Below, in pieces: positions 1 through 64,000 of a stretch of DNA of 64,000 bases. The position numbers and the translations under genes were made by a program. Source of the DNA: Dehalococcoidia bacterium (GTDB lineage: Bacteria > Chloroflexota > Dehalococcoidia > Lucifugimonadales > CBDBON01); contig OZ240240.1 of NCBI GenBank assembly GCA_965198105.1, forward strand, positions 2,168,755 through 2,232,754, in the 5' to 3' direction. The notes below the pieces were generated by a model. The model had not been told where the DNA came from, ran no database searches, and worked only from the letters and a program-made list of their open reading frames with translations. Each line of letters opens with the position of its first letter. Within the stretch, counting starts at the first letter, position 1.

Positions 1-77
1 CACTTCGCCAGGAGGACTGACCACACTGGGGCGCCGGATTGGCGACCATCGCTGCATCCTGGATGTAAGGATCAGCG

Positions 78-310
78 ATGGCGTACAGGGAGGTGTCGAG
101 AGTGGAGATTCGCAGAAGTGGTTCGCCGCTGGCAGTCGGGCCAAAGCCAGCGGCAGAGAGCAACGGGCACGGTGTTATCGCGGGCGACAGTCAGCAGGTA
201 TGTCGCAGCGGCGCTGGGAGCGGGTCTGACACGCGACGGTCTTGCTCCGAACGAGGGCCAGCTGAGTCGTCTGGCCGGGCTGAACCTGTGCACCCCTCGG
301 AAGGTGGAGG
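78..310 (+). pseudogene. istA: IS21-family transposase IstA, N-terminal fragment of a degenerate copy, frameshifted and interrupted by another IS21
   Basis: MAYREVSRVEI and VVRRWQSGQSQRQ...LSRATVSRYV in two frames match the IstA N-terminus of the inverted copy at 2859. Confidence 0.8.
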
Positions 311-386
311 TGTCGATGATCAGGACCTATATACCACCTCGTCAGGTGGGTGACGGCCCCTGGACACCGTGGTATGCGGACTATTA

Positions 387-1181
387 TCACCGTTGGGTTT
401 GAGGGTCAACCACCTCCTTTGCATCCAGTCCGTCCAGCAGAGCCCTGTGGGGCGACAACCGCTCCCGGTAGCTCTGGCCCTCTATGACGATCTGGTAGCT
501 GGCGTTGGCGAGCCGGTCGAGGGCGCTGTTGCCGAGGATGGAGTCGTCGAAGAGCCCGAGCCACTCGTCGACAGCCCTGTTGGAGGTGATGACGAAGCTG
601 GCGGTGCGATGCCTGGCGATGACCAGCTCGTAGAGGTCTATGGACTGCTGTTGGGTCATCCTGTGGAGACCGAGGTCGTCGAGGATGAGCAGGTCCGGGG
701 CGAGGAAGGAGCGGAAGGTCTTGTCCGTGGAGTGGTCCACCCTGGCCTGAGCCATGGCCCTGAAGAAGTCGTCGGCATGTACGAAGCGGACAGTATGCCC
801 GGCTCTGACGGCGGCATATCCGAGAGCCTGAGCGATGAAGCTCTTGCCCACGCCGACCGGTCCGACGAGCAGGACGTGCTCGTTGCGGTCGAGGAACTGG
901 AGGGAGAAGGCGGCGTCCAGGAGTCGCCGGTCGAGTGTGACGGATGCGGACCAGTCGAAGTCTTCGAGACGGCAGGTCTGCTCGAAGCCGGCCCTCTGGA
1001 GACGGAGCTCCAGCCGCCTGTGGTCTCTGCGGTTGATCTCATCGGTCAGTATGATCTGCAGGAAGGATGCGTAGTCGAGCTGCTCCCTCCGTGCGAGGGC
1101 GACCCTCTCCGGCAGGGTGTTGAGCACGGCGCCGAGCTTGAGGCGCTTGAGCAGCGGGGTGAGTTCGGTCATGGTGGTCAT
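387..1181 (-). CDS. istB: IS21-family ATP-binding helper protein IstB
   Basis: Walker A GPVGVGKS, Walker B LLILDDLG, ITSNR and ALDRL motifs; start overlaps the istA stop. Confidence 0.92.
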   Translation of the reverse strand: MTTMTELTPLLKRLKLGAVLNTLPERVALARREQLDYASFLQIILTDEINRRDHRRLELRLQRAGFEQTCRLEDFDWSASVTLDRRLLDAAFSLQFLDRNEHVLLVGPVGVGKSFIAQALGYAAVRAGHTVRFVHADDFFRAMAQARVDHSTDKTFRSFLAPDLLILDDLGLHRMTQQQSIDLYELVIARHRTASFVITSNRAVDEWLGLFDDSILGNSALDRLANASYQIVIEGQSYRERLSPHRALLDGLDAKEVVDPQTQR

Positions 1182-2859
1182 GGTCGTTCTCCTTGTGCTG
1201 GTTGAGCGGTGCGGCCGTTGGCATGAGCGAAGACGGCGCCCGGCCTGGCGAATCGACCCGAGGGCATCGGTGGAGGCTCCGGCTGGGTGGCCTCCTGCTC
1301 CAGGGCCTCGACGAGTATGCGCTCGAGCCGGCGCACGTCGATCAGGTCTACGGAGAGAGCCCTCCGGCATGCGGCATCGAGACGCTCAGGGGAGTAGCGT
1401 TCTCCCAGGCGGATGAGCTTGTGTCCCTGCCTGAGCTTGGCCCAGGGCAACGGGCCGTCGAAGAGACGCTCGGCATAGGCCGCGACGGCCGGTCCCTGTG
1501 ACGCCGCGCTGCGCTTGATCTGCTCAGGCGCTCTGAGGGTGTAGGCGCTCAGCTCTGCCGGGTAGTCGTCGGGGTCGGTGGACCTGCCGCCGCGACCCTG
1601 GCGCGGGTGGACCTTGATCAGCCTTCCCCGATGGTAGATGCGCACCAGCTTGCTGCCGAGCCGCACCTCGACTTTCTGCCCGGGCGGGCATGCCGCAGAG
1701 GGCACCGGGTAGAGGGCGTACTGGCAGGCTATGTGGTGGTCGGGATGCACCTTGGCCGTGCGCCAGTCGGTCATCTCGTAGGGCTCTGCGTCCCACTCTC
1801 CGAGCGCGTGACGCTCCTCCTGCCCAAAGACGGCCAGGGGCTGCCTGCGGGTGGTGCCGTGGACTCTCTGTCCGGCCACCTCCAGGCACCAGCGCCTGGC
1901 AGCGGACCTCATGTCCGCAAGGCCCGTGAACTCCCCGCCCTTGAAGAACCGCTCCCGCACGTAGGGCACTCCACGTTCCACACGCGGCTTGTCACGGGGA
2001 TGGCGCACCCGAGCCGGATCTGCGATGAAGCCCCGGTGCTGGGAGTACTCCAGGAAGCCGCGCGTGAGTCGGGGATGGAGCGGATCGACACCCGCCACTG
2101 CTGAGGGGAAGTTGTCGATGACCAGGTAGTTGGGAACGCCCTCGAAGAAGCCCCAGGCTGCCTCCAACCCCTCGATCACATCGACCAGCTTCTGGCTGAA
2201 GGTCGGCCACACGAAGCTGTGACGCGAGTAGGCAAGGACGACGATCAACGCCCAGACCACACGGCGGCGGCTCGTCTCCGGGTCCTCCACCAGGCCCAGA
2301 CGACCGAAGTCCATCTCCGCCACCTCGCCTGGTGCGCTCTCCTCCATCCGCACCGTCGTGGCGCTTCGTCTCTGCCAACCCCGCCTACGGATGAACCGCC
2401 CCACCGACGCGTACGAGACCTCGCATCCACGAGCCGCAAGCAGCTCGTGGATGCGGGTCAGCTGCAACCGGTCGGCGGTCAGCCACTCGTAGATCTGCTC
2501 GGCCCAGGGGGCGAGCATCTCGTCGGTCGGCGTCTCAACCCTCCGGGGCCCCGCAACACTCAGCCCCGCCAGGCGGGTCAACTGATCTTCACTCGGAACC
2601 GGGCCGTCTCGGCTCAGGCCCGCCTCCACCCCCGCCTTGACGTATCTCCCGACTAACTTCAACTGTCACGCTGTGACCGCTGGGGCGGATTCACCACCAG
2701 TTAGTCGCCTCTGCACGGGCCGGATACGGGCATAACAATGCTACGGACTGTCTTCCTCGACAGTCCCGTACCGCTAGCTATCTGCCGCTGACTCTCACCG
2801 GACTGCCAGCGGCGTACCACTTCTGCTATCTCCACTCTAGACACCTCCCTGTACGCCAT
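1178..2859 (-). pseudogene. istA: IS21-family transposase IstA, interrupted by a 95-bp insertion near the N-terminus
   Basis: EMDFG, IDN and PRDKPRVE DDE motifs in ORF 1178..2662; true start MAYREV at 2859; removing 2651-2745 restores SRKTVGRYV. Confidence 0.85.
2651..2749. mobile_element. Small TIR-less insertion bounded by GACT direct repeats
   Basis: GACT at 2651-2654 and 2746-2749; precise removal restores the istA frame. Confidence 0.7.
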
Positions 2860-2992
2860 CGCCGCTCCTTACATCAAGGTTGCAGCTATGGTCGCCAATC
2901 AGGTGTCCGGGGTGGTCCCCCTCACTGATTAAGTGGTCTATAGGTCCTGATTATTTCTCGATCTACTGGTACCTAGCTCTTGATCATTGACA

Positions 2993-3177
2993 GGAGACAC
3001 CGACCGAGGAGATTCTCGCTCCGTGAGCCGACCGGATATACGAGTGTCTGACTTCCGACCGGTTGCAGTTGACCCGCATCCACGAGTTGCTTGCGGGCCG
3101 GGGCTGCCGGGTCTCCTACACGTCGTTGAGGATATTCATCCAGCGACTGGGCTGCCGAAGGAGTAGCCCAGCGACGC
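2993..3177 (+). pseudogene. istA: Continuation of the degenerate IstA begun at 78
   Basis: Reads ETPTEEILAP*ADRIYECLTSDRLQLTRIHELLAGRGC, homologous to ETPTDEMLAPWAEQIYEWLTADRLQLTRIHELLAARGC. Confidence 0.8.
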
Positions 3178-3300
3178 TCAAAAGACTCACGTGAGAGATA
3201 TGCACCCATCTCTCGGAGGAACCGGACACGCGACGTCCAAGCCGGTGAGGCGTCCTCGATGTCCGTCTCAGCGGGCCGCGGGCCGTCAGGAGAGCCCGGT

Positions 3301-3854
3301 CACTGGTACAGCGCCATGAAGCCGGGCATGCCCGCATGGATCTCCTCAAGGCTCTGATTCGTAGCTGGGACCGTTATATATAAATATATATTCAGGCGTT
3401 CTTTGTTTTTATCACCATGAATTCCGTCCCTCTGCGGGCTCCTCCGGGGTGTCGCCGGGAGTCGCTCTCAAACCCAGGTGTTTCACCAGCCCGGCATGCG
3501 GACTCGGCGCTGCGCGGTCATCGCGACGGCCTATATCAACACCGCCAGACCCTTGGTGGTCGTCTCCCAGCCACCACCCTGGCAGGGCGATGTCGATTAT
3601 CATTCTCCATCGCAGGTTCCTGTGCCTCGGGAGACTGTAGCCCGGCGTTCTGCGCCTCGTGCGGCGTGGTGTGTAGACTCACCGCACGGGCGTTTCCCTC
3701 TCTTGAGAGATGCGTCGTGGTGCTCTTCCAGCGATGCAAGGGCCCCTTCGACTATTTCTTATCACTCCGGCGGTGGCCTGCGTCCGCACCAGGATGCCGG
3801 CCTTTCACTGCGAGCGCATCAGTTTGACGGCCTCATGACAGGCCAGGTCACTAT
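3301..3854. repeat. Unknown ~560 bp non-coding element, copy A
   Basis: Colinear blocks shared with 5442-6014, e.g. CTGATTCGTAGCTGG, CCCGGCGTTCTGCGCC, GATGCCGGCCTTTCACTGCGAGCGCATCAG, CAGGCCAGGTCACTAT. Confidence 0.85.
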
Positions 3855-4027
3855 ATCACGGATTCGACGCCGTCCTTCCCCTTGCCTCTACAGTGGTTCC
3901 GCTCACGAGAAATCTGCGCGTCGGCGTCTTGGGTCCTGCTCAGCGGAAGCGTCATCACTCAGTAGTTGCGGCTCCGGTGCGTCCCGTCCGTACTCAGATT
4001 TGCCTGCCCCTTCAGCTCCATGGCTGC

Positions 4028-5365
4028 TCAGGCAGCAGTTCGGAGTGCTAGCATCTCATCCCGAAGTGCTTTAGCCCGACATGCCAGGCTGTGGATGCGA
4101 TGGAGCACCTCGTCAAGCGACCCGGACAGGTCGAGCGCTTCGACCTCAAGCCGCTTGCTGGAGTGACGAACATGGTAGGTTCGAGTGTCCGCTTCCCCCT
4201 GAGCGTAGATCATGAGCCCACCCGGAAGATCCAGAGAGGTGACGTAGGCTACTGTGGTGTATCCGTAGTTCGCTGCATTATTTGGAGGCTCTATGAAAGG
4301 ACAGGGAACCAGATTCTCGCTCGAACCAGAGTAACGTATCAGCGTCGGTTGCCCCTTGATTTACCGATGAACTACGGATATACCATACTAGTAGCTGATA
4401 CAGGTCCGCGTTGGGTACTTTCCCGCCGGTGATGTTCTTGTACTTCGCGTCTCCCACGAATACGCGGTCTCCGGCGTGCCACCAGACAAGATCCGGCCTA
4501 AGATTCACCCGATTCGCGTAATCGAGACTCGAAGTTTCCATCTCCCCGAACATCCTGGGGGAGACACCGAGCGCCTCACGCAGCGCCTGGGTCACGAACT
4601 CCTGGAATACGTCGTTCATGTCCATCAGGAATCCGGCTGCCCGAACCTCACCGCGTCGGGACTCGAACGCGCTGTGTCGCAAGACCAGCCGTGACAACGC
4701 TGTCACCTCGCGATAGTGCTCGTTGAGCCGATCGAAGCGGACCTCAGGCACGGCGTTCGGCACAAATTCTACTCGGGAGACGTTGTCGAGCATCCCGTCA
4801 ACTCGTCCCAGCCTCCGGCGCGCGTTACGAGCGCGCAGCTGCATACGTCCCAGCCGGTGCACCGCAGCCTTCACCAGCCGGTTTGCCAGTATGTCGTCGG
4901 TGAACTCGTCGTAACGCACCTCGACCGGGATGGCGATGCCGGGCCTGCGACGCATCTGCTCGTCAACCCTGATGCGCCCGCGCACAGTGCGCAGCGCCTG
5001 CTCCTCCTCACGGTAGCCGTGCAGCAGCCCCCGTGAGAATGCCCGGCCGGCTGCAGAGGCCAGCGAGAGGGCCAGAACATCCGGCAGCGAGTACTCGCGC
5101 GCAAAGTCGAACAACTCCTGCCGGGGCTTGATTCTGCTCATTGCGTAGCAGACCATCGAGAGCAGTTGCTGGATTCCGATCTTCGGCTCAACTATCACTG
5201 AGAGGTCCCCGGCCTCGACCGCGCCGACGGTGGAGCCGGGCGTGAGCCGGTACCGGTGACCGGCTGAATCGTCAGGGACCGAAACATCATCTGCAGAGCG
5301 TCGCGCTCAGCGGCTGAGAGCGCATGCTCGCTCGTTTCGTACTCCCTGAGCTTGAGTTGTCGCAT
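4028..5365 (-). pseudogene. mcrC: McrC-family restriction endonuclease subunit, frameshifted near 5250 and split by a MITE
   Basis: VEPKI, VRGRI, MNDVFQEFV, LRPDL...DAKYK...ADLYQLL[MITE]AYVTSLDLPGGLMIYA, a PD-(D/E)xK McrC signature. Confidence 0.85.
4252..4388. mobile_element. 137-bp MITE with TA target duplication (IS630-type)
   Basis: TA|CTGTGGTGTATCCGTAGTTC ... GAACTACGGATATACCATAC|TA; excision restores YQLLAY in mcrC. Confidence 0.85.
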
Positions 5366-5441
5366 CACTGGGCGCCGTTGTCTTGAACCGTGGCGCTTGC
5401 CTCACTCCCCACGGTGCCCTCTTCGCTTGCACCCCACTGCA

Positions 5442-6014
5442 CACTGGTCAGCGCCACGAAACCGGGCATGCCCGGTTTCGTGGCGCATGGATCTTCTTCA
5501 TGGCCCTGATTCGTAGCTGGAGAGCTTATATATAATAATATATTCTCGGCGTTCGGACTTTTTATCTCTCTCTCAGACGGCCTCCCGCAGGGCCTCCGAA
5601 AGTGTCGTTCAGGGGACGCTCTGAGCCTCGAATTCTCCACCAGCTCGGCACGCGAAACGCATCGGGGCGGTCGCTCTGAGCACCGCCAGAGTCCTGGTGG
5701 TCCTCAGTCCAGCCGACTTCCCTGTCTGGGCGATGTCGACCACCATCCTCCACTCCAGATCCTCTGCCTCGGTGGCCTGTGACCCGGCGTTCTGCGCCCT
5801 CGTGCGGCGTGGTGTGTAAGCTCACCGGGCGGGCGTGTCCCCCTCCCTCTTGTGAGACGCGATGCAGCGCTCTTCCGGCGATGCAAGCCACTTTGACTAC
5901 TTTTTATCTCTCCGGCGGTGGCCTGTGTCCCAACCAGATGCCGGCCTTTCACTGCGAGCGCATCAGCTTGACGGCCTCATGTATTCTGGCCCTCGACACA
6001 GGCCAGGTCACTAT
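5442..6014. repeat. Unknown ~570 bp non-coding element, copy B, with a perfect 36-bp palindrome at 5451-5486
   Basis: Direct repeat of 3301-3854; GCGCCACGAAACCGGGCATGCCCGGTTTCGTGGCGC is self-complementary. Confidence 0.85.
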
Positions 6015-6283
6015 CTCTCTATCGATACCCAGTTCTTCACCGAGCACGCCAGCTATGAACTGCGGGTCGGCTCAGGTGCGGCACCACCTATTTCTTTCTT
6101 CAAGCCGGGGAGCGAAGGAGACGGCGTGCTCTACGAGGAGCAGATGGGAGACGCGTGTCGCTGTTCAGGGATTATGTCCGCCTAAGCGTTCAGGGTTCAG
6201 GGAAATGTCCATCTAGGCTGCCATGGTTCTGTTGCATTTTCAGAGTAGACAGGGGGTAGGAAGGCAGAAATGATGCGGCGGCT

Positions 6284-6700
6284 ATGGCTGTCGAGGAACT
6301 TCTGCCGGGGCTGGTCGAAGTGACCGAGGAACGGTTAGGCAAACGGATTGGCTGGCCGGTGACGACCGCGTTCATCGTGGTGGTGTTCCTAGGATTTGGG
6401 GCATGGTGCCTAAAGCTGGTCGTGGACAACGCAGTCCGGCCCGTCATAAGCGTCTTTCACGTTGAAAGCGTATCGGTGAACCTTGTCGAGGTGCTGCTGG
6501 TCTACGGCATAGGTGCGACTATGTGGGCCGGTGTCGTGCTCCTTGCCGACCGTATGGCACTGGCGCGGTTGACCCGTGAGCGGCAGCCATTTTACAGGAG
6601 CGCGCCCACAACCGCCGCCAGTACAGGGCATATATGCGCAGCCTGGGAAAGATTGCTATTGAATTCCAGCAGCAGGGAGGTATCCTCAAAAAGTGTGTAA
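6284..6700 (+). pseudogene. Hypothetical membrane protein (IS6 passenger), probably frameshifted and interrupted by IS256; tail at ~8047-8134
   Basis: Two hydrophobic segments; a second frame ...IAIEFQQQG resumes as QGVKISTTMLDDAKIRLTAEIDEETSR* after the IS256. Confidence 0.5.
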
Positions 6701-8046
6701 ACGATCAGGCGGTGTACCCTCTCTCTGAACATAACGGGCTTGGAGGCCCAAGAGAGGAGATACACCGCCCATGGATGATGGAAGCATTGAGAAGGGTCCT
6801 GCGTCAAGGCCGGAGTGGGAGCACCTGGAGGAGTGGTTGCGAGGTCAGATGCAGGGGCTGATCCAGGAGCTGCTCGAGCAGGAGGTCACTGAGTTCCTCG
6901 GGAGGGCCAGATCGATTCGCCGGTCGGAATCTGACAACGACACCGGCTACCGTAACGGCTACGCGCCGCCGCGGCGATTGACCCTGAGTTCCGGGACCAT
7001 ACGGGTCAGGAGGCCCAGGGTACGAGACACCGATGAGAGATTCGAGAGCCGGCTGCTGCCCCTGTTCGTCCATAGGACGAGGGAGGTGGCGGACCTGATC
7101 CCGGAGCTGTACCTGCACGGTCTCTCGGAGGGTGACTTCGACCTGGCGCTGCGGGGACTGCTCGGGGAGGAGGCGCCGATATCCGCGAGCACGGTCGCCC
7201 GGCTCAAGGAGAGGTGGAACGCTGAACTTGCTGAATGGCGTGCGAGGCCCCTGGACGACCTCGAGGTGGTCTACATGTGGGTTGACGGGGTGTACGTGAA
7301 GGCGGGTCTCGAGAGGGAGAAAGCCGCGATCCTGGTGGTGATGGCGGCGCTGAGCGACGGGAGCAAGGTGGTGGTGAGTGCCGTGCCCGGGTACAGGGAG
7401 TCGACGCGGAGCTGGTCTGAGGTACTCAGAGACCTGAGGAGGCGTGGGCTCAACTGCCCCAGGCTGGTGGTCGGAGACGGACACCTGGGTATATGGGGAG
7501 CGCTTCGCAACGTCTGGCCGGAGGCGTCAGAGCAGCGTTGCTGGAACCACAAGATCCTGAACGTGCTGGACAAGCTGCCGAAGCGCCAGCATGATCAGGG
7601 GAGGCTGCTGCTGCGCAACATCCCGTACGCCGAGACCCGGGCTGAGGCTGAGAGGTTGAGGAAGGTGTTCACCCGGTGGTGTGGCGACCACTCGTACGAG
7701 GCTGCCAGCGAGGCGATCGAGCGGGACTGGGAGCGTATGGTGACCTTCTGCGACTACCCCAGAGAGCACTGGCGTCACCTTCGTACGACCAACCCGGTGG
7801 AGTCGCCGTTCGCTGCGCTGCGGCTCAGGACCGATGCTGCCAGGCGCTACAAGAGGGTGGACAGAGCGATAGCTGTTATCTGGAAGATGTTGATGGTGGC
7901 CGAGAAGAGGTTTCGGCGCCTGCAGGCGCCGGAGCTGATGAAGGACGTCTATCTCGGCGCCAAGTACATGGATGGAATCGCCGTAGACGCTACGGCAGAG
8001 AAGATCGCCGCCTGATCACGTTTACACAACTCTTGACGTAACCTCC
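6677..8046 (+). mobile_element. IS256-family insertion sequence
   Basis: Imperfect TIRs GAGGTATCCTCAAAAAGTGTGTAAACG / GAGGTTACGTCAAGAGTTGTGTAAACG; 8-bp TSD GCAGCAGG/GCATCAGG. Confidence 0.88.
6771..8015 (+). CDS. IS256-family (Mutator-type) transposase
   Basis: YRNGY, RPRVRD, WVDGVY, VGDG, QRCWNHK and RTTNPVES motifs; intact 414 aa. Confidence 0.93.
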   Translation: MDDGSIEKGPASRPEWEHLEEWLRGQMQGLIQELLEQEVTEFLGRARSIRRSESDNDTGYRNGYAPPRRLTLSSGTIRVRRPRVRDTDERFESRLLPLFVHRTREVADLIPELYLHGLSEGDFDLALRGLLGEEAPISASTVARLKERWNAELAEWRARPLDDLEVVYMWVDGVYVKAGLEREKAAILVVMAALSDGSKVVVSAVPGYRESTRSWSEVLRDLRRRGLNCPRLVVGDGHLGIWGALRNVWPEASEQRCWNHKILNVLDKLPKRQHDQGRLLLRNIPYAETRAEAERLRKVFTRWCGDHSYEAASEAIERDWERMVTFCDYPREHWRHLRTTNPVESPFAALRLRTDAARRYKRVDRAIAVIWKMLMVAEKRFRRLQAPELMKDVYLGAKYMDGIAVDATAEKIAA

Positions 8047-8314
8047 GCATCAGGGGGTAAAGATCTCAACCACGATGCTTGACGACGCCAAGATAAGGCT
8101 CACTGCCGAGATCGACGAGGAAACATCGCGTTGACATTCCCGAAGTCCGCTTATAACCTTGCCCCCGCTAAGAACGTGACGTTTTCCCTTGAACGGTGTG
8201 CCTCTAGGATGGCCCCCGTCCGTAGAGGACTCAAGGCGCGACCCCGCGCCCCTGAGCGGCCCGTTCTTGGGAAGGGTACGTTCTTAGCAAATCGCACCTT
8301 ATCCGCGAGGGGGC

Positions 8315-8575
8315 TTGTCTATGAGACTGACGTTCAGTTGGAAGTGGGTTCTAATATCGCTGGTGGCCTTCGCGCCTGTGCGATTGCTAAGGAATCACAC
8401 AGATTTGCCGGACGCTCTGATATGGATGGCGGCAGCGGGAACATTAGTAGTTCTCTTTCTCATCAAGTCGGCAATATCGAGCAACAATCCGCCCGAGTGT
8501 CAGCACGAATGGAGTCCTGCGCCGCAAGGCCAGGAATGCCACAAATGCGGCAGAACGCAGCGGGGGTTAGGCTAG
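8315..8575 (+). CDS. Small membrane protein with C-terminal Cys/His ribbon (IS6 passenger)
   Basis: Two hydrophobic helices followed by CQHEW...CHKCG. Confidence 0.5.
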   Translation: MSMRLTFSWKWVLISLVAFAPVRLLRNHTDLPDALIWMAAAGTLVVLFLIKSAISSNNPPECQHEWSPAPQGQECHKCGRTQRGLG

Positions 8576-8599
8576 GCGGGGCGCGCTCACGCGGAAGGG

Positions 8600-9403
8600 C
8601 TACAGGGGCCTTCCGCATGGCGGCGATGTCCGTCTAGTTGTCGAACGGGATATCAGCACCGGCTGCGCGCGCCGGGCTCTTGCCGCCGACGCCGCCGTGC
8701 GGCCGGAAGTAGTTGTAGTGTAGGACAAGGCCGTCGCTGTAGGTTGTTCGGTGTCGCGTGCCTGAAGGCCGCGCAAGGTCTTGTCGCGGTCTCGGAACGT
8801 GCCTTGCAGCCGTTCGCTCAGGTTGTTGTTGATAACGGCTCGAATGCCCTCCGTGATGATGTGCTTGACGGGATGCACGGGGAAAGCCTCCTGGATGCCT
8901 CGGCCATAGGAAGGGAGGCCGTCGGTCTTGAGGATGCGGGGCGCGTTCTCCGCGCGGTCCCGTGCGATACTCATGGCGGTTGCGGCTTCGCGCGCCGTGC
9001 GCACCGGCGACAGGTAGGCCGCGAGAACGAATCGCGTCTCGGAGTCCATGACGTTGAACAGCCAGTATTTGCGCCCACCGACCCGCACGACTATCTCATC
9101 CGCTACCCACTCGGGGCCGGTGCGAATCTTGGTGTCGCTGACTATCTCATGGGCGCGGTCGGCGTAGTCGTGAACCCATCGCATGATGGTGGCGGGGTTG
9201 GTCTAGCGTCCGAAGTATTCCTCGACGTTCTCCGCGACTCGGCGATAGCTGAGGCCGTCGAAGTACATATCGACGGCGGCTCCGATCTGCTGGGGCGTGG
9301 CATGGCCGCGAGGCTTAGAACCGGCGTGCCCGCAAGTGGCGCACGGGATGGGCGGCGTCTGCTTGCGCTTGCAGGTGGGACCGCACAGATGGCCCATGGG
9401 CAA
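8600..9403 (-). pseudogene. IS6-family DDE transposase with internal stop at 9203
   Basis: GLSYRRVAE HTH, WVADEIVVRVGG, WLFNVMDSETRF, LKTDGL and NNLSERLQG motifs. Confidence 0.8.
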
Positions 9404-9448
9404 CAGGATACCACGAAAGGGGAACTACCCTGAATATGCAACAGAACC

Positions 9449-9821
9449 GCCAAGAGGGACTTGGAGTTGCCACGGATCCTCAGGAAGCTGGACAACTTCG
9501 ACCTGCTTGTGATCGACGACCTGGGCTATCTGCCGCAGGGAGCCGAGGAGTCCGAGGTGCTGTTCACGCTGATAGCTGAGCGTTACGAACGCCGATCTCT
9601 GGGGATCACCTCGAACCTGGTGTTCAGTGAGTGGGAGAAGGTGTTCGCAAACCCTATGGCGACCGCGGCGGCGATAGACAGGATCGTTCACCACTCCGTG
9701 ATCATGGAGTTCGACCTGCCAAGCTATAGGACAAACGAGGCCCACAATCGTCACATAGAGCAGATGTCAGACCGGCAAAAATGATTGTCGCATGACCGGC
9801 AAGAATGGTTGACGTGGAACA
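9449..9821 (+). mobile_element. istB: Truncated IS21: IstB C-terminal fragment (to 9784) plus right end
   Basis: LLVIDDLGY, ITSNL, AAIDRIVHHS; repeated GACCGGCAA units ending ...GTGGAACA. Confidence 0.8.
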
Positions 9822-10179
9822 TCTGCTTCGCCGCGAGGAAGTTGAGGCCCGTTGCAGCATCTCACGCAGCATGGTCTACAGGCTGATGAGGGAGGGAGAC
9901 TTCCCTGAACCGATCAAGGTCGGGGAGCGTGCCGTGCGCTGGCACGAATCCGAGATCACCAGGTGGATTGAATCTCGTCCCCGCGCAAAGGGACAGAGCG
10001 GTGTCAGCTCAAGGCGCAGGCGGTCCTCGATAAGGCGTTCACCCGGTGCGGGGATGCATCGGAGATATCAACTGCGGCTGAAGCGTCGCAAACCTGCCGG
10101 GCGCACATATCGTCGTCTCAGAGGACAGGCTAAAGCCGTCGCTCGGCCTCGGTCACGAAGTGGGCCCACTGATGCATGA
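9805..10179 (+). CDS. alpA: AlpA-family regulator / excisionase; the start lies inside the IS21 end
   Basis: LLRREEVEARCSISRSMVYRLMREGDFPEPIKVGERAVRWHESEITRWI. Confidence 0.85.
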   Translation: MVDVEHLLRREEVEARCSISRSMVYRLMREGDFPEPIKVGERAVRWHESEITRWIESRPRAKGQSGVSSRRRRSSIRRSPGAGMHRRYQLRLKRRKPAGRTYRRLRGQAKAVARPRSRSGPTDA

Positions 10180-11296
10180 GCGTCCGTCGCTTCTCGAAGA
10201 GGTCGCTCCGGGCGTACGCCTGCTCCGTCATGTTGCCCAGAGTATGGGCGAGCGCGGCCTCACTGACCGCCCACGGAGCACTCGTCTGCTCCATGCACCA
10301 GACCTTGAAGCTGCTCCTGAACCCGTGGACCGTGGCCCTGTCCGCAAGCCCCGTTGCACGCAGAATCTTGGTCAGCGTCATGTCGGAAAGAGGTCGTCCC
10401 GGCGCAACCGGAGACGGGAAGACCAGGTTCGAATCGTCCCTGAGCGGACGTGCCTCATCCAGCACGGCAAGCGCCGCATCACTCAGGGGCACACGATGCT
10501 CGGCACCCGCCTTCATCCGTCCGCCGAGGATACGCCACTCCCTGGCACGGAGGTCGAACTCATGCCACGAGGCGCCTCGCGCCTCCCCACTCCTTGCAGC
10601 CGTCAGTATCACGAACCGGAGGCACAGCCTGGCGGACAGGGAGGCGTTCGACGCCTCCACGATCCGGAGTGCCTCACCGACCTCCTGGTAGGGCAGGGAC
10701 CTGAGGTGCTCCTTCACCTGCGGCATGGGAGGAAGTGCGCCATCGATCGTCTCCCCCGCTACGTTGTGTTCCACAAAGCCGTGGGCCATGCACCAGCGCA
10801 GGATCGTCCGTATCCTCTGGCGAACCCTGCGCGCGGTCTCCGGGCGAGTCGTCCAGATCGGGTCGAGGACCCGCAACACCTCCTCTCGCCCTATCCGGTC
10901 CACCGGGATGTCTCCAAGGGTCGCCATGGCATGACGCTCAAGTGTCTGGATCCAGTTCCTGGTCTGCTTGGCACTCCTCCAGCGGGGCCTGTTGATCTCG
11001 TGGACCCTCAGAGCAGCCTCCCGGAACGTCGGCGTCGTCGGCCTGCGCTTCTCTGCAAGGAGATCACGCCCGTCGGCGACTCCAGCCCGGTTGTCGCTGG
11101 CGCGACGTCGTGCCTGACGCAGCGAGACGGCGGGATATCCCCCCAGACCCAGGTCCCGCCGTCTGCCCTCGATAGCGATGCGCTGGACCCAGCTCTTGGA
11201 GCCGCCGGGGGCGATGTTCAGGTAGAGTCCGCCTCCGTCACCGTACCTTCCCGGCTCTGAGAGAGACCTCACTCTGGCGTCTGTGAGGTTGGCCAT
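10130..11296 (-). CDS. P4-like tyrosine integrase with arm-binding domain
   Basis: N-terminal YGDGGGLYL...SKSW, LTAARSGE (R), MKAG (K), HGFRSSF, LAH and AYARSD catalytic motifs; next to a tRNA 3' end. Confidence 0.95.
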   Translation of the reverse strand: MANLTDARVRSLSEPGRYGDGGGLYLNIAPGGSKSWVQRIAIEGRRRDLGLGGYPAVSLRQARRRASDNRAGVADGRDLLAEKRRPTTPTFREAALRVHEINRPRWRSAKQTRNWIQTLERHAMATLGDIPVDRIGREEVLRVLDPIWTTRPETARRVRQRIRTILRWCMAHGFVEHNVAGETIDGALPPMPQVKEHLRSLPYQEVGEALRIVEASNASLSARLCLRFVILTAARSGEARGASWHEFDLRAREWRILGGRMKAGAEHRVPLSDAALAVLDEARPLRDDSNLVFPSPVAPGRPLSDMTLTKILRATGLADRATVHGFRSSFKVWCMEQTSAPWAVSEAALAHTLGNMTEQAYARSDLFEKRRTLMHQWAHFVTEAERRL

Positions 11297-11446
11297 ATTG
11301 GTACTTCCCCGTTTTCACACTCTTTTCCCCACGCGATATGTGGGATTGTACGGGAATTCGGGGGAACGAACAAGGCGCTATAGGATCCAACGCAGATAGG
11401 AACTCGGGACTCCTGGGACTCTTGAGGCCGTCATGGAGATGTGTGG

Positions 11447-11522
11447 TGGTACCCCTGCCCGGACTCGAACCGGGGCTCACGGTTTAGGAAACCGTTGCTC
11501 TATCCTCCTGAGCTACAGGGGC
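11447..11522 (-). tRNA. tRNA-Arg(CCT)
   Basis: GCCCCTGTAGCTCAGGAGGATAGAGCAACGGTTTCCTAAACCGT...GGTTCGAGTCC...CAGGGGTACCA cloverleaf. Confidence 0.95.
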
Positions 11523-11590
11523 ACGCCTCTATTATCGTACAATTGGGCGGCTGTTGGAAGCGGGGGCAAGAGTAGCTGTTCAGACTTGCG

Positions 11591-11671
11591 GGGACCCCCA
11601 TCTCAATCTTCCCCCGCAGACGGGGGAAGAGGTAAGGGAGCTTTCCCCCGCGGAGCCGGGGGAAGAGGGTA
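11591..11671. repeat. REP-like palindrome doublet (CTTCCCCCG-n-CGGGGGAAG family)
   Basis: CCCCCATCTCAATCTTCCCCCGCAGACGGGGGAAGAGG followed by TTCCCCCGCGGAGCCGGGGGAAGAGG. Confidence 0.85.
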
Positions 11672-11682
11672 AGAGATATCTC

Positions 11683-12819
11683 ATGGCCGGCAGGAAAAAA
11701 GCTCTCAGGGTGGTGGTGATCGGCGCGGGCATCGTGGGGTCGGCCATCGCCTTCCACCTGGCGCGGCGCGGCGTGCGGGTCGAGGTGGTCGAGTCGGGCC
11801 GGCCTGGCGGCGGCGCGTCGGGACACTCCTTCGCCTATCTCAACTCGTTCGGGAAGGAGCCGGAGAGCTACCACTACCTGAACCGGCGTTCGATGGACAT
11901 GTGGGACCGGTTCGCCCGGCTGCTCGGCGCGGAGGTGGGTCTGACGTGGGGCGGGAAGCTGTCGTGGGAGTCGACGGAGGAGGGGGCGGAGGAGCTGAGG
12001 GAGCGCGCCGCCCTGCTCCAGAGCAGGGGATATCCGTGCAGGCTGATGGACCGCGCCGGGATGCTGAGGCTGGAGCCCGGCCTGACGCCGGGAGAGGTGG
12101 CCCTGGCCGTCCACGCCGATACGGAGGGGCACGTCGACCCGCCCAGCGTGGCGCGCGCCTGCATGGAGAGGGTGCGGGAGGCCGGAGGCGGGGTCCGCCT
12201 GGAGACCCGCGCCACCGCTCTGTCGGTCCGCGGAGGCCGGGCGGCGGCCGTCCAGACGGCGGACGGCGACATCGAGTGCGACGTCGTGGTGCTGGCCGCC
12301 GGGCTGGGCTCGACGCCCCTCGCCGCCGACGTGGGCGTCCCGCTTCCCCAGCAGGAGAGTCCGGGAGTGGTGATGCGCACCGACCCCCGGCCGCCTCTCT
12401 TCGCGAACGTGGCCGTCGTGTACGCCCCTCTCATCGACGTGCGGCAGAGGGAGATCCACGTGCGGCAGTGCCTCGACGGCTCGGTGATGATCGGAGAGGG
12501 CAGCCAGGAGAGCATGGCGCGGGACGACTCGCAGGCTCACGCGGACGAGCTGCTCGCCAGGGCGGTATATTTTCTTCCTGCGCTGGACGGCGCGGCGGCT
12601 ATCCCCGTTCCGGTGGGATACAGGCCGATGCCGGCGGACGGGCTGCCCGTGATCGGCTTCGCCGAGGCGGCGCCCAACGTGTACATCGCGGTGATGCACA
12701 GCGGCGTGACGCTCGCGCCGCTCGTCGGAGAGTGGGCCGCGATCGAGATAGCCGACGGAGCGCGGATCGGCGCCCTGGAGGAGTACAGGGTCGAGAGGCT
12801 GAGGGAGCCCCCATCCTAA
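11683..12819 (+). CDS. FAD-dependent oxidoreductase (DAO/glycine oxidase family)
   Basis: VVIGAGIVG Rossmann motif, GASGHSFA, GYRPMPADGLPVIG, HSGVTLAP. Confidence 0.9.
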   Translation: MAGRKKALRVVVIGAGIVGSAIAFHLARRGVRVEVVESGRPGGGASGHSFAYLNSFGKEPESYHYLNRRSMDMWDRFARLLGAEVGLTWGGKLSWESTEEGAEELRERAALLQSRGYPCRLMDRAGMLRLEPGLTPGEVALAVHADTEGHVDPPSVARACMERVREAGGGVRLETRATALSVRGGRAAAVQTADGDIECDVVVLAAGLGSTPLAADVGVPLPQQESPGVVMRTDPRPPLFANVAVVYAPLIDVRQREIHVRQCLDGSVMIGEGSQESMARDDSQAHADELLARAVYFLPALDGAAAIPVPVGYRPMPADGLPVIGFAEAAPNVYIAVMHSGVTLAPLVGEWAAIEIADGARIGALEEYRVERLREPPS

Positions 12820-12895
12820 CCTTCCCCCGCGGACGGGGGAAGGGATTTTCGGGTGTGCGCCACCAGACCTTCCCCCGCGGACGGGGGAAGAGGCA
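12808..12895. repeat. REP-like palindrome doublet inside the recO 3' end
   Basis: Two copies of ACCTTCCCCCGCGGACGGGGGAAG. Confidence 0.85.
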
Positions 12896-13664
12896 AGAGC
12901 CTCCGCGCCACCAGGCTCATGAACTCCGCGCTCTTGAGCTCGCGCTCGGCGATGAACCGGATGTAGGTCCGCAGCGTCCTCTCCGTCTCGCCGGCAAGGC
13001 CGCGCGGTATCTCCATCTCCAGGAGCCTGGAGGGCGAGCGCTCCCGCTGGAGGAGCCTCAGCACCCTCATCGAGCCGACCGAGATGAGGACGGCGGGGGT
13101 GTTGGAGGTGTCGCGGCAGCCGGGGCACAGGACGCCGCCGAGGGCGCAGCTGAACCTGTGCTCCCGCGGCTGGAGCTCGGTGCGGCACTCGACGCAGGAC
13201 TGGAACTCCGGCCCGTACCCCGACAGCTCCAGCAGGCGCATCTCGAAGTACCTGACCAGCAGACCGGCGTTCGGTGTCTGCTGCAGCCTGTCGAGCGTAT
13301 CCGCAAACAGACGGTAGACGGTGTAGCCGACTGCCCGCTCGGGGGAGAAGAGATCGATCACCTCGGCCATGTAGATGGCCATCGACAGCCGCTCCAGATC
13401 GGCCCGCAGCCGGGGATAGGTCTGGAGCGTCTGGACCTCGCCGACGACGTCGAGCTGGCGGCCCTGTCCCAGCGAGACGGAGACGCGGTTCAGGAGCTCT
13501 AGGTGGCCGCCCAGCCTGCTGCCGGGGCGGCGGACGCCCTTCGCGACAGCCCGCAGCTTGCCGATGTCCGTGGTGAAGAGCGTGAGGATGCGGTCGGCCT
13601 CGCCCAGCGGGGTCTGCCGCAGGACTATCGCCTCGGTCTTGTAGCTCCTGTGTCTGGGCGCCAC
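12816..13664 (-). CDS. recO: DNA repair protein RecO
   Basis: YKTEAIVLRQTPLGEADRILTLFT, GKLRAVAKGVR, CVEC...CPGC zinc site; GTG start. Confidence 0.93.
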   Translation of the reverse strand: MAPRHRSYKTEAIVLRQTPLGEADRILTLFTTDIGKLRAVAKGVRRPGSRLGGHLELLNRVSVSLGQGRQLDVVGEVQTLQTYPRLRADLERLSMAIYMAEVIDLFSPERAVGYTVYRLFADTLDRLQQTPNAGLLVRYFEMRLLELSGYGPEFQSCVECRTELQPREHRFSCALGGVLCPGCRDTSNTPAVLISVGSMRVLRLLQRERSPSRLLEMEIPRGLAGETERTLRTYIRFIAERELKSAEFMSLVARRLLPLPPSAGEGLVAHTRKSLPPSAGEG

Positions 13665-13669
13665 TGGCG

Positions 13670-14281
13670 CTAGAAGTCCTGCCGTCCCTCGATGGCGCGT
13701 CCGAGCGTGTCCTCGTCCGCGTATTCGAGGTCGCCTCCGACGGGCAGCCCGCGCGCGGGGCGGGTCACCCTGATTCCGAGCGGGGCGATCAGCCCGTGGA
13801 TGTACATCGACGTCGCCTCGCCCTCCAGGTTGGGGTTGGTCGCGAGCACCACCTCCTGCATATCGGCGCTCCTCAGGCGCGCCAGGAGCGGGCCGATCTT
13901 CAGGTCGTCCGGTCCGACGCCGTTCATGGGAGATATGACGCCGTGCAGCACGTGGTAGAGGCCGAAGTAGGTGTTGGTCCTCTCGAGGGCGAGGACGTCC
14001 AGCGGCTCCTCGACGACGCAGATCCGGGTACGGTCGCGTGAGGGGTTGTCGCATATGGCACATGGGTCCGACTCGGTGATGTTGTAGCAGTGCGAGCACA
14101 GGACGATCCTGTCTTTGACGGCCAGGATGGCCTCCGCGAGCGACCGCGCCTGCTCTTCAGGCATCCGGACGAGGTGGTAGGTCAGCCGCTGGGCCGTCTT
14201 GGGGCCGATTCCGGGCAGCTTGTGGAACTCGTCTACGAGTCTGCCGACCGGGGGGACCGACCGGGTCCGCTCACTGGTCAT
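13670..14281 (-). CDS. recR: Recombination mediator RecR
   Basis: LPGIGPKTAQRL, C4 zinc finger, ICVVEEP, ATNPNLEGEATS, GGDLEYAD. Confidence 0.97.
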   Translation of the reverse strand: MTSERTRSVPPVGRLVDEFHKLPGIGPKTAQRLTYHLVRMPEEQARSLAEAILAVKDRIVLCSHCYNITESDPCAICDNPSRDRTRICVVEEPLDVLALERTNTYFGLYHVLHGVISPMNGVGPDDLKIGPLLARLRSADMQEVVLATNPNLEGEATSMYIHGLIAPLGIRVTRPARGLPVGGDLEYADEDTLGRAIEGRQDF

Positions 14282-14294
14282 AGGGCGCTCCCGT

Positions 14295-14596
14295 CTAGGT
14301 CAGTCCCGGCAGGTTGAGCCCGCCGGTCAGGGAGCTCATACGGCTGGAGGCCATCTCCTGGGCCTTGGCGAGACCCTCGTTGACGGCGGCCTGCACGAGG
14401 TCCTGCAGCATCTCCACGTCGTCCGGCGAGGCGACCTCCGGGTCGATCGAGATCGACTCCAGCCGCATCTTCCCGCTGATCACGGTCGTCACCACTCCAC
14501 CGCCGGCCGTCGCCTCGACCGTCGCGCTCTCCAGCTCCTCCTGCAGCTTGGCCATCTGCTGCTGAAGCTGCTGTGCCTGGCGAAGCATCCTCCGGT

Positions 14597-14600
<4 letters not shown>
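14295..14600 (-). CDS. ybaB: YbaB/EbfC nucleoid-associated protein
   Basis: QAQQLQQQM, ATAGGGVV, DDVEMLQDLVQAAVN; dnaX-ybaB-recR synteny. Confidence 0.93.
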
Positions 14601-16181
<1,581 letters not shown>

Positions 16182-16189
<8 letters not shown>

Positions 16190-16715
16190 CGGACATGACC
16201 CGGTCGAGGATGAGCGATTCGAGCGCCTTCATTGCGGCCTCTTCGGCGGGATCGTCGTGGTCGTAGCCTAACAGGTGAAGGACGCCGTGGACAAGGAGCG
16301 CGGTCAGCTCGTGGTCGGCATCGCGGCCCGACTGTCCCGCCTGCCTGACCGCCTGCGGGTAGGAGATTATCACCTCTCCCAGCCACCCCTCCTCCCTGGG
16401 CGGCAGTATGAAGTCGAAGCCGTCCGGGGACGCGGGTGGAGAGACGTCGCCCATGTACTCGCCTTCGTGCTCGAAGGAGAAGGCGAGCACGTCGGTCGTC
16501 TGGTCGAGCCCGCGGTACTCCGCGTTGAGCCGCTTGACCGTTTCGTCGTCCGCCACCACGACGTCCAGACGGGATCCCGGCGAGTCTGTTCGAGCGCGGG
16601 CCTCCGACGCTGCGTGGAGAGTCTGCGCGGCGGTTCTTTCGAGCCGGCTCTCGGAGCAGGTCTCCCTGAATTCATCGAAGACCTGAACGCGGATTCGGTG
16701 ATGGGTCGGCGGCAC
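16182..16715 (-). CDS. ybeY: rRNA maturation RNase YbeY
   Basis: LNAEYRG...TDVLAF, HGVLHLLGYDH. Confidence 0.95.
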
Positions 16716-16801
16716 GAGGGATCAGTTCTTACGCGGGCGGCGGTCCCACCTCCGCTTGCGAGCCGGTCTCCGGGAGAGGGGAAGAGCGTATGGCGTGCCT
16801 G

Positions 16802-17674
16802 CTACCGCTCGCCGTTGCCCATCGGAGACTGGAGGAACTGGAAGAGGTCGCTGTCCGCCGGCAGCACGACGGTGGTGTTCTCCGCGAGGAACATCTTGTA
16901 TGCTTCCAAGCTGCGCTTGAAGGCATAGAACTCCTCTCCCTTTTCGATGGCCTCAGCGAATATGGCGGTGGCTTCCGCCTCTCCCTCACCGCGGGTGATA
17001 TTCGCGTCTCTCTCGGCTTCGGCCCGGATGATGGTCGCCTGCCTGTCGACGTCCGCCCTGACCTGGGCGTCAACCTCCGCCCCTTCGGCCCGCTCCTTGT
17101 CCGCCTTTCGCTTGCGCTCGGCCTGCATCCGGGCGTAGACGCTCTCCGCGATCTCAGGCGGGAAGTCGGCCCGTTTGATTCTCACGTCGACAATCTCAAT
17201 GCCGAACTCGGTGAACTTGGGTGCTGAGTTCGCCGCCACTCTGCTCATGATATCTTCGCGCTTGGTCGTGATGATCTCGGCCTGGTTGTCACTCGCTATT
17301 TCGGTGCGCAGCTCCGAGGCGATTATCCCGATCGCCCTCGATGCGGCGCCCGTCTCCGTTCTCAGCGTCTGGAAGAACAGCAGAGGATCGTTTATGCGTG
17401 CGCGCGCATAAACGTCGATGATGAGGCGCTTCTTGTCCTTGGTCAGCAGCGAGCTGGGAGGCGCGTCGAATATCAGCAGGCGTTTGTCGAAGTAGTTCAC
17501 CGTGTCGATGAATGGCGCCTTGGGGTAGAGGCCCGGGTTCTTGATGGACCGCTGAGGCTCTCCCAGCCTCGTAATCACCGCTAGCTGCGTCTCGTCGACG
17601 GTAAACAGGAGCTGAGGGCCGACTATGCCCGCGATGACTGCGCCCAGGATGAGGAGTATTGCGAGAAGCTTCAT
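16802..17674 (-). CDS. hflC: Protease modulator HflC
   Basis: SPFH domain, LLTKDKKRLIID, VDVRIKRAD, RMQAER, FYAFKRSLEAY. Confidence 0.93.
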   Translation of the reverse strand: MKLLAILLILGAVIAGIVGPQLLFTVDETQLAVITRLGEPQRSIKNPGLYPKAPFIDTVNYFDKRLLIFDAPPSSLLTKDKKRLIIDVYARARINDPLLFFQTLRTETGAASRAIGIIASELRTEIASDNQAEIITTKREDIMSRVAANSAPKFTEFGIEIVDVRIKRADFPPEIAESVYARMQAERKRKADKERAEGAEVDAQVRADVDRQATIIRAEAERDANITRGEGEAEATAIFAEAIEKGEEFYAFKRSLEAYKMFLAENTTVVLPADSDLFQFLQSPMGNGER

Positions 17675-18753
17675 GGCGAACCCGTCGGCTGAGGAGTGGG
17701 CGCCGGGACCGGAGGAGCCGCGCCATTCAGGGGGAGGAACTGAAGGAGGTTACCCCCCGACTCGGCGGCGACGATGAACTTCGTGATGCCGGGCAGTATC
17801 TCTTCCATCGCCTCCAGATAGAGTCTCTGGCGAGTGACGTCCTTCGCCTTCTCATACTCTTCGAGCACGGCGAGGAAACGGCTCGCCTCGCCGGTCGCCT
17901 TTGCGATCTGCCCCTGCTTGAACGCCTCCGCGCCCTGTAGGACACGGGCCGCGTCACCCCTGGCCCTCGGCAGGATATCCTCCTTGTAGGCGTCGGCAAG
18001 GTTGATGATCCTCGCCTTGTCCTCCTTGGCTCGGACCACATCGTCGAAGGCGTCCCGGACCTGTTCCGGGGCGAAGACAGCGAGCAGCTTCACCTCACGC
18101 ACGTTGATGCCGGTCTTGTAGTCGTCCAGCAGCTGCTGGATGAGGAGCTTTGTCTCGGCCTGGATAGCTTCCTTCTGGTCTGTGAGAACGTCGTCTATCG
18201 GGCGGCTGCCGACCACCTGCCTGAGCGCGGTCTCCGCTATGTCTTTGATCGTGATGCCGGCAGGGTCGACGACCTTGAACAGGAACTGCCTGATATCCTT
18301 GATGTCGTACTGCACCTGGAGCTGCACGTCGGCGATATTGGGGGCTTCGCCCAGATTACCGTCCTCGTCGGGATCGCCGGTTATCATCAGCGACTCGGAC
18401 GGGATGGGTTGACCCCCTCTGACGCCCAGCTCCAAGAGGCGGACCTCCTGGACGTTCACTATCGCTCTGGTGCCGATCGGCGAGGGCCAGAACCAGTTCA
18501 GGCCCGGTCCCTGGATGCTATCGAACATGCCGAACCGGCGAAGCGCGGCCTGTTCACCGGGCTGAACGGTGTAGAAGCCGGTACCCATCCATATCAGCAG
18601 CATGACGACGAAGCCGCCGAGGACGATCACCCCGAACGCGCCTCCGCCTCCGCCCAAACGAAAACGCCCCAAGAAGGCGCGTATCCGCTCGGCGACCTGG
18701 TCTAGGTTTACTTCCGGCTCTTCCTGCCTGAACATTCTAAGTACTCTGAGCAT
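17671..18753 (-). CDS. hflK: Protease modulator HflK
   Basis: GFYTVQPGEQ, AETALRQVVG, AFDDV, YEKAKDVTRQRLYLEAME; start uncertain. Confidence 0.93.
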   Translation of the reverse strand: MLRVLRMFRQEEPEVNLDQVAERIRAFLGRFRLGGGGGAFGVIVLGGFVVMLLIWMGTGFYTVQPGEQAALRRFGMFDSIQGPGLNWFWPSPIGTRAIVNVQEVRLLELGVRGGQPIPSESLMITGDPDEDGNLGEAPNIADVQLQVQYDIKDIRQFLFKVVDPAGITIKDIAETALRQVVGSRPIDDVLTDQKEAIQAETKLLIQQLLDDYKTGINVREVKLLAVFAPEQVRDAFDDVVRAKEDKARIINLADAYKEDILPRARGDAARVLQGAEAFKQGQIAKATGEASRFLAVLEEYEKAKDVTRQRLYLEAMEEILPGITKFIVAAESGGNLLQFLPLNGAAPPVPAPTPQPTGSP

Positions 18754-18803
18754 GACTAATCCCAATTACATTATGACACATCCAGAGCGCCGGTGCACTA
18801 AAA

Positions 18804-20099
18804 CTATGGTTCCCGTGAGGTCGGCGTCCGGACATCCTCCAACACCGCTCGGAACTCCGGGTAGCTGGATACGGCCGACACGAGGCGGATGAAGCTCCTG
18901 AGGTCGCCCCCCGCCTCCCGAAGCTCCCTCAGCTCGCCGGCGATCGGGCTGACCGAAGCGGGGCTCTCCGCGTAGGTGCCGTGGAAGGCGAAATAGGCCT
19001 GGTTCAGCTTCCGGATGGAGAACCCGTGCTCGACGAAGAGCTGCCTCCGCTCCTCCATGTAAGCTTCGGCCTCCTCGATCAGGCCGCCGGCGAGGAGCTC
19101 GTCAACGCGCAGCCTCGTCGAGTGCATCTCCGCGCGGAAGTCGAACGTGTGCTCCCCGGCGCCGTGATCGGAGTGGACGGGGCTCGGGTCGGGAGGAGGC
19201 TCTCCCACGATCTTCTCGTAGGCCCGCCTGCCTATCTCCCGTCCCGCGATGTCGGCTACCGTCTCGTTGAGGGCGCGCATCTCAGGGCTACGGGACATGT
19301 TCTGTCCCAGAGGGCGGAAAAACAGGTAGTGGTGGAGCCACTCGTGCGCCGATATCTCAAGCGTTCCCGGCAGGCTGTGTCCGCTCGGTACGGATGCCGG
19401 ATATGTAGCGACTCCTCCCAGATTCGTCACGAGAGCAGAGAGGCCTGCATCGCTGAGAAGTCTGTCTTCGATCCATTCACGCTCATCCAGCCTTATGTCA
19501 GAGTCGATCAGCACGTCGTGGATCCTCTGAATGCGGCCGCGGGTCGAGGTGACCAGCAGCTTGGGCGGATCGGTCAACCGTACGTCGACCGGTGGAAAGA
19601 CGATACCGTTCCAGCCGGGAAGCCTCTCCTCTCGCACCACGGAGCTGACAGCCGATTCGAGCGCCTCCTCGACCTCATCACGGAGGCTCTGCCGTCTCGA
19701 TACGAGTCTGTCCAGCTCAGACTGTATTTGGGCAGTATCCGACGCGGCGGAGCTGCTCCCGCCCGTGGCCGAGTCGACGAGTCGCGCTTTGAGGCGCGAG
19801 ATCTGCTCCGTGAGGGCGAAGTAGTCTCGCACGGCGGCCTCCGGGTTCTCACCGCTATGGGAGCTCCAAGGGGCGATCGACGTCAGCCGATGGATCCACT
19901 TGCTTGGAAAGTTCGACACCTCCCACTGGACCAGGTCGTACAGGTACGGCGCCGCGGCTCGCTCTGCCGCGTTGAGCTTCAGCGCGTCGGGGCTGAACAG
20001 GAGAGGCAGCAGAAGGGCGAACCCCAATAGACGCAAGCGCAGCACTGCAGAGATCCGGCCGGCCAGCCGGACTATCATGTTAGGATGTGAAGCGTTCAT
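18804..20099 (-). CDS. Hypothetical membrane-anchored protein with HExxH zincin motif
   Basis: N-terminal hydrophobic segment; AHEWLHH...LNETVAD; LNQAYFAFHGTY. Confidence 0.7.
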   Translation of the reverse strand: MNASHPNMIVRLAGRISAVLRLRLLGFALLLPLLFSPDALKLNAAERAAAPYLYDLVQWEVSNFPSKWIHRLTSIAPWSSHSGENPEAAVRDYFALTEQISRLKARLVDSATGGSSSAASDTAQIQSELDRLVSRRQSLRDEVEEALESAVSSVVREERLPGWNGIVFPPVDVRLTDPPKLLVTSTRGRIQRIHDVLIDSDIRLDEREWIEDRLLSDAGLSALVTNLGGVATYPASVPSGHSLPGTLEISAHEWLHHYLFFRPLGQNMSRSPEMRALNETVADIAGREIGRRAYEKIVGEPPPDPSPVHSDHGAGEHTFDFRAEMHSTRLRVDELLAGGLIEEAEAYMEERRQLFVEHGFSIRKLNQAYFAFHGTYAESPASVSPIAGELRELREAGGDLRSFIRLVSAVSSYPEFRAVLEDVRTPTSREP

Positions 20100-20137
20100 G
20101 CGATACGGCTATTGTAGTTGAACGGACTCCAGCTTAT

Positions 20138-20818
20138 ATGCGCTTCCCTACGACCGGTGCGGACAGTCCTCTTCTGGTCACGTGCGCGTTCGATGACACG
20201 ATCACCGTAGGTGACGTGAGCGAGGCCATCATGGACGAGTTCTGCACTGCCGACTGGCGTGCTCTGGAGAAGGAGTACCTGGAGGGCCTCCGCAGCGTGG
20301 AGGAGATCAGCATGTGCCTGTACGGACTGACATCCGCCACCAAGCACGATATCGAGCAGCTGGTCTTGGGCGGCGTGGTCATCAGATACGCATTCGACGA
20401 GTTCGTCGACTACTGCCGAGGCGAGGGCATCGGACTGGCGGTTGTGAGCGGCGGGCTGGACCTGTACATCGACCCGATCCTGCGCCAGCTCGATCTGGGC
20501 GCTCTCGACACCTTCTACGGGCGTGCGGAGATACGGGCCGACGCCATCGGCGTATCGTACAGAGATCCCTCAGGAGCCTCGATAACGAGCGGTTTCAAGG
20601 AGTCGTACGTTCGACACTTTCGTTCGCTGGGGCATACAGTAGTCTACGTCGGCGCAGGTCTTTCGGACGTTTCACCCGCAGTCGAAGCAGACTTCATCAT
20701 CGCACGGTCTACCCTGCGTGAGGTCCTCGCCGACCGCGGGGTACCTCACCGGACGTTCGAGACGTTCAGCGACGTGGGGAGTCACGTCGAGGAGATCCGG
20801 CGCGGGGCGGACCGCTGA
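20138..20818 (+). CDS. HAD-IB family phosphatase-like protein (MtnX-like)
   Basis: CAFDDTIT, VVSGG, K and YVGAGLSD motifs, degenerate at the catalytic Asp positions. Confidence 0.75.
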   Translation: MRFPTTGADSPLLVTCAFDDTITVGDVSEAIMDEFCTADWRALEKEYLEGLRSVEEISMCLYGLTSATKHDIEQLVLGGVVIRYAFDEFVDYCRGEGIGLAVVSGGLDLYIDPILRQLDLGALDTFYGRAEIRADAIGVSYRDPSGASITSGFKESYVRHFRSLGHTVVYVGAGLSDVSPAVEADFIIARSTLREVLADRGVPHRTFETFSDVGSHVEEIRRGADR

Positions 20819-20829
20819 GCCGATGCCTG

Positions 20830-21537
20830 CTACCGGCGCCGCCGGAACAGGTTGAGGAAGCGGTCTTCGTAGTACTGGAAGAGCCCCCAGCGGTCCAGCT
20901 CGCTCTTCAGCTCCTCAGCCCTGCCGCCGCGTTCGGCGTCGAAGAAGAGTCTCTCGATCTGCTGGATCGCGGCCCTGGGGGCTCCACCGTAGGCCGGCAG
21001 CGGGTCCAAGAGTCCCCTGCCCTGGAACTCCTGCACGTTCTGCGCCGTGGAGGCGGAGGTGAACTCGTAGATGAACTTCAGGAGGGATACGTCCCAGAGC
21101 TCGTCGACGCCGACCAGCACGACGGTCATGGTCTCCTTGCGCCGATCGAGGTCTTCGTTGATCCGGTGGGCGATCTCACCGGGCACCCCGCCGACGATGT
21201 CCATCTTGTCCGCCTCATTCTTGTACTGGTAGAGGATCCCGGGGCTGTTGCCTCCGTAGGATATGGCGACCTCGCGCATATACTCGTACGCCTCCGAGCT
21301 GAAGCCCTGCAGGTTGAGACCGTACGTCGGCGTGATTACTGTCGGGCGCTGAGCGATCACCCTGCCCGTACGGACGACACCCTCGATCTTATCCGGGACC
21401 AGGTCCTGGTATATGGGCTCGGTGACGACATAGTAGGAAATGTTGGTGGTCCCAAAGGTTGCGAGGTGCTGCTTTGGGTATCTCACCACCCACGTCTGCT
21501 CCAGCGCGCGGAGCCACTCTCTTGGGTTCTCGGTCAT
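20830..21537 (-). CDS. Conserved hypothetical protein
   Basis: 235-aa ORF with ordinary globular composition; no family recognised. Confidence 0.7.
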   Translation of the reverse strand: MTENPREWLRALEQTWVVRYPKQHLATFGTTNISYYVVTEPIYQDLVPDKIEGVVRTGRVIAQRPTVITPTYGLNLQGFSSEAYEYMREVAISYGGNSPGILYQYKNEADKMDIVGGVPGEIAHRINEDLDRRKETMTVVLVGVDELWDVSLLKFIYEFTSASTAQNVQEFQGRGLLDPLPAYGGAPRAAIQQIERLFFDAERGGRAEELKSELDRWGLFQYYEDRFLNLFRRRR

Positions 21538-21622
21538 CGTCTCATGTCCGTCTATCTGATGCTAGACGGGCTCCCGGAGCCGTGTCAAGGAGCGCGCCTG
21601 TCTACCGTTCCGTATCTCCGAA

Positions 21623-23086
21623 TCAGCTCAGAATCCTGCGGAAAGCTCCTAGGATGAGCGCGCCTCCCAACAGTCCGATAAGCGAGAGGTCCATGGCGCT
21701 GACGCTCCCGGGTGCGGGCCTGCTGCAGGCTCCTCCTCCGCCGGACTGCTCCTCGACGGCATTCTCCTGGCCGTCGCTGGTGGTTGGCGCCGTCGTGGGT
21801 GTGGAGGCCGGTTGCGGGGTGGATGGCGCCGGCGTGGCTGTTGGCGAAGTTCCACCCGACAGGGGTTGACTCTGCAGGGTGTACGGTGCGAGGGTCGGCC
21901 TCGGAACAGCGGTTGGGCGCACGCTGCGGGACAGTGGCGGCACGTACGGTGGGGCGCCTATCGCTGCGCGCCAGTCGTTCTCGAGGTTGAGTCTGTCGAC
22001 ACCGTAGACCTCCATCAGGGCCGAATCCACGCTCTTTCCTTCCTTGAGAGTTGCCATGAGCTTCTTCATATTGTCAGCGCCGTACCGCCGGATCATGTAT
22101 CGGACGATGCTCCGTCCCTGTCCGTAGAAGATGATCACCTCTTCCGGGTCTCCCGGCCTCGTCGTCATCGAGGTGGTGGGCAGAAGCCTGTCGTTCGATA
22201 TGGCGAACTCCAACGCGACGTCGTAGGAGAAACCCGGAACGATGTTCCCGTATTCCGCCAGACCTTCGTCCAGCCAGGCGGGAACGCTCCGCAGCACGCT
22301 GTCGCCGGCGCGGTGCGTGAGAATGTGGGTCACTTCGTGCGATGCGGTGCCTTCGGAGAGCCGACCCCCTCCCAGGACGAGAAGTGTGCCGATGTCGGTG
22401 AACGCCTGCCCTTCCGTGACCAGCTCCCGACGGATTGTCGAGCTGCCGGGCGGCAGGGCCTCGAGCATCTCCTTGATGTTGTTGTACATGGTGACACGTA
22501 TAGGACTCTCCGTATCGGCTCCCAGCAGAGGCCCCATGTGCCCGATCGTCTCGACGATCGCGTTGAGGATCAGCTCGGCCCTGCTCTTGACCGGACCGTG
22601 GTAGGCGACGGATACCGACCCTTCGGAGACTTCGTCCCAGTCGAATCGCGCGTCTTCATAGATGAACTCCCTCGTCTCCGTGTCCAGCCGGTTGCCCTCG
22701 GAGTCTTCGATCTCGAAGCTGTAGGTGATGATCGTTCCCGGAGGGATGTACCTGGAGGCCGTGTTGGTGCGGTAGAAGAGCCGGCCGTCTATGACCGGCG
22801 CCGTCTCGAAATCGAGATAGTCGTAGGCCCCGGTCGTCTGCTGACCGATCCTGAACCGGACGGCCACCGACTCGATGTCGTTGTCGCCGACCGCCTGGAG
22901 CCTGAAGAGGATTCCTGAAGGGAAATCGCTCGTCACGCTGGACGACTCCACCCTTATCGGAGAGTCCTCTGCCTCCGCTGCGGCGGTGGGCCAAAGGGCA
23001 ACGAGGGAGATCAGCAGCAACACGGCGGTGCGGGCGCATCTGGCGTCCGGTATCTTCCATGCACGCCCGTCAAGCCACGAGTCCAT
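21623..23086 (-). CDS. Secreted peptidase MA-like zinc metallohydrolase
   Basis: Signal peptide, HEVTH...PAWLDEGLAEY, Pro/Thr linker, GGGGAC plus C-terminal TM anchor. Confidence 0.85.
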   Translation of the reverse strand: MDSWLDGRAWKIPDARCARTAVLLLISLVALWPTAAAEAEDSPIRVESSSVTSDFPSGILFRLQAVGDNDIESVAVRFRIGQQTTGAYDYLDFETAPVIDGRLFYRTNTASRYIPPGTIITYSFEIEDSEGNRLDTETREFIYEDARFDWDEVSEGSVSVAYHGPVKSRAELILNAIVETIGHMGPLLGADTESPIRVTMYNNIKEMLEALPPGSSTIRRELVTEGQAFTDIGTLLVLGGGRLSEGTASHEVTHILTHRAGDSVLRSVPAWLDEGLAEYGNIVPGFSYDVALEFAISNDRLLPTTSMTTRPGDPEEVIIFYGQGRSIVRYMIRRYGADNMKKLMATLKEGKSVDSALMEVYGVDRLNLENDWRAAIGAPPYVPPLSRSVRPTAVPRPTLAPYTLQSQPLSGGTSPTATPAPSTPQPASTPTTAPTTSDGQENAVEEQSGGGGACSRPAPGSVSAMDLSLIGLLGGALILGAFRRILS

Positions 23087-23118
23087 ACGACTATTCTAGC
23101 CGATATGACGGGGCCGTT

Positions 23119-23724
23119 CTACGGGTCGCTTCCGAGGACGCTCCTGGCGTGAAGCAGCCGCTGGGCCGACGTGACGAGAGTCAGGCCGGCGATCAGACCG
23201 AGGACGACGAGCACGGAAACGGGCCACCAGTGGCCGACGATCAGTCCCGCTGCCAGCGCGGCGACTCTCTCGGGGCGGGTCATGATGCCGACGGTGCAGT
23301 CGATTCCCAGGCCCTCCGCTCGTGCCCGCGTGTAGCTGACGGTAAAGGACCCGACTAGGGCCAGACAGCAGAGGAGCGCCCCTTCTGTGGAGTCGGCGTT
23401 GACGTAGTGCACCAGGAGTCCGATGAGCACCGCCGACTCCCCTGCCCTGTCCAGAGTCGAGTCCAGCAGCGCCCCGTACTTGGATGCGGCCCCGGTGTGG
23501 CGCGCGAGAGCGCCGTCCAGAAGGTCGAACAGCCCGGAGCAGATGAGTACGGCGCCCCCCATCCATAGGTGGCCGGCTCCCAGCAGGCAGGCGCTTCCCA
23601 CGGCTATGAGCAGACCGAGAAGGGAGACGGCGTTGGGGGATAGACCCAGGGCCGCCAGCAGCCTCGCGGCAGGCGTTTCGAAGCGGGACCGGAGCAGCGA
23701 TCTGAAGGCTGTCCTGCTTATCAT
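23119..23724 (-). CDS. CDP-alcohol phosphatidyltransferase (PIP synthase-like)
   Basis: SPNAVS, DLLDGALAR...YGALLDSTLDR, SYTRARAEG, RPER. Confidence 0.92.
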   Translation of the reverse strand: MISRTAFRSLLRSRFETPAARLLAALGLSPNAVSLLGLLIAVGSACLLGAGHLWMGGAVLICSGLFDLLDGALARHTGAASKYGALLDSTLDRAGESAVLIGLLVHYVNADSTEGALLCCLALVGSFTVSYTRARAEGLGIDCTVGIMTRPERVAALAAGLIVGHWWPVSVLVVLGLIAGLTLVTSAQRLLHARSVLGSDP

Positions 23725-23746
23725 TCCTTGCGTCTGTGGATGGGCG

Positions 23747-24895
23747 CTATCCGGTCAGCGCGACCGACCTCGCGGCCAGACGGCTCTTATAGTGCGCCAG
23801 CACTCGGGACGCCACCCTGCTCCACCGGAACTTCTCCACCGTGTCGCGGGCGTTCGATTCCAGCCGATGCGCGAGGCGCCTGTCCGTGAGCAGGGCCCTG
23901 ATCGCGTCGGCTAGGGCGTCCTCTCGCTTGGGCTCCACCAGCATACCGTCCCGGCCGTGCGTGATGACGCTGGAGAAGCCCTCGATGTTGGAGGCCACGA
24001 CGGGCGCACCGGCAGCCATTGCCTCCAGCAGTACGATCCCCTGGCTCTCTCCGCCGGTAGCCGGGGAGCAGTAGATGTCCGCCGTGCGGTAGTATCGTGC
24101 CTTGTCCTCCTCAGAGACCGCACCCGCGAAGACGACGTCGGTGAGGTTACGTTCGGCCATGATCCGATAGGACTCGTCGTCGGGCTTGCCGGGACCGGCG
24201 ACGATGAGCCGGAGATTGGGCCAGTCCCACTTGAGGCGACTGTAGGCTCCGAGGAGGTATCGGAGCCCTTTTCTCTTTTCCAGCCGCCCGAAGTAGAGGA
24301 GGTTGATCATCCCGTCCTTGAGCTCGGCAAGGGGCTCGGCGCACGCGAACCGGTCCACGTCGACGCCGTTCGGGATGATCTCATAGTCGCCTGGGAGATG
24401 GCGGTTGATGAACTGCCTTGCCGGCTCCGAGACGGCTATGAGGCCGTCCAGCCGGCGGAAATAGCGCATCGCCAGCCTGTTACCGCCGAATCCGTAGAGG
24501 CGCGTCCCCTTGTACGAGTGGAAGGTCCCTATGTTCACCGAGTTGACCGAACCGGCGGCGGCCAGGGCGCTGACCGTGACCGCGCCGGCCATAGGCTCGT
24601 GGAGGTGGGTTACGTCGAACGCCTCCCCTTGCAGCAGGGCCTTGATGCGGGGGCGGAGCCAGACGGATACGGAGACTCTGGCGATCGATCCTCCGCTGGG
24701 GACCGGGACCACCCTCCCCATCGGTATGAAGTCTTCGTCCGAGACCCGGCGGGGATTGGAGCAAGGAGCGATGATCCGAGCCGTGTGGCCCCAACGTCTG
24801 AACTGTCTGGCTAGATGCTCCACATGGTCGCTCACCCCACCGGGGAAGGCGTGGTCGTAAGGTGAGATGAGACCGATCTTCAGGGGACGATCCAT
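23747..24895 (-). CDS. GT4 glycosyltransferase, PimA-like
   Basis: KIGLISPYD..PGGV, HLHEP, GTFH, IPNGVD, GRLEKRKG, GGESQGIVLLEAMAAG. Confidence 0.88.
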   Translation of the reverse strand: MDRPLKIGLISPYDHAFPGGVSDHVEHLARQFRRWGHTARIIAPCSNPRRVSDEDFIPMGRVVPVPSGGSIARVSVSVWLRPRIKALLQGEAFDVTHLHEPMAGAVTVSALAAAGSVNSVNIGTFHSYKGTRLYGFGGNRLAMRYFRRLDGLIAVSEPARQFINRHLPGDYEIIPNGVDVDRFACAEPLAELKDGMINLLYFGRLEKRKGLRYLLGAYSRLKWDWPNLRLIVAGPGKPDDESYRIMAERNLTDVVFAGAVSEEDKARYYRTADIYCSPATGGESQGIVLLEAMAAGAPVVASNIEGFSSVITHGRDGMLVEPKREDALADAIRALLTDRRLAHRLESNARDTVEKFRWSRVASRVLAHYKSRLAARSVALTG

Positions 24896-25000
24896 GTGCT
24901 CCCTCGATGAGGTGCAGCGATCCGTCTATCAAGCCCGCCGCGCCGATTCTATCACTCGCGCGTCGAGCGGGACAAGCCGCGCGTCTCCGAAGGCGGCGCT

Positions 25001-25432
25001 TCAGTTCTTGGTGGCTGAAACGATCCCGCCGCGGCCGACGTAACGGTCCCGGAACGCTTCGAAGACGTCAAGCTTCTCCTGTTGGAACTCTGCGGGCTGC
25101 TCGCGGTCGTCGAGCCAGGGATTGGGGAAGTAGAACCTGATCAGCGTACGGTCACAGCCGTCAGAAAGGCGGACGTAGTAGAGCTTGGGGATGCCCTGGT
25201 GAAACCGGTCGACCGCATCGACGAACTGCGCGCCTGCCACGTCGTCCATATCGATGTGGACGTGCCATTCGTCCGACTCGATCATCGCCCACCGGTCCGC
25301 GAGGTCCAGCCTCACGGTCGAGCCGGTGTGCATCTCCGCAACGGCGGAGGCGGAATCGATCACCACGAGCATGTTGGGAGTCTCGACCAGCTCTCCAATG
25401 AGCTGCGCCAGCAGGGGCCTGTCCATAGGCAT
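25001..25432 (-). CDS. Hypothetical protein, possibly HemS/HutX-like fold
   Basis: SAVAEM...WAMIESDEWHVHID...FYFPNPW pattern; fold call is tentative. Confidence 0.55.
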   Translation of the reverse strand: MPMDRPLLAQLIGELVETPNMLVVIDSASAVAEMHTGSTVRLDLADRWAMIESDEWHVHIDMDDVAGAQFVDAVDRFHQGIPKLYYVRLSDGCDRTLIRFYFPNPWLDDREQPAEFQQEKLDVFEAFRDRYVGRGGIVSATKN

Positions 25433-25640
25433 GATTTCCTCGGCCGCTCTGTCCGGTTGGCGGCCAAGCATACGCGACCCGATGGCGCGATGTCCAGGCT
25501 CTTCTCACCTTGACACAGGCGTTCCCGCTCTGGTAGCATCAGGCCGACCGTGGACGATAACTCGGATAGATCGGTGGTCACGGCCCGGCTATTGCGGCCC
25601 CTCCGCGCAGACGCGGTGGGGTCTTTTCGTTATTGAGACC

Positions 25641-26990
25641 ATGGCTGCCTACGCGGGTGTCGTCCTTGCAGCGGGCAGGGGTACCCGCATGAAATCCAAG
25701 ACCCCCAAGGTGCTTCACCGGATCTGTGGCCGCGAGATGGTGAGGCTCGCAGTCGACTGCGCAGCCGACGCCGGCCTCTCCCCGATTGTCGTGGTGACTC
25801 CACCGTCCGGCGATGCCATAAGGGCGGTCCTGGGCGGCGGCGTAATCTGCGTGGAGCAGCAAGAGCCTCTGGGGAGCGGGCACGCGCTTCTCCAAGCGCG
25901 GAGCGCAGTGGGTCCCGACTCGGGCCTGTTCGTCATCAACGGAGACGTCCCATTGGTGACGCCGGAGAGTGTCCGGTCCCTCGTCGCAGCTCACCGCGAG
26001 CACGGCGCTGCCGTTGCTATCCTGACGGCAACCGTCTCCAAGCCCGATGGGCTCGGACGCGTCATCAGATCGGACGAGGGTGTCGTCACCGCCGTAGTGG
26101 AGGAGTGGGAGGCGGAGGAGGCCGCGCTTTCGGTGTCCGAGATAAACGTCGGCGCATACTGCTTCAACGTCCATTGGCTGTGGGAGAGCCTGAGCGGCCT
26201 TCCAGCCTCCGGCAACGGCGAGATCCCTCTCACCGATCTCATCGGATTGGCCGTTTCTCAGGGGAGGACCGTTGAGACGGTCGCGGTGGACGCCGGTGAG
26301 GCTTTGAGCGTGAACACGCGAGTCCAGTTGGCGGAAGCGGAAGGCGTTCTCAGGCAACGGATCAGGGAGCAGTGGATGCTCGCCGGCGTCTCCATGCCGG
26401 ACCCGTCGGCCGTCTACGTAGACGCCGATGCGGAGATCGGGGAGGACACCACCATCTACCCCAATACCCATATACGGGGCAGATCGAGAATCGGGCGCGA
26501 CTGCGAGATCGGTCCCAACTCCGTAGTAGTCGATTCGACCGTCGGCGACGGCTGTAGAGTCGTCTCATCGGTTGTCGAAGAGTCGACGATTGAAGACCGC
26601 GTCGAGATCGGGCCCTTCAGCCGAGTGAGAGACGGCAGCCGGCTGATGGACGGTGTCTATCTCGGGAACTATGCCGAGGTAAAGAACAGTCTGTTGGACC
26701 GCGGCACGAAGGTATCGCATTTCAGCTACGTCGGAGACGCGCAGGTCGGGTCGAACGTCAACATCGGAGCGGGGGCCGTGACCTGTAACTACGACGGAGT
26801 GGAGAAGAGCCGGACGGTTATCGGGGATGACGCATTCATAGGGTCGGACTCGATGCTCGTTGCGCCGGTCAACATAGGCGCTCGCGCTGCTACGGGCGCC
26901 GGCTCTGTGATAACCAGGGACGTGCCGCCCGATCATCAGGCGATCGGCGTACCCGCCAGAGTCCGACGCAAGAGGACGGACCCAGCTTAG
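25641..26990 (+). CDS. glmU: Bifunctional UDP-GlcNAc pyrophosphorylase / acetyltransferase
   Basis: LAAGRGTRMKSKTPKVLH, QEPLGSGHA, hexapeptide repeats, HFSYVGDA, CNYDG. Confidence 0.97.
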   Translation: MAAYAGVVLAAGRGTRMKSKTPKVLHRICGREMVRLAVDCAADAGLSPIVVVTPPSGDAIRAVLGGGVICVEQQEPLGSGHALLQARSAVGPDSGLFVINGDVPLVTPESVRSLVAAHREHGAAVAILTATVSKPDGLGRVIRSDEGVVTAVVEEWEAEEAALSVSEINVGAYCFNVHWLWESLSGLPASGNGEIPLTDLIGLAVSQGRTVETVAVDAGEALSVNTRVQLAEAEGVLRQRIREQWMLAGVSMPDPSAVYVDADAEIGEDTTIYPNTHIRGRSRIGRDCEIGPNSVVVDSTVGDGCRVVSSVVEESTIEDRVEIGPFSRVRDGSRLMDGVYLGNYAEVKNSLLDRGTKVSHFSYVGDAQVGSNVNIGAGAVTCNYDGVEKSRTVIGDDAFIGSDSMLVAPVNIGARAATGAGSVITRDVPPDHQAIGVPARVRRKRTDPA

Positions 26991-28253
26991 ATGGAGACAG
27001 ACGGGCCGTTATCCGCCGTCGCATTGGGAGTCTCGCTGCTGCTCTTCGCAGTGGCTTCCGCCGCCGAGGCCGGCATAGCGTCGGTCCGCCGGGAGCGCGT
27101 CCACCAGCTGGTGTCCCATGGTGCGGCCGGTGCAGCCGCGCTCGACCGTCTGCACAATCTTCCGGTCGGACCTGTCGCCGCGGTCGTTCTGATCCGCATG
27201 CTTGGGCTGTCCGGAGCGCTGGTCTCCACAGTCGCCTTGGTGATAGCGCAGATGGGCGCGGTCTGGGTGCTCGTTGGACTTGCGGGCGCCGGAGTCCTCG
27301 CACTCCTTGGCGCCGTCCATAGGGCTGCCGGTGCGATCGCGTCCCGCAGAGGTGAGAGGGTCGCGCTCAATATCGCAGGAGCCGTTGGGCTGCTCACGTG
27401 GCTGCTGCTACCGCTCCTCTACCCTCGGCGTCTTCTCTTATGGACAGGACGTGACGGAGAGGCCGGTCTCGAGGAGTCGGGTCCGGAGATGATACCCACG
27501 GAGATAGATCTCCCGGTCGAGGCGGCTGGCGGACCTCTCGACGAGCGCGAGGTTCGGATGATTCACGGCGTCGTCAGGCTGGACACCACCATGGCGCGCG
27601 AGATCATGGTGCCGCGGCTGGACATCATTGCGGCTGAGATAGGCACTCCCATCGCAGAGCTGTCCGAGCAGATGGTGCGGGGCGGTCACAGCCGCATTCC
27701 AATCTACCGCGGCGATCTGGATCGCGTGGAGGGTGTTGCCTACGCGAGGGACATCCTCCAGGCGCTCGTGCGCAATGGCGAGGCGTCGGGCGTACTGGTC
27801 GACACGCTGATACGCCCTGCCCTGTTCATTCCGGAGTACAAGAACCTGGAGGAGCTGCTCAACGAGTTCCAGAACAAGCGCGTTCACGTCGCGATCGTCG
27901 TCGACGAATACGGCGGAGTCTCAGGTCTGGTGACGATAGAGGATCTCCTGGAGGAGATCGTCGGGGAGATTCAGGACGAGTTCGAGTTGGGCGAGCCTGA
28001 CGTAGAGCCGGTCGGGATGGGCGAGTTTATGATCGACGCCCGGGTCGGCCTCGAACAGCTTAACGAGCTTTTGGGAGTCGCCGTCGAGGGGGACGGGTTC
28101 GACACGGTAGGCGGGTTCGTCTACCAGAAGCTGGGTAAGATTCCCAGTCCCGGAGACGCGGTGGTCTATGACGGACTGCGCATAGAGGTGGTATCCACGG
28201 TGGGCCGACGATTGAAAAGGCTCCGGGTGACTCGCGCCGGCGCTCTCGGATAG
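26991..28253 (+). CDS. Hemolysin/CNNM family protein (DUF21-CBS-CorC)
   Basis: TM region, REIMVPR, HSRIPIY, VVDEYGGVSGLVTIEDLLEEIVGEI, DTVGGF. Confidence 0.92.
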   Translation: METDGPLSAVALGVSLLLFAVASAAEAGIASVRRERVHQLVSHGAAGAAALDRLHNLPVGPVAAVVLIRMLGLSGALVSTVALVIAQMGAVWVLVGLAGAGVLALLGAVHRAAGAIASRRGERVALNIAGAVGLLTWLLLPLLYPRRLLLWTGRDGEAGLEESGPEMIPTEIDLPVEAAGGPLDEREVRMIHGVVRLDTTMAREIMVPRLDIIAAEIGTPIAELSEQMVRGGHSRIPIYRGDLDRVEGVAYARDILQALVRNGEASGVLVDTLIRPALFIPEYKNLEELLNEFQNKRVHVAIVVDEYGGVSGLVTIEDLLEEIVGEIQDEFELGEPDVEPVGMGEFMIDARVGLEQLNELLGVAVEGDGFDTVGGFVYQKLGKIPSPGDAVVYDGLRIEVVSTVGRRLKRLRVTRAGALG

Positions 28254-28258
28254 TCCGC

Positions 28259-28301
28259 AAAAATAAGAGGCCGCGCAGTCAAGCGCGGCCTCTATTATTT
28301 T
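28259..28301. terminator. Bidirectional intrinsic terminator
   Basis: AAAAATA-AGAGGCCGCGC-agtcaa-GCGCGGCCTCT-ATTATTTT between convergent genes. Confidence 0.85.
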
Positions 28302-28339
28302 AGCCTGGATTTTGAACTGCTACGGAGCGGGAGTTACCC

Positions 28340-29227
28340 TTACCCGCCAGCGCACCCAGAATCCTCCTTCGCTGTCACCGCCAGCGGCGCCGTCGCCACT
28401 GAGCCGAGTGACCCCTTTGCGGAGAGGGTGTATACACCGGGATCGAGAGTGATGGTACCGGTCATCATGACCGCGCCCGAGGAGTTCGCCGTCTCGCCCG
28501 CATGCACCGTATCACCGCCGTCCGGGAAGGTGCCCACGGACGATACCGCCACACCCTCGTCAGCATTGAATCCGGCGCCGTAGATCGTCGTGGTGCCGCT
28601 GCACACGCCATCCTCGTCGGCCGTCAGATCGACCGTGCTGGCAGTCAGGCTGGTGCCGACATCGGGGGCTGCGAGTCTGAAGGGAACGATGTTGACCGGC
28701 TCGCTGGCCTTGCTGCCGTCTGCGCCAATCGCGACCAGTGACATGACACCCTCGGCTTTGGCCGCAACATCTTCGTTGAGAATGAGCGAGTCGAGGCTGA
28801 GCTCGAAGGCACCGGCTCCGTTCGCGGTGACGTTAGTCATGATCGGCCTGATGACGTCGTCGATCCAGATGCTGACGATTACCGGCTCGCCGATTCGGAA
28901 CCCAGAGCCCCTGACGGTAAGCGGATCGCTGGTCGTTATCGTGCTCTCGCTGACTGACAGACCCGCCTCCGGAGAGACGGCGTCGGCGCCGGCGGGACCC
29001 TGCTCTCCCGAAGGACCCGGAGGGCCGGGGTTACCGGGGTTACCGGGACTACCGGGGAGGCCTGGCGACCCGGACTCTCCCTGGATGCCCTGGACGCCGG
29101 AGTTGCCGGGGTTACCTGGAAGACCTGGGAGCCCCCTTGGCCCCTGAGGTCCCTCACACGCCATCAGCACCAAGGCGAACAATGAAAGCAGGGCAAGAAC
29201 GCCCCCGATGGACAAACGCTTTCTCAT
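28340..29227 (-). CDS. Collagen-like lipoprotein
   Basis: Lipobox LMAC, 19 Gly-X-Y triplets, then two beta-rich repeats (GSGF/GAGF). Confidence 0.85.
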
Positions 29228-29462
29228 CTGACCCCCTCTTCTAAGGAATCCAACAGTGCTCACTACGATTCGGGAAAATCTTCGTTAACTGTGCAGCCCT
29301 GTCGAACAAAGTTTTCGCCGGTCTACCCGGCGACAGTCGAAACGGCGGCCTAATGATATTCACCATATGCCCGGTATGTCAACCCCCCCTGCACTGACTT
29401 TTGAACCCGGACGCCGGTCGGCCTGTTCAGATATGAATGTAGCTGATAACATTCTAAAGCAC

Positions 29463-29537
29463 GCCCCCGTAGCTCAGTGGATAGAGCACTGGCCTCCGGA
29501 GCCAGGTGCGTGGGTTCGAGTCCCGCCGGGGGTGCCA
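29463..29537 (+). tRNA. tRNA-Arg(CCG)
   Basis: GCCCCCGTAGCTCAGTGGATAGAGCACTGGCCTCCGGAGCCAG...GGTTCGAGTCC...GGGGGTGCCA. Confidence 0.95.
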
Positions 29538-29574
29538 CCGTTCAGTAGCCTTTGTGGCCGCTATTCGGCCTTTC

Positions 29575-30546
29575 TCAGAACCAGAGACGCTTGTCTACCA
29601 CGTTCCTCAGCGGCCTCCCCTCGTTGAAGCGGACGCAGTTATCGATGAACAGCTCGGTGCGCCTCTCGTCGAGGTAGGGCCCCAGACCTGCCACGTGCGG
29701 CGTGATGATCACTCCCGGGGCGCGCCAGAGCGGATGCTTCGCCGGAAGCGGCTCTACCTGGAAGACGTCGAGACCGGCGCCGGCTATCTCCCCGCACTCC
29801 AGAGCCGCCACAAGGTCGTCCAGCACCACGGTGGCGCCTCGTCCTATGTTGATGAAGAAGGCGGTTCGCCTCATAGCCCGGAACTGGCGGATGCCGAACA
29901 TTCCCTGAGTCTCAGGTGTCTCGGGCACCGTCACGACCACGAAGTCGCCTCGCGGCAGCACGTCGTCGAGCGCGTCAGGTCTGTAGAGCTCGGCCACGCC
30001 CGCGGGGGTATCCTCCCGTCTGGGGTCGACTCCCAGCACAGTCATGCCGAACTCGGCGCAGAGCCGTGCCGCCTCGGCGCCTATCCCGCCGACGCCCACG
30101 ACGACCGCCGTCGCGTCCGGGAGGTATACGGGGTCGTACGCCGGCCTCCACTCTCTTCGCAGCTGCTGCGGCAGATAGACGTGCAGCCCTTTGGCGAAGG
30201 CCAGGAGCAGCGCCATGATGTGGGAGCCGATGTGCTCGTTGTATATCTCGCGCGTGTTGGTGACGACCACGTCGCTGTCGATCAGCACGGGGTGGTAGTA
30301 GCCCGCCATCGGCCCAGCCTGCGGACACGCTATCCACCGGAGCCTCCCCGCTCGCTCGAAGAGCTCGGGCAAGATGTTTCCGAATGCGGCGTCCGCCTCC
30401 TCTATGCTCTCCATCGCCTCTCCCAGAGACCTGCAGAGCGTCACCTCTATATCGGGTATCGCCTCCCTCAGCTTCTTTGGCCAGGTCTCGATGACGGACG
30501 AACCCCCCAGACCGTCGGGAGGCAGAATCACCAGCTTGAATCCCAT
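29575..30546 (-). CDS. D-2-hydroxyacid dehydrogenase
   Basis: VGVGGIG, PETPET, FINIGRG, AGLDVFQVEPL, ITPHVAG. Confidence 0.93.
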   Translation of the reverse strand: MGFKLVILPPDGLGGSSVIETWPKKLREAIPDIEVTLCRSLGEAMESIEEADAAFGNILPELFERAGRLRWIACPQAGPMAGYYHPVLIDSDVVVTNTREIYNEHIGSHIMALLLAFAKGLHVYLPQQLRREWRPAYDPVYLPDATAVVVGVGGIGAEAARLCAEFGMTVLGVDPRREDTPAGVAELYRPDALDDVLPRGDFVVVTVPETPETQGMFGIRQFRAMRRTAFFINIGRGATVVLDDLVAALECGEIAGAGLDVFQVEPLPAKHPLWRAPGVIITPHVAGLGPYLDERRTELFIDNCVRFNEGRPLRNVVDKRLWF

Positions 30547-30623
30547 ACCAGCGCATCCTACCGCAGTGGAGTGGCTGCCAGTGTATGGAGGCGTCCGCAG
30601 GCTGTCAACGGCGCCCCGGCGCC

Positions 30624-31589
30624 CTACCGGGTGCGGGGATTGAGTACGTCGTTGAGGGCGTCTCCGAGCAGGTTCCAGGAGAGCAGAAGGAGGGCGGCAG
30701 CGGTCCCGGGCGCCAGCAGCAGCCACCAGTCGTTGCGGAGTGCGGAGATGCTCCCGCCCTCTCTCAACATGACACCCAGACTGGGGCGCGGAGGTTGGAC
30801 TCCGAGACCCAGGAAGCCGAGGATGATCTCGGTGCCGATGAAGACTCCCATCCCCATCGTTACGGTGACGACGATCGGGCTTATGGCGTTCGGAAGGACG
30901 TGGACGAACAGGATCCTCGGGGTCGAGGAGCCCATTGCCATCGCCGCCTCCACGTACTGAGTCTCCCTGAGCGCAAGCACCTGTCCCCGCACGAGACGCG
31001 CCATGCCGAACCAGGAGAATGCGACCAACGCGACCGAGATGACGAGATAGTCGGCGACTCCGCTCCTTACCAGCCCCGTCAGGAAGGTGTGGTCCTCCAG
31101 AGCCCTCACCCAGCCGACGACCCTCGGCTTCAGTGTGGCGGCCAGAATGATGACGAGGAAGATGTCAGGGAATGAGGCGAACAGCTCCCCGATCCTCTGC
31201 ACGAGGGAATCGATCCGTCCTCCGAAGTAGCCCGATATCAGCCCCAGGCTGACCCCGATTACGAGGCTGCCCGTCGACATGGCGATGAAGGTTATGATCA
31301 GGGAGTTCTGTACGCCCCATATGGTCCGGGTCAGTACGTCGCGCCCCGCGAAGTCGGTCCCCATCCAGTGGCTGAGACTCGGGCTCTGCCTGATCGCCGT
31401 ATAGTCCTGGTCGTCGTACCCGTATGGCGAGACCACCTCCGCGAAGATGGCGGCCACGTATATCACGGTCAGTATCCCGATGCAGACGAGGGCTATCCTC
31501 TTGCGGCGCAGCCGCGAAAGAGCCCGTGCCAGATGCCCCTGGCTTCGGAGAGCCTCATCCCTCGCCAGTCCTATGTCGCCTGCTGCCAC
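30624..31589 (-). CDS. Peptide/nickel ABC transporter permease (OppC-like)
   Basis: HWMGTDFAGRDV, YVEAAMAMG, HVLPNA, FLGLG. Confidence 0.92.
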   Translation of the reverse strand: MAAGDIGLARDEALRSQGHLARALSRLRRKRIALVCIGILTVIYVAAIFAEVVSPYGYDDQDYTAIRQSPSLSHWMGTDFAGRDVLTRTIWGVQNSLIITFIAMSTGSLVIGVSLGLISGYFGGRIDSLVQRIGELFASFPDIFLVIILAATLKPRVVGWVRALEDHTFLTGLVRSGVADYLVISVALVAFSWFGMARLVRGQVLALRETQYVEAAMAMGSSTPRILFVHVLPNAISPIVVTVTMGMGVFIGTEIILGFLGLGVQPPRPSLGVMLREGGSISALRNDWWLLLAPGTAAALLLLSWNLLGDALNDVLNPRTR

Positions 31590-31605
31590 GCCGGGATCGC
31601 TCCTG

Positions 31606-32535
31606 CTAGCTGAATCGTATGCGCGGGTCGATGAAGGCGTAGGAGAGGTCGGCGAGGAGGTTGGCCAGCACGAAGATGGTCGACCCTACCAGAGTGAACG
31701 CCATGATGACCGGGTAGTCCCTGTTGAAGATCGAGTCGATCAGCAGGTTGCCGACGCCGGGGAAGCCGACGATCCTCTCGACGATGAAGCTCGTCGTGAA
31801 GATGCCGGCCAGCGAGAACGAGAGTATCGTCACTATCGGGATCATGGCGTTCTTGAGTATGTGGCGGGAGTCGACGTGGAAGCTCGACAGGCCCTTCGCG
31901 TGGGCCGTGCGTATGAAGTCCTGCCCCATGACGTCGAGCGTGCTGGCGCGCATGAGCCGGGCCAGCCCAGCCACTCCGAGCACTCCCATGCTCACCGCCG
32001 GGATGATCATGCGCGTATCCCAGAATCCTCCCCAACCCGAGCATGGAAGGAGGCCAAGCTTCAGGCAGAAGCTCCACATCAGGAACGGGATCGTCACCAT
32101 GATGGGGATCGACATGAGGACGAGGAAGAGGGAAATCGTCGCCGGGTCCAGCCAGGTCCCCTGCCGGTGGGCGATCCAGAAGCCGACGGGCAGCCCTATG
32201 ACCAGGCTGACCGCCATCGCAGCGCTGTTCACCTGTAACGACACCCATATCTTCGACCACAACAGCTCGCCGACCGAACGGCCGCGGAACCTCAGACTCT
32301 CTCCGAGGTCTCCCCTTACGGCTCCCCACATGTAGTCGCCGTACTGGACGATGAAGGGACGGTCGAGCCCGAGCGCCTCGCGTATCGGCTTGGCGCGCTC
32401 CTCCGTGTAGCGGGCGCCGAGCATGACGACCACCGGGTCGCCGGGACCGAATCGCCCCAAGGCGAACGTCATCAGGGTAACGGCGAACAGCAGGAAGGGC
32501 AGCCACAGCAGACGCCGAAGCACGTACGCCCCCAT
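31606..32535 (-). CDS. Peptide/nickel ABC transporter permease (OppB-like)
   Basis: PGDPV, LGLDRP, FIRTAHAKGL, HILKNA, RDYPV, DPRIR. Confidence 0.92.
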   Translation of the reverse strand: MGAYVLRRLLWLPFLLFAVTLMTFALGRFGPGDPVVVMLGARYTEERAKPIREALGLDRPFIVQYGDYMWGAVRGDLGESLRFRGRSVGELLWSKIWVSLQVNSAAMAVSLVIGLPVGFWIAHRQGTWLDPATISLFLVLMSIPIMVTIPFLMWSFCLKLGLLPCSGWGGFWDTRMIIPAVSMGVLGVAGLARLMRASTLDVMGQDFIRTAHAKGLSSFHVDSRHILKNAMIPIVTILSFSLAGIFTTSFIVERIVGFPGVGNLLIDSIFNRDYPVIMAFTLVGSTIFVLANLLADLSYAFIDPRIRFS

Positions 32536-32576
32536 CCGGTACAGACCTCCGCCGTCCTGCCTGTCGGCCAGGCGGA

Positions 32577-34289
32577 CTACTTCTCGAAGTAGACCTCGCG
32601 CAGCTTGGGGATGATCATCGGAGTGATCCTGTAGTCCTTGACGTAGAGCTTCATCAGGACGTGGCGCTCGCCCTGGTACCAGAGCGGCACCCAGGCCGCA
32701 TCCTCGACTATCATCCTCTCGGCCTGGCGGTACAGCTCGACGCGCCTGATCACGTCCTCCTCGACACGGGCCTCTTCCAGCACGGCGTCCAGCTCCGCGT
32801 TGCTGTACCCACCGTGGTTCAGGCTGCTGTCCGTATGGAAGAGGATGTCCAGAAAGTCCTGCGGATCCGGGTAGTCGGCCTCCCACCCGAGGCCGGCGAA
32901 GGCCTGGAACTTCTGCTCGTGGAGGTCCTCGAGATAGGTCGCCCACTCCACCTGCTGGATCTCCACCTCGATACCCAGGACGTCCTCCCACATGTTGAGT
33001 ATCACCTCGAGGTCTATCCCGATAGTCCCTCCGGTGCCGGGCACCGTGATGACGATCCGGTCGCGCGCCGACGGATCCGCGTATTTGGATTCGGCCAGTA
33101 GCTGCTGGGCCAGCTCAGGATCGTACTTCAGTCCCTGGATGTCCTCCTGATATGCGGGAAAGCCGGGCGGAAGGATGCCGTAGGCCGGCACGACCAGGTC
33201 CGAGAGCACCTCGGACGCTATCAGCTCCTTGTCGATCGCGTGGTTGAGCGCCTGCCTGAACTTCGGGTCGTCGAAGGGATTCATGCTCGTGTTGAACCCT
33301 ATGTAGGAGATGTTGAAGTCGGGCGGCGCGACTACCAGCTCCTTGTTCAGGGGATGGGTCGGATCCGACACCCGTTCGAGGTCGAACAGGCCCACGCCGG
33401 TTATCTCGATCTCGTCGTTCTCATACATGGCCATCGCCTGGCCGCCTGCCAGCATCATCTCCAGCGCGTCTATCTTGGGAGGCTCGCGGTGGTAGTTCTC
33501 GTTGCGTTCGAGGACGAGCCGCTCACCGATCCTGTACTCCTTCAGCTTGAACGGTCCGGCTCCGTTTGGCTGGTCGAACCAGTTGCGGCCTCCGCTCTCC
33601 ACGTTCTCCCGGTCGAGCACGTAAGCCGTCGGATAGGTCAGCTTTGCAAGGAAGTAGGCCTTGGGGGCGTCGATCGTGATCTGGAGCGTGTGTGTGTCGA
33701 TGACCTTGATCCCGGTCATCTCCGTCGCCTCTCCGTCGAAGACCGCTTGGGCCCCGACTATGTCGTTCAGATAGGTGTCTGCCACGGGAGAGCCGGTCTC
33801 GGGCCGGGCGGCGCGCTCCATCGACCATTTGAAGTCCTGGGCGGTGATGGGCTTCCCGTCGTGGAACTTGGCGTCCGGCCTCAGATAGAAGGTATAGACC
33901 AGTCCGTCCTCGCTCCTTTCCCAGCGCTCGGCGATGTCCGGCACCAGGACGAGGTCGGGACTCAGCGCGACTAGGCCGGCGTGGATCTCCACGACGATGA
34001 AGGCCGACGTCGTGTCGGAGGTGAGGTGAGGGTCGAGGGTCGGAGGGTCGCTCCAAATCCGGCGGAATATCCCGCCGGCCGGTCTTTCGTCGGCAGACGC
34101 CTCTGCCGGTGTCGCGGCCGGAATGCTGGGGGCCGGGGGCGGAGTCGAGGTCGGGCCGGGTTGGGTCGTCCCGCCTGCGGACGCCGCCGTGGGCTGGGAC
34201 ACCGAGTCGGTCTCTTCCGAGCCGCCGTCCCCGCAGGCAAACACCACCGCCATTGTCACCGCGAACAGAATAGGGATCAGCTTACGCAT
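32577..34289 (-). CDS. Peptide ABC transporter substrate-binding lipoprotein (family 5)
   Basis: Lipobox VFAC, PTLDP, KFHDGKPITAQD, GPFKL, RQALNHAID, GWEADYPDP. Confidence 0.93.
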   Translation of the reverse strand: MRKLIPILFAVTMAVVFACGDGGSEETDSVSQPTAASAGGTTQPGPTSTPPPAPSIPAATPAEASADERPAGGIFRRIWSDPPTLDPHLTSDTTSAFIVVEIHAGLVALSPDLVLVPDIAERWERSEDGLVYTFYLRPDAKFHDGKPITAQDFKWSMERAARPETGSPVADTYLNDIVGAQAVFDGEATEMTGIKVIDTHTLQITIDAPKAYFLAKLTYPTAYVLDRENVESGGRNWFDQPNGAGPFKLKEYRIGERLVLERNENYHREPPKIDALEMMLAGGQAMAMYENDEIEITGVGLFDLERVSDPTHPLNKELVVAPPDFNISYIGFNTSMNPFDDPKFRQALNHAIDKELIASEVLSDLVVPAYGILPPGFPAYQEDIQGLKYDPELAQQLLAESKYADPSARDRIVITVPGTGGTIGIDLEVILNMWEDVLGIEVEIQQVEWATYLEDLHEQKFQAFAGLGWEADYPDPQDFLDILFHTDSSLNHGGYSNAELDAVLEEARVEEDVIRRVELYRQAERMIVEDAAWVPLWYQGERHVLMKLYVKDYRITPMIIPKLREVYFEK

Positions 34290-34312
34290 TGCAGGTATCC
34301 TCATCTGGAAGT

Positions 34313-35426
34313 TCAGCTCTGTCTGGAAGGCTCGCCGACCATCGACTTGAGGTAGCGCGCTATGAACTCGTCGATCTCGCCGTCGAGCACTGCAACCGTG
34401 CTCGATGTCTCGTATTCCGTCCTGTGGTCCTTCACCATCCTGTACGGATGAAGGACGTAGCTGCGTATCTGGTTGCCCCACTCGGCGGAGACGTGCTCGC
34501 CCTTGAGCCTGTTCATCTCCTGAGCCTTCAGCGCCATCTCTCGCTCCATGAGGCGGGCGGTCAGGATCCTCATCGCGATCTCCTTGTTCTGGTGCTGAGA
34601 CCGCTCGTTCTGGCAGCTGACCCGTATGCCGGTGGGGATGTGGGTGATCCGCACCGCCGTCGCGTTCTTCTGCACGCTCTGCCCGCCGTGTCCGCCGGCG
34701 CGAAAGACATCGATCTTCAGGTCGTCGGGGTCGATATCGACATCCGTCTCCTCGTCCGCTTCCGGGAGCACCTCGACCAGGGCGAACGAGGTGTGCCGGG
34801 CGTGGTCTGCGTCGAACGGGGAGAGCCTGACGAGCCGGTGCACTCCCTTCTCGGCCTTCAGGTAGCCGTACGCGTACTCTCCCTCCACCTGGACCACCGC
34901 GCTCTTCACGCCCCCCTCGTCTCCGGGAGACAGATCGAGCACCTCTCCGCCGAACCCTTTGCGCTCCGACCACCGGAGATACATGCGCATCAGCATTCTA
35001 ACCCAGTCCTGAGACTCCACTCCACCCGCTCCGGCGTGCAGCGCGACTATTGCGTTCCTCTGATCGTGGTCGCCGGAGAGCGTTAGCCTGAACTCCAGAT
35101 CGGCGAGCGCCTCTTGCAGCTCTCGCGTCTCATCGGCGAAGGAGTCGAGCAGGGATTCGTCCTTCTCCTCGACCGAGAGGTCAACCAGCTCCTGGAGCGA
35201 AACGGCCCGTCCGTCGAGGTCCCGCCACATATCCACCTCTTCCCTGAGCTGCGACAGCCGCTTCATCCGCTGACGGGCCTCTGCCGGCACGTCCCAGAAG
35301 GACGGGTCCGACACCTCCCGCTCGAGCTCCGCTACCTGCTTCTCCTTGTTGGAAAGGTCAAAGACGCACCATCATGTCGGCGATCTTCGCCCGGATATCG
35401 GCAATCGACCCTCTCAGCTCCTGCAT
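34313..35426 (-). CDS. prfB: Peptide chain release factor 2 with programmed +1 frameshift
   Basis: ORF1 MQELRG...MMVRL ends CTT TGA C at 35363-35357; SPF, GGQ and QIRSYV motifs. Confidence 0.96.
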
Positions 35427-35553
35427 AGAGATACGACACCTCTCGTCGGCGTGGATTCCCGGGCGGGCCCAGCCGTCCGGCGATCCGCGCCTCGATTACT
35501 GCTGCGGATTATACAACTGAGCGCCGGCGAACGTAACCGTTTCTCCCCTCTTC

Positions 35554-35675
35554 GTAACTGTTCACGTCCGGTGAATTGAGACGACTCCCGGTTCCACGCG
35601 GGCTCTTGCTCCTTCTCCCCTGGCGGCAGCCAGCGGCTCCCCCTCATCGTTGTCTCATCAAGTCTGAACAGTTAC
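35554..35675. mobile_element. 122-bp IS66-derived MITE
   Basis: Ends GTAACTGTTCAC and CTCATCAAGTCTGAACAGTTAC match the IS66 at 48073; TSD CCCTCTTC/GCCTCTTC. Confidence 0.8.
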
Positions 35676-35714
35676 GCCTCTTCCCCCGTCTACGGGGGAA
35701 GATTGAGATGGGGA
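35676..35714. repeat. REP-like palindrome
   Basis: CCTCTTCCCCCGTCTACGGGGGAAGATTGAGATGGGG, the reverse complement of the 11591 unit. Confidence 0.85.
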
Positions 35715-35730
35715 CTTCCCGCCGTCACCC

Positions 35731-37554
35731 TCAACGCGGCTGTACTGGGAGCACTATGTGCGAGGAGCGCCCCGGATTGTGATAGACCGTCTGGTGGGCT
35801 GGCTGGCGGCCAAGGTGACGACCCAACGGCTTTCCGGTATTCGGGTTGACGTCGAACCGGGGCCAGTTGCTGCTGCTGATGTCGAGACGCATCCGGTGTC
35901 CGCGCCTGAATACGTTCGACGTCGGATAGAGCTGGAAGACGAAATCGTAGGGCACGCCGGGCGTCATCATCTCGGCCCGCTCGTAGCCGTTTCTGTATCT
36001 GGCGCGGATGATCGAGTCGGTGATGTTGATGGCAAGGCCGTGGGGGTACTGTTCGCTCGGCGGGTGCACGTCGACCAGCTTGGCCGTAAAGTCGGTGTCG
36101 ACCGCGGAGGAGGAGGCCCAGAGGTGCATCTCGATAGGCCCGGTGACCTCTATATCGTCTTCGAGGACAGGAGTCTGGAAGCTCAGGACGTCGGCTCGTT
36201 GGCTCAGAGGCAGCGTGTCCCTGCTGCCGAAGAAGCGCGGCTCCGCCCGCTGGTCGTAGGCGCCCGGCTCCATTATCGGCGCGGCGGCCGAGATGCCGCC
36301 GCCGATCGTAGGGACCGGATCATCCGGGTCGAAGGTGAAGCTGCTCGGCTCCGTCTCATCGCCGTCCGGCCTGTCTGAGAGCGATCCGTCTCCGTGGATG
36401 TAGTAGGGAGTGTACTCCGTGCCGGGCAGCGGCCAGTCGGGCTCGCTGCGCCACCAGCCGCCCTGATGCACCCTGCCCTCGTCGTTCCGTCTACCGTCGC
36501 CCGAGCCCATCGTGAAGATCCGCACCGGTGTCCAGTCGGCGGCCTCGCTGTTCAGCCCCTTCAGATAGTGGTCGAACCAGCTTAGGCGCAGGTCCAGGTA
36601 GTTGACGTGCGAGTCGATGCCGAAGTCGACGTCGCCTGCGTAGGTCGCCTCGTATCCGCCGTGGGTCCAGGGTCCCATGAGCAGCCTCTGCGGCGCCTTT
36701 TTCATCCTGCTCAGCTTGACGTAGCTCTCGCAAGTGTTGCGCGCGTAGGAGTCGTACCACCCTCCCAGATAGAGCGTCGGGACGTCCGCGTGCTCCTCGT
36801 AGTACTCGGACGGTGCGTAACCGCGCTGCTTCCAGTAGTCGTCGTACTCGCCGTGGGTGAGGATGTCGATCGCCCACCGCTCGTATGACGGGAGGCTGCT
36901 CAGGATGGTGGCGCCCTCCTTCAGGGGAAAGGCGTTGACCAGGCCGGAAAGACCGTCGGGGTATATCGATTCGAGCGCCGCTCTCAGTGCCGGATCGGCC
37001 TTCGCCTCCCGGCTCGTAACCGCCATGCGGAAGGCGTAGATGAGAAAGCGCTGCTCGAGGGCCCCGTTCTGCCGCAGGGAGCTGTGGAAGTAGTTCGAGG
37101 CGCCCACCGCGACGATCATCGTGCTGAGGTGAGGGGGCGCCAGCGTGGCGAGGGCGGCCTGATCGCTGCCGCCGTAGGAGTCGCCCATGGTGCCGACCTT
37201 GCCGTTGCTCCAGGGCTGCGTCCCAAACCACTCCACGGCGTCGTAGCCGTCGGGAGCCTCCTTTGCGAAGGCGTACCACTCCCCTTCCGACTGGAACCTT
37301 CCCCGCACGTCCTGTATGGCGCAGACGTAGCCCCTCCTGGCGTAGTAGCTGCCCTTCGTCGCCTGTCCGGGGGCCGTCTTGTCGTACGGGGTGCGCTCCA
37401 GTATGACCGGGAACCGCCCCTCCGCGCGTCTGCCGTCGACGGCGGGGAAGTATATGTCCGCCGCGAGCTTCACGCCGTCTCTCGTTTTCATAACCACGTC
37501 CGACTCGCGGACCGAGCCGTACTGCTGTTGCGAGCCTTCATAGGGTGCGGACAT
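35731..37554 (-). CDS. CocE/NonD family hydrolase
   Basis: RDGVKLAADIY, RTPY, QDVRGR, GDSYGG nucleophile, GGWYD, GPWTH, ISSSNWPRF. Confidence 0.94.
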   Translation of the reverse strand: MSAPYEGSQQQYGSVRESDVVMKTRDGVKLAADIYFPAVDGRRAEGRFPVILERTPYDKTAPGQATKGSYYARRGYVCAIQDVRGRFQSEGEWYAFAKEAPDGYDAVEWFGTQPWSNGKVGTMGDSYGGSDQAALATLAPPHLSTMIVAVGASNYFHSSLRQNGALEQRFLIYAFRMAVTSREAKADPALRAALESIYPDGLSGLVNAFPLKEGATILSSLPSYERWAIDILTHGEYDDYWKQRGYAPSEYYEEHADVPTLYLGGWYDSYARNTCESYVKLSRMKKAPQRLLMGPWTHGGYEATYAGDVDFGIDSHVNYLDLRLSWFDHYLKGLNSEAADWTPVRIFTMGSGDGRRNDEGRVHQGGWWRSEPDWPLPGTEYTPYYIHGDGSLSDRPDGDETEPSSFTFDPDDPVPTIGGGISAAAPIMEPGAYDQRAEPRFFGSRDTLPLSQRADVLSFQTPVLEDDIEVTGPIEMHLWASSSAVDTDFTAKLVDVHPPSEQYPHGLAINITDSIIRARYRNGYERAEMMTPGVPYDFVFQLYPTSNVFRRGHRMRLDISSSNWPRFDVNPNTGKPLGRHLGRQPAHQTVYHNPGRSSHIVLPVQPR

Positions 37555-38373
37555 CTACACCTCCCGGAGACTGTTGCCCGTTGGGATAACGTCGAAATCG
37601 AACACGTCGAGGGCCGTCTTCCCCATCACCCAGGCCCGCTCCTCCGGGTCCCTGAGAGCCGGATGATCCATCACTCCGCGAAGCGCGTTGCGATAGCCCT
37701 CTCTCCCGCTGACCGGCGGGTAGTCGCTCCCCCACATCATCCGCCTCGGTCCGAAGGAGTCGTACGCCATGTCGATCAGCGGACTGGCGGCGCCCATATC
37801 GAAGTCTGGCCGGAGTGTGCGCGGTCGCGGTAGTATCTCGCCGAGCCCCGGCACCTTGATGTAGGTGTTCGGATACCTTGCCAGCTGCAGCGCACGCTCG
37901 AAGAGCGGATCGGTCTGTCGGGTCTCGGGGGTAGCTCCCGCAAGGTGCTCGATGACTATTGGCAGGCGCGGCGCCGCCTCCACCACTCCGGCGAACTGTT
38001 CGGAGGCGAACTCCTCCACCTCGCCCTGGCAGCTCACGGTCAGCCCAAGCTCCTCCGCTCTCTTCCAGATCGCCAGCGGGTCGGGACCCGGAGAGCGTTG
38101 ATGGGCATACAGCCTCAGACCGGTGACCCCCTGCTCGGCCCACCGCTCCAGCTCGTCCGGCGCGTCGTGCCTCCCGACGTCCACCATGCCGACCACGCTC
38201 AACCGGCCTGGAAGCTGCCGGGCGCACTCCAACAGGTAGGAGTTGTCGTACGAGCCGCGGTGCTGCACCAGGACAGCCTTCTCCACTCCGTTGGCGTCCA
38301 TCTGGTAGAGCAGAAGCTTGATCGGCTCGAACCAGTTGCGCCCTGCGTGGCAATGAGTATCTACGATGGTCAT
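37555..38373 (-). CDS. Amidohydrolase family protein (amidohydro_2)
   Basis: VDTHCH, VIEHLAG, MMWGSDYP. Confidence 0.9.
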   Translation of the reverse strand: MTIVDTHCHAGRNWFEPIKLLLYQMDANGVEKAVLVQHRGSYDNSYLLECARQLPGRLSVVGMVDVGRHDAPDELERWAEQGVTGLRLYAHQRSPGPDPLAIWKRAEELGLTVSCQGEVEEFASEQFAGVVEAAPRLPIVIEHLAGATPETRQTDPLFERALQLARYPNTYIKVPGLGEILPRPRTLRPDFDMGAASPLIDMAYDSFGPRRMMWGSDYPPVSGREGYRNALRGVMDHPALRDPEERAWVMGKTALDVFDFDVIPTGNSLREV

Positions 38374-38403
38374 CGCGAATGGGTGCCCCTTACGTCGCGG
38401 AGC

Positions 38404-38480
38404 TGGTCGGGGAGACTGGATTCGAACCAGCGACCCCCTGCACCCCATGCAGGTGCGCTACCAAGCTGCGCCACTCCCCG
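38404..38480 (-). tRNA. tRNA-Pro(GGG)
   Basis: CGGGGAGTGGCGCAGCTTGGTAGCGCACCTGCATGGGGTGCAGG...GGTTCGAATCC...CCCCGACCA. Confidence 0.95.
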
Positions 38481-38551
38481 ACGGCCCGTAGCATAGCATA
38501 GGGACATGACCCCTTCAAAGAACCCGGTTTCCAGGCAGTTGATCCGGCCTT

Positions 38552-39421
38552 CTATCTGCCCATAAGACGCCGGTCGTGAAACAGGTACTGGTTGGCGTAA
38601 CCTGCGTAAGGACCGAAATGGCGCTGAGCCCACCTTCTCATCTCAATCCGATTCAGCTTGCTGTCTGGGTCGAGATACCAGTCCTGGAGCGCCCGGTGGA
38701 TCCAGACGTCCACGGGAAAGGCCTCCAGCTTGTCAAGCGAAAACAGGAGTACGCAGTTGGCCACCTTGTCTCCCACTCCCGGCAGGCCGGTCAGCACCTC
38801 CAGCCCCTCGTCGTAGGGGGTCTCTCTAAGCGCAAAGATGTCTAGTCCTCCGGCGGCGGCTGTCTCGGCGACAGCCGCCACGTACTTCGCGCGGAAGCCC
38901 AGTCCGAGCCGGCGAAGGGCCTCCTCGCCGGCCGAGGCGAGCGCCTCGGGGTCGGGAAACGTCCCCCTGCCGATTCGGTCGAGCGTCAGGCGGCGTCCGA
39001 AGTGAGTCGACATGGCTTCGACGTCCTTCTTGATTCGTGGGATGTTCGACGTGGACGAGCATATGAAGGAGACGAGACACTCCCAGGGGTCCTGACGGGC
39101 GAGCCGCATGCCGTGATAGCTGCGGATCGATCCGCCTATCCGGTCGTCCTTGTCGATCGCCCGGTAGATCGCGTCGAGGTCGTCGTCGAGCCTGAGGTAG
39201 CTCCGCACTAGGGATTCAAGCACAGACTCGTCGTCCGGGTGGGAGGTGAACTCGATCCCCTCCGGCGCGCGTCTCATCCTCACGATGTTGTCGAATATGA
39301 CCCCCTGGTACCACGGCTGGCCCGTCGACTCGCCGTCCGGCTCTTCCCGTCTCCATCTGAACGTCTGTCCGCTCTCCAGCGTCCACGTCAGGTCCAGAGG
39401 GCCTGCGAAGGAGATCAGCAC
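38552..39421 (-). CDS. 8-oxoguanine DNA glycosylase (OGG1-type HhH-GPD)
   Basis: TLESGQTFRW, QDPWECLVSFICS, LGFRAKY, LPGVGDKVANC, FPVDVWI, YAGYANQYLF. Confidence 0.92.
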   Translation of the reverse strand: MLISFAGPLDLTWTLESGQTFRWRREEPDGESTGQPWYQGVIFDNIVRMRRAPEGIEFTSHPDDESVLESLVRSYLRLDDDLDAIYRAIDKDDRIGGSIRSYHGMRLARQDPWECLVSFICSSTSNIPRIKKDVEAMSTHFGRRLTLDRIGRGTFPDPEALASAGEEALRRLGLGFRAKYVAAVAETAAAGGLDIFALRETPYDEGLEVLTGLPGVGDKVANCVLLFSLDKLEAFPVDVWIHRALQDWYLDPDSKLNRIEMRRWAQRHFGPYAGYANQYLFHDRRLMGR

Positions 39422-39424
39422 GGA

Positions 39425-42247
39425 TCAGACGCCCATCCACTCCCGGATGTTGGCCGACAGGTCGTGAAGGCTGCCCCTCCTCAACTCGACGTCGGGGAGC
39501 GAGGCGAGGAACTCTCGTCCGTAGCGGCGGGAGGTGATACGCCGGTCTAGGATCACGGCCACTCCCCTGTCCGTCCGCGTTCTGATCAGGCGTCCGAAGC
39601 CCTGTCTCAGCCGCAGAACGGCCTGCGGAACGGCGTACTCGTTGAACGGGTCGGCGTACAGCTCGGAGCGCGCCTCGAAGAGCGGATCGGTCGGAACGCT
39701 GAACGGCAGCCGCAGGACGAGCAGGACCTTCAGCGACTCGCCGGCCAGGTCGACCCCCTCCCAGAAGCTGGACGTGCCCAACAGGAGCGAGCGCGGCTCC
39801 TCCACGAATCTGCGAAGCAGCTGCGCCGGGCGTCCATCTATCCCCTGGGCGAGCACGTTGATGCCTCTGGCCAGCAGATCGGCCCGCACCGCCTTCGCGG
39901 TCGTCCGTATCGAGGCGTGCGACGTGAACAGGGCCATCGTCCGTCCGCCTACCGCCGTGACGGCGTCGGTGACCGCCTGCTCGACCGCCGCCTGGTACGC
40001 CCACGAGCCCGGCTCAGGCATGTCGTCCGGCACGCAGAGCATAGCTGAATTGGGGTAGTCGAAGGGCGACCCCAGCATCAGCTCCTCGGCGTCCGAGAAC
40101 CCCGTCCTCTGCACGATATGGTCGAACGAGCCCTGCGTCCCCAGCGTGGCGCTCGTCATCACGACGCAGTCGCGCTTCGAAAACAGCTGCTCTTCGAGCG
40201 TCTCTCCCACCTGGAGCGGCGCCGCGTGGATGGTCAGCTCGCCCCTGAACCCCCTCTGAGTCAGCCAGTAGACCGCCTCAGGCTGAGGGTGAGCCACGAA
40301 CTCGGCCAGCGTCTGCCGCAGCTCGATACTCTCCTGTCGGAGCCGTGCAACCTCTGCGGTCAGCCTCTCGTAGTTGATCAGCCCGGCATCCTCCAGGCCT
40401 TCCAGCGATAGCGCAAGCTGTTCGAGCGCTCTGTCCATGTCGATCAGGGAGATGTCCAGGTTCTGCCAGCCGATCTCGACATCCGACCAGTGCGGCTGAG
40501 CCCTCGTGGCCGACGTGACGCGAAGCTCCCATGCCTGGCCGCCCGCCTGCTTCGGCTGTCGTGCGATGAGGGCAGCGAGCAGGCTGTACGTCGTCGCGGC
40601 GTGCTGCCGTGCCACCGGAACCCGAGAGGCGATCTCGGCGCATACCCTCTCCACGGTGGCGCGACGCCCCTCGCCGGCGGTCGAGCCGCGAAACGCCGAG
40701 ACCGCGTCCATGACCACGCTCCGGTCGTCCGACAGGCTCCTGAGATGCTCGTCGAGGCGGGACTGGGACAGGGCGAATCCGAGATGACGGGTCGCCTCCT
40801 CCTCCAGGTGGTGGGCCTCGTCCACGATCAGCACGTCGTGCTCCGGTATCACGCCTCCCCCGGCCACCAGGTCCGACAGAAGCAGCGCGTGGTTCACCAC
40901 GACGACGTGGGAGGCCGCCGCCCGGTCCCGGGCGGCCCGCAGGAAGCAGGGGCCCGTGTTCCGGGGGCACTCGACCGCGCCCTGAGCCGAGAGCCGGTCC
41001 CAGGGCGCAGATGCGCCGGGATGTCCGAGGTTCAGCTCGCTCCGGTCTCCCGTCTCCGTAGTCTCCAGCCACACCAACGCCTTCGAGGCCAGCCGCGCCT
41101 CGGCCGCGGTGAGCGTCCCGCTGTTCGTCAGCTGGTGCCAGCGCCGGAGACAGAGGTAGTTGGCGCGGCCCTTCAGCTGACAGAAGCGGGCGTCCCCCCG
41201 GCCTATCGCCCCCACTCCTTCCAGGGCGTCCGCCAGACCGGGCAGGTCCTTGGTGAGAAGCTGCTCCTGAAGGTTGATCGTGTTGGTGGAGATCACCACC
41301 CGCCTGCTGTTCTGGGCCGCGTACAGCAGTGACGGCAGCAGGTAGGCCATCGACTTCCCCACGCCGGTGCCTGCTTCCACTATCAGCCGCGAGCCTCTGT
41401 TTATCGCTTCGGCTACCGCTCGGGCCATGGAGACCTGCTCTCCACGCTCTTCGAAACCGGGGATGACGCGGCTCAGCGGGCCGTCCCGCTCCAGCAGGGA
41501 GACGACGCGGTCTACGTCTATCAGATCGACGTACTCGCCGGGGCGCAGCGCCTTGCCTCTCTGGAGCCTGCGGCTCAGGGCGGCGGCGTCGAATCCCGCC
41601 GCCCCCGTGCCGGGGCCGTTCGAAGGGACGGCTATCCGGCTGTCCATCCGGTCCAGCAGGTAGGACAGCACCCAGGGGGACTGGGCGGCTATGCGCCGGA
41701 CCCTGGCGACCATCGTCGGATCAGCCTCGCTCCACATGTTCAGCAGCGCGAGGAAGACGCCCCTGGTGGCCATGGCGTCCTCGACGGCGCGGTGGGGTCT
41801 GAGGTGCGGCACGCCGAAGCGCCCGGACAGCCCTCTGAGCGAGTAGTCCCGCAGCCCGGGCATCAGCACGTACGCCAGGTCCCACGTGTCACACCTCTCG
41901 TTGCCTAACTCCATACCCCGGCCCTTCAGGAACCCCAGGTCGAAGCCGACATTGTGACCGACGATGGGGGTCGACCCGATGAACGAGGCGAGACCGGGCG
42001 CGACCATGGGAAACGCGGGAGCCCGGTTTACGTCCGCCTGAGTGATGCCGGTGTACCGCCGCGTGAAGTCGCTGAGCCGCCGATTAGGATTGACGAAGGA
42101 GTGGAAGGTGTCGACGACCTCGTCCCCATGGAACCGGACGGCGCCTATCTCGATGATCTCGTCGTCCTCTTGGGAGAGGCCGGTGGTCTCCAGATCGACG
42201 GCGATCCAGTGATCGTCGAGAGGCGAGGACGAGTCTGTCACGCTCAT
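39425..42247 (-). CDS. dinG: DnaQ-type exonuclease fused to a DinG-family helicase
   Basis: DLETTG/GHNVGFD/HRAVED DEDDh domain; EAGTGVGKS, DEAH, TSAT, QGFGRLIR. Confidence 0.93.
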   Translation of the reverse strand: MSVTDSSSPLDDHWIAVDLETTGLSQEDDEIIEIGAVRFHGDEVVDTFHSFVNPNRRLSDFTRRYTGITQADVNRAPAFPMVAPGLASFIGSTPIVGHNVGFDLGFLKGRGMELGNERCDTWDLAYVLMPGLRDYSLRGLSGRFGVPHLRPHRAVEDAMATRGVFLALLNMWSEADPTMVARVRRIAAQSPWVLSYLLDRMDSRIAVPSNGPGTGAAGFDAAALSRRLQRGKALRPGEYVDLIDVDRVVSLLERDGPLSRVIPGFEERGEQVSMARAVAEAINRGSRLIVEAGTGVGKSMAYLLPSLLYAAQNSRRVVISTNTINLQEQLLTKDLPGLADALEGVGAIGRGDARFCQLKGRANYLCLRRWHQLTNSGTLTAAEARLASKALVWLETTETGDRSELNLGHPGASAPWDRLSAQGAVECPRNTGPCFLRAARDRAAASHVVVVNHALLLSDLVAGGGVIPEHDVLIVDEAHHLEEEATRHLGFALSQSRLDEHLRSLSDDRSVVMDAVSAFRGSTAGEGRRATVERVCAEIASRVPVARQHAATTYSLLAALIARQPKQAGGQAWELRVTSATRAQPHWSDVEIGWQNLDISLIDMDRALEQLALSLEGLEDAGLINYERLTAEVARLRQESIELRQTLAEFVAHPQPEAVYWLTQRGFRGELTIHAAPLQVGETLEEQLFSKRDCVVMTSATLGTQGSFDHIVQRTGFSDAEELMLGSPFDYPNSAMLCVPDDMPEPGSWAYQAAVEQAVTDAVTAVGGRTMALFTSHASIRTTAKAVRADLLARGINVLAQGIDGRPAQLLRRFVEEPRSLLLGTSSFWEGVDLAGESLKVLLVLRLPFSVPTDPLFEARSELYADPFNEYAVPQAVLRLRQGFGRLIRTRTDRGVAVILDRRITSRRYGREFLASLPDVELRRGSLHDLSANIREWMGV

Positions 42248-42248
42248 G

Positions 42249-44174
42249 CTACGGGCGGTCCGGAGCGGGCCTTCGGTCGCTCACCTCGGCCACCATGCGG
42301 TGCCAGGCCTGTCTGGCCTCCTCGACCGAGCCCTCGTCTTCGATGGTGGTGATGTCGCCCGGGTCCTGGTCGAGGACCACGGCCTTGAACACTCGGCGCA
42401 TTATCTTGCCGCTGCGCGTCTTCGGGAGGCTGTCGACGAAGTTGATCTCGCCGATTACGGCGACGGGGCCCAGCTCCCGTCTGACGGTCCGGAGAAGCTC
42501 TCTCTTGAGCTCGTCGGACGCCTCGTAGTCGTTCTTGAGCACCACGAAGGCTGAGACGACTTCGCCTCTGATCTCATCCGGCCTCCCAGTAACACCGGCC
42601 TCCGCGACCGCGCCGTGCTTCAGGAACGCCGTCTCGACCTCGATCGTACCTATACGGTGCGCCGCTATCTTGATCACCTCGTCCGCGCGGCCCGCGAACC
42701 AGACGTAGTCGTCCTCGTCGATGTGGGCCGAGTCCCCGGTGAAGTAGCTGCCGCTGATCTTCTCCCAGTAGTCGGAGCCGTACCGCTCCGGCTCCCCCCA
42801 CAGGGTGGGGGTGAGACTGGGCCACGGCCTCTTCACGACCAGAATCCCCTTCTCTCCCCGCTCTACCGGCTCGCCTTCGGGAGTCATGACCTCGACCTCG
42901 ATACCCGGCATAGGCCTGCCCGCCGACCCCGGCTTGATGGGCAGCATCGATATGCCGTAGGGGTTCCCGATCAGCGGGCCCCCCGTCTCCGTCTGCCAGT
43001 AGTGGTCGATGACGGGAATGCGGTCTCTCAGGACCTCCTTCTGGAGCCACTCCCACGCCGGCGGGTTCAACACCTCTCCGGCGCAGAAGATACGGTCCAG
43101 CGCCGAGATGTCGTCCTTCGGAGCGCCCTGGTCTCCGTACCTCATCAACAGGCGCACGGCTGTGGGCGAGGTGAATATGCCGGTCACGCCGAACTCGGCC
43201 GCTATCTGCCAGACCGAGTCCGGGTCAGGATGGTCCAACGCGCCCTCGTAGGCGATCGTGGTGCACCCCATGAGCAGCGGCGCGTAGACGATGTAGCTGT
43301 GGCCCACCACCCAGCCGATGTCCGACATGGCCCACCATATGTCCTCGGGCCTGAGTCCGAAGCACCACCGCCCCATCGCGTGGATGCCCACTTGGTAGCC
43401 GCCGTGCGTATGGACCGCCAGCTTGGGTTTCGCGGTCGTTCCCGACGTGGCGAGGATGTACGCGGGATCGTTCGCCTCCATCTCGACGTGCCCGCCGCTC
43501 TTCCCCTCGCCGCGGGAGAGGAACTCGTCCCAGCCTATGTCGCGGTCTGACGCAAGACCGGGGCCGCCGTCCCCGCGCGGCAGGACCACCACGCGCTCGA
43601 CGTTGGGTCCGTTGGTCAGCGCCGCGTCGACTATAGACTTGAGGTCTATGTCTCGCCCCTTCCGGTAGGTGACGTCGGTCGTGAAGACGAGGCGGGAGCC
43701 GCTGGCCCCGATCCGGTCGGCCAGAGCGCCCGCGCCGAATCCGGCGAATACGACCGAATGGATGGCGCCGATGCGCACGGTCGCCAGCATCAGCATCAGC
43801 GCCTCCGGGACGACGGGCATGTAGATGGTGATCCGATCGCCCCTTCCGATGTCCATCCCCCTCAGCGCGGCGGCGATCCGTTCGACGCCGTGCCTGAGCT
43901 GCGCGTAGGTGTAGACCCTTCGCTCTCCGCGCTCGTTGACGTAGGCGATGGCGGCATGGCCTCCCCGGCCCTCCGCTACGTGGCGGTCGACGCAGTTATA
44001 CGAGAGGTTCGTTCTCGCTCCCACGAACCAACGGAAGCTGGGGTAGTCCCTCTCATAGACGCGGTCCCACTTTCTGAACCACGGGAGATGCTCAGCCGCC
44101 CGCGCCCAGAATCCCTCCGGGTCCTCGGCCGCATCGGCATACCAGCGCTTGGCGACCGGATTCACAGTATCCAT
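42249..44174 (-). CDS. acs: Acetate-CoA ligase
   Basis: TSGTTAKPK, DIGWVVGHSY, YWQTETG, GRADE, LPKTRSGKIMRR. Confidence 0.9.
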   Translation of the reverse strand: MDTVNPVAKRWYADAAEDPEGFWARAAEHLPWFRKWDRVYERDYPSFRWFVGARTNLSYNCVDRHVAEGRGGHAAIAYVNERGERRVYTYAQLRHGVERIAAALRGMDIGRGDRITIYMPVVPEALMLMLATVRIGAIHSVVFAGFGAGALADRIGASGSRLVFTTDVTYRKGRDIDLKSIVDAALTNGPNVERVVVLPRGDGGPGLASDRDIGWDEFLSRGEGKSGGHVEMEANDPAYILATSGTTAKPKLAVHTHGGYQVGIHAMGRWCFGLRPEDIWWAMSDIGWVVGHSYIVYAPLLMGCTTIAYEGALDHPDPDSVWQIAAEFGVTGIFTSPTAVRLLMRYGDQGAPKDDISALDRIFCAGEVLNPPAWEWLQKEVLRDRIPVIDHYWQTETGGPLIGNPYGISMLPIKPGSAGRPMPGIEVEVMTPEGEPVERGEKGILVVKRPWPSLTPTLWGEPERYGSDYWEKISGSYFTGDSAHIDEDDYVWFAGRADEVIKIAAHRIGTIEVETAFLKHGAVAEAGVTGRPDEIRGEVVSAFVVLKNDYEASDELKRELLRTVRRELGPVAVIGEINFVDSLPKTRSGKIMRRVFKAVVLDQDPGDITTIEDEGSVEEARQAWHRMVAEVSDRRPAPDRP

Positions 44175-44905
44175 CGTTCTTCTCCCTGGTCGGCTTCGTG
44201 CTGAGCGGGCCTGAACGCCTTGGCGCGCAACGCCTCTATCAGATCGCCCTCGCACCTCACCTCTCCGTCGAAGACGGTGACGCATCTACCCAGTCCCTGG
44301 TCGGAGTGCGCGTCGCTGCCGCCTGTACCGACGAACCCCAAGAGGCCGGCCACGCCTAGGGCGAAGTCGTTCTCCGCTCCGGTGTTGGCTCCGTTGGCTC
44401 CCTCTATGTCGTCGACCAGCCGGAAGAGGGGATGGCCGGCTGCCTCGTCCACCGTCGGCGGCATCCCGTCCCTGCCTCCGAAGATCAGATTGACGTTGAG
44501 GGGAGGCGCGCTGAAGAGGTTTCTGAAGGGGTGCGCGGAGACCATGACGCCTCCAACCCGCTCCACCTCCCTCCGCAGCCCTGCGATCCTGTTGATCCCA
44601 TTCGAGTACGCTCCGAGACCGTAGACGAGCACGTGCCCCATCTCGGTCTCCACCTCCAGCCCCCTGATCACCGTGATGCCCGACTCCCTGAAGCTGTCGT
44701 CGAGGCTATGCGCGTCCCAACCCCCGCTGTGCTCGGTGAGACAGACCCCGTCGAGCCCGATCCTCCTCGCCCTTTCGATAAGCTGCTCAGGAGTCAGGCT
44801 GCTGTCGCTGCTGCCCCTTACGGTGTGGACGTGGAGGTCGAAGACCGACAATCGCTCTGGATGCCTCGGGTATCCTGGGGAGGAGTTGGCTCCAATTCTA
44901 GTCAC
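44162..44905 (-). CDS. PHP domain protein
   Basis: DLHVHT, LTEH, GHVL, SAHP, GGSDAH; start uncertain. Confidence 0.88.
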   Translation of the reverse strand: MTRIGANSSPGYPRHPERLSVFDLHVHTVRGSSDSSLTPEQLIERARRIGLDGVCLTEHSGGWDAHSLDDSFRESGITVIRGLEVETEMGHVLVYGLGAYSNGINRIAGLRREVERVGGVMVSAHPFRNLFSAPPLNVNLIFGGRDGMPPTVDEAAGHPLFRLVDDIEGANGANTGAENDFALGVAGLLGFVGTGGSDAHSDQGLGRCVTVFDGEVRCEGDLIEALRAKAFRPAQHEADQGEERWIL

Positions 44906-44953
44906 CTTGTCGAGCAGCGGTCAACGCCGCCAGGGGTAACTGTTCGGACTTCC

Positions 44954-44999
44954 GGGGACCCCCATCTCAATCTTCCCCCGCGGAGCCGGGGGAAGAGGA
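44954..44999. repeat. REP-like palindrome
   Basis: GGGGACCCCCATCTCAATCTTCCCCCGCGGAGCCGGGGGAAGAGG. Confidence 0.85.
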
Positions 45000-45027
45000 A
45001 CAGGAAAGTCCACCGGCCCGCTAAAGC

Positions 45028-45492
45028 TCAGGAGGCGAAGTGGGGCAGAAGCCAGCCGAAGGAGCCGGCGAACGCCAGGCAGATGGCGGCGATTCCCGCC
45101 GCCATGCGCCTGAGAATCAGAAACAGGGGCAGCCCGGCGGCCACGGCGGTCACGATCATGACGAGGGTGAAGGCCAGGTTCGGGCTGCCCATCCCCGGCC
45201 CCGGATTCACCGCTTCGACGCCGACGTAGGCCAGTCCCAGGAGCGCTCCTATGAAGGCCCACGTCGGATAGGACAGGACGACCAGCCGGAACACCAGGGC
45301 GCCGGACGACAGACGCCGGGCCGCCCCGGCCAGATGGGGGGGAGGCTCCCTCACCAGCGAGAAGACCATCAGCACGCCGGCGGACACGAACACGGACGCC
45401 GTCAGCATCCCGGCTGCCGCGCCGGCCAGGAGCGGGCTCACCGCCCCTCTCCGTCGGAGGGGCGCCAGGGAGCCGCGAGGAACGCTCTCCAC
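45028..45492 (-). CDS. Hypothetical membrane protein
   Basis: About four hydrophobic helices; directly downstream of ispE. Confidence 0.7.
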   Translation of the reverse strand: MESVPRGSLAPLRRRGAVSPLLAGAAAGMLTASVFVSAGVLMVFSLVREPPPHLAGAARRLSSGALVFRLVVLSYPTWAFIGALLGLAYVGVEAVNPGPGMGSPNLAFTLVMIVTAVAAGLPLFLILRRMAAGIAAICLAFAGSFGWLLPHFAS

Positions 45493-46349
45493 CCGTGCCC
45501 TCTGGTCAGCAGGAGGTGGAGCGCGGAGCCCACCTCCCGCCTGGAGACGGGAGCGTATATCGACGGCCCCGCGCCGGAGAGGTGGAGCTCCCTCGCGCCC
45601 AGCGATTCGAGAGTCTTCCAGTACGCCTCCAGTCCCGGGAAGGCGTCGAAGGCGACGCAGTCGAAGGCGTTGAACAGGAGCTGCGGCGGCACGTCGCCCC
45701 CCGCTCTGATCCGCGCCTCCAGCTTCCGGGTGAGGGCGCCCCGGGTGTACGAGGTGCTGTCCAGCCTGCCGAAGAGGGTCGCCGTCTTGTTGGGCATCGA
45801 GATGTCGGGGGAGAGGAGGATGAGGTGCGGCAGGTCGGCGGGAGGGAGCGGACGGACTATCTCCCCCCTCCCCTGCACCATCGCCGTCCCCCCCTCCAGG
45901 AAGAAGGGGACGTCGGAGCCGAGCCGCGCCGCGATCGGGGTCAGGTCCCGGACGGACATGCCGAGGCCCCAGAGGGCGTTGAGGCCCAGGAGGGCGGCGG
46001 CGGCGTCGCTGCTCCCCCCTCCCAGTCCGGAGGCCACCGGAATTTTTTTCTGTAGACGTATCCTCGCTCCGATCTGTCCCTTCCCCCGGCTCCGCGGGGG
46101 AAGGATAGGATGGGGGTTCCTCCCCGCCCTCTCCCTGAGCATCAGCGCCGCCTTCGTCACCAGATTGTCAGCCGGGTCCAGAGAGGGGTCGTCGCACTCG
46201 ACCGATATCGAGGCGTCCGGCTCGAAGGTCAGCGTGTCGGCGAGGTCGACCGTCTGCATGATGGAGACGATGTCGTGGTAGCCGTCCCCTCTCCGTCCCA
46301 GCACCTCCAGAGTCAGGTTGATCTTCGCGCGAGCCTCCAGGGTGATCAT
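45438..46349 (-). CDS. ispE: 4-diphosphocytidyl-2-C-methyl-D-erythritol kinase
   Basis: AKINLTL, DGYH, KKIPVASGLGGGSSDAA, LGSDVPFF, LSGAGPS. Confidence 0.95.
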   Translation of the reverse strand: MITLEARAKINLTLEVLGRRGDGYHDIVSIMQTVDLADTLTFEPDASISVECDDPSLDPADNLVTKAALMLRERAGRNPHPILPPRSRGKGQIGARIRLQKKIPVASGLGGGSSDAAAALLGLNALWGLGMSVRDLTPIAARLGSDVPFFLEGGTAMVQGRGEIVRPLPPADLPHLILLSPDISMPNKTATLFGRLDSTSYTRGALTRKLEARIRAGGDVPPQLLFNAFDCVAFDAFPGLEAYWKTLESLGARELHLSGAGPSIYAPVSRREVGSALHLLLTRGHGWRAFLAAPWRPSDGEGR

Positions 46350-47155
46350 GGGACGCTGCGGAGGCGCCAGGCGTCGTAGAGGGCGCCCCACTCCTCCATG
46401 GAGAGAGTCTGCGCGCGGCGAGAGGGATCGACGCCGGCCCGCGTCAGCACCGCCTCCGCCTCGCCGGGGCCGAGGGACAGTCCGTCGCGCAGACAGTTGC
46501 GGAGTTGCTTCCTGCGCGCGCTGAAGCCGGCTCTGACCAGGTCGAAGAAGCGCTCGACCGAGTCGAGCTCCAGTATCGGCCTGGGATAGACCTCGATGCG
46601 GAGGATGGAGGAGACGACCTTGGGAGGCGGCCTGAAGGCCCTCGGGGGCACGTGGGAGACGATTCGGGGCCGGCCGTAGAGCTGCACCGCGACGGAGACG
46701 AGGCTCATCTCGCCCGGCTCGGCGGCGATCTTGCGCGCCACCTCGCGCTGCACCATCACCGACATGAGGTCGGGCCGGCGCTCGGCCTCGAGGAATCGCC
46801 TGAGTATCGGCAGCGCGGCGTAGTATGGGAGGTTCGCGATCACCTTGTAGCGGCTGTCGCCGGCGAGGACTGCGTCGAGGTCGACGCTCCTCGCGTCGTC
46901 GTGCAGCACCTCGACGTTCGCATGGTCGGCGAGCTCACTCATCAGCCTCTCCGCCAGGGCGTCGTCCAGCTCAATCGCGACGACGCGGCGGGCGCGCTCC
47001 GCCAGATGCCTGGTCAGGACGCCGAGGCCGGGGCCGACCTCGACCACCACGTCGCCCGAAGACAGGTCCGCCGCCCCGCCGATGCGGGACAGGTACCGCC
47101 TGTCCGCCAGCAGGTGCTGTCCGAGGGATTTCTTCAGTGCGGGGGGAGAGGCCAT
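46346..47155 (-). CDS. rsmA: 16S rRNA dimethyladenosine transferase
   Basis: KKSLGQHLL, EVGPGLG, ANLPY, MVQREVA, FRPPPKVVS. Confidence 0.96.
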   Translation of the reverse strand: MASPPALKKSLGQHLLADRRYLSRIGGAADLSSGDVVVEVGPGLGVLTRHLAERARRVVAIELDDALAERLMSELADHANVEVLHDDARSVDLDAVLAGDSRYKVIANLPYYAALPILRRFLEAERRPDLMSVMVQREVARKIAAEPGEMSLVSVAVQLYGRPRIVSHVPPRAFRPPPKVVSSILRIEVYPRPILELDSVERFFDLVRAGFSARRKQLRNCLRDGLSLGPGEAEAVLTRAGVDPSRRAQTLSMEEWGALYDAWRLRSVP

Positions 47156-47181
47156 TTCGGTTCTTACGTGGGAGCCCCGTA

Positions 47182-47631
47182 TCAGGTACGGGGCAGGCTC
47201 GCCCCTTCCCTCGAGTCCGCGGCAGTTGCCGTGGTCACGTGCAACTGCCGTCCGATGGCTCCCAGGGCCGCGTCCATCATGTCCAACCGCGACCGGTGCT
47301 GAACGTCGAGCACCCGGTCCACCTGCGGCATGTGCCAACCCAGGCGGCGGGCCAGCTCGGCCTTACCGACGCCCTGGTCTCTCATCCCCTGGTACAGCAT
47401 CACCTTGACTGAGATCAGCGTCGGCAGTACGGCGTAAGCGTCGCCCCGGGACGGCGTGGGGATGTCCTTGCGGTCATGGATGCGGGCCGCTATCGCCTCT
47501 TCCAGCGCGTGAACGGCGCGGGCGACGGCCTCCTCCCGGTCCTCTCCGAAGGTGGTCACCTCGGGAAAGTCGGGAGAGGTGGCCAGCAGGGTCCCGTCAT
47601 CATCGTCCAGCGTTATCGGATAGGCAAGCAT
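47182..47631 (-). CDS. hicB: HicB-family antitoxin (orphan)
   Basis: YPITL...SPDFPEVTTFGEDREEA...IPTPS, then HTH KAELARRLGW..PQVDRVLD. Confidence 0.88.
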   Translation of the reverse strand: MLAYPITLDDDDGTLLATSPDFPEVTTFGEDREEAVARAVHALEEAIAARIHDRKDIPTPSRGDAYAVLPTLISVKVMLYQGMRDQGVGKAELARRLGWHMPQVDRVLDVQHRSRLDMMDAALGAIGRQLHVTTATAADSREGASLPRT

Positions 47632-47745
47632 CAGTTCTTCATATCATGAACAACACAAGTGTTGCTGTCAATGTTCGGTGCTGCAGAAGAGAACGGGCGG
47701 CACGCGTTGGGGTTCTGTCCTGGGCGGATTGCGTACGTGGGACAG

Positions 47746-48012
47746 GCCGTGCACCTCCGGTTCGATCGTTCCCGCAGGCGTGTCGCAGGGGCACGGCTCG
47801 AGCCAGGCTGGCCTACGGCACCCGGAAGCGACTGCTTACCGCTGCTTCCTTCCGGACCTGACGGGGTTCACAGCTTTCCGCCGCGCAGGACCCGGCTCTC
47901 AACACCGCCACCCCTGAACAGAGGTCTGCGAGGTCGGACCTCACGGTGGGATTCAGCCTCGCTAGAGCGGATTGCGAGTACAGGGCACCGCTATCTCCCC
48001 GCCTAGCACGGC
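47746..48012 (-). ncRNA. ffs: Signal recognition particle RNA, large bacterial type with Alu domain
   Basis: 5' GCCGTGC pairs with 3' GCACGGC; GCGGTGCCCTGTACTCGCAATCCGC Alu motif; TCAGGTCCGGAAGGAAGCAGC helix 8. Confidence 0.95.
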
Positions 48013-48072
48013 CCACGATCATGGTAGTCGAGGCCCGATAGGGTGTCAACGAGGCGGTCCAGGCCCCCTCGC

Positions 48073-49533
48073 GTAACTGTTCACAGTTGATGAGTGTGAC
48101 TGGCCGATAGGTGGGGTGGAAAAGGGCTAGCGTTCAGGGGGGTGGTTGTGTCATACAGCAGGTGTGGACGCCGAAGTTGACCTAACCGCAGCCAGCCGTG
48201 AGGATCTGCTGGCGATAATAGCCGATTTGCAGCGCCGTGTAGAGGAGTTGGAAGCGCGATTGGCCGGAGGCGGTCGGCCGCGAGGGATGCCGGGCAACAA
48301 GCCCGGTTCGGGGTCACGGCCGATGGGGGATACCAGCAAGCCCAGGTCGCGGGGCTTTGGACGTCGTCGCATGGAGCCGACCGACCACGTGGAGCATGCG
48401 CTGGACATCTGCCCGGACTGCGGGACGAGTCTTACCGGCGGGTGGGTGCATCTCTTACCGGCGGGTGGGTGCATCGCACGTCTTACCGGCGGGTGGGTGC
48501 ATCGCACGCGCGAGGTGATCGAGATTCCGGCCATGCCCGTGCAGGTCACCCAGCACGTGGTGGTGGCGCGCACCTGCCGGGTGTGCAGGAAGCGGCGGGT
48601 GCCGAGGCTGGAGCTGGGAGGCGTGGTGGTGGGCCGTCAGCGGTTGGGTATCAATCTTGTGAGTCTGGTGGTAACGCTCAGGGAGCGTGCCAGGCTGCCG
48701 ATAGGCACGATCCGGTGGTACCTGCGGACGGTTCACGGATTGGACCTGAGCGCAGGGGCGATAGTGGGGATGATCCACCGTGCGGCAGAGGCGGCGCGGC
48801 GTCCGGTGGCCGATATGGTGGACCGCATCCGCGGCAGCCCGGTGGTCTTCGCCGACGAGACGGGCTGGCGCCAGGACGGTGTGAACGGGTTCGCCTGGAC
48901 ATTCAGCACCCCGGGCGAGCGGTATTTCGTGCGGCGCAACCGCAGCAGGCAGGTGGTGGACGAGGTATTGGGAGACGGGTTCGGCGGAGTGCTGGTCAGC
49001 GACTTCTATGCCGCCTACCACCACTACCCCGGGCTGAAGCAGAGATGCTGGGCGCACCTTCTGCGGGACATCCATGACCTGAAGGTCACCCATCCCGACG
49101 ATGGGAACCTGGCGCTGTGGGCGTCGGCGGTCAAGGGCCTGTACACCGAGGCGGTGGAGTTCGGCCACGCCGACGCTCGGGAGCGCAGTGCGGCCCGGCG
49201 GCGGTATGAGCACAGGCTGCTGGCGCTGTGCCGACCCTACCTCGACGCCCCGTCGGCGGTGCAGCGCAATCTGTGCAGGCGTATCGAGCGGCACATCAAG
49301 GAGCTGTTCGTGTTCGTCGCAGATCCGGGTGTGCCGCCGGACAACAACGCTGCTGAGCGCAGCCTGCGGCACCTGGTGGTCAGCCGCAAGATCAGCGGCG
49401 GGACACGCTCAGCGCGTGGCACCGACAGCAGGATGGCCCTGGCCTCGCTGTTCGGCACCTGGCATGTCCGGGACATCAACCCCTTGATCGCCTGCCGACA
49501 ACTCCTCGCCTCTCATCAAATCTGAACTGTTAC
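48073..49533 (+). mobile_element. IS66-family element, single-ORF type
   Basis: TIRs GTAACTGTTCA / GTAACAGTTCA; perfect 8-bp TSD CCCCTCGC. Confidence 0.92.
48146..49525 (+). CDS. IS66-family transposase
   Basis: Coiled coil, CPDC...CRVC, ADETGW, LVSDFY, QRCWAHLLR, DNNAAERSLR. Confidence 0.93.
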   Translation: MCHTAGVDAEVDLTAASREDLLAIIADLQRRVEELEARLAGGGRPRGMPGNKPGSGSRPMGDTSKPRSRGFGRRRMEPTDHVEHALDICPDCGTSLTGGWVHLLPAGGCIARLTGGWVHRTREVIEIPAMPVQVTQHVVVARTCRVCRKRRVPRLELGGVVVGRQRLGINLVSLVVTLRERARLPIGTIRWYLRTVHGLDLSAGAIVGMIHRAAEAARRPVADMVDRIRGSPVVFADETGWRQDGVNGFAWTFSTPGERYFVRRNRSRQVVDEVLGDGFGGVLVSDFYAAYHHYPGLKQRCWAHLLRDIHDLKVTHPDDGNLALWASAVKGLYTEAVEFGHADARERSAARRRYEHRLLALCRPYLDAPSAVQRNLCRRIERHIKELFVFVADPGVPPDNNAAERSLRHLVVSRKISGGTRSARGTDSRMALASLFGTWHVRDINPLIACRQLLASHQI

Positions 49534-49612
49534 CCCCTCGCAGGTTCCGTTGGCTTGGAGAGTATGCGCCGGATATAATGGAAGCGCACAACACAATCGA
49601 GAGGCCCGGCCC

Positions 49613-50014
49613 GTGAACGCCAGGGAGCATGTTCAGACCGCCCGCGTATTTCTGGAGGCTTCGGATCGCGAGTTCGAAGCCGGCGATGAGCTGCAGGCGT
49701 CTGAGAAGCTGTGGGGGGCGGCTGCGCATGCGCTGAGAGCCGTCATGCGAACAGAGGGTCAGCCCGGTGGTACGCACCGGAACCTTCGAATCGAAGCCGA
49801 ACGGCTGGCGACGGAGCGTGGCGACCCGGCTATTAGAGTCGGATTCTTGGCTGCCGAACAGTTTCACGCTAACTTCTATCACGGTTTCATGGAGGATTTC
49901 CAAATCGATGATGGGAGACAAGCCGTGCGCGAATTCGTCGAGCGCCTCATGCCAGACCGGCCGCCCGGACCCGCTGAAGATGCGCTGCCGCCTAGTGAGC
50001 CTGTGACAGACTGA
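49613..50014 (+). CDS. PaREP1/HEPN-like protein
   Basis: EFEAGDELQASEKLWGAA and FHANFYH pattern. Confidence 0.75.
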   Translation: MNAREHVQTARVFLEASDREFEAGDELQASEKLWGAAAHALRAVMRTEGQPGGTHRNLRIEAERLATERGDPAIRVGFLAAEQFHANFYHGFMEDFQIDDGRQAVREFVERLMPDRPPGPAEDALPPSEPVTD

Positions 50015-50028
50015 AGATAGCTCTCGAT

Positions 50029-50376
50029 ATGATAGTCGACTGGATCAAATGCGGTGACGGCGCCTACTTCTGCGGTCTAGAGACCGTCAATCTCAGCGAC
50101 GTACACGTCAGAGGTGTCTACGTCATCTGGCACAATCCAGCTCGACGGGTGATATACGTCGGAGAAGGATGGATCGCCGACCGGCTGAGCGCCCACCGGA
50201 CAGACCCGACCATCTTAAGCCATCGTGGAAGTGGGACCCTACTGGTAACGTGGGCCGGAGTGGCGGACGACGTCACCCGCTGGGGTATCGAGCGCTATCT
50301 TGGCGAGATATGGCAGCCGTTGGTCTCAAAGCAATTCCGCGATGTTCCAGCGGTCGAGGTCAATCTGCCGCAGTGA
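50029..50376 (+). CDS. Small GIY-YIG-like protein
   Basis: GVYVIW...VIYVG...IADRLSAH...IERYL...QP. Confidence 0.65.
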   Translation: MIVDWIKCGDGAYFCGLETVNLSDVHVRGVYVIWHNPARRVIYVGEGWIADRLSAHRTDPTILSHRGSGTLLVTWAGVADDVTRWGIERYLGEIWQPLVSKQFRDVPAVEVNLPQ

Positions 50377-50399
50377 CGGCGTCTTTCGACAGCAGCTAG

Positions 50400-50735
50400 A
50401 CAGGATTCATCTCTCATCCAACTCACGGTGCGTCTGTAGTAACCGGGTTCGACGAACTCGACGATTCCGACCTTCTTCAGCATCTGTAGCTGCTGACACA
50501 GCTTGTCACGGACGTGACGGCTCCTGGAATCTTCGAGCTGCGACCGGTTCGCATACTCTGACCAGTTCTGTCAAACGGAAGTCCGGTTCCGGCATCGCCA
50601 AAACGCCCTCCAGGGTAGGCATCCTCCAACCGGTCCAGCTTGACCCGATACATTGGCATTCGGTCTTGGCCTCAGTCGAGAGTAACGTGTGCGTAGACCG
50701 CCCTCGCTGATCAGATCATTGATCACTGTGGCCAT
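50400..50735 (-). pseudogene. Remnant with DpnI/Dam-replacing-type winged-helix domain
   Basis: HVRDKLCQQLQMLKKVGIVEFVEPGYYRR, preceded in another frame by W...LEGVLAMPEPDFRL. Confidence 0.55.
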
Positions 50736-50891
50736 TTTTTTCAACCCCCTGCCGATCGACGGTGAGGATGCTGGGGGATGCCGACGCTGCCGATGTACCT
50801 TTCAGCGCATCCAGCTCTGTCGTGTCATTATAGCTTGGTAGCGTCCAGGCGTTGCCGGCATTCCGGGAATCAGCCGACTGCTGAGCGCTAG

Positions 50892-51278
50892 CTACACTTG
50901 ATAGTCCAACGTCATGTCGTGCTCCTCGGCGTGTCCGGCGGAGAATCCGCCAGTACCCGAAAGCCCGGCCAGCTCGCCGGTACCCGACCCTGGGACCACC
51001 TCATACTCCGCCGTAGCCTTTCCACCATCGTAAGACCCGGTGTGTCGCAGCACGAAGCTGCCTGTCCGCCCACCCAGGCTGCCCACCACCTTCTCGAAAC
51101 CGGTGAACGATGCCCCACTGTCGAGGTGCGTCATCACGTACATGAGGTTGCCTGTCCCGGACAGGTCACCGTGGAAAGATCTTCGCACGTGCGCCCGGGT
51201 CAGCTTAGGCCCGTTTTCCGGTTCGTCGTATGGCTCCTCGTCCCAGCTTATGATCTTGAACGTGGCTTTCGTGGGCAT
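50892..51278 (-). CDS. DUF3224 family protein
   Basis: ATFKIISWDEEP, FHGDLSG, GSLGGRTGSFVLRH, VVPGSGTGELAGLSG. Confidence 0.88.
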   Translation of the reverse strand: MPTKATFKIISWDEEPYDEPENGPKLTRAHVRRSFHGDLSGTGNLMYVMTHLDSGASFTGFEKVVGSLGGRTGSFVLRHTGSYDGGKATAEYEVVPGSGTGELAGLSGTGGFSAGHAEEHDMTLDYQV

Positions 51279-51329
51279 TTTCTTCTCCCTCCGACTACTA
51301 GGATGGGGAGTCAGTCGCAGTCCTGGCCC

Positions 51330-53165
<1,836 letters not shown>

Positions 53166-53227
53166 GTGAAAAGGGTAGCACAGGCGGCGGTACGGGCGGG
53201 GTGAAGGGGGCGGATGGGGAGTCTGCT

Positions 53228-53550
53228 TGGTCTCCCCCGTCTGTCTATTGACGGAGAGGGGGAAAGGGACCCCCATCCTAACCTTCCCCCGCGGACGGGG
53301 GAAGGGAGATCAGAGGGGACGGAAGAAGGGAGAAGGGGATGTGGTGGAAGGCATAGGAGAGGGACGGGAAAGTGAGATCAGGAGGGGGATTCTTCTCAGT
53401 CTCCTCCCGTCTGTCCGTTGACGGAGAGGGGGAAAGGGATGAGAGGGAGCTAGAGGGAAGGGAAAAGGGAAAGAGGGGGAAGGTGGACGAGAGAGAGGTG
53501 GACGGTGGACGGGAGAGAGGTGGACGGAGGATTAGGGAGAGAGAGGTTAA
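53228..53550. repeat. REP-like palindromes plus a long polypurine tract
   Basis: CCCGTCTGTCnnTTGACGGAGAGGGGGAAAGGGA twice, REP unit at 53270-53306, nearly pure G/A from 53425 to 53546. Confidence 0.75.
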
Positions 53551-53551
53551 G

Positions 53552-55345
53552 CTAGGGTTGCGCAGACGGGTCTGCGGGGACGGCTGCGGGTTGGAGGTCG
53601 AGCGCGCCTCGGCGTGTCGCCATCTCCGCGCGGAGCCTCGCTGTCGCATCCGCGTCCACTCCCGGAGGGCCGCCGAGGATGACGACGCCGTACATCTCCC
53701 TGGCGTGGGCTGGCGTGAATTTTTCCTGTATGACGTCCTCCAGGACAGCCTCGGCGTCGCGCTCGAGAGGGTCGCCGTAGCCGCCGGCGCCGGAGCCGGT
53801 CTGCCTGAAGACGTCTCCCCTCCTCAGGGTCCTGAGGAACTTGGAAGGGAGCCGCTCGTTCTCCCCGTCCGGGTTGAGGAGGTTGGAGTTGCGCGAGCCC
53901 GGACTCCCGCCCTGGGCGCCCCAGGGCAGATACTTTCCCCGGTCCGATCTGACCTGGAGCGTCGCCTCCTCGGCCGTGAGCTCGAACTCGCGCACGATGC
54001 CCATGCCTCCCCGGTACCTGCCCGCGCCCTCGCTGTCCGGCACGAAGCCGTACCTTCTGACGCGGAGCGGGTGGTTGGCCTCGATGCTCTCGATGGGGGT
54101 GTTCGCCTGGTTGGTGACGGGCGCCGCCGCGCCGTCGGCGCCGTCGGCGTAGGGGCCGCCTCCCCTGGGGCCGTCGTTGTTGAACTCGACGAAGACGAAC
54201 GCCTTTCCGTCCGGGTGGTAGCCGCCGAAGCTGATCGCCACCTCTCCCCCTCCCCACGCGCCCGGCACGCGGTCGGGCAGCGCCTTGGCCATTGCGCCGA
54301 AGACGGTCTGGGCGACGCGGAAGCCTCCCAGCCCCCTGGCGGCCACGGGGGCCGGGTGCTGTGCGTTCACGTAGCAGCCGGGCGGGGCGACGACCTCGAT
54401 GGGCCGGAAGAAGCCGGTGTTGGCGGTGATGTCTGGATTGGTGAGGTTCTTGAAGACGGCGTAGACGGCCGACTTGGTGAACGGCAGGTTGGGGTTTATG
54501 GAGCCTCTCGCCTGGGGCGAGGTACCGGTGAAGTCGACCAGCATCTCGTCGCCCTCGATGGTGACGCGCACCTTGATCGTGATCGGCTGGGGCTCGATGC
54601 CGTCGTCGTCGATGTAGTCGGTGAAGTCCCACGATCCGTCAGGGAGGGCGGAGATCTCGGCCCTCGTGAGACGCTCCGTGTAGTCGATGATGTCGGTCAT
54701 GTAGTTGCGGACGTCCTCGATGCCGTACTCGTCAATCAGCTGGAGGATGTCGCGCTCGCCCTGGTGGAGCGCCGAAATCTGAGCCAGCACGTCGCCCTGC
54801 ACCATGTCGGGCACGCGGACGTTCTTGTTCAGGATGCGCCAGACGGCGTGGTTCATCACGCCCTCCTCGACCAGCTTGATCGGCGGGATCCTGAGCCCCT
54901 CCTGGTATATCTCGGTGTTGTCGCAGGCGTTGCCTCCGGCGACCCTGCCGCCGATGTCGGTGTGGTGCGCGATGACGCAGGTCCAGCCGGCGAGCGCCTC
55001 GTTGTAGAAGATCGGCTTGAAGAGGAAGATGTCGGGGAGGTGGCTCCCGCCCTCGTACGGATCGTTGTTGGCGAAGATGTCGCCCGGCTTGACGTCGTCT
55101 CCGTAGTAGTCCCGGATGGCATCGAGCGCGGGCTGCATGGCGCCCATGTGGAAAGGCAGGGTCAGCCCCTGCGCCACCTGCTGCCCCTCCGCGTTGAATA
55201 TGCCTGTGGAGAAGTCCATGCCGTCCTTGACGACGGCGGACCGCGCCGTTCGCACGACCGTGACGGCCATCGTATCGGCGGCGCTGGAGAGGTAGTTCCT
55301 GACGATCTCCCGCGTGACCGGGTCGAGTCCGCTGTCCTCTTGCAT
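53552..55345 (-). CDS. Hydantoinase B / oxoprolinase family subunit
   Basis: DFSTG, NDPYEGGSHLPD, HHTDIGG, EIYQEG, NTPIE, GAGRYRGG, GGYGDP. Confidence 0.93.
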   Translation of the reverse strand: MQEDSGLDPVTREIVRNYLSSAADTMAVTVVRTARSAVVKDGMDFSTGIFNAEGQQVAQGLTLPFHMGAMQPALDAIRDYYGDDVKPGDIFANNDPYEGGSHLPDIFLFKPIFYNEALAGWTCVIAHHTDIGGRVAGGNACDNTEIYQEGLRIPPIKLVEEGVMNHAVWRILNKNVRVPDMVQGDVLAQISALHQGERDILQLIDEYGIEDVRNYMTDIIDYTERLTRAEISALPDGSWDFTDYIDDDGIEPQPITIKVRVTIEGDEMLVDFTGTSPQARGSINPNLPFTKSAVYAVFKNLTNPDITANTGFFRPIEVVAPPGCYVNAQHPAPVAARGLGGFRVAQTVFGAMAKALPDRVPGAWGGGEVAISFGGYHPDGKAFVFVEFNNDGPRGGGPYADGADGAAAPVTNQANTPIESIEANHPLRVRRYGFVPDSEGAGRYRGGMGIVREFELTAEEATLQVRSDRGKYLPWGAQGGSPGSRNSNLLNPDGENERLPSKFLRTLRRGDVFRQTGSGAGGYGDPLERDAEAVLEDVIQEKFTPAHAREMYGVVILGGPPGVDADATARLRAEMATRRGALDLQPAAVPADPSAQP

Positions 55346-57438
55346 CACTTTCCTCCGTCTGTGAGGACGATATCCTTGAGCGAGTCGAGGGAGGCGCGCC
55401 ACCGGGGCGGCACGACGACCGTCGAGTCGTACTCCTCGACGACGAGAGGCCCGTCTGAGGGGGCGTCGTCGAGGTCAAGCCTGTCGATGACCGGCGTCTC
55501 CACCCAGCCGATCCCCGGGCCGAAGTAGAGCATCCGCTGACCGTTCCCCTGGTCCGCGGGCCGGCGGCTCACGGCGATCCGCCCGGGCACCCGGTCTGCG
55601 TCCGAGAGGCCACGGGCGACGACGCGGACGCTGACGAGCTGCAGAGGCTCGTCGACACGGTAGCCGTAGGTCTTCTCGTGCTCCGCGGCGTACGCCTCGT
55701 CCAGCCGGTCGAGGCTGTCCGGCGAGAATGAGTCGTCGTCCATGCGCACGGTCAGCTCCGACGTCTGGCCGACGTACTTCACGTCGACCTGGGTCTCGGT
55801 CTGCTGATGGGCCGGGTCGAACCCCTCCTCCGACAGGAGGGCCGCTCCCTGCTCCTTCAGTCCCCGGAGGATGGCGTTGGCCTCGTCCAGGTCGAGACCG
55901 GAGAACTGCCTGAAGTGCGTCTGGACGAAGTGGTGCTCGACGTCGGCGAAGAGGAGCCCGAAGGCGCTGAAGGCGCCGGGAGACGGCGGGACCACGACCC
56001 GGCCTATCCCCAGCATCTCGGCGAGCCCGGCCGCGTGCAGCGGTCCGCCTCCGCCGAAGGCGACCATCGTGAAGCGCCGGGGATCACGGCCCCGCTCGCT
56101 GGAGACGGCGCGCAGGGCCCGCCCCATGTTGGAGTTGACCAGCAGGTGGATGCCGTGAGCGGCGTCGGTCCCGGTCAGGTTGAGCGGGGCGGCGACCCGG
56201 TCGGCGATGGCCCGGCGGGCGGCGTCGGCATCGATTGGGAACGCGCCGCCCAGCAGGTAGTCCGGGTTGAGGTATCCGAGCGCGACGTTGGCGTCCGTGA
56301 CCGTCGGCTCCTGACCGCCGCTCGCGTAGCAGACCGGGCCGGGCGCCGCTCCGGCGCTCTGAGGGCCGCACTGGAGCGCCCCCGCCTTGTCGACCCACGC
56401 TATGCTGCCTCCGCCGGCGCTCACCTCGGCCAGGTCTATGGCGGGCACCCGCAGCACGTATCCGCCGCCCGTCAGGAGGCGGTGTCCGACGCTCATGCCG
56501 CCGCCCACCTCGTACTCGGGCGCGCGCAGCATCTCGCCGCCCTCTATGATCGACGCCTTGGCCGTCGTTCCGCCCATGTCGAAGCTGATGACGTCGGGAG
56601 CGTCGATCCTTCCGCCGAGGTGATACGCCCCGACGACTCCGGCAGCCGGGCCCGACTCGATGCAGAATATGGGCCTGTCGACCGTGACATCCACCGGCGC
56701 GAGTCCGCCGTTGGACTGCATGATGGTCAAGGGTATCGTCAGGCCGCGCTCGCTGAGGCGCCGGTCGAGGTCGTTGAGATAGCGCGCGACCACGGGCCTG
56801 ACGTAGGCGTTGATGACGGTGGTGCTCGTGCGCTCGTACTCCCGCATCTCGGGCAGTACCTGGCTGGACAGGGAGAGGTCGATGCCGGGCAGCCGCTCCG
56901 TCAGCAGCTCCGCGATCCCGGCCTCGTGGTCCGGGTTGGCGTAGGAGTGGAGCAGCGAGACCGCCACCGACCGGACTCCCTCCTCGGCCAGCCGGTCCGC
57001 GACGGCCTCCACGTCGGAGAGATCGAGAGGCTCCAGCACCTCCCCCTCGTAGCTGACGCGCTCGCGCACCTCGAAGCGGAGCCGCCGCTCCACGAGGGGG
57101 GGAGGCTTGCGATAGTAGAGATCGTACAGGCGGGGGGTGCGGATACGGCCGAGCTCCAGGACGTCCCTGAAGCCGGCGGTGGTGACGAGCGCGGTCTTCT
57201 CGCCCTTCCCCTCGAGGATCGCATTCGTGGCTACGGTGAAGCCGTGTCCGATCTCGGTCACGTCGGCGGGCTCGATCCCCAGCGTCCGGATGCACTCGTC
57301 CAGGCCTGCCAGTACGCCGCGTCCGTAGTCGTCGGGAGTGCTGGCGACCTTCTTGACCAGGACCCGGCCGTCGTCGCCCAGGAAGACGACGTCGGTGAAG
57401 GTGCCGCCTATGTCCACCGCTGCCCTGAAGCCAGCCAT
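55345..57438 (-). CDS. Hydantoinase A / oxoprolinase family subunit
   Basis: DIGGTFTD, REYERTSTT, ESGPAAG, DMGGTT, GGGS, PGPVCY, FGGGGPLH. Confidence 0.94.
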   Translation of the reverse strand: MAGFRAAVDIGGTFTDVVFLGDDGRVLVKKVASTPDDYGRGVLAGLDECIRTLGIEPADVTEIGHGFTVATNAILEGKGEKTALVTTAGFRDVLELGRIRTPRLYDLYYRKPPPLVERRLRFEVRERVSYEGEVLEPLDLSDVEAVADRLAEEGVRSVAVSLLHSYANPDHEAGIAELLTERLPGIDLSLSSQVLPEMREYERTSTTVINAYVRPVVARYLNDLDRRLSERGLTIPLTIMQSNGGLAPVDVTVDRPIFCIESGPAAGVVGAYHLGGRIDAPDVISFDMGGTTAKASIIEGGEMLRAPEYEVGGGMSVGHRLLTGGGYVLRVPAIDLAEVSAGGGSIAWVDKAGALQCGPQSAGAAPGPVCYASGGQEPTVTDANVALGYLNPDYLLGGAFPIDADAARRAIADRVAAPLNLTGTDAAHGIHLLVNSNMGRALRAVSSERGRDPRRFTMVAFGGGGPLHAAGLAEMLGIGRVVVPPSPGAFSAFGLLFADVEHHFVQTHFRQFSGLDLDEANAILRGLKEQGAALLSEEGFDPAHQQTETQVDVKYVGQTSELTVRMDDDSFSPDSLDRLDEAYAAEHEKTYGYRVDEPLQLVSVRVVARGLSDADRVPGRIAVSRRPADQGNGQRMLYFGPGIGWVETPVIDRLDLDDAPSDGPLVVEEYDSTVVVPPRWRASLDSLKDIVLTDGGK

Positions 57439-57636
57439 GTCGGAGAGATCGGCTCCGCCCGGCGTCGGGGCCGGGCTCCCGCTGTCTGCTGCCGGTCGCA
57501 GCGCAGGGTGATTGTAGATGGGATGGGATCGGAAAAGCTAGACCGTCCGGACCGGCGGCGTCCGAATCCACGACCTAATCTGACGGGCAGCGTTGCAGAC
57601 TGCTTCCAAGGTGATGACGCTGCACCTCTCGTTGGG

Positions 57637-57666
57637 GATGGATTCCCGCGTACGCGGGAATGACGG
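57637..57666. repeat. ATTCCCGCG-n-CGCGGGAATGAC type palindrome
   Basis: GGATTCCCGCGTACGCGGGAATGACG. Confidence 0.65.
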
Positions 57667-57767
57667 AGGCGGTGTATTCGGGAGCATCGGTCCGTTTGAC
57701 ATCACTGTCTGTCTACTAGGTTGTACACTCTCGATCATCAGCCCTCAGCGAACGGAGACGGACGGCT

Positions 57768-58466
57768 ATGCCAAGAGTCAGACGCCTCATATTCGCATGC
57801 TCGACTCTCCTGCTCCCGGTCGTTGCCCTCTCCTGCGGCGGGGATGGAGATAGCGGCGGCGGCAACGAGAGCGAGGCCAGGGCCGCTGCCGCGGCGCTGG
57901 AGGCTGTCCCGACCAACATGACGCTGACAAGCATGGTGTTTGGCGACGGCGGGGATATCCCGGGCGCCCACACTTGCTACGTACTCGACAGGTCGCCTCC
58001 CCTGGCGTGGAGCGGCGTCCCGGAGGGCGCGGCGAGCCTCGTCCTCATAGTACGAGGAGCCAACGCCGAGGGTGTGAACGATGGGGTCCATTGGGTCGTC
58101 TACGACCTACCGGCCGACGTCGATCAGCTGCCGGGGAGCGTATCGATCACCCAGGAGACGGTGTCGGGAGGCACCCAGGGCCGAAACTCCGAGAAGCGAC
58201 GAGGCTGGGTCGGACCGTGTCCCGAAAAGGGCGGCGATCACGCGGGGACGTACGTCTTCAACCCCTACGCTCTCGATGCGAGTCTGGGGCTGACGGTGGA
58301 GGGCGGCGCCAGCAGAAGCGACGTGCTTGCCGCCATGGCCGGTCGCGTGATCGGCCGCGGCGAGATCACAGGCACATACTGCCATACCGACGCGCCGTGG
58401 TCGCCGACCGGGAGCAGGGGTATCTGCCCGCCCGTCGACCACAGGCTGGGAGCAGAGTCTCCGTAG
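57768..58466 (+). CDS. YbhB/YbcL (PEBP) family lipoprotein
   Basis: Lipobox ALSC, SPPLAWSGVPEG, VHWVVYDLP, GPCP, YALD. Confidence 0.88.
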   Translation: MPRVRRLIFACSTLLLPVVALSCGGDGDSGGGNESEARAAAAALEAVPTNMTLTSMVFGDGGDIPGAHTCYVLDRSPPLAWSGVPEGAASLVLIVRGANAEGVNDGVHWVVYDLPADVDQLPGSVSITQETVSGGTQGRNSEKRRGWVGPCPEKGGDHAGTYVFNPYALDASLGLTVEGGASRSDVLAAMAGRVIGRGEITGTYCHTDAPWSPTGSRGICPPVDHRLGAESP

Positions 58467-58486
58467 GCCGGAGGACGCGTCCCGGC

Positions 58487-59392
58487 TCAGTCGAGGTGAA
58501 GGGTCGCTACGCTGAAGACGACGGAGAAGGGCTTGCAGTAGATGACCACGCTGTTGACGGCCGACACGTCCACCCCGTCAGGGATCGGGTAGTTCTGGTT
58601 ACCCCGGTTGCCCTTCAGCGGCCCCAGGTCGACGTACCCTTCCAGCTTCACCTCGCTCGACCGCGTCGGGTCCTCGTGTGGCGACAGGATCACGTGGAGA
58701 GCCGGTCCGTTGGTCACGTCGAGATTCTCGAGCCTGAGCAGGTGAAGTCCGTCAGGGGTCGTGAAGATGGTCGCCTGACCGCTTCCCCGGTGAAAGCTGT
58801 CGGCGTCCCTGAACTCTCCCTGCTTCACCTTCTGAACCTCGGCCTGTCGATCGGCGTTTGCCATGATGACCGGCTCCATCATGCTGGCGGCCTGCTCTAC
58901 CATGTCCTTGTCGGTCCCGTCGCCGATCATCCGGAACCCTTTTTCCAAAGTGGCGTAGTCGCTGTCGCTCATCGCCGTGACCGGCTTACCGGCCACCAGC
59001 ATGGCCTCGGCGTTGATGTCCGAGGTCTCGGGCATCTCCTCGTCCATCATCTGGTCGTCCACCATCGCCATTCCGGCCATCACTCCCTCGACGTCGGCTC
59101 GCTCCATACCTTCCGGGACGACGGCGTTGAGGGCGAACGGGAACTCCTCCTCGACGGTGACGTTGGTGAACAGCGGCGATCCGAGCGACCATCCGAGCCA
59201 TAGCGTGATCGCCAGCAGCGGGACGGAGGCTATGCCGAAGGGCACGCGGTGGCGCCAGACGACCTCGTGCCAGCCCCGCCAGTAGGCGAAGCTGAGGGAT
59301 GCGGCGATGAATACCAGGGTCGCCGCACCTATGGCCCAACGATACTCGTAGAGGCTCGCGAAGGCGCGTTCAAGATCACCGAAGGTAGACAC
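58487..59392 (-). CDS. Membrane-anchored DM13 domain protein
   Basis: Two TM segments, FHRGSG, LRLENL..TNGPAL, LGPLKGNRGNQNY, VVIYCKPFSVVF. Confidence 0.88.
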   Translation of the reverse strand: MSTFGDLERAFASLYEYRWAIGAATLVFIAASLSFAYWRGWHEVVWRHRVPFGIASVPLLAITLWLGWSLGSPLFTNVTVEEEFPFALNAVVPEGMERADVEGVMAGMAMVDDQMMDEEMPETSDINAEAMLVAGKPVTAMSDSDYATLEKGFRMIGDGTDKDMVEQAASMMEPVIMANADRQAEVQKVKQGEFRDADSFHRGSGQATIFTTPDGLHLLRLENLDVTNGPALHVILSPHEDPTRSSEVKLEGYVDLGPLKGNRGNQNYPIPDGVDVSAVNSVVIYCKPFSVVFSVATLHLD

Positions 59393-59592
59393 GACAACCT
59401 CCCATGCTCGATTCTGCTACTCGTACGTCCATGGTCAGAGCCAACGCGATTATGAAGAGGAGTCGCTTCTTCACGCCATATCCCTTCGAGTCAGGTTAGC
59501 CTGCGTCTTGCGGAGATAGTCCGCTTCCGACACCACGCCGAGCGGGGCGTGAAAGGAGGACACGGAGAGTGGGGGATGTTTCCGTACGGGCG

Positions 59593-59901
59593 CTATTCGG
59601 CGTTATTCCGGCGTCGCCGGCCTCGTCGACGAGTCGCCGGACCATCAGCCTCTTCCCAGAAGAAGACGACGTTCCCCTGGCGGGTCGTGACGATGTTCTT
59701 GCCCAGCAGCTGGGCCGCCGCGCCGAGACGGCGTCGAAGGGCAGCCGTAGTCTCGCCCTCGTCCGGGGTGAGTTTGCCTGCCTGTCCGGTTTCGAGCCGG
59801 TTGATATAGTCCACGTACTGGCGCACTATTGCGCCGCGTTTTCCCGATAGGGATAGCTCAAGCTGTGCCTGTTGCAGCGAAACTACTTCAAGTGTTGGCA
59901 A
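59593..59901 (-). CDS. Small basic hypothetical protein
   Basis: TTG start after AGGAGG; ...RRRLGAAA...VFFW...RRRGRRRR tail. Confidence 0.7.
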   Translation of the reverse strand: MPTLEVVSLQQAQLELSLSGKRGAIVRQYVDYINRLETGQAGKLTPDEGETTAALRRRLGAAAQLLGKNIVTTRQGNVVFFWEEADGPATRRRGRRRRNNAE

Positions 59902-60034
59902 CTTCGGAGTCCTCCTGTGTTCTGATCTAAGAATCATAAACCGAATCACCATGTTTCTGCAAAACCAGGGTGAATGGGGCGCAGACGAGATCACCTTCGT
60001 GCATTGAAGTTCGTTACTTTGCTCCCGGTCGTCT

Positions 60035-61231
60035 TCAGCTATTCTCAACCTCGTTAGACTCGGCCGGAGCGGCTGCTGTACCCGTCTGGACGGCTATTTC
60101 CACGCTGCTTACTGTCGAGTCCGCCCCGCTCCATTCCCTGTGGAAGTACGTGAACACATCCCGCGCTATCGCTACCATAGGCACGCCGATCAACATCCCC
60201 CACAGTCCGAAGATATCGCTTGCTATGACGAGGGTCGCCATTATGACAATGGGATGGAGTCTCAAGGCCCTGCCCTGAACTCTGGGCGAGATCATATTGC
60301 TTTCAATGAACTGGACGACTATGTACACTAGGGCCACCCAGATCAACTTGCCAGGGTCGGTTGCCAGCACGACAAGGAGCCCCGGAATGGCTCCGAGGAT
60401 CGCGCCGATAATGGGAATGAGGCCCAGCACCCCGGCGATGAGCCCTAGGGCGATTGCGAAGTCTACGTCCAGGATGAACAGCCCTATGAATACACCCCCA
60501 CCGACGATGGAGGCGCTGATGAGCTGTGCCCGGACATACGAACCGATGACTTCGTGAGCGAGCCCGAGCACGTTTCTCGCGTGTCTGGCAACTCCATCAG
60601 GCAGGGCAGAATACATGCCACCGGAGAGGCTCTCTTTGTCCTTTAGCATGTAGAACAGCAGGATTGGCACAACCACCAACCCGAGCAGAATTGAAATCGT
60701 GCTGCTTACTCGGCTGATCGTCTTGTTCAGGATGTTCAGCACGGCTGTGCCCACCATGTCGTCTGCTGAACGCAGCCACTCCTCCACCTGTCCTTGAACT
60801 TCCTCGGGGACCTGTCGGTTGAATTCTTCAGACCACTCCTCGAATGTGGCCTTCGCTCTCTCGAACAGGCGGGGGACATCCTCTATGAAGTGCCGGACCT
60901 CTTCGACTATAGGCTGGAAGGTTATGTAAATGAAGACGGCCAAGACAGCGAAGAAGACCAGATAGACGACTGCTATCGAGACGATCCTAGCGACGGAGGG
61001 ATAGCGTCGGTATCCGGGCAGGTGGGTCTCTATGTAGGAGACGATTGGAAACAGCAACTCTGCCAGAATGACGCTGATTATCAGCGGCAGAATCGAACCA
61101 AGTGCTGCAAGAGCAGTGCGGCCACTCCGACAGCGGCAACGGCGACGAGTCCCGGGAGCCGCCATCGCTCCCACAGAGAAGGTCCGGAGTCTGTGTCGCC
61201 GATCGGAGCCATGCTTTGATCTGGTTCGGCC
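60035..61231 (-). pseudogene. AI-2E family transporter, apparent frameshift near 61110
   Basis: FYMLKD, YVRAQL, IPIIG, QFIESNMISPRVQG..LRLHP; the first TM helix (WRLPGLVAVAAVGVAALLL) is in another frame. Confidence 0.75.
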
Positions 61232-61692
61232 AATGGCCTTCCTACCTCGCTGGCCGTAAGTGATATTGACTTCGCAGATGAAGACGATCCACAGGAATGG
61301 TAGGCTCGGCAGTTACCTGGTGATGGTTTAGGATCCGAAGGACGAGAAGCTGCCGCCGCAGTGACTGGCTTCCGGTTGCCGCGTATTTCTCATCTGGAGT
61401 CCTACCGAGTCCACCTAGAGAGACTTCACATGGTGTGGTGGAATCGGCACCATCCTACAGATCCAGAACCAACCTCAGTGTGGAAGTTCTCGATTTCGTC
61501 AAGTCTGGTGGGCCGTGTAAGACCGAATTGAGCTTGTCTCAGAAGTCTCTGAGCCCCTGTCTGCGGCAAAATGGTGCGACGACAGGCGTAATAATATCTG
61601 AGAGCACTGCGATATACGACTATTAGAGACGCTGTTGATCCCGTATATCGTTTTGAACGAGCGAGGTCAAAGCCCTTGGTACTACTTCTAAG

Positions 61693-63213
61693 CCCGAATC
61701 CACCGAAGGAGTGGGGAATAAAGGTGTCCTGAAAGCGTGAAAAGGCGCTCCCGCGTATCTGGGATAATGGTTTTGTGTCAAAAAACCGACCCCAGAGAAG
61801 GAGCACCCTTTAGATGCTACCACTTGAGCACCCCGATCGCATCCACATCGCCTTCGATGATCACCGCCTGGTAGCCAATGCTGGGCTGTTGCTGCCCGCC
61901 ACCCTGGCTCTCCGCCTGGGTCTGGGTGAAGTGGTTGACCGGTACCTGGACCTGGGTAACGCCCCCGGCCGGGCCAACACCGGCGACAAGCTGATGACCC
62001 TGGTAGCCTCTGCCCTGGCCGGAGGCGACTGCATCGACGATGCTGATGCGTTGCGCAGTGGCGGTACCGCCAGGGTCTTGGGGTGTGTGGTCAAGGCCCC
62101 GTCCACCCTGGGCACCTTCCTGCGCAGCTTCCGTTGGGGACACGTCAGGCAACTGGACCGGGTCAGCCGGGAGTTGCTGGCCCAAGCCTGGGCCGCCGGG
62201 GCCGGACCCGGCAATGCACCCTTGACCATTGACCTGGACTCCACCATCTGCGAGACCTACGGCCTGAGCAAGGAGGGAGCCCGCCATCACGGCTACACCG
62301 GCCAGCGGGGCTATCACCCGCTGCTGGCTGTGGCCGCCGGCACCGGCGAGGTGCTGATGGCCCGTCTCCGGGAGGGCCGGGCCAATACCGCCCGGGGCGC
62401 GGACCACTTCCTGCGGGAGACGGTGAGCCGGGTGCGCTACGTCGGGGCCAAGGGACAGATCACAGTGCGGGCCGACAGCGGTTTTTATACCCACGGCGTG
62501 GTCAAGGTCTGCCGCAAGACGGATGTCCGCTTCTCCATCACCGTCCGCCTGCGCCAGAACCTGAGAAATCTGATAGAGGCCATACCCGAGTCGGACTGGC
62601 GGCCCATACCCTACTGATGGAGGGCGCCGCCGACGTGGCCGAGACTGAATACACGCCATTCCAGAGTCAGACCGGCGCCGCGCCGGTGCGGCTTATCGTT
62701 CGCCGGGTGAGGCCCACGCCCGGCTCCCAGCTGGCCCTCTTTGCCAGCTACAGCTATCACGCCATGATCACCGACCGGGAGGGGGATACCCTGGAACTGG
62801 AGGCCGACCACCGCCGACACGCCGAGATCGAGAACGCCATCCGGGACCTCAAGTACGGCGTGGGCCTGAACCATCTTCCCTCGGGGCGCTTTTCCGCCAA
62901 TGGAGCCTGACTGGCGGTGCAGATCATGGCCCACAATCTGGCCCGCTGGACACAGCGCATCGCCCTGGGAGAGACGGTGGCAACCACCAAGACCCTTCGG
63001 CGACGCTTCCTTTCCCTGGCTGGAAGGATCACCCGCAAGGCCCGCCAACTCACCCTGCACCTGCCCCGGCGCTGGCCCTGGGAAAGCCAGTTTGTCTCTG
63101 CTCTGGTACGGCTGCGGGCCATTCCACTGCCCGCTTGACGCCATCCCCACCCAAGGAAACCGCTTCTCCCACCAAACAATTGAAGGTCTCCCTCCAACTC
63201 GCGCCAACCAGGC
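61693..63213 (+). mobile_element. IS1380-family element; right end interrupted by IS630
   Basis: CCCGAATCCACCGA-type left end; transposase remnant 61814-63138. Confidence 0.75.
61814..63138 (+). pseudogene. IS1380-family transposase, frameshift at ~62616 and stop at 62910
   Basis: IDLDST, GYHPL, LREGRAN, VRADSGF, HAEIENAIRDLK, LPSGRFSAN. Confidence 0.88.
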
Positions 63214-63296
63214 TAGTACCGGTTCCATATGTATTTGACAAGTATAAGAAATAGGTTAGTCTTGTGTATGATCCTATGAGAAGGACATACGAAGAC

Positions 63297-64000
63297 ATGG
63301 CTGCTCTCAAGTACAAGGTGGAGTTGAACGAGTCGGAACGGACACATCTCAAGCAGTTGGCGAGTCGTGGCGAGACTTCGGCCCGTAAGGTCAAGCGAGC
63401 GCTGGTGTTGCTGAAGGCGGACGAAGGCATGACCGACCGTGACATCGCCAGCGGCCTATTGATAAGCGCATCCACGGTCGGACGTGTGCGCACGCGGTTT
63501 GTGAAGGAGGAACTCGACAGCGCACTCAATGAGCGCCCTCGACCGGGACAGAAGCGCAAGTTGGACGGCAGACAGGAAGCACATCTGATAGCCATCGCGT
63601 GCAGCGACGCACCCGAAGGACACGCGGATTGGACGATCCAACTGCTTGCCGACAAGGTGGTGGCGATGGGGTTTGCCGAGAGCATCTCCCTCGAGACGGT
63701 GCGCCAGATACTCAAAAAAACGAACTCAAGCCGTGGAAGAAGAAGGAGTGGTGCATCCCGGAGGTGAGCGGGGAGTTCGTGGCTCGAATGGAGGACGTGC
63801 TGGACCTGTACCACGCAGACTACGACCCGGACCATCCCGTGGTCTGTTTCGACGAGACATCCAGGCAACTGGTGGCCGATAAGAGACCCGTCATCGGGGC
63901 CAAGCCGGGTCGGATGGAACGATATGACTACGAGTACAAGCGAAACGGCACTCGAAACCTGTTCATGTTCTGTGAGCCGAAAGCTGGCTGGCGGCATGTC
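63297..64000 (+). CDS. IS630-family transposase with slippery A-run frameshift, running off the window
   Basis: ERPRPG, ACSDAPEGHADWT, CTCAAAAAAACGAACTC then KPWKKKEWCIP...MEDVLDLY...VCFDE...DYEYKRNGT; element starts after TA at 63214. Confidence 0.9.

Follow-up and report, generated by a model that had tools for sequence, protein, structure and literature searches.

Paired non-coding direct repeats beside a broken mcrC gene: a possible mobile module without terminal inverted repeats

The account of ISPpu9, an insertion sequence of the IS110 family, describes, in the part of it that concerns the element's solitary derivatives, a non-coding small RNA module that possesses its own end boxes, is found as solo copies, forms circles by means of a transposase acting in trans, and carries an identical dinucleotide at both of its ends (PMC12288879). 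In the same part, the IS110 group is characterized by the absence of terminal inverted repeats and by a short core at both junctions, one of which is derived from the target and the other from the element (PMC12288879). For the IS1111 group, the section of the source that treats element ends reports perfect or near-perfect subterminal inverted repeats of 11 to 13 bp, inset by 7 (or 6) bp on the left and by 3 bp on the right (PMC11187229), while for IS608 the corresponding section places the cleavage sites outside of the LE and RE hairpins, where they are read by a guide tetranucleotide situated 5' of the hairpin foot (PMC3597680).

A first-pass annotation of a 64-kb stretch of bacterial DNA (hereafter 'the window', meaning that stretch at its full length) described two non-coding segments bracketing mcrC, and held them to be colinear direct repeats with sharp shared ends. 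The two copies, and the coding remnants between them, are as follows:

3301 to 3854, plus strand: copy A, non-coding element, 554 bp
4028 to 5365, minus strand: mcrC pseudogene between the copies (Pfam McrBC PF10117, E=3.7e-50; three-frame reading)
5365 to 5441, minus strand: open tail ending ...TVQDNGAQ and a stop, adjoining the left end of copy B
5442 to 6014, plus strand (same orientation as A): copy B, non-coding element, 573 bp

That description of the pair was borne out. Repeat finding recovered approximately 12 colinear block pairs at offsets of 2140 to 2160, blastn aligned the copies at 73.9% identity across 560 alignment columns (E=2e-86), and a MAFFT alignment of the exact intervals contained 420 identical columns out of 591, corresponding to 78.4% identity in ungapped columns. 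The homology extends from CACTGGT at its start to ACAGGCCAGGTCACTAT at its end, limits whose sharpness is partly automatic when only two full copies are compared; the 150-nt flanks beyond them could not be aligned beyond chance on either the left (237 of 500 shuffles reached at least the observed score) or the right (22 of 500). The 13 indel events that distinguish the copies (seven of 1 nt, two of 2 nt, and one each of 4, 11, 13 and 16 nt) include no multiple of three, the 116 substitutions are divided 50/35/31 by codon position and thus display no codon periodicity, and each of the six frames of A and of B contains stops, all of which agrees with the annotators' view that indels break the frame and that no ORF is shared. 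Their picture of conserved blocks separated by variable stretches also stood: the variance of identity in 20-nt windows was not attained in any of 5000 shuffles (P<0.0002), and the longest perfect run measures 35 nt (P=0.016). The termini are among the best-kept parts, with 90% identity in columns 1-30, 97% in columns 511-540 and complete identity in the last 17 nt, as compared with 71% overall.

The annotation had also allowed that both copies might be decayed fragments of a known gene. No credible match of that kind was found: Pfam searches with 25 stop-free six-frame stretches and 4 recovered ORFs yielded three matches with E-values of 0.018 to 0.2, far below the cut-off, and NCBIfam searches with 14 of those stretches and the same 4 ORFs yielded none (0/18).

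Within and immediately beside the copies, the following features were located (a strand is given where one applies):

3280 to 3304: left flank of copy A, matching the element's own right end at 19 of 25 positions, end-anchored at CACT
3323 to 3334: 12-nt palindrome remnant CGGGCATGCCCG of copy A, left by an 11-nt deletion
5451 to 5486: perfect 36-nt palindrome of copy B, 9 nt inside the left end (repeat finding and blastn self-match)
3374 to 3392: 19-nt AT-only patch of copy A, with conserved block CTGATTCGTAGCTGG before it and GGCGTTC after it
5526 to 5544: 19-nt AT-only patch of copy B
3540 to 3561, plus strand: central conserved hairpin of copy A (ACCGCCAG / TTGGTGGT; RNAalifold pairs 255-262/267-274)
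5681 to 5702, plus strand: central conserved hairpin of copy B
3793 to 3837: most conserved block of copy A, identical to B at 44 of 45 nt and including TTGACG
5937 to 5981: most conserved block of copy B
3838 to 3854: right-terminal 17-mer ACAGGCCAGGTCACTAT of copy A, identical in B, inside which the hairpin GGCCT/AGGCC ends
5998 to 6014: right-terminal 17-mer of copy B, directly upstream of which a 16-nt insertion supplies another hairpin partner (CTGGCC/GGCCAG)

The AT-only patch and left-end palindrome of the earlier description are therefore both present, the palindrome being complete in copy B. The right-terminal 17-mer was matched twice in the window at up to three mismatches, against an expectation of 0.08, and no third copy was encountered in the 64 kb by blastn, by an nhmmer profile or by a search for the end motifs with up to three mismatches.

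At the junctions, the tetranucleotide CACT (which includes CT) is found on both sides of A and of B, as the annotators had noted, and around copy A the identical stretch lengthens to GGTCACT. A's left flank resembles the element's right end at a level that is only moderately significant, its score being attained in 42 of 1000 shuffles; the hexamer that precedes A's left CACT matches CCAGGT at five of six positions, while the 127 other CACT sites of the window reach at most four of six. The left flank of copy B, considered as a stump of the right end, displays no similarity (2/6), and the right flanks of both copies bear no likeness to a stump of the left terminus. Immediately to the right of CACT, the two copies are alike over 9 nt (AT.TC.C), an observation that comprises two sites only, and with 8 matches in the window versus 8.7 expected, the target-like string CACTATNTCNC shows no excess there. 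The right flank is matched in the same sense at two homologous internal sites, TATCAC in A and TATCTCTC in B, a weak correspondence (uncorrected P values of 0.23 in A and 0.018 in B, across six tests), and nothing significant was found among internal matches to the complement or to the left flanks. Neither terminal inverted repeats beyond chance nor a target duplication was detected at the element ends, the shared CACT being the only repeat at the junctions, and no empty site was seen. The imperfect subterminal inverted repeats that had been proposed for copy A (GCCATGAAGCCG/GTCATGAGGCCG) proved to be at chance level: a local alignment of the left 60 nt with the reverse complement of the right 60 nt gave a score that was also reached in 64 of 500 shuffles, and in 298 of 500 when the same test was applied to copy B.

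Among described systems, the closest analogue, as judged by its architecture, is the solo non-coding ssr9 module of ISPpu9 (the A'-B' segment, in Pseudomonas putida KT2440). That module (PMC12288879) resembles A and B in being non-coding, in lacking a transposase gene and in occurring as isolated copies; in its longer left box with a short inverted repeat, its short right box and its lack of terminal inverted repeats; and in having the same short core at both outer ends and, to judge from the left flank of copy A, a target that resembles part of the element's own end. It differs in that ssr9 modules reside in REP sequences, their A' and B' boxes hardly diverge from the ones in a resident ISPpu9, and their transposase is known, whereas for A and B no parent insertion sequence, DEDD transposase or repeated target was found, the core would be CT or CACT rather than AG, the length is approximately 560 bp, and there is no sequence similarity. 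The general IS110-group pattern (no terminal inverted repeats, and the same core at both junctions) is displayed by A and B, and is a necessary feature rather than a specific one. Members of the IS110 group further insert at a specific target sequence, usually a repeated one, and pass through a circular double-stranded intermediate in which the right and left ends are joined.

A derivation from the IS1111 group in particular, as suggested by the first-pass annotation, received no support. When subterminal repeats of the IS1111 type were sought (offsets of 5-9 and 2-5, four boundary definitions, two copies), the best ungapped pairings matched at 4 to 7 of 13 positions, which lies within the distribution obtained from 2000 random position pairs (mode 6, with 716 reaching at least 7). 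A non-autonomous derivative of IS1111 or IS110 would be devoid of a transposase gene; in A and B no ORF has a Pfam or NCBIfam match, and no DEDD transposase gene was found in the window. In the sections of the seekRNA report that describe IS1111 elements (PMC11187229), a long non-coding region is shared with A and B, for which site-specific insertion is likewise suspected, and the target-matching segments are loosely comparable to the internal TATC boxes that are identical to the right flank, a statistically weak and same-sense-only likeness; as described there, the 11-13 bp subterminal inverted repeats with their 7- and 3-bp extensions, and the transposase gene, have no counterpart here. The copies may be likened to MITEs in that they are short, non-coding, non-autonomous and repeated, but they differ from them in having neither terminal inverted repeats nor a clear target-site duplication.

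The gene between the copies is disrupted by a frameshift near 5260 and by an inverted-repeat insertion of 143 bp at 4249-4391; the insertion is MITE-like, with 23-nt inverted repeats. The annotators' short ORF tail, with a TGA that overlaps the mcrC ATG, was recovered (5365-5441, a one-base overlap) and abuts copy B; it is possibly the 3' end of a lost mcrB, and the left terminus of copy B coincides with the point at which this mcrB-like tail is truncated. A clean insertion of copy B into mcrB was considered and ruled out, because 6015-6224 contains stops in all minus-strand frames. The copies have diverged by approximately 22-29%, while mcrC has acquired one frameshift and one insertion, a disparity which argues that they were already diverged on arrival; duplication in place would thus appear not to be the origin of the pair. 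Both copies reside in an island with a GC content of 55-66%, versus 67-76% for the backbone, that is anchored at tRNA-Arg(CCT) and carries a P4-type tyrosine integrase and AlpA. That integrase is the island's only site-specific recombinase, and no gene for a DEDD, HUH or serine recombinase was found in the 64-kb window. The copies are surrounded by IS21, IS6 and IS256 elements, the MITE-like insertion and pseudogenes.

Relatives were recovered by probing protein collections with plus-strand frames, so that spurious ORFs served as the means of detection. An ORF from the contig of a sister strain (P0003) and the translated interval 3417-3743 are 100% identical, indicating a near-identical copy A. 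A second, P0002, from a contig of 1,701 bp, matches copy A piecewise in frames +2/+0/+2/+0 to approximately 40 nt from the right end of A and B, and then continues for approximately 48 residues that have no counterpart in the flanks of either; judged from its translation, this contig carries a third, diverged copy with a different right flank, in which the codons implied by the peptide would put the AT-rich patch at the same place. Two 21.5-kb contigs (P0004 and P0005) share the long right flank of P0002, and probably hold two further copies. The element family is thus present elsewhere but rare, a rarity that follows from searches that came back nearly empty. Word-indexed protein searches produced non-self matches for 1 of 58, 3 of 790 and 0 of 13 candidates (the last being the 'shorter' length search); phmmer with P0002 against 1.84 billion representatives returned only itself; and a 20-mer from the best-conserved block (30 nt of which are invariant) had no real match in 185,579 species represented by one genome each. 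The sole locus from the 20-mer scan matches over 20-23 nt within what appears to be a coding region of an unrelated MAG, and was dismissed as chance. The probe was probably too strict, as the P0002 peptide implies a 1-nt difference inside the 20-mer in the third copy.

The copies thus constitute a discrete non-coding repeat with constrained termini, with other flanks in other contigs, and with a gene truncation adjoining it. The explanation tentatively favored here, as plausible rather than probable, is that A and B represent a non-autonomous mobile module, devoid of terminal inverted repeats, that recombines at a short core (CACT or CT) at both junctions; we infer its mobility, its core, the class of its enzyme and any RNA function. 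The constrained termini, the unrelated flanks, the third copy with its other right flank and the presence of CACT at both junctions support this explanation, the mimicry of the element's right end by the left flank of A is expected if the target mimics the donor site, and the similar 9 nt to the right of both copies, the coincidence of B's left terminus with the truncation of the mcrB-like tail and the precedent of ISPpu9 are counted in its favor. Counted against it are that no empty site was seen, that the window has two copies only and the family is very rare, that no DEDD, HUH or serine recombinase gene was found in the window, that copy B is no simple insertion, that the flank mimicry is moderate at A and absent at B, that CACTATNTCNC is not enriched, and that the guide-like matches are weak. 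Under such a mechanism, which is that of IS110-family elements and their solitary non-coding passengers, A and B would belong to a rare, self-contained, non-coding family that lacks both an enzyme gene and terminal inverted repeats, and the module would be moved, through site-specific recombination at the CT or CACT core, by a recombinase whose gene lies elsewhere in the genome. That enzyme would recognize a left box (core and palindrome) and a short right box (hairpin and core), while the conserved internal blocks might correspond to a guide or regulatory RNA or to additional binding sites. Two already-diverged members would have landed approximately 1.6 kb apart in the tRNA-Arg-linked island, and a later rearrangement at the element ends, together with the activity of IS21, IS6 and IS256, would have removed most of mcrB. 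The general idea put forward in the first-pass annotation, of a mobile non-coding unit that could have moved or truncated the defence locus, fits the evidence, while its more specific proposals (an IS1111-like element, a large RNA, an origin) are unsupported.

An unlikely alternative is that the 560-bp unit is not itself mobile but is a cis-acting region (a replication origin, an oriT or the arm of a recombination site) that belonged to a larger integrative or mobilisable element, since destroyed; the two copies would then mark two such elements, both degraded, that accumulated in one tRNA-linked island. The location of both copies in a low-GC island at tRNA-Arg(CCT), in the company of the P4-type integrase and AlpA, is in keeping with that idea, as is the layout of the element, in which an AT-rich patch and a palindrome near one end are paired with a hairpin and then a short conserved sequence at the opposite end, as is also the case at nick and recombination sites; in addition, the long right flank common to P0002, P0004 and P0005 indicates that the unit may there belong to something larger. 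An iteron-type replication origin comprises several direct repeats of 17-22 bp beside an AT-rich region, but no iterons were found in A or B: no k-mer of at least 10 nt is repeated in direct orientation in both copies, and three of the four shared repeated 8-mers are self-overlaps of the palindrome or the AT patch. With no repeated binding boxes beyond a few short motifs, the origin or transfer module of the earlier proposal is not supported. Against the wider idea as well, no relaxase, Rep or second integrase was found near the copies, no tRNA 3' end repeat marking tandem islands was present in the window, and distant blastn searches of 72,556 plasmid and 50,697 phage records revealed no copy. 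A link between the element and the tRNA att region was also tried and rejected, the 11-mer that they share being at chance level (E ~1).

It is also rather improbable that the copies are paralogous genes, free-standing and on the plus strand, for a structured non-coding RNA, each starting after the AT-rich patch and ending at the right-terminal hairpin, with mobility incidental or absent. Block-wise conservation accompanied by frame-breaking indels speaks for such a gene. Single sequences fold with MFE z-scores of approximately -3, the consensus fold is more distinct from column shuffles on the plus strand (z=-2.9, 0/40) than on the minus strand (z=-1.5, 3/40), and both the TATC motifs and a pyrimidine skew are confined to one strand. 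Four of 34 window-strand fold tests exceeded all 100 column shuffles, three of them on the plus strand, including columns 211-330 (z=-4.3, 0/100), where the central hairpin pairs through G-U on that strand only; the sole minus-strand window to do so, at columns 1-120 (z=-3.6), contains the palindrome. The remaining 30 tests, including most of columns 31-210 and 271-480, fell short, however, and the structure conservation index is only 0.57/0.56. The wrong strand shows compensatory changes just as frequently (6 versus 8 pairs), the two strands are alike in their weak covariation, and no sigma-70 promoter or intrinsic terminator was called within A or B, nor a sigma-70 consensus promoter on either strand at the AT-only patch of copy A. 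Rfam 15 families include group I and II introns, OLE, GOLLD, ROOL, HEARO and IS605-associated motifs, yet at gathering score the whole window contains only an SRP RNA and three tRNAs; the SRP RNA is of the large type. At E<=10, positions 3200-6100 yielded only a palindrome artefact (MIR814, 26.6 bits versus a gathering score of 90) and a match to a SAH-riboswitch model (E=5) outside the copies. An RNA gene would moreover leave unexplained the strongly kept extreme ends and the mimicry of the right end by A's left flank. A globally folded RNA of 560 nt, and with it the large structured RNA first proposed, is not supported, and only three local hairpin regions beat shuffles. The annotation had entertained the outcome of only two copies with no covariation; a few more copies do exist, and covariation could not be shown.

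A distinctly less probable proposal invokes single-strand transposition of the HUH type, in which a Y1 transposase supplied in trans would bind the end hairpins of an element resembling the palindrome-associated transposable elements, which are derived from IS200/IS605. Insertion would take place 3' of a CACT tetranucleotide, and the element would end with CACT. Like such elements, A and B are non-coding, have neither terminal inverted repeats nor a target duplication, and possess hairpins near both ends (one 9 nt inside the left end, the other ending 6-8 nt before the right CACT) and a possible CACT tetranucleotide at the left junction; moreover, A and B maintain the right-end hairpin with different partner sequences. 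If a single transposase served both ends, the hairpins there should be similar, but no sequence relationship links the left one to the right one, and copy A has lost half of the left palindrome. Neither a Y1 transposase nor TnpB was found in the window, Rfam gave no match of the omega-RNA type, and the likeness of A's left flank to the right end, at 7-25 nt, exceeds what a tetranucleotide target needs. Least probable of all is a non-functional relic, that is, a duplicated intergenic or decayed-gene segment without activity of its own that was carried along by IS-mediated rearrangements, which would reduce the locus to an ordinary IS graveyard and for which the surrounding insertion sequences and pseudogenes and the great rarity of the family may be cited, but which accords poorly with patchy conservation and perfect runs that neutral decay does not give, with frames that shift between copies and match no Pfam or NCBIfam protein family, and with a divergence too great for a recent local duplication.

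To return to the mobile module, a more elaborate form of it, which is speculative and distinctly unlikely, would make of A and B an orphan RNA-guided recombination module: a passenger with its own end boxes and guide-like segments that hijacks a recombinase encoded elsewhere. Its guide-like segments would be the TATC(A/T)C boxes, whose sequence differs between A and B in step with the right flank, and the DNA between two copies (here, the mcrBC remnant) could be mobilised or deleted. If that form were true, the family would represent a previously unrecorded lineage of non-autonomous elements that carry guides, in a GC-rich genome that is possibly of the Chloroflexota, a placement to which the large-type SRP RNA and a backbone GC content of approximately 68-70% are the only hints. 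If the copies are mobile at all, they would add a module with neither terminal inverted repeats nor an enzyme to the few known non-coding passengers of site-specific transposases, and would provide a case in which such a module contributes to eroding an McrBC restriction locus inside a defence or mobile island; and if the internal boxes are guides, they would provide a compact natural case of a guide and its recognition sites travelling without the enzyme.

Copies A (3301-3854; 554 bp) and B (5442-6014; 573 bp) lie in the same orientation on either side of mcrC, and their description in the first-pass annotation as colinear direct repeats was borne out. A repeat search, accompanied by a direct reading of 2800-6600, returned about 12 colinear block pairs at offsets of 2140-2160; blastn aligned the copies over 560 columns at 73.9% identity (E=2e-86), and aligning the exact intervals with MAFFT left 420 identical columns out of 591, corresponding to an ungapped identity of 78.4%. 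The ends were likewise confirmed to be sharp: both copies start with CACTGGT and finish with an identical 17-mer, ACAGGCCAGGTCACTAT, and the flanks outside these boundaries align no better than shuffles. Between the termini, the reported alternation of conserved blocks and variable stretches exceeds what a uniform rate would give (none of 5000 shuffles exceeded the variance of identity in 20-nt windows), with perfect identity over as much as 35 nt (P=0.016). Further copies or solo ends were sought in the 64-kb window with blastn, with an nhmmer profile of A and B, and with end motifs at up to 3 mismatches, and none were found. Two internal features noted previously were also present:

copy A 3374-3392 and copy B 5526-5544: AT-only patch
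copy B 5451-5486: left-end palindrome, 36 nt and perfect; in copy A, 12 nt are left after an 11-nt deletion

The absence of a shared reading frame was also upheld, in that none of the 13 indel events between the copies is a multiple of three, stops occur in all six frames of both copies, and the 116 substitutions are distributed 50/35/31 over codon positions. Twenty-five stop-free six-frame stretches from the two copies were compared with Pfam, and 14 of the 25 with NCBIfam, with no family match; three Pfam matches below E=1 scored 12-16 bits against cut-offs of 25-31. The possibility that the copies are decayed fragments of a known gene therefore fails. Rfam gave no match at gathering score and none at E<=10 on the locus, and no match was found among 72,556 plasmids and 50,697 phage records. 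A scan of 185,579 species (one genome each, the source genome evidently absent) with a 20-mer of the invariant 30-nt block returned a single locus, which was rejected as chance since it matches over only 20-23 nt. The element family matches no described family.

Automated gene prediction commonly places ORFs in non-coding DNA that is GC-rich, and the longest open frame in copy A therefore served as a protein query. This returned P0001, the window's own predicted ORF (on a 3,645,043-bp contig), and P0002, a 214-residue ORF rich in Arg, Ser, Ala and Pro on a 1,701-bp contig. P0002 matches copy A piecewise, in frames +2, +0, +2 and +0 in turn, as expected of a third copy at the DNA level in which separate indels shifted the frame, and this frame switching argues further against a conserved protein. 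Its homology to copy B reaches approximately 5977, and the next ~48 residues are unlike the flank of either copy. The third copy thus lies in another context on its right, and its boundary is no more than about 40 nt from the right end of A and B. P0002 as query found three more ORFs. P0003 (32,123-bp ENA contig) contains 109 residues 100% identical to the translation of 3417-3743 and, beyond the equivalent of ~3743, runs into a relative of the insertion sequence at 61.8-63.2 kb (DDE_Tnp_1_4 transposase; 63022-63153); its contig is that of a sister strain in which an insertion sequence has entered copy A. P0004 and P0005 (21.5-kb contigs) have their right flank in common with P0002 and, judging from the peptides only, appear to start at an ATG within the conserved ...CCTCATG block. 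An exhaustive phmmer search of 1.84 billion representatives with P0002 found only P0002 itself, and a search of shorter proteins for relatives gave 0 of 13. The family therefore occurs outside this genome and is rare.

Both copies lie within a low-GC stretch (55-66%, versus 67-76% in the backbone) that extends leftwards from tRNA-Arg(CCT) at 11447-11522. From that tRNA leftwards, the order is integrase, AlpA, IstB fragment, IS6 (containing IS256), copy B, an open tail, mcrC, copy A, IS21 fragment and IS21:

10130-11296, minus strand: P4-type tyrosine integrase
9805-10179: AlpA or AlpA-like regulator
9461-9784: separate IstB C-terminal fragment, cut by the IS6 element
6225-9448: IS6-family element with 24-nt inverted repeats beginning GGTTCTGTTGCA
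8600-9184: DDE_Tnp_IS240 ORF of the IS6-family element, apparently split
6676-8046: IS256-family element nested inside the IS6 element (Mutator-type transposase 6771-8015)
2994-3176: inverted IS21 fragment, istA region, 183 nt
about 29-2908: complete IS21 (istA 1178-2662, istB 387-1370) with long terminal inverted repeats

The tRNA, integrase and AlpA (9805-11522) mark the right border of an island holding both copies; no repeat of the tRNA-Arg 3' end occurs in the window, which places the left border outside it. An 11-mer, TGACGGCCTCA, of the element's most conserved block (3825-3835; 5969-5979) recurs on the minus strand at 11423-11433, 14 nt downstream of tRNA-Arg, in reverse orientation; a link between element and tRNA was rejected, since a match of this kind is expected by chance (E about 1). 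Elsewhere the window carries ordinary chromosomal sequence (recO, recR, ybaB, dnaX, release factor, lepA, ksgA and SRP RNA), together with IS66 and IS1380-like transposases, and no DEDD, HUH or serine recombinase gene occurs anywhere in its 64 kb. ARAGORN also called a 97-nt tRNA-Pro(AGG) at 15008-15104, without an Rfam report at gathering score; this call is probably spurious, or else the gene is atypical.

The mcrC gene (PF10117, E=3.7e-50) is a pseudogene. A frameshift near 5260 (5240-5270) places its N-terminal ~40 codons in one frame and the PF10117 McrBC-domain body in another, and its C-terminal part is broken by a 143-bp insertion (4249-4391) that looks like a MITE, with 23-nt inverted repeats that are 87% complementary. 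The two copies differ at 22% of aligned positions and the intervening mcrC carries only these two lesions, which suggests that divergence of the copies preceded their arrival at this locus. The short ORF tail reported beside copy B was found (77 nt, its TGA overlapping the mcrC ATG), and the left terminus of copy B is the exact cut-off point of this mcrB-like tail. The suggestion that the element could have moved or truncated the defence locus is compatible with the data. Beyond the right terminus of copy B, all minus-strand frames of 6015-6224 contain stops, and the adjacent IS6 element begins at 6225, so that a simple insertion of copy B into mcrB was rejected. Copy B may have inserted and the upstream part then been lost, or recombination between element copies could have joined unrelated flanks. 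A plus-strand open frame (6015-6185, 56 codons to TAA) directly follows copy B; it has no family match and could be what is left of the C-terminal part of some unrelated gene.

The ends of the element were compared with those of known mobile systems. IS1111 elements are defined by near-perfect subterminal inverted repeats of 11-13 bp, set 7 (or 6) bp inside the left end and 3 bp inside the right (PMC11187229). The best such match in the element is 4-7 of 13 over four boundary definitions, inside the null, and the subterminal inverted repeats once reported in copy A are at chance level (64 of 500 shuffles as good for A, 298 of 500 for B); IS1111-like membership was accordingly rejected. The CACT reported at both ends was found at both junctions of each copy, with no terminal inverted repeat. 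The left box holds the palindrome and the short right box a hairpin, whose 5' partner is GGCCT in A and, from a 16-nt insertion, CTGGCC in B. The left flank of copy A resembles the element's own last 25 nt (19/25, end-anchored; 42/1000 shuffles), and the hexamer there that precedes CACT agrees at 5 of 6 positions, versus at most 4 of 6 at 127 other CACT sites in the window; the left flank of copy B is not similar to the element's right end (2/6). The right flanks share AT.TC.C and do not resemble the left terminus. A core at both junctions, no terminal inverted repeat and a donor-like target form the pattern that core-sharing site-specific recombination produces. The nearest described case is ISPpu9 (PMC12288879), which likewise has a short core (AG) at both ends, a left box (43 bp) with an inverted repeat and a short right box (16 bp); its non-coding sRNA module, with boxes of its own, occurs as solo copies and forms circles via transposase acting in trans.

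Copy-specific boxes, all on the plus strand, provide a statistically weak lead:

copy A 3410-3415 and 3760-3765 (internal), 3854-3859 (just past the right end): TATCAC
copy B 5563-5570 and 5905-5912 (internal), 6012-6019 (just past the right end): TATCTCTC

The two internal sites are homologous between copies and the box sequence differs, a pattern expected of guide segments reprogrammed with the target. Every TATC motif in either copy is on the plus strand. With random 12-mers from the window as control, the match of right flank to internal box gave P=0.018 (B) and 0.23 (A), uncorrected for six tests, and it vanishes once the shared terminal TAT is excluded.

One alternative is that the copies represent the cis-acting region of a larger, degraded element, a reading that we consider unlikely; the element contains no iterons.

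A free-standing plus-strand RNA gene is next in probability, and similarly doubtful. Folded individually, the sequences show moderate stability on either strand (z between -2.9 and -3.8), and RNAalifold on the two sequences counts 6 compensatory pairs on the plus and 8 on the minus strand, which decides nothing. Against column shuffles, the consensus fold gave z=-2.9 (0/40) on the plus and z=-1.5 (3/40) on the minus strand, with structure conservation indices of 0.57 and 0.56. In a sliding-window test (17 windows on two strands, 34 tests, 100 shuffles each), four windows beat all shuffles:

columns 211-330, plus strand: central hairpin, with G-U pairs kept on the plus strand only
columns 241-360, plus strand
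columns 481-591, plus strand: right end
columns 1-120, minus strand: palindrome

Over most of its length the element performs like shuffled columns, and a globally folded 560-nt RNA, as in the earlier proposal of a large structured RNA, is therefore unsupported; support exists for predicted local hairpins at either end and at the centre. No consensus promoter or terminator was found in the element.

An HUH-type mechanism like that of IS200/IS605 elements (PMC3597680), with hairpins close to either end and CACT as the sequence 3' of which insertion would occur, is a weaker and rather improbable alternative to core-sharing recombination, the two hairpins being unrelated to one another. Least probable of all is that the copies are relic DNA.

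The two copies represent a genuine non-coding repeat family that is discrete, has constrained termini and is rarely met in public data. Its best explanation, which we hold tentatively, is a core-sharing mobile module that is non-autonomous.
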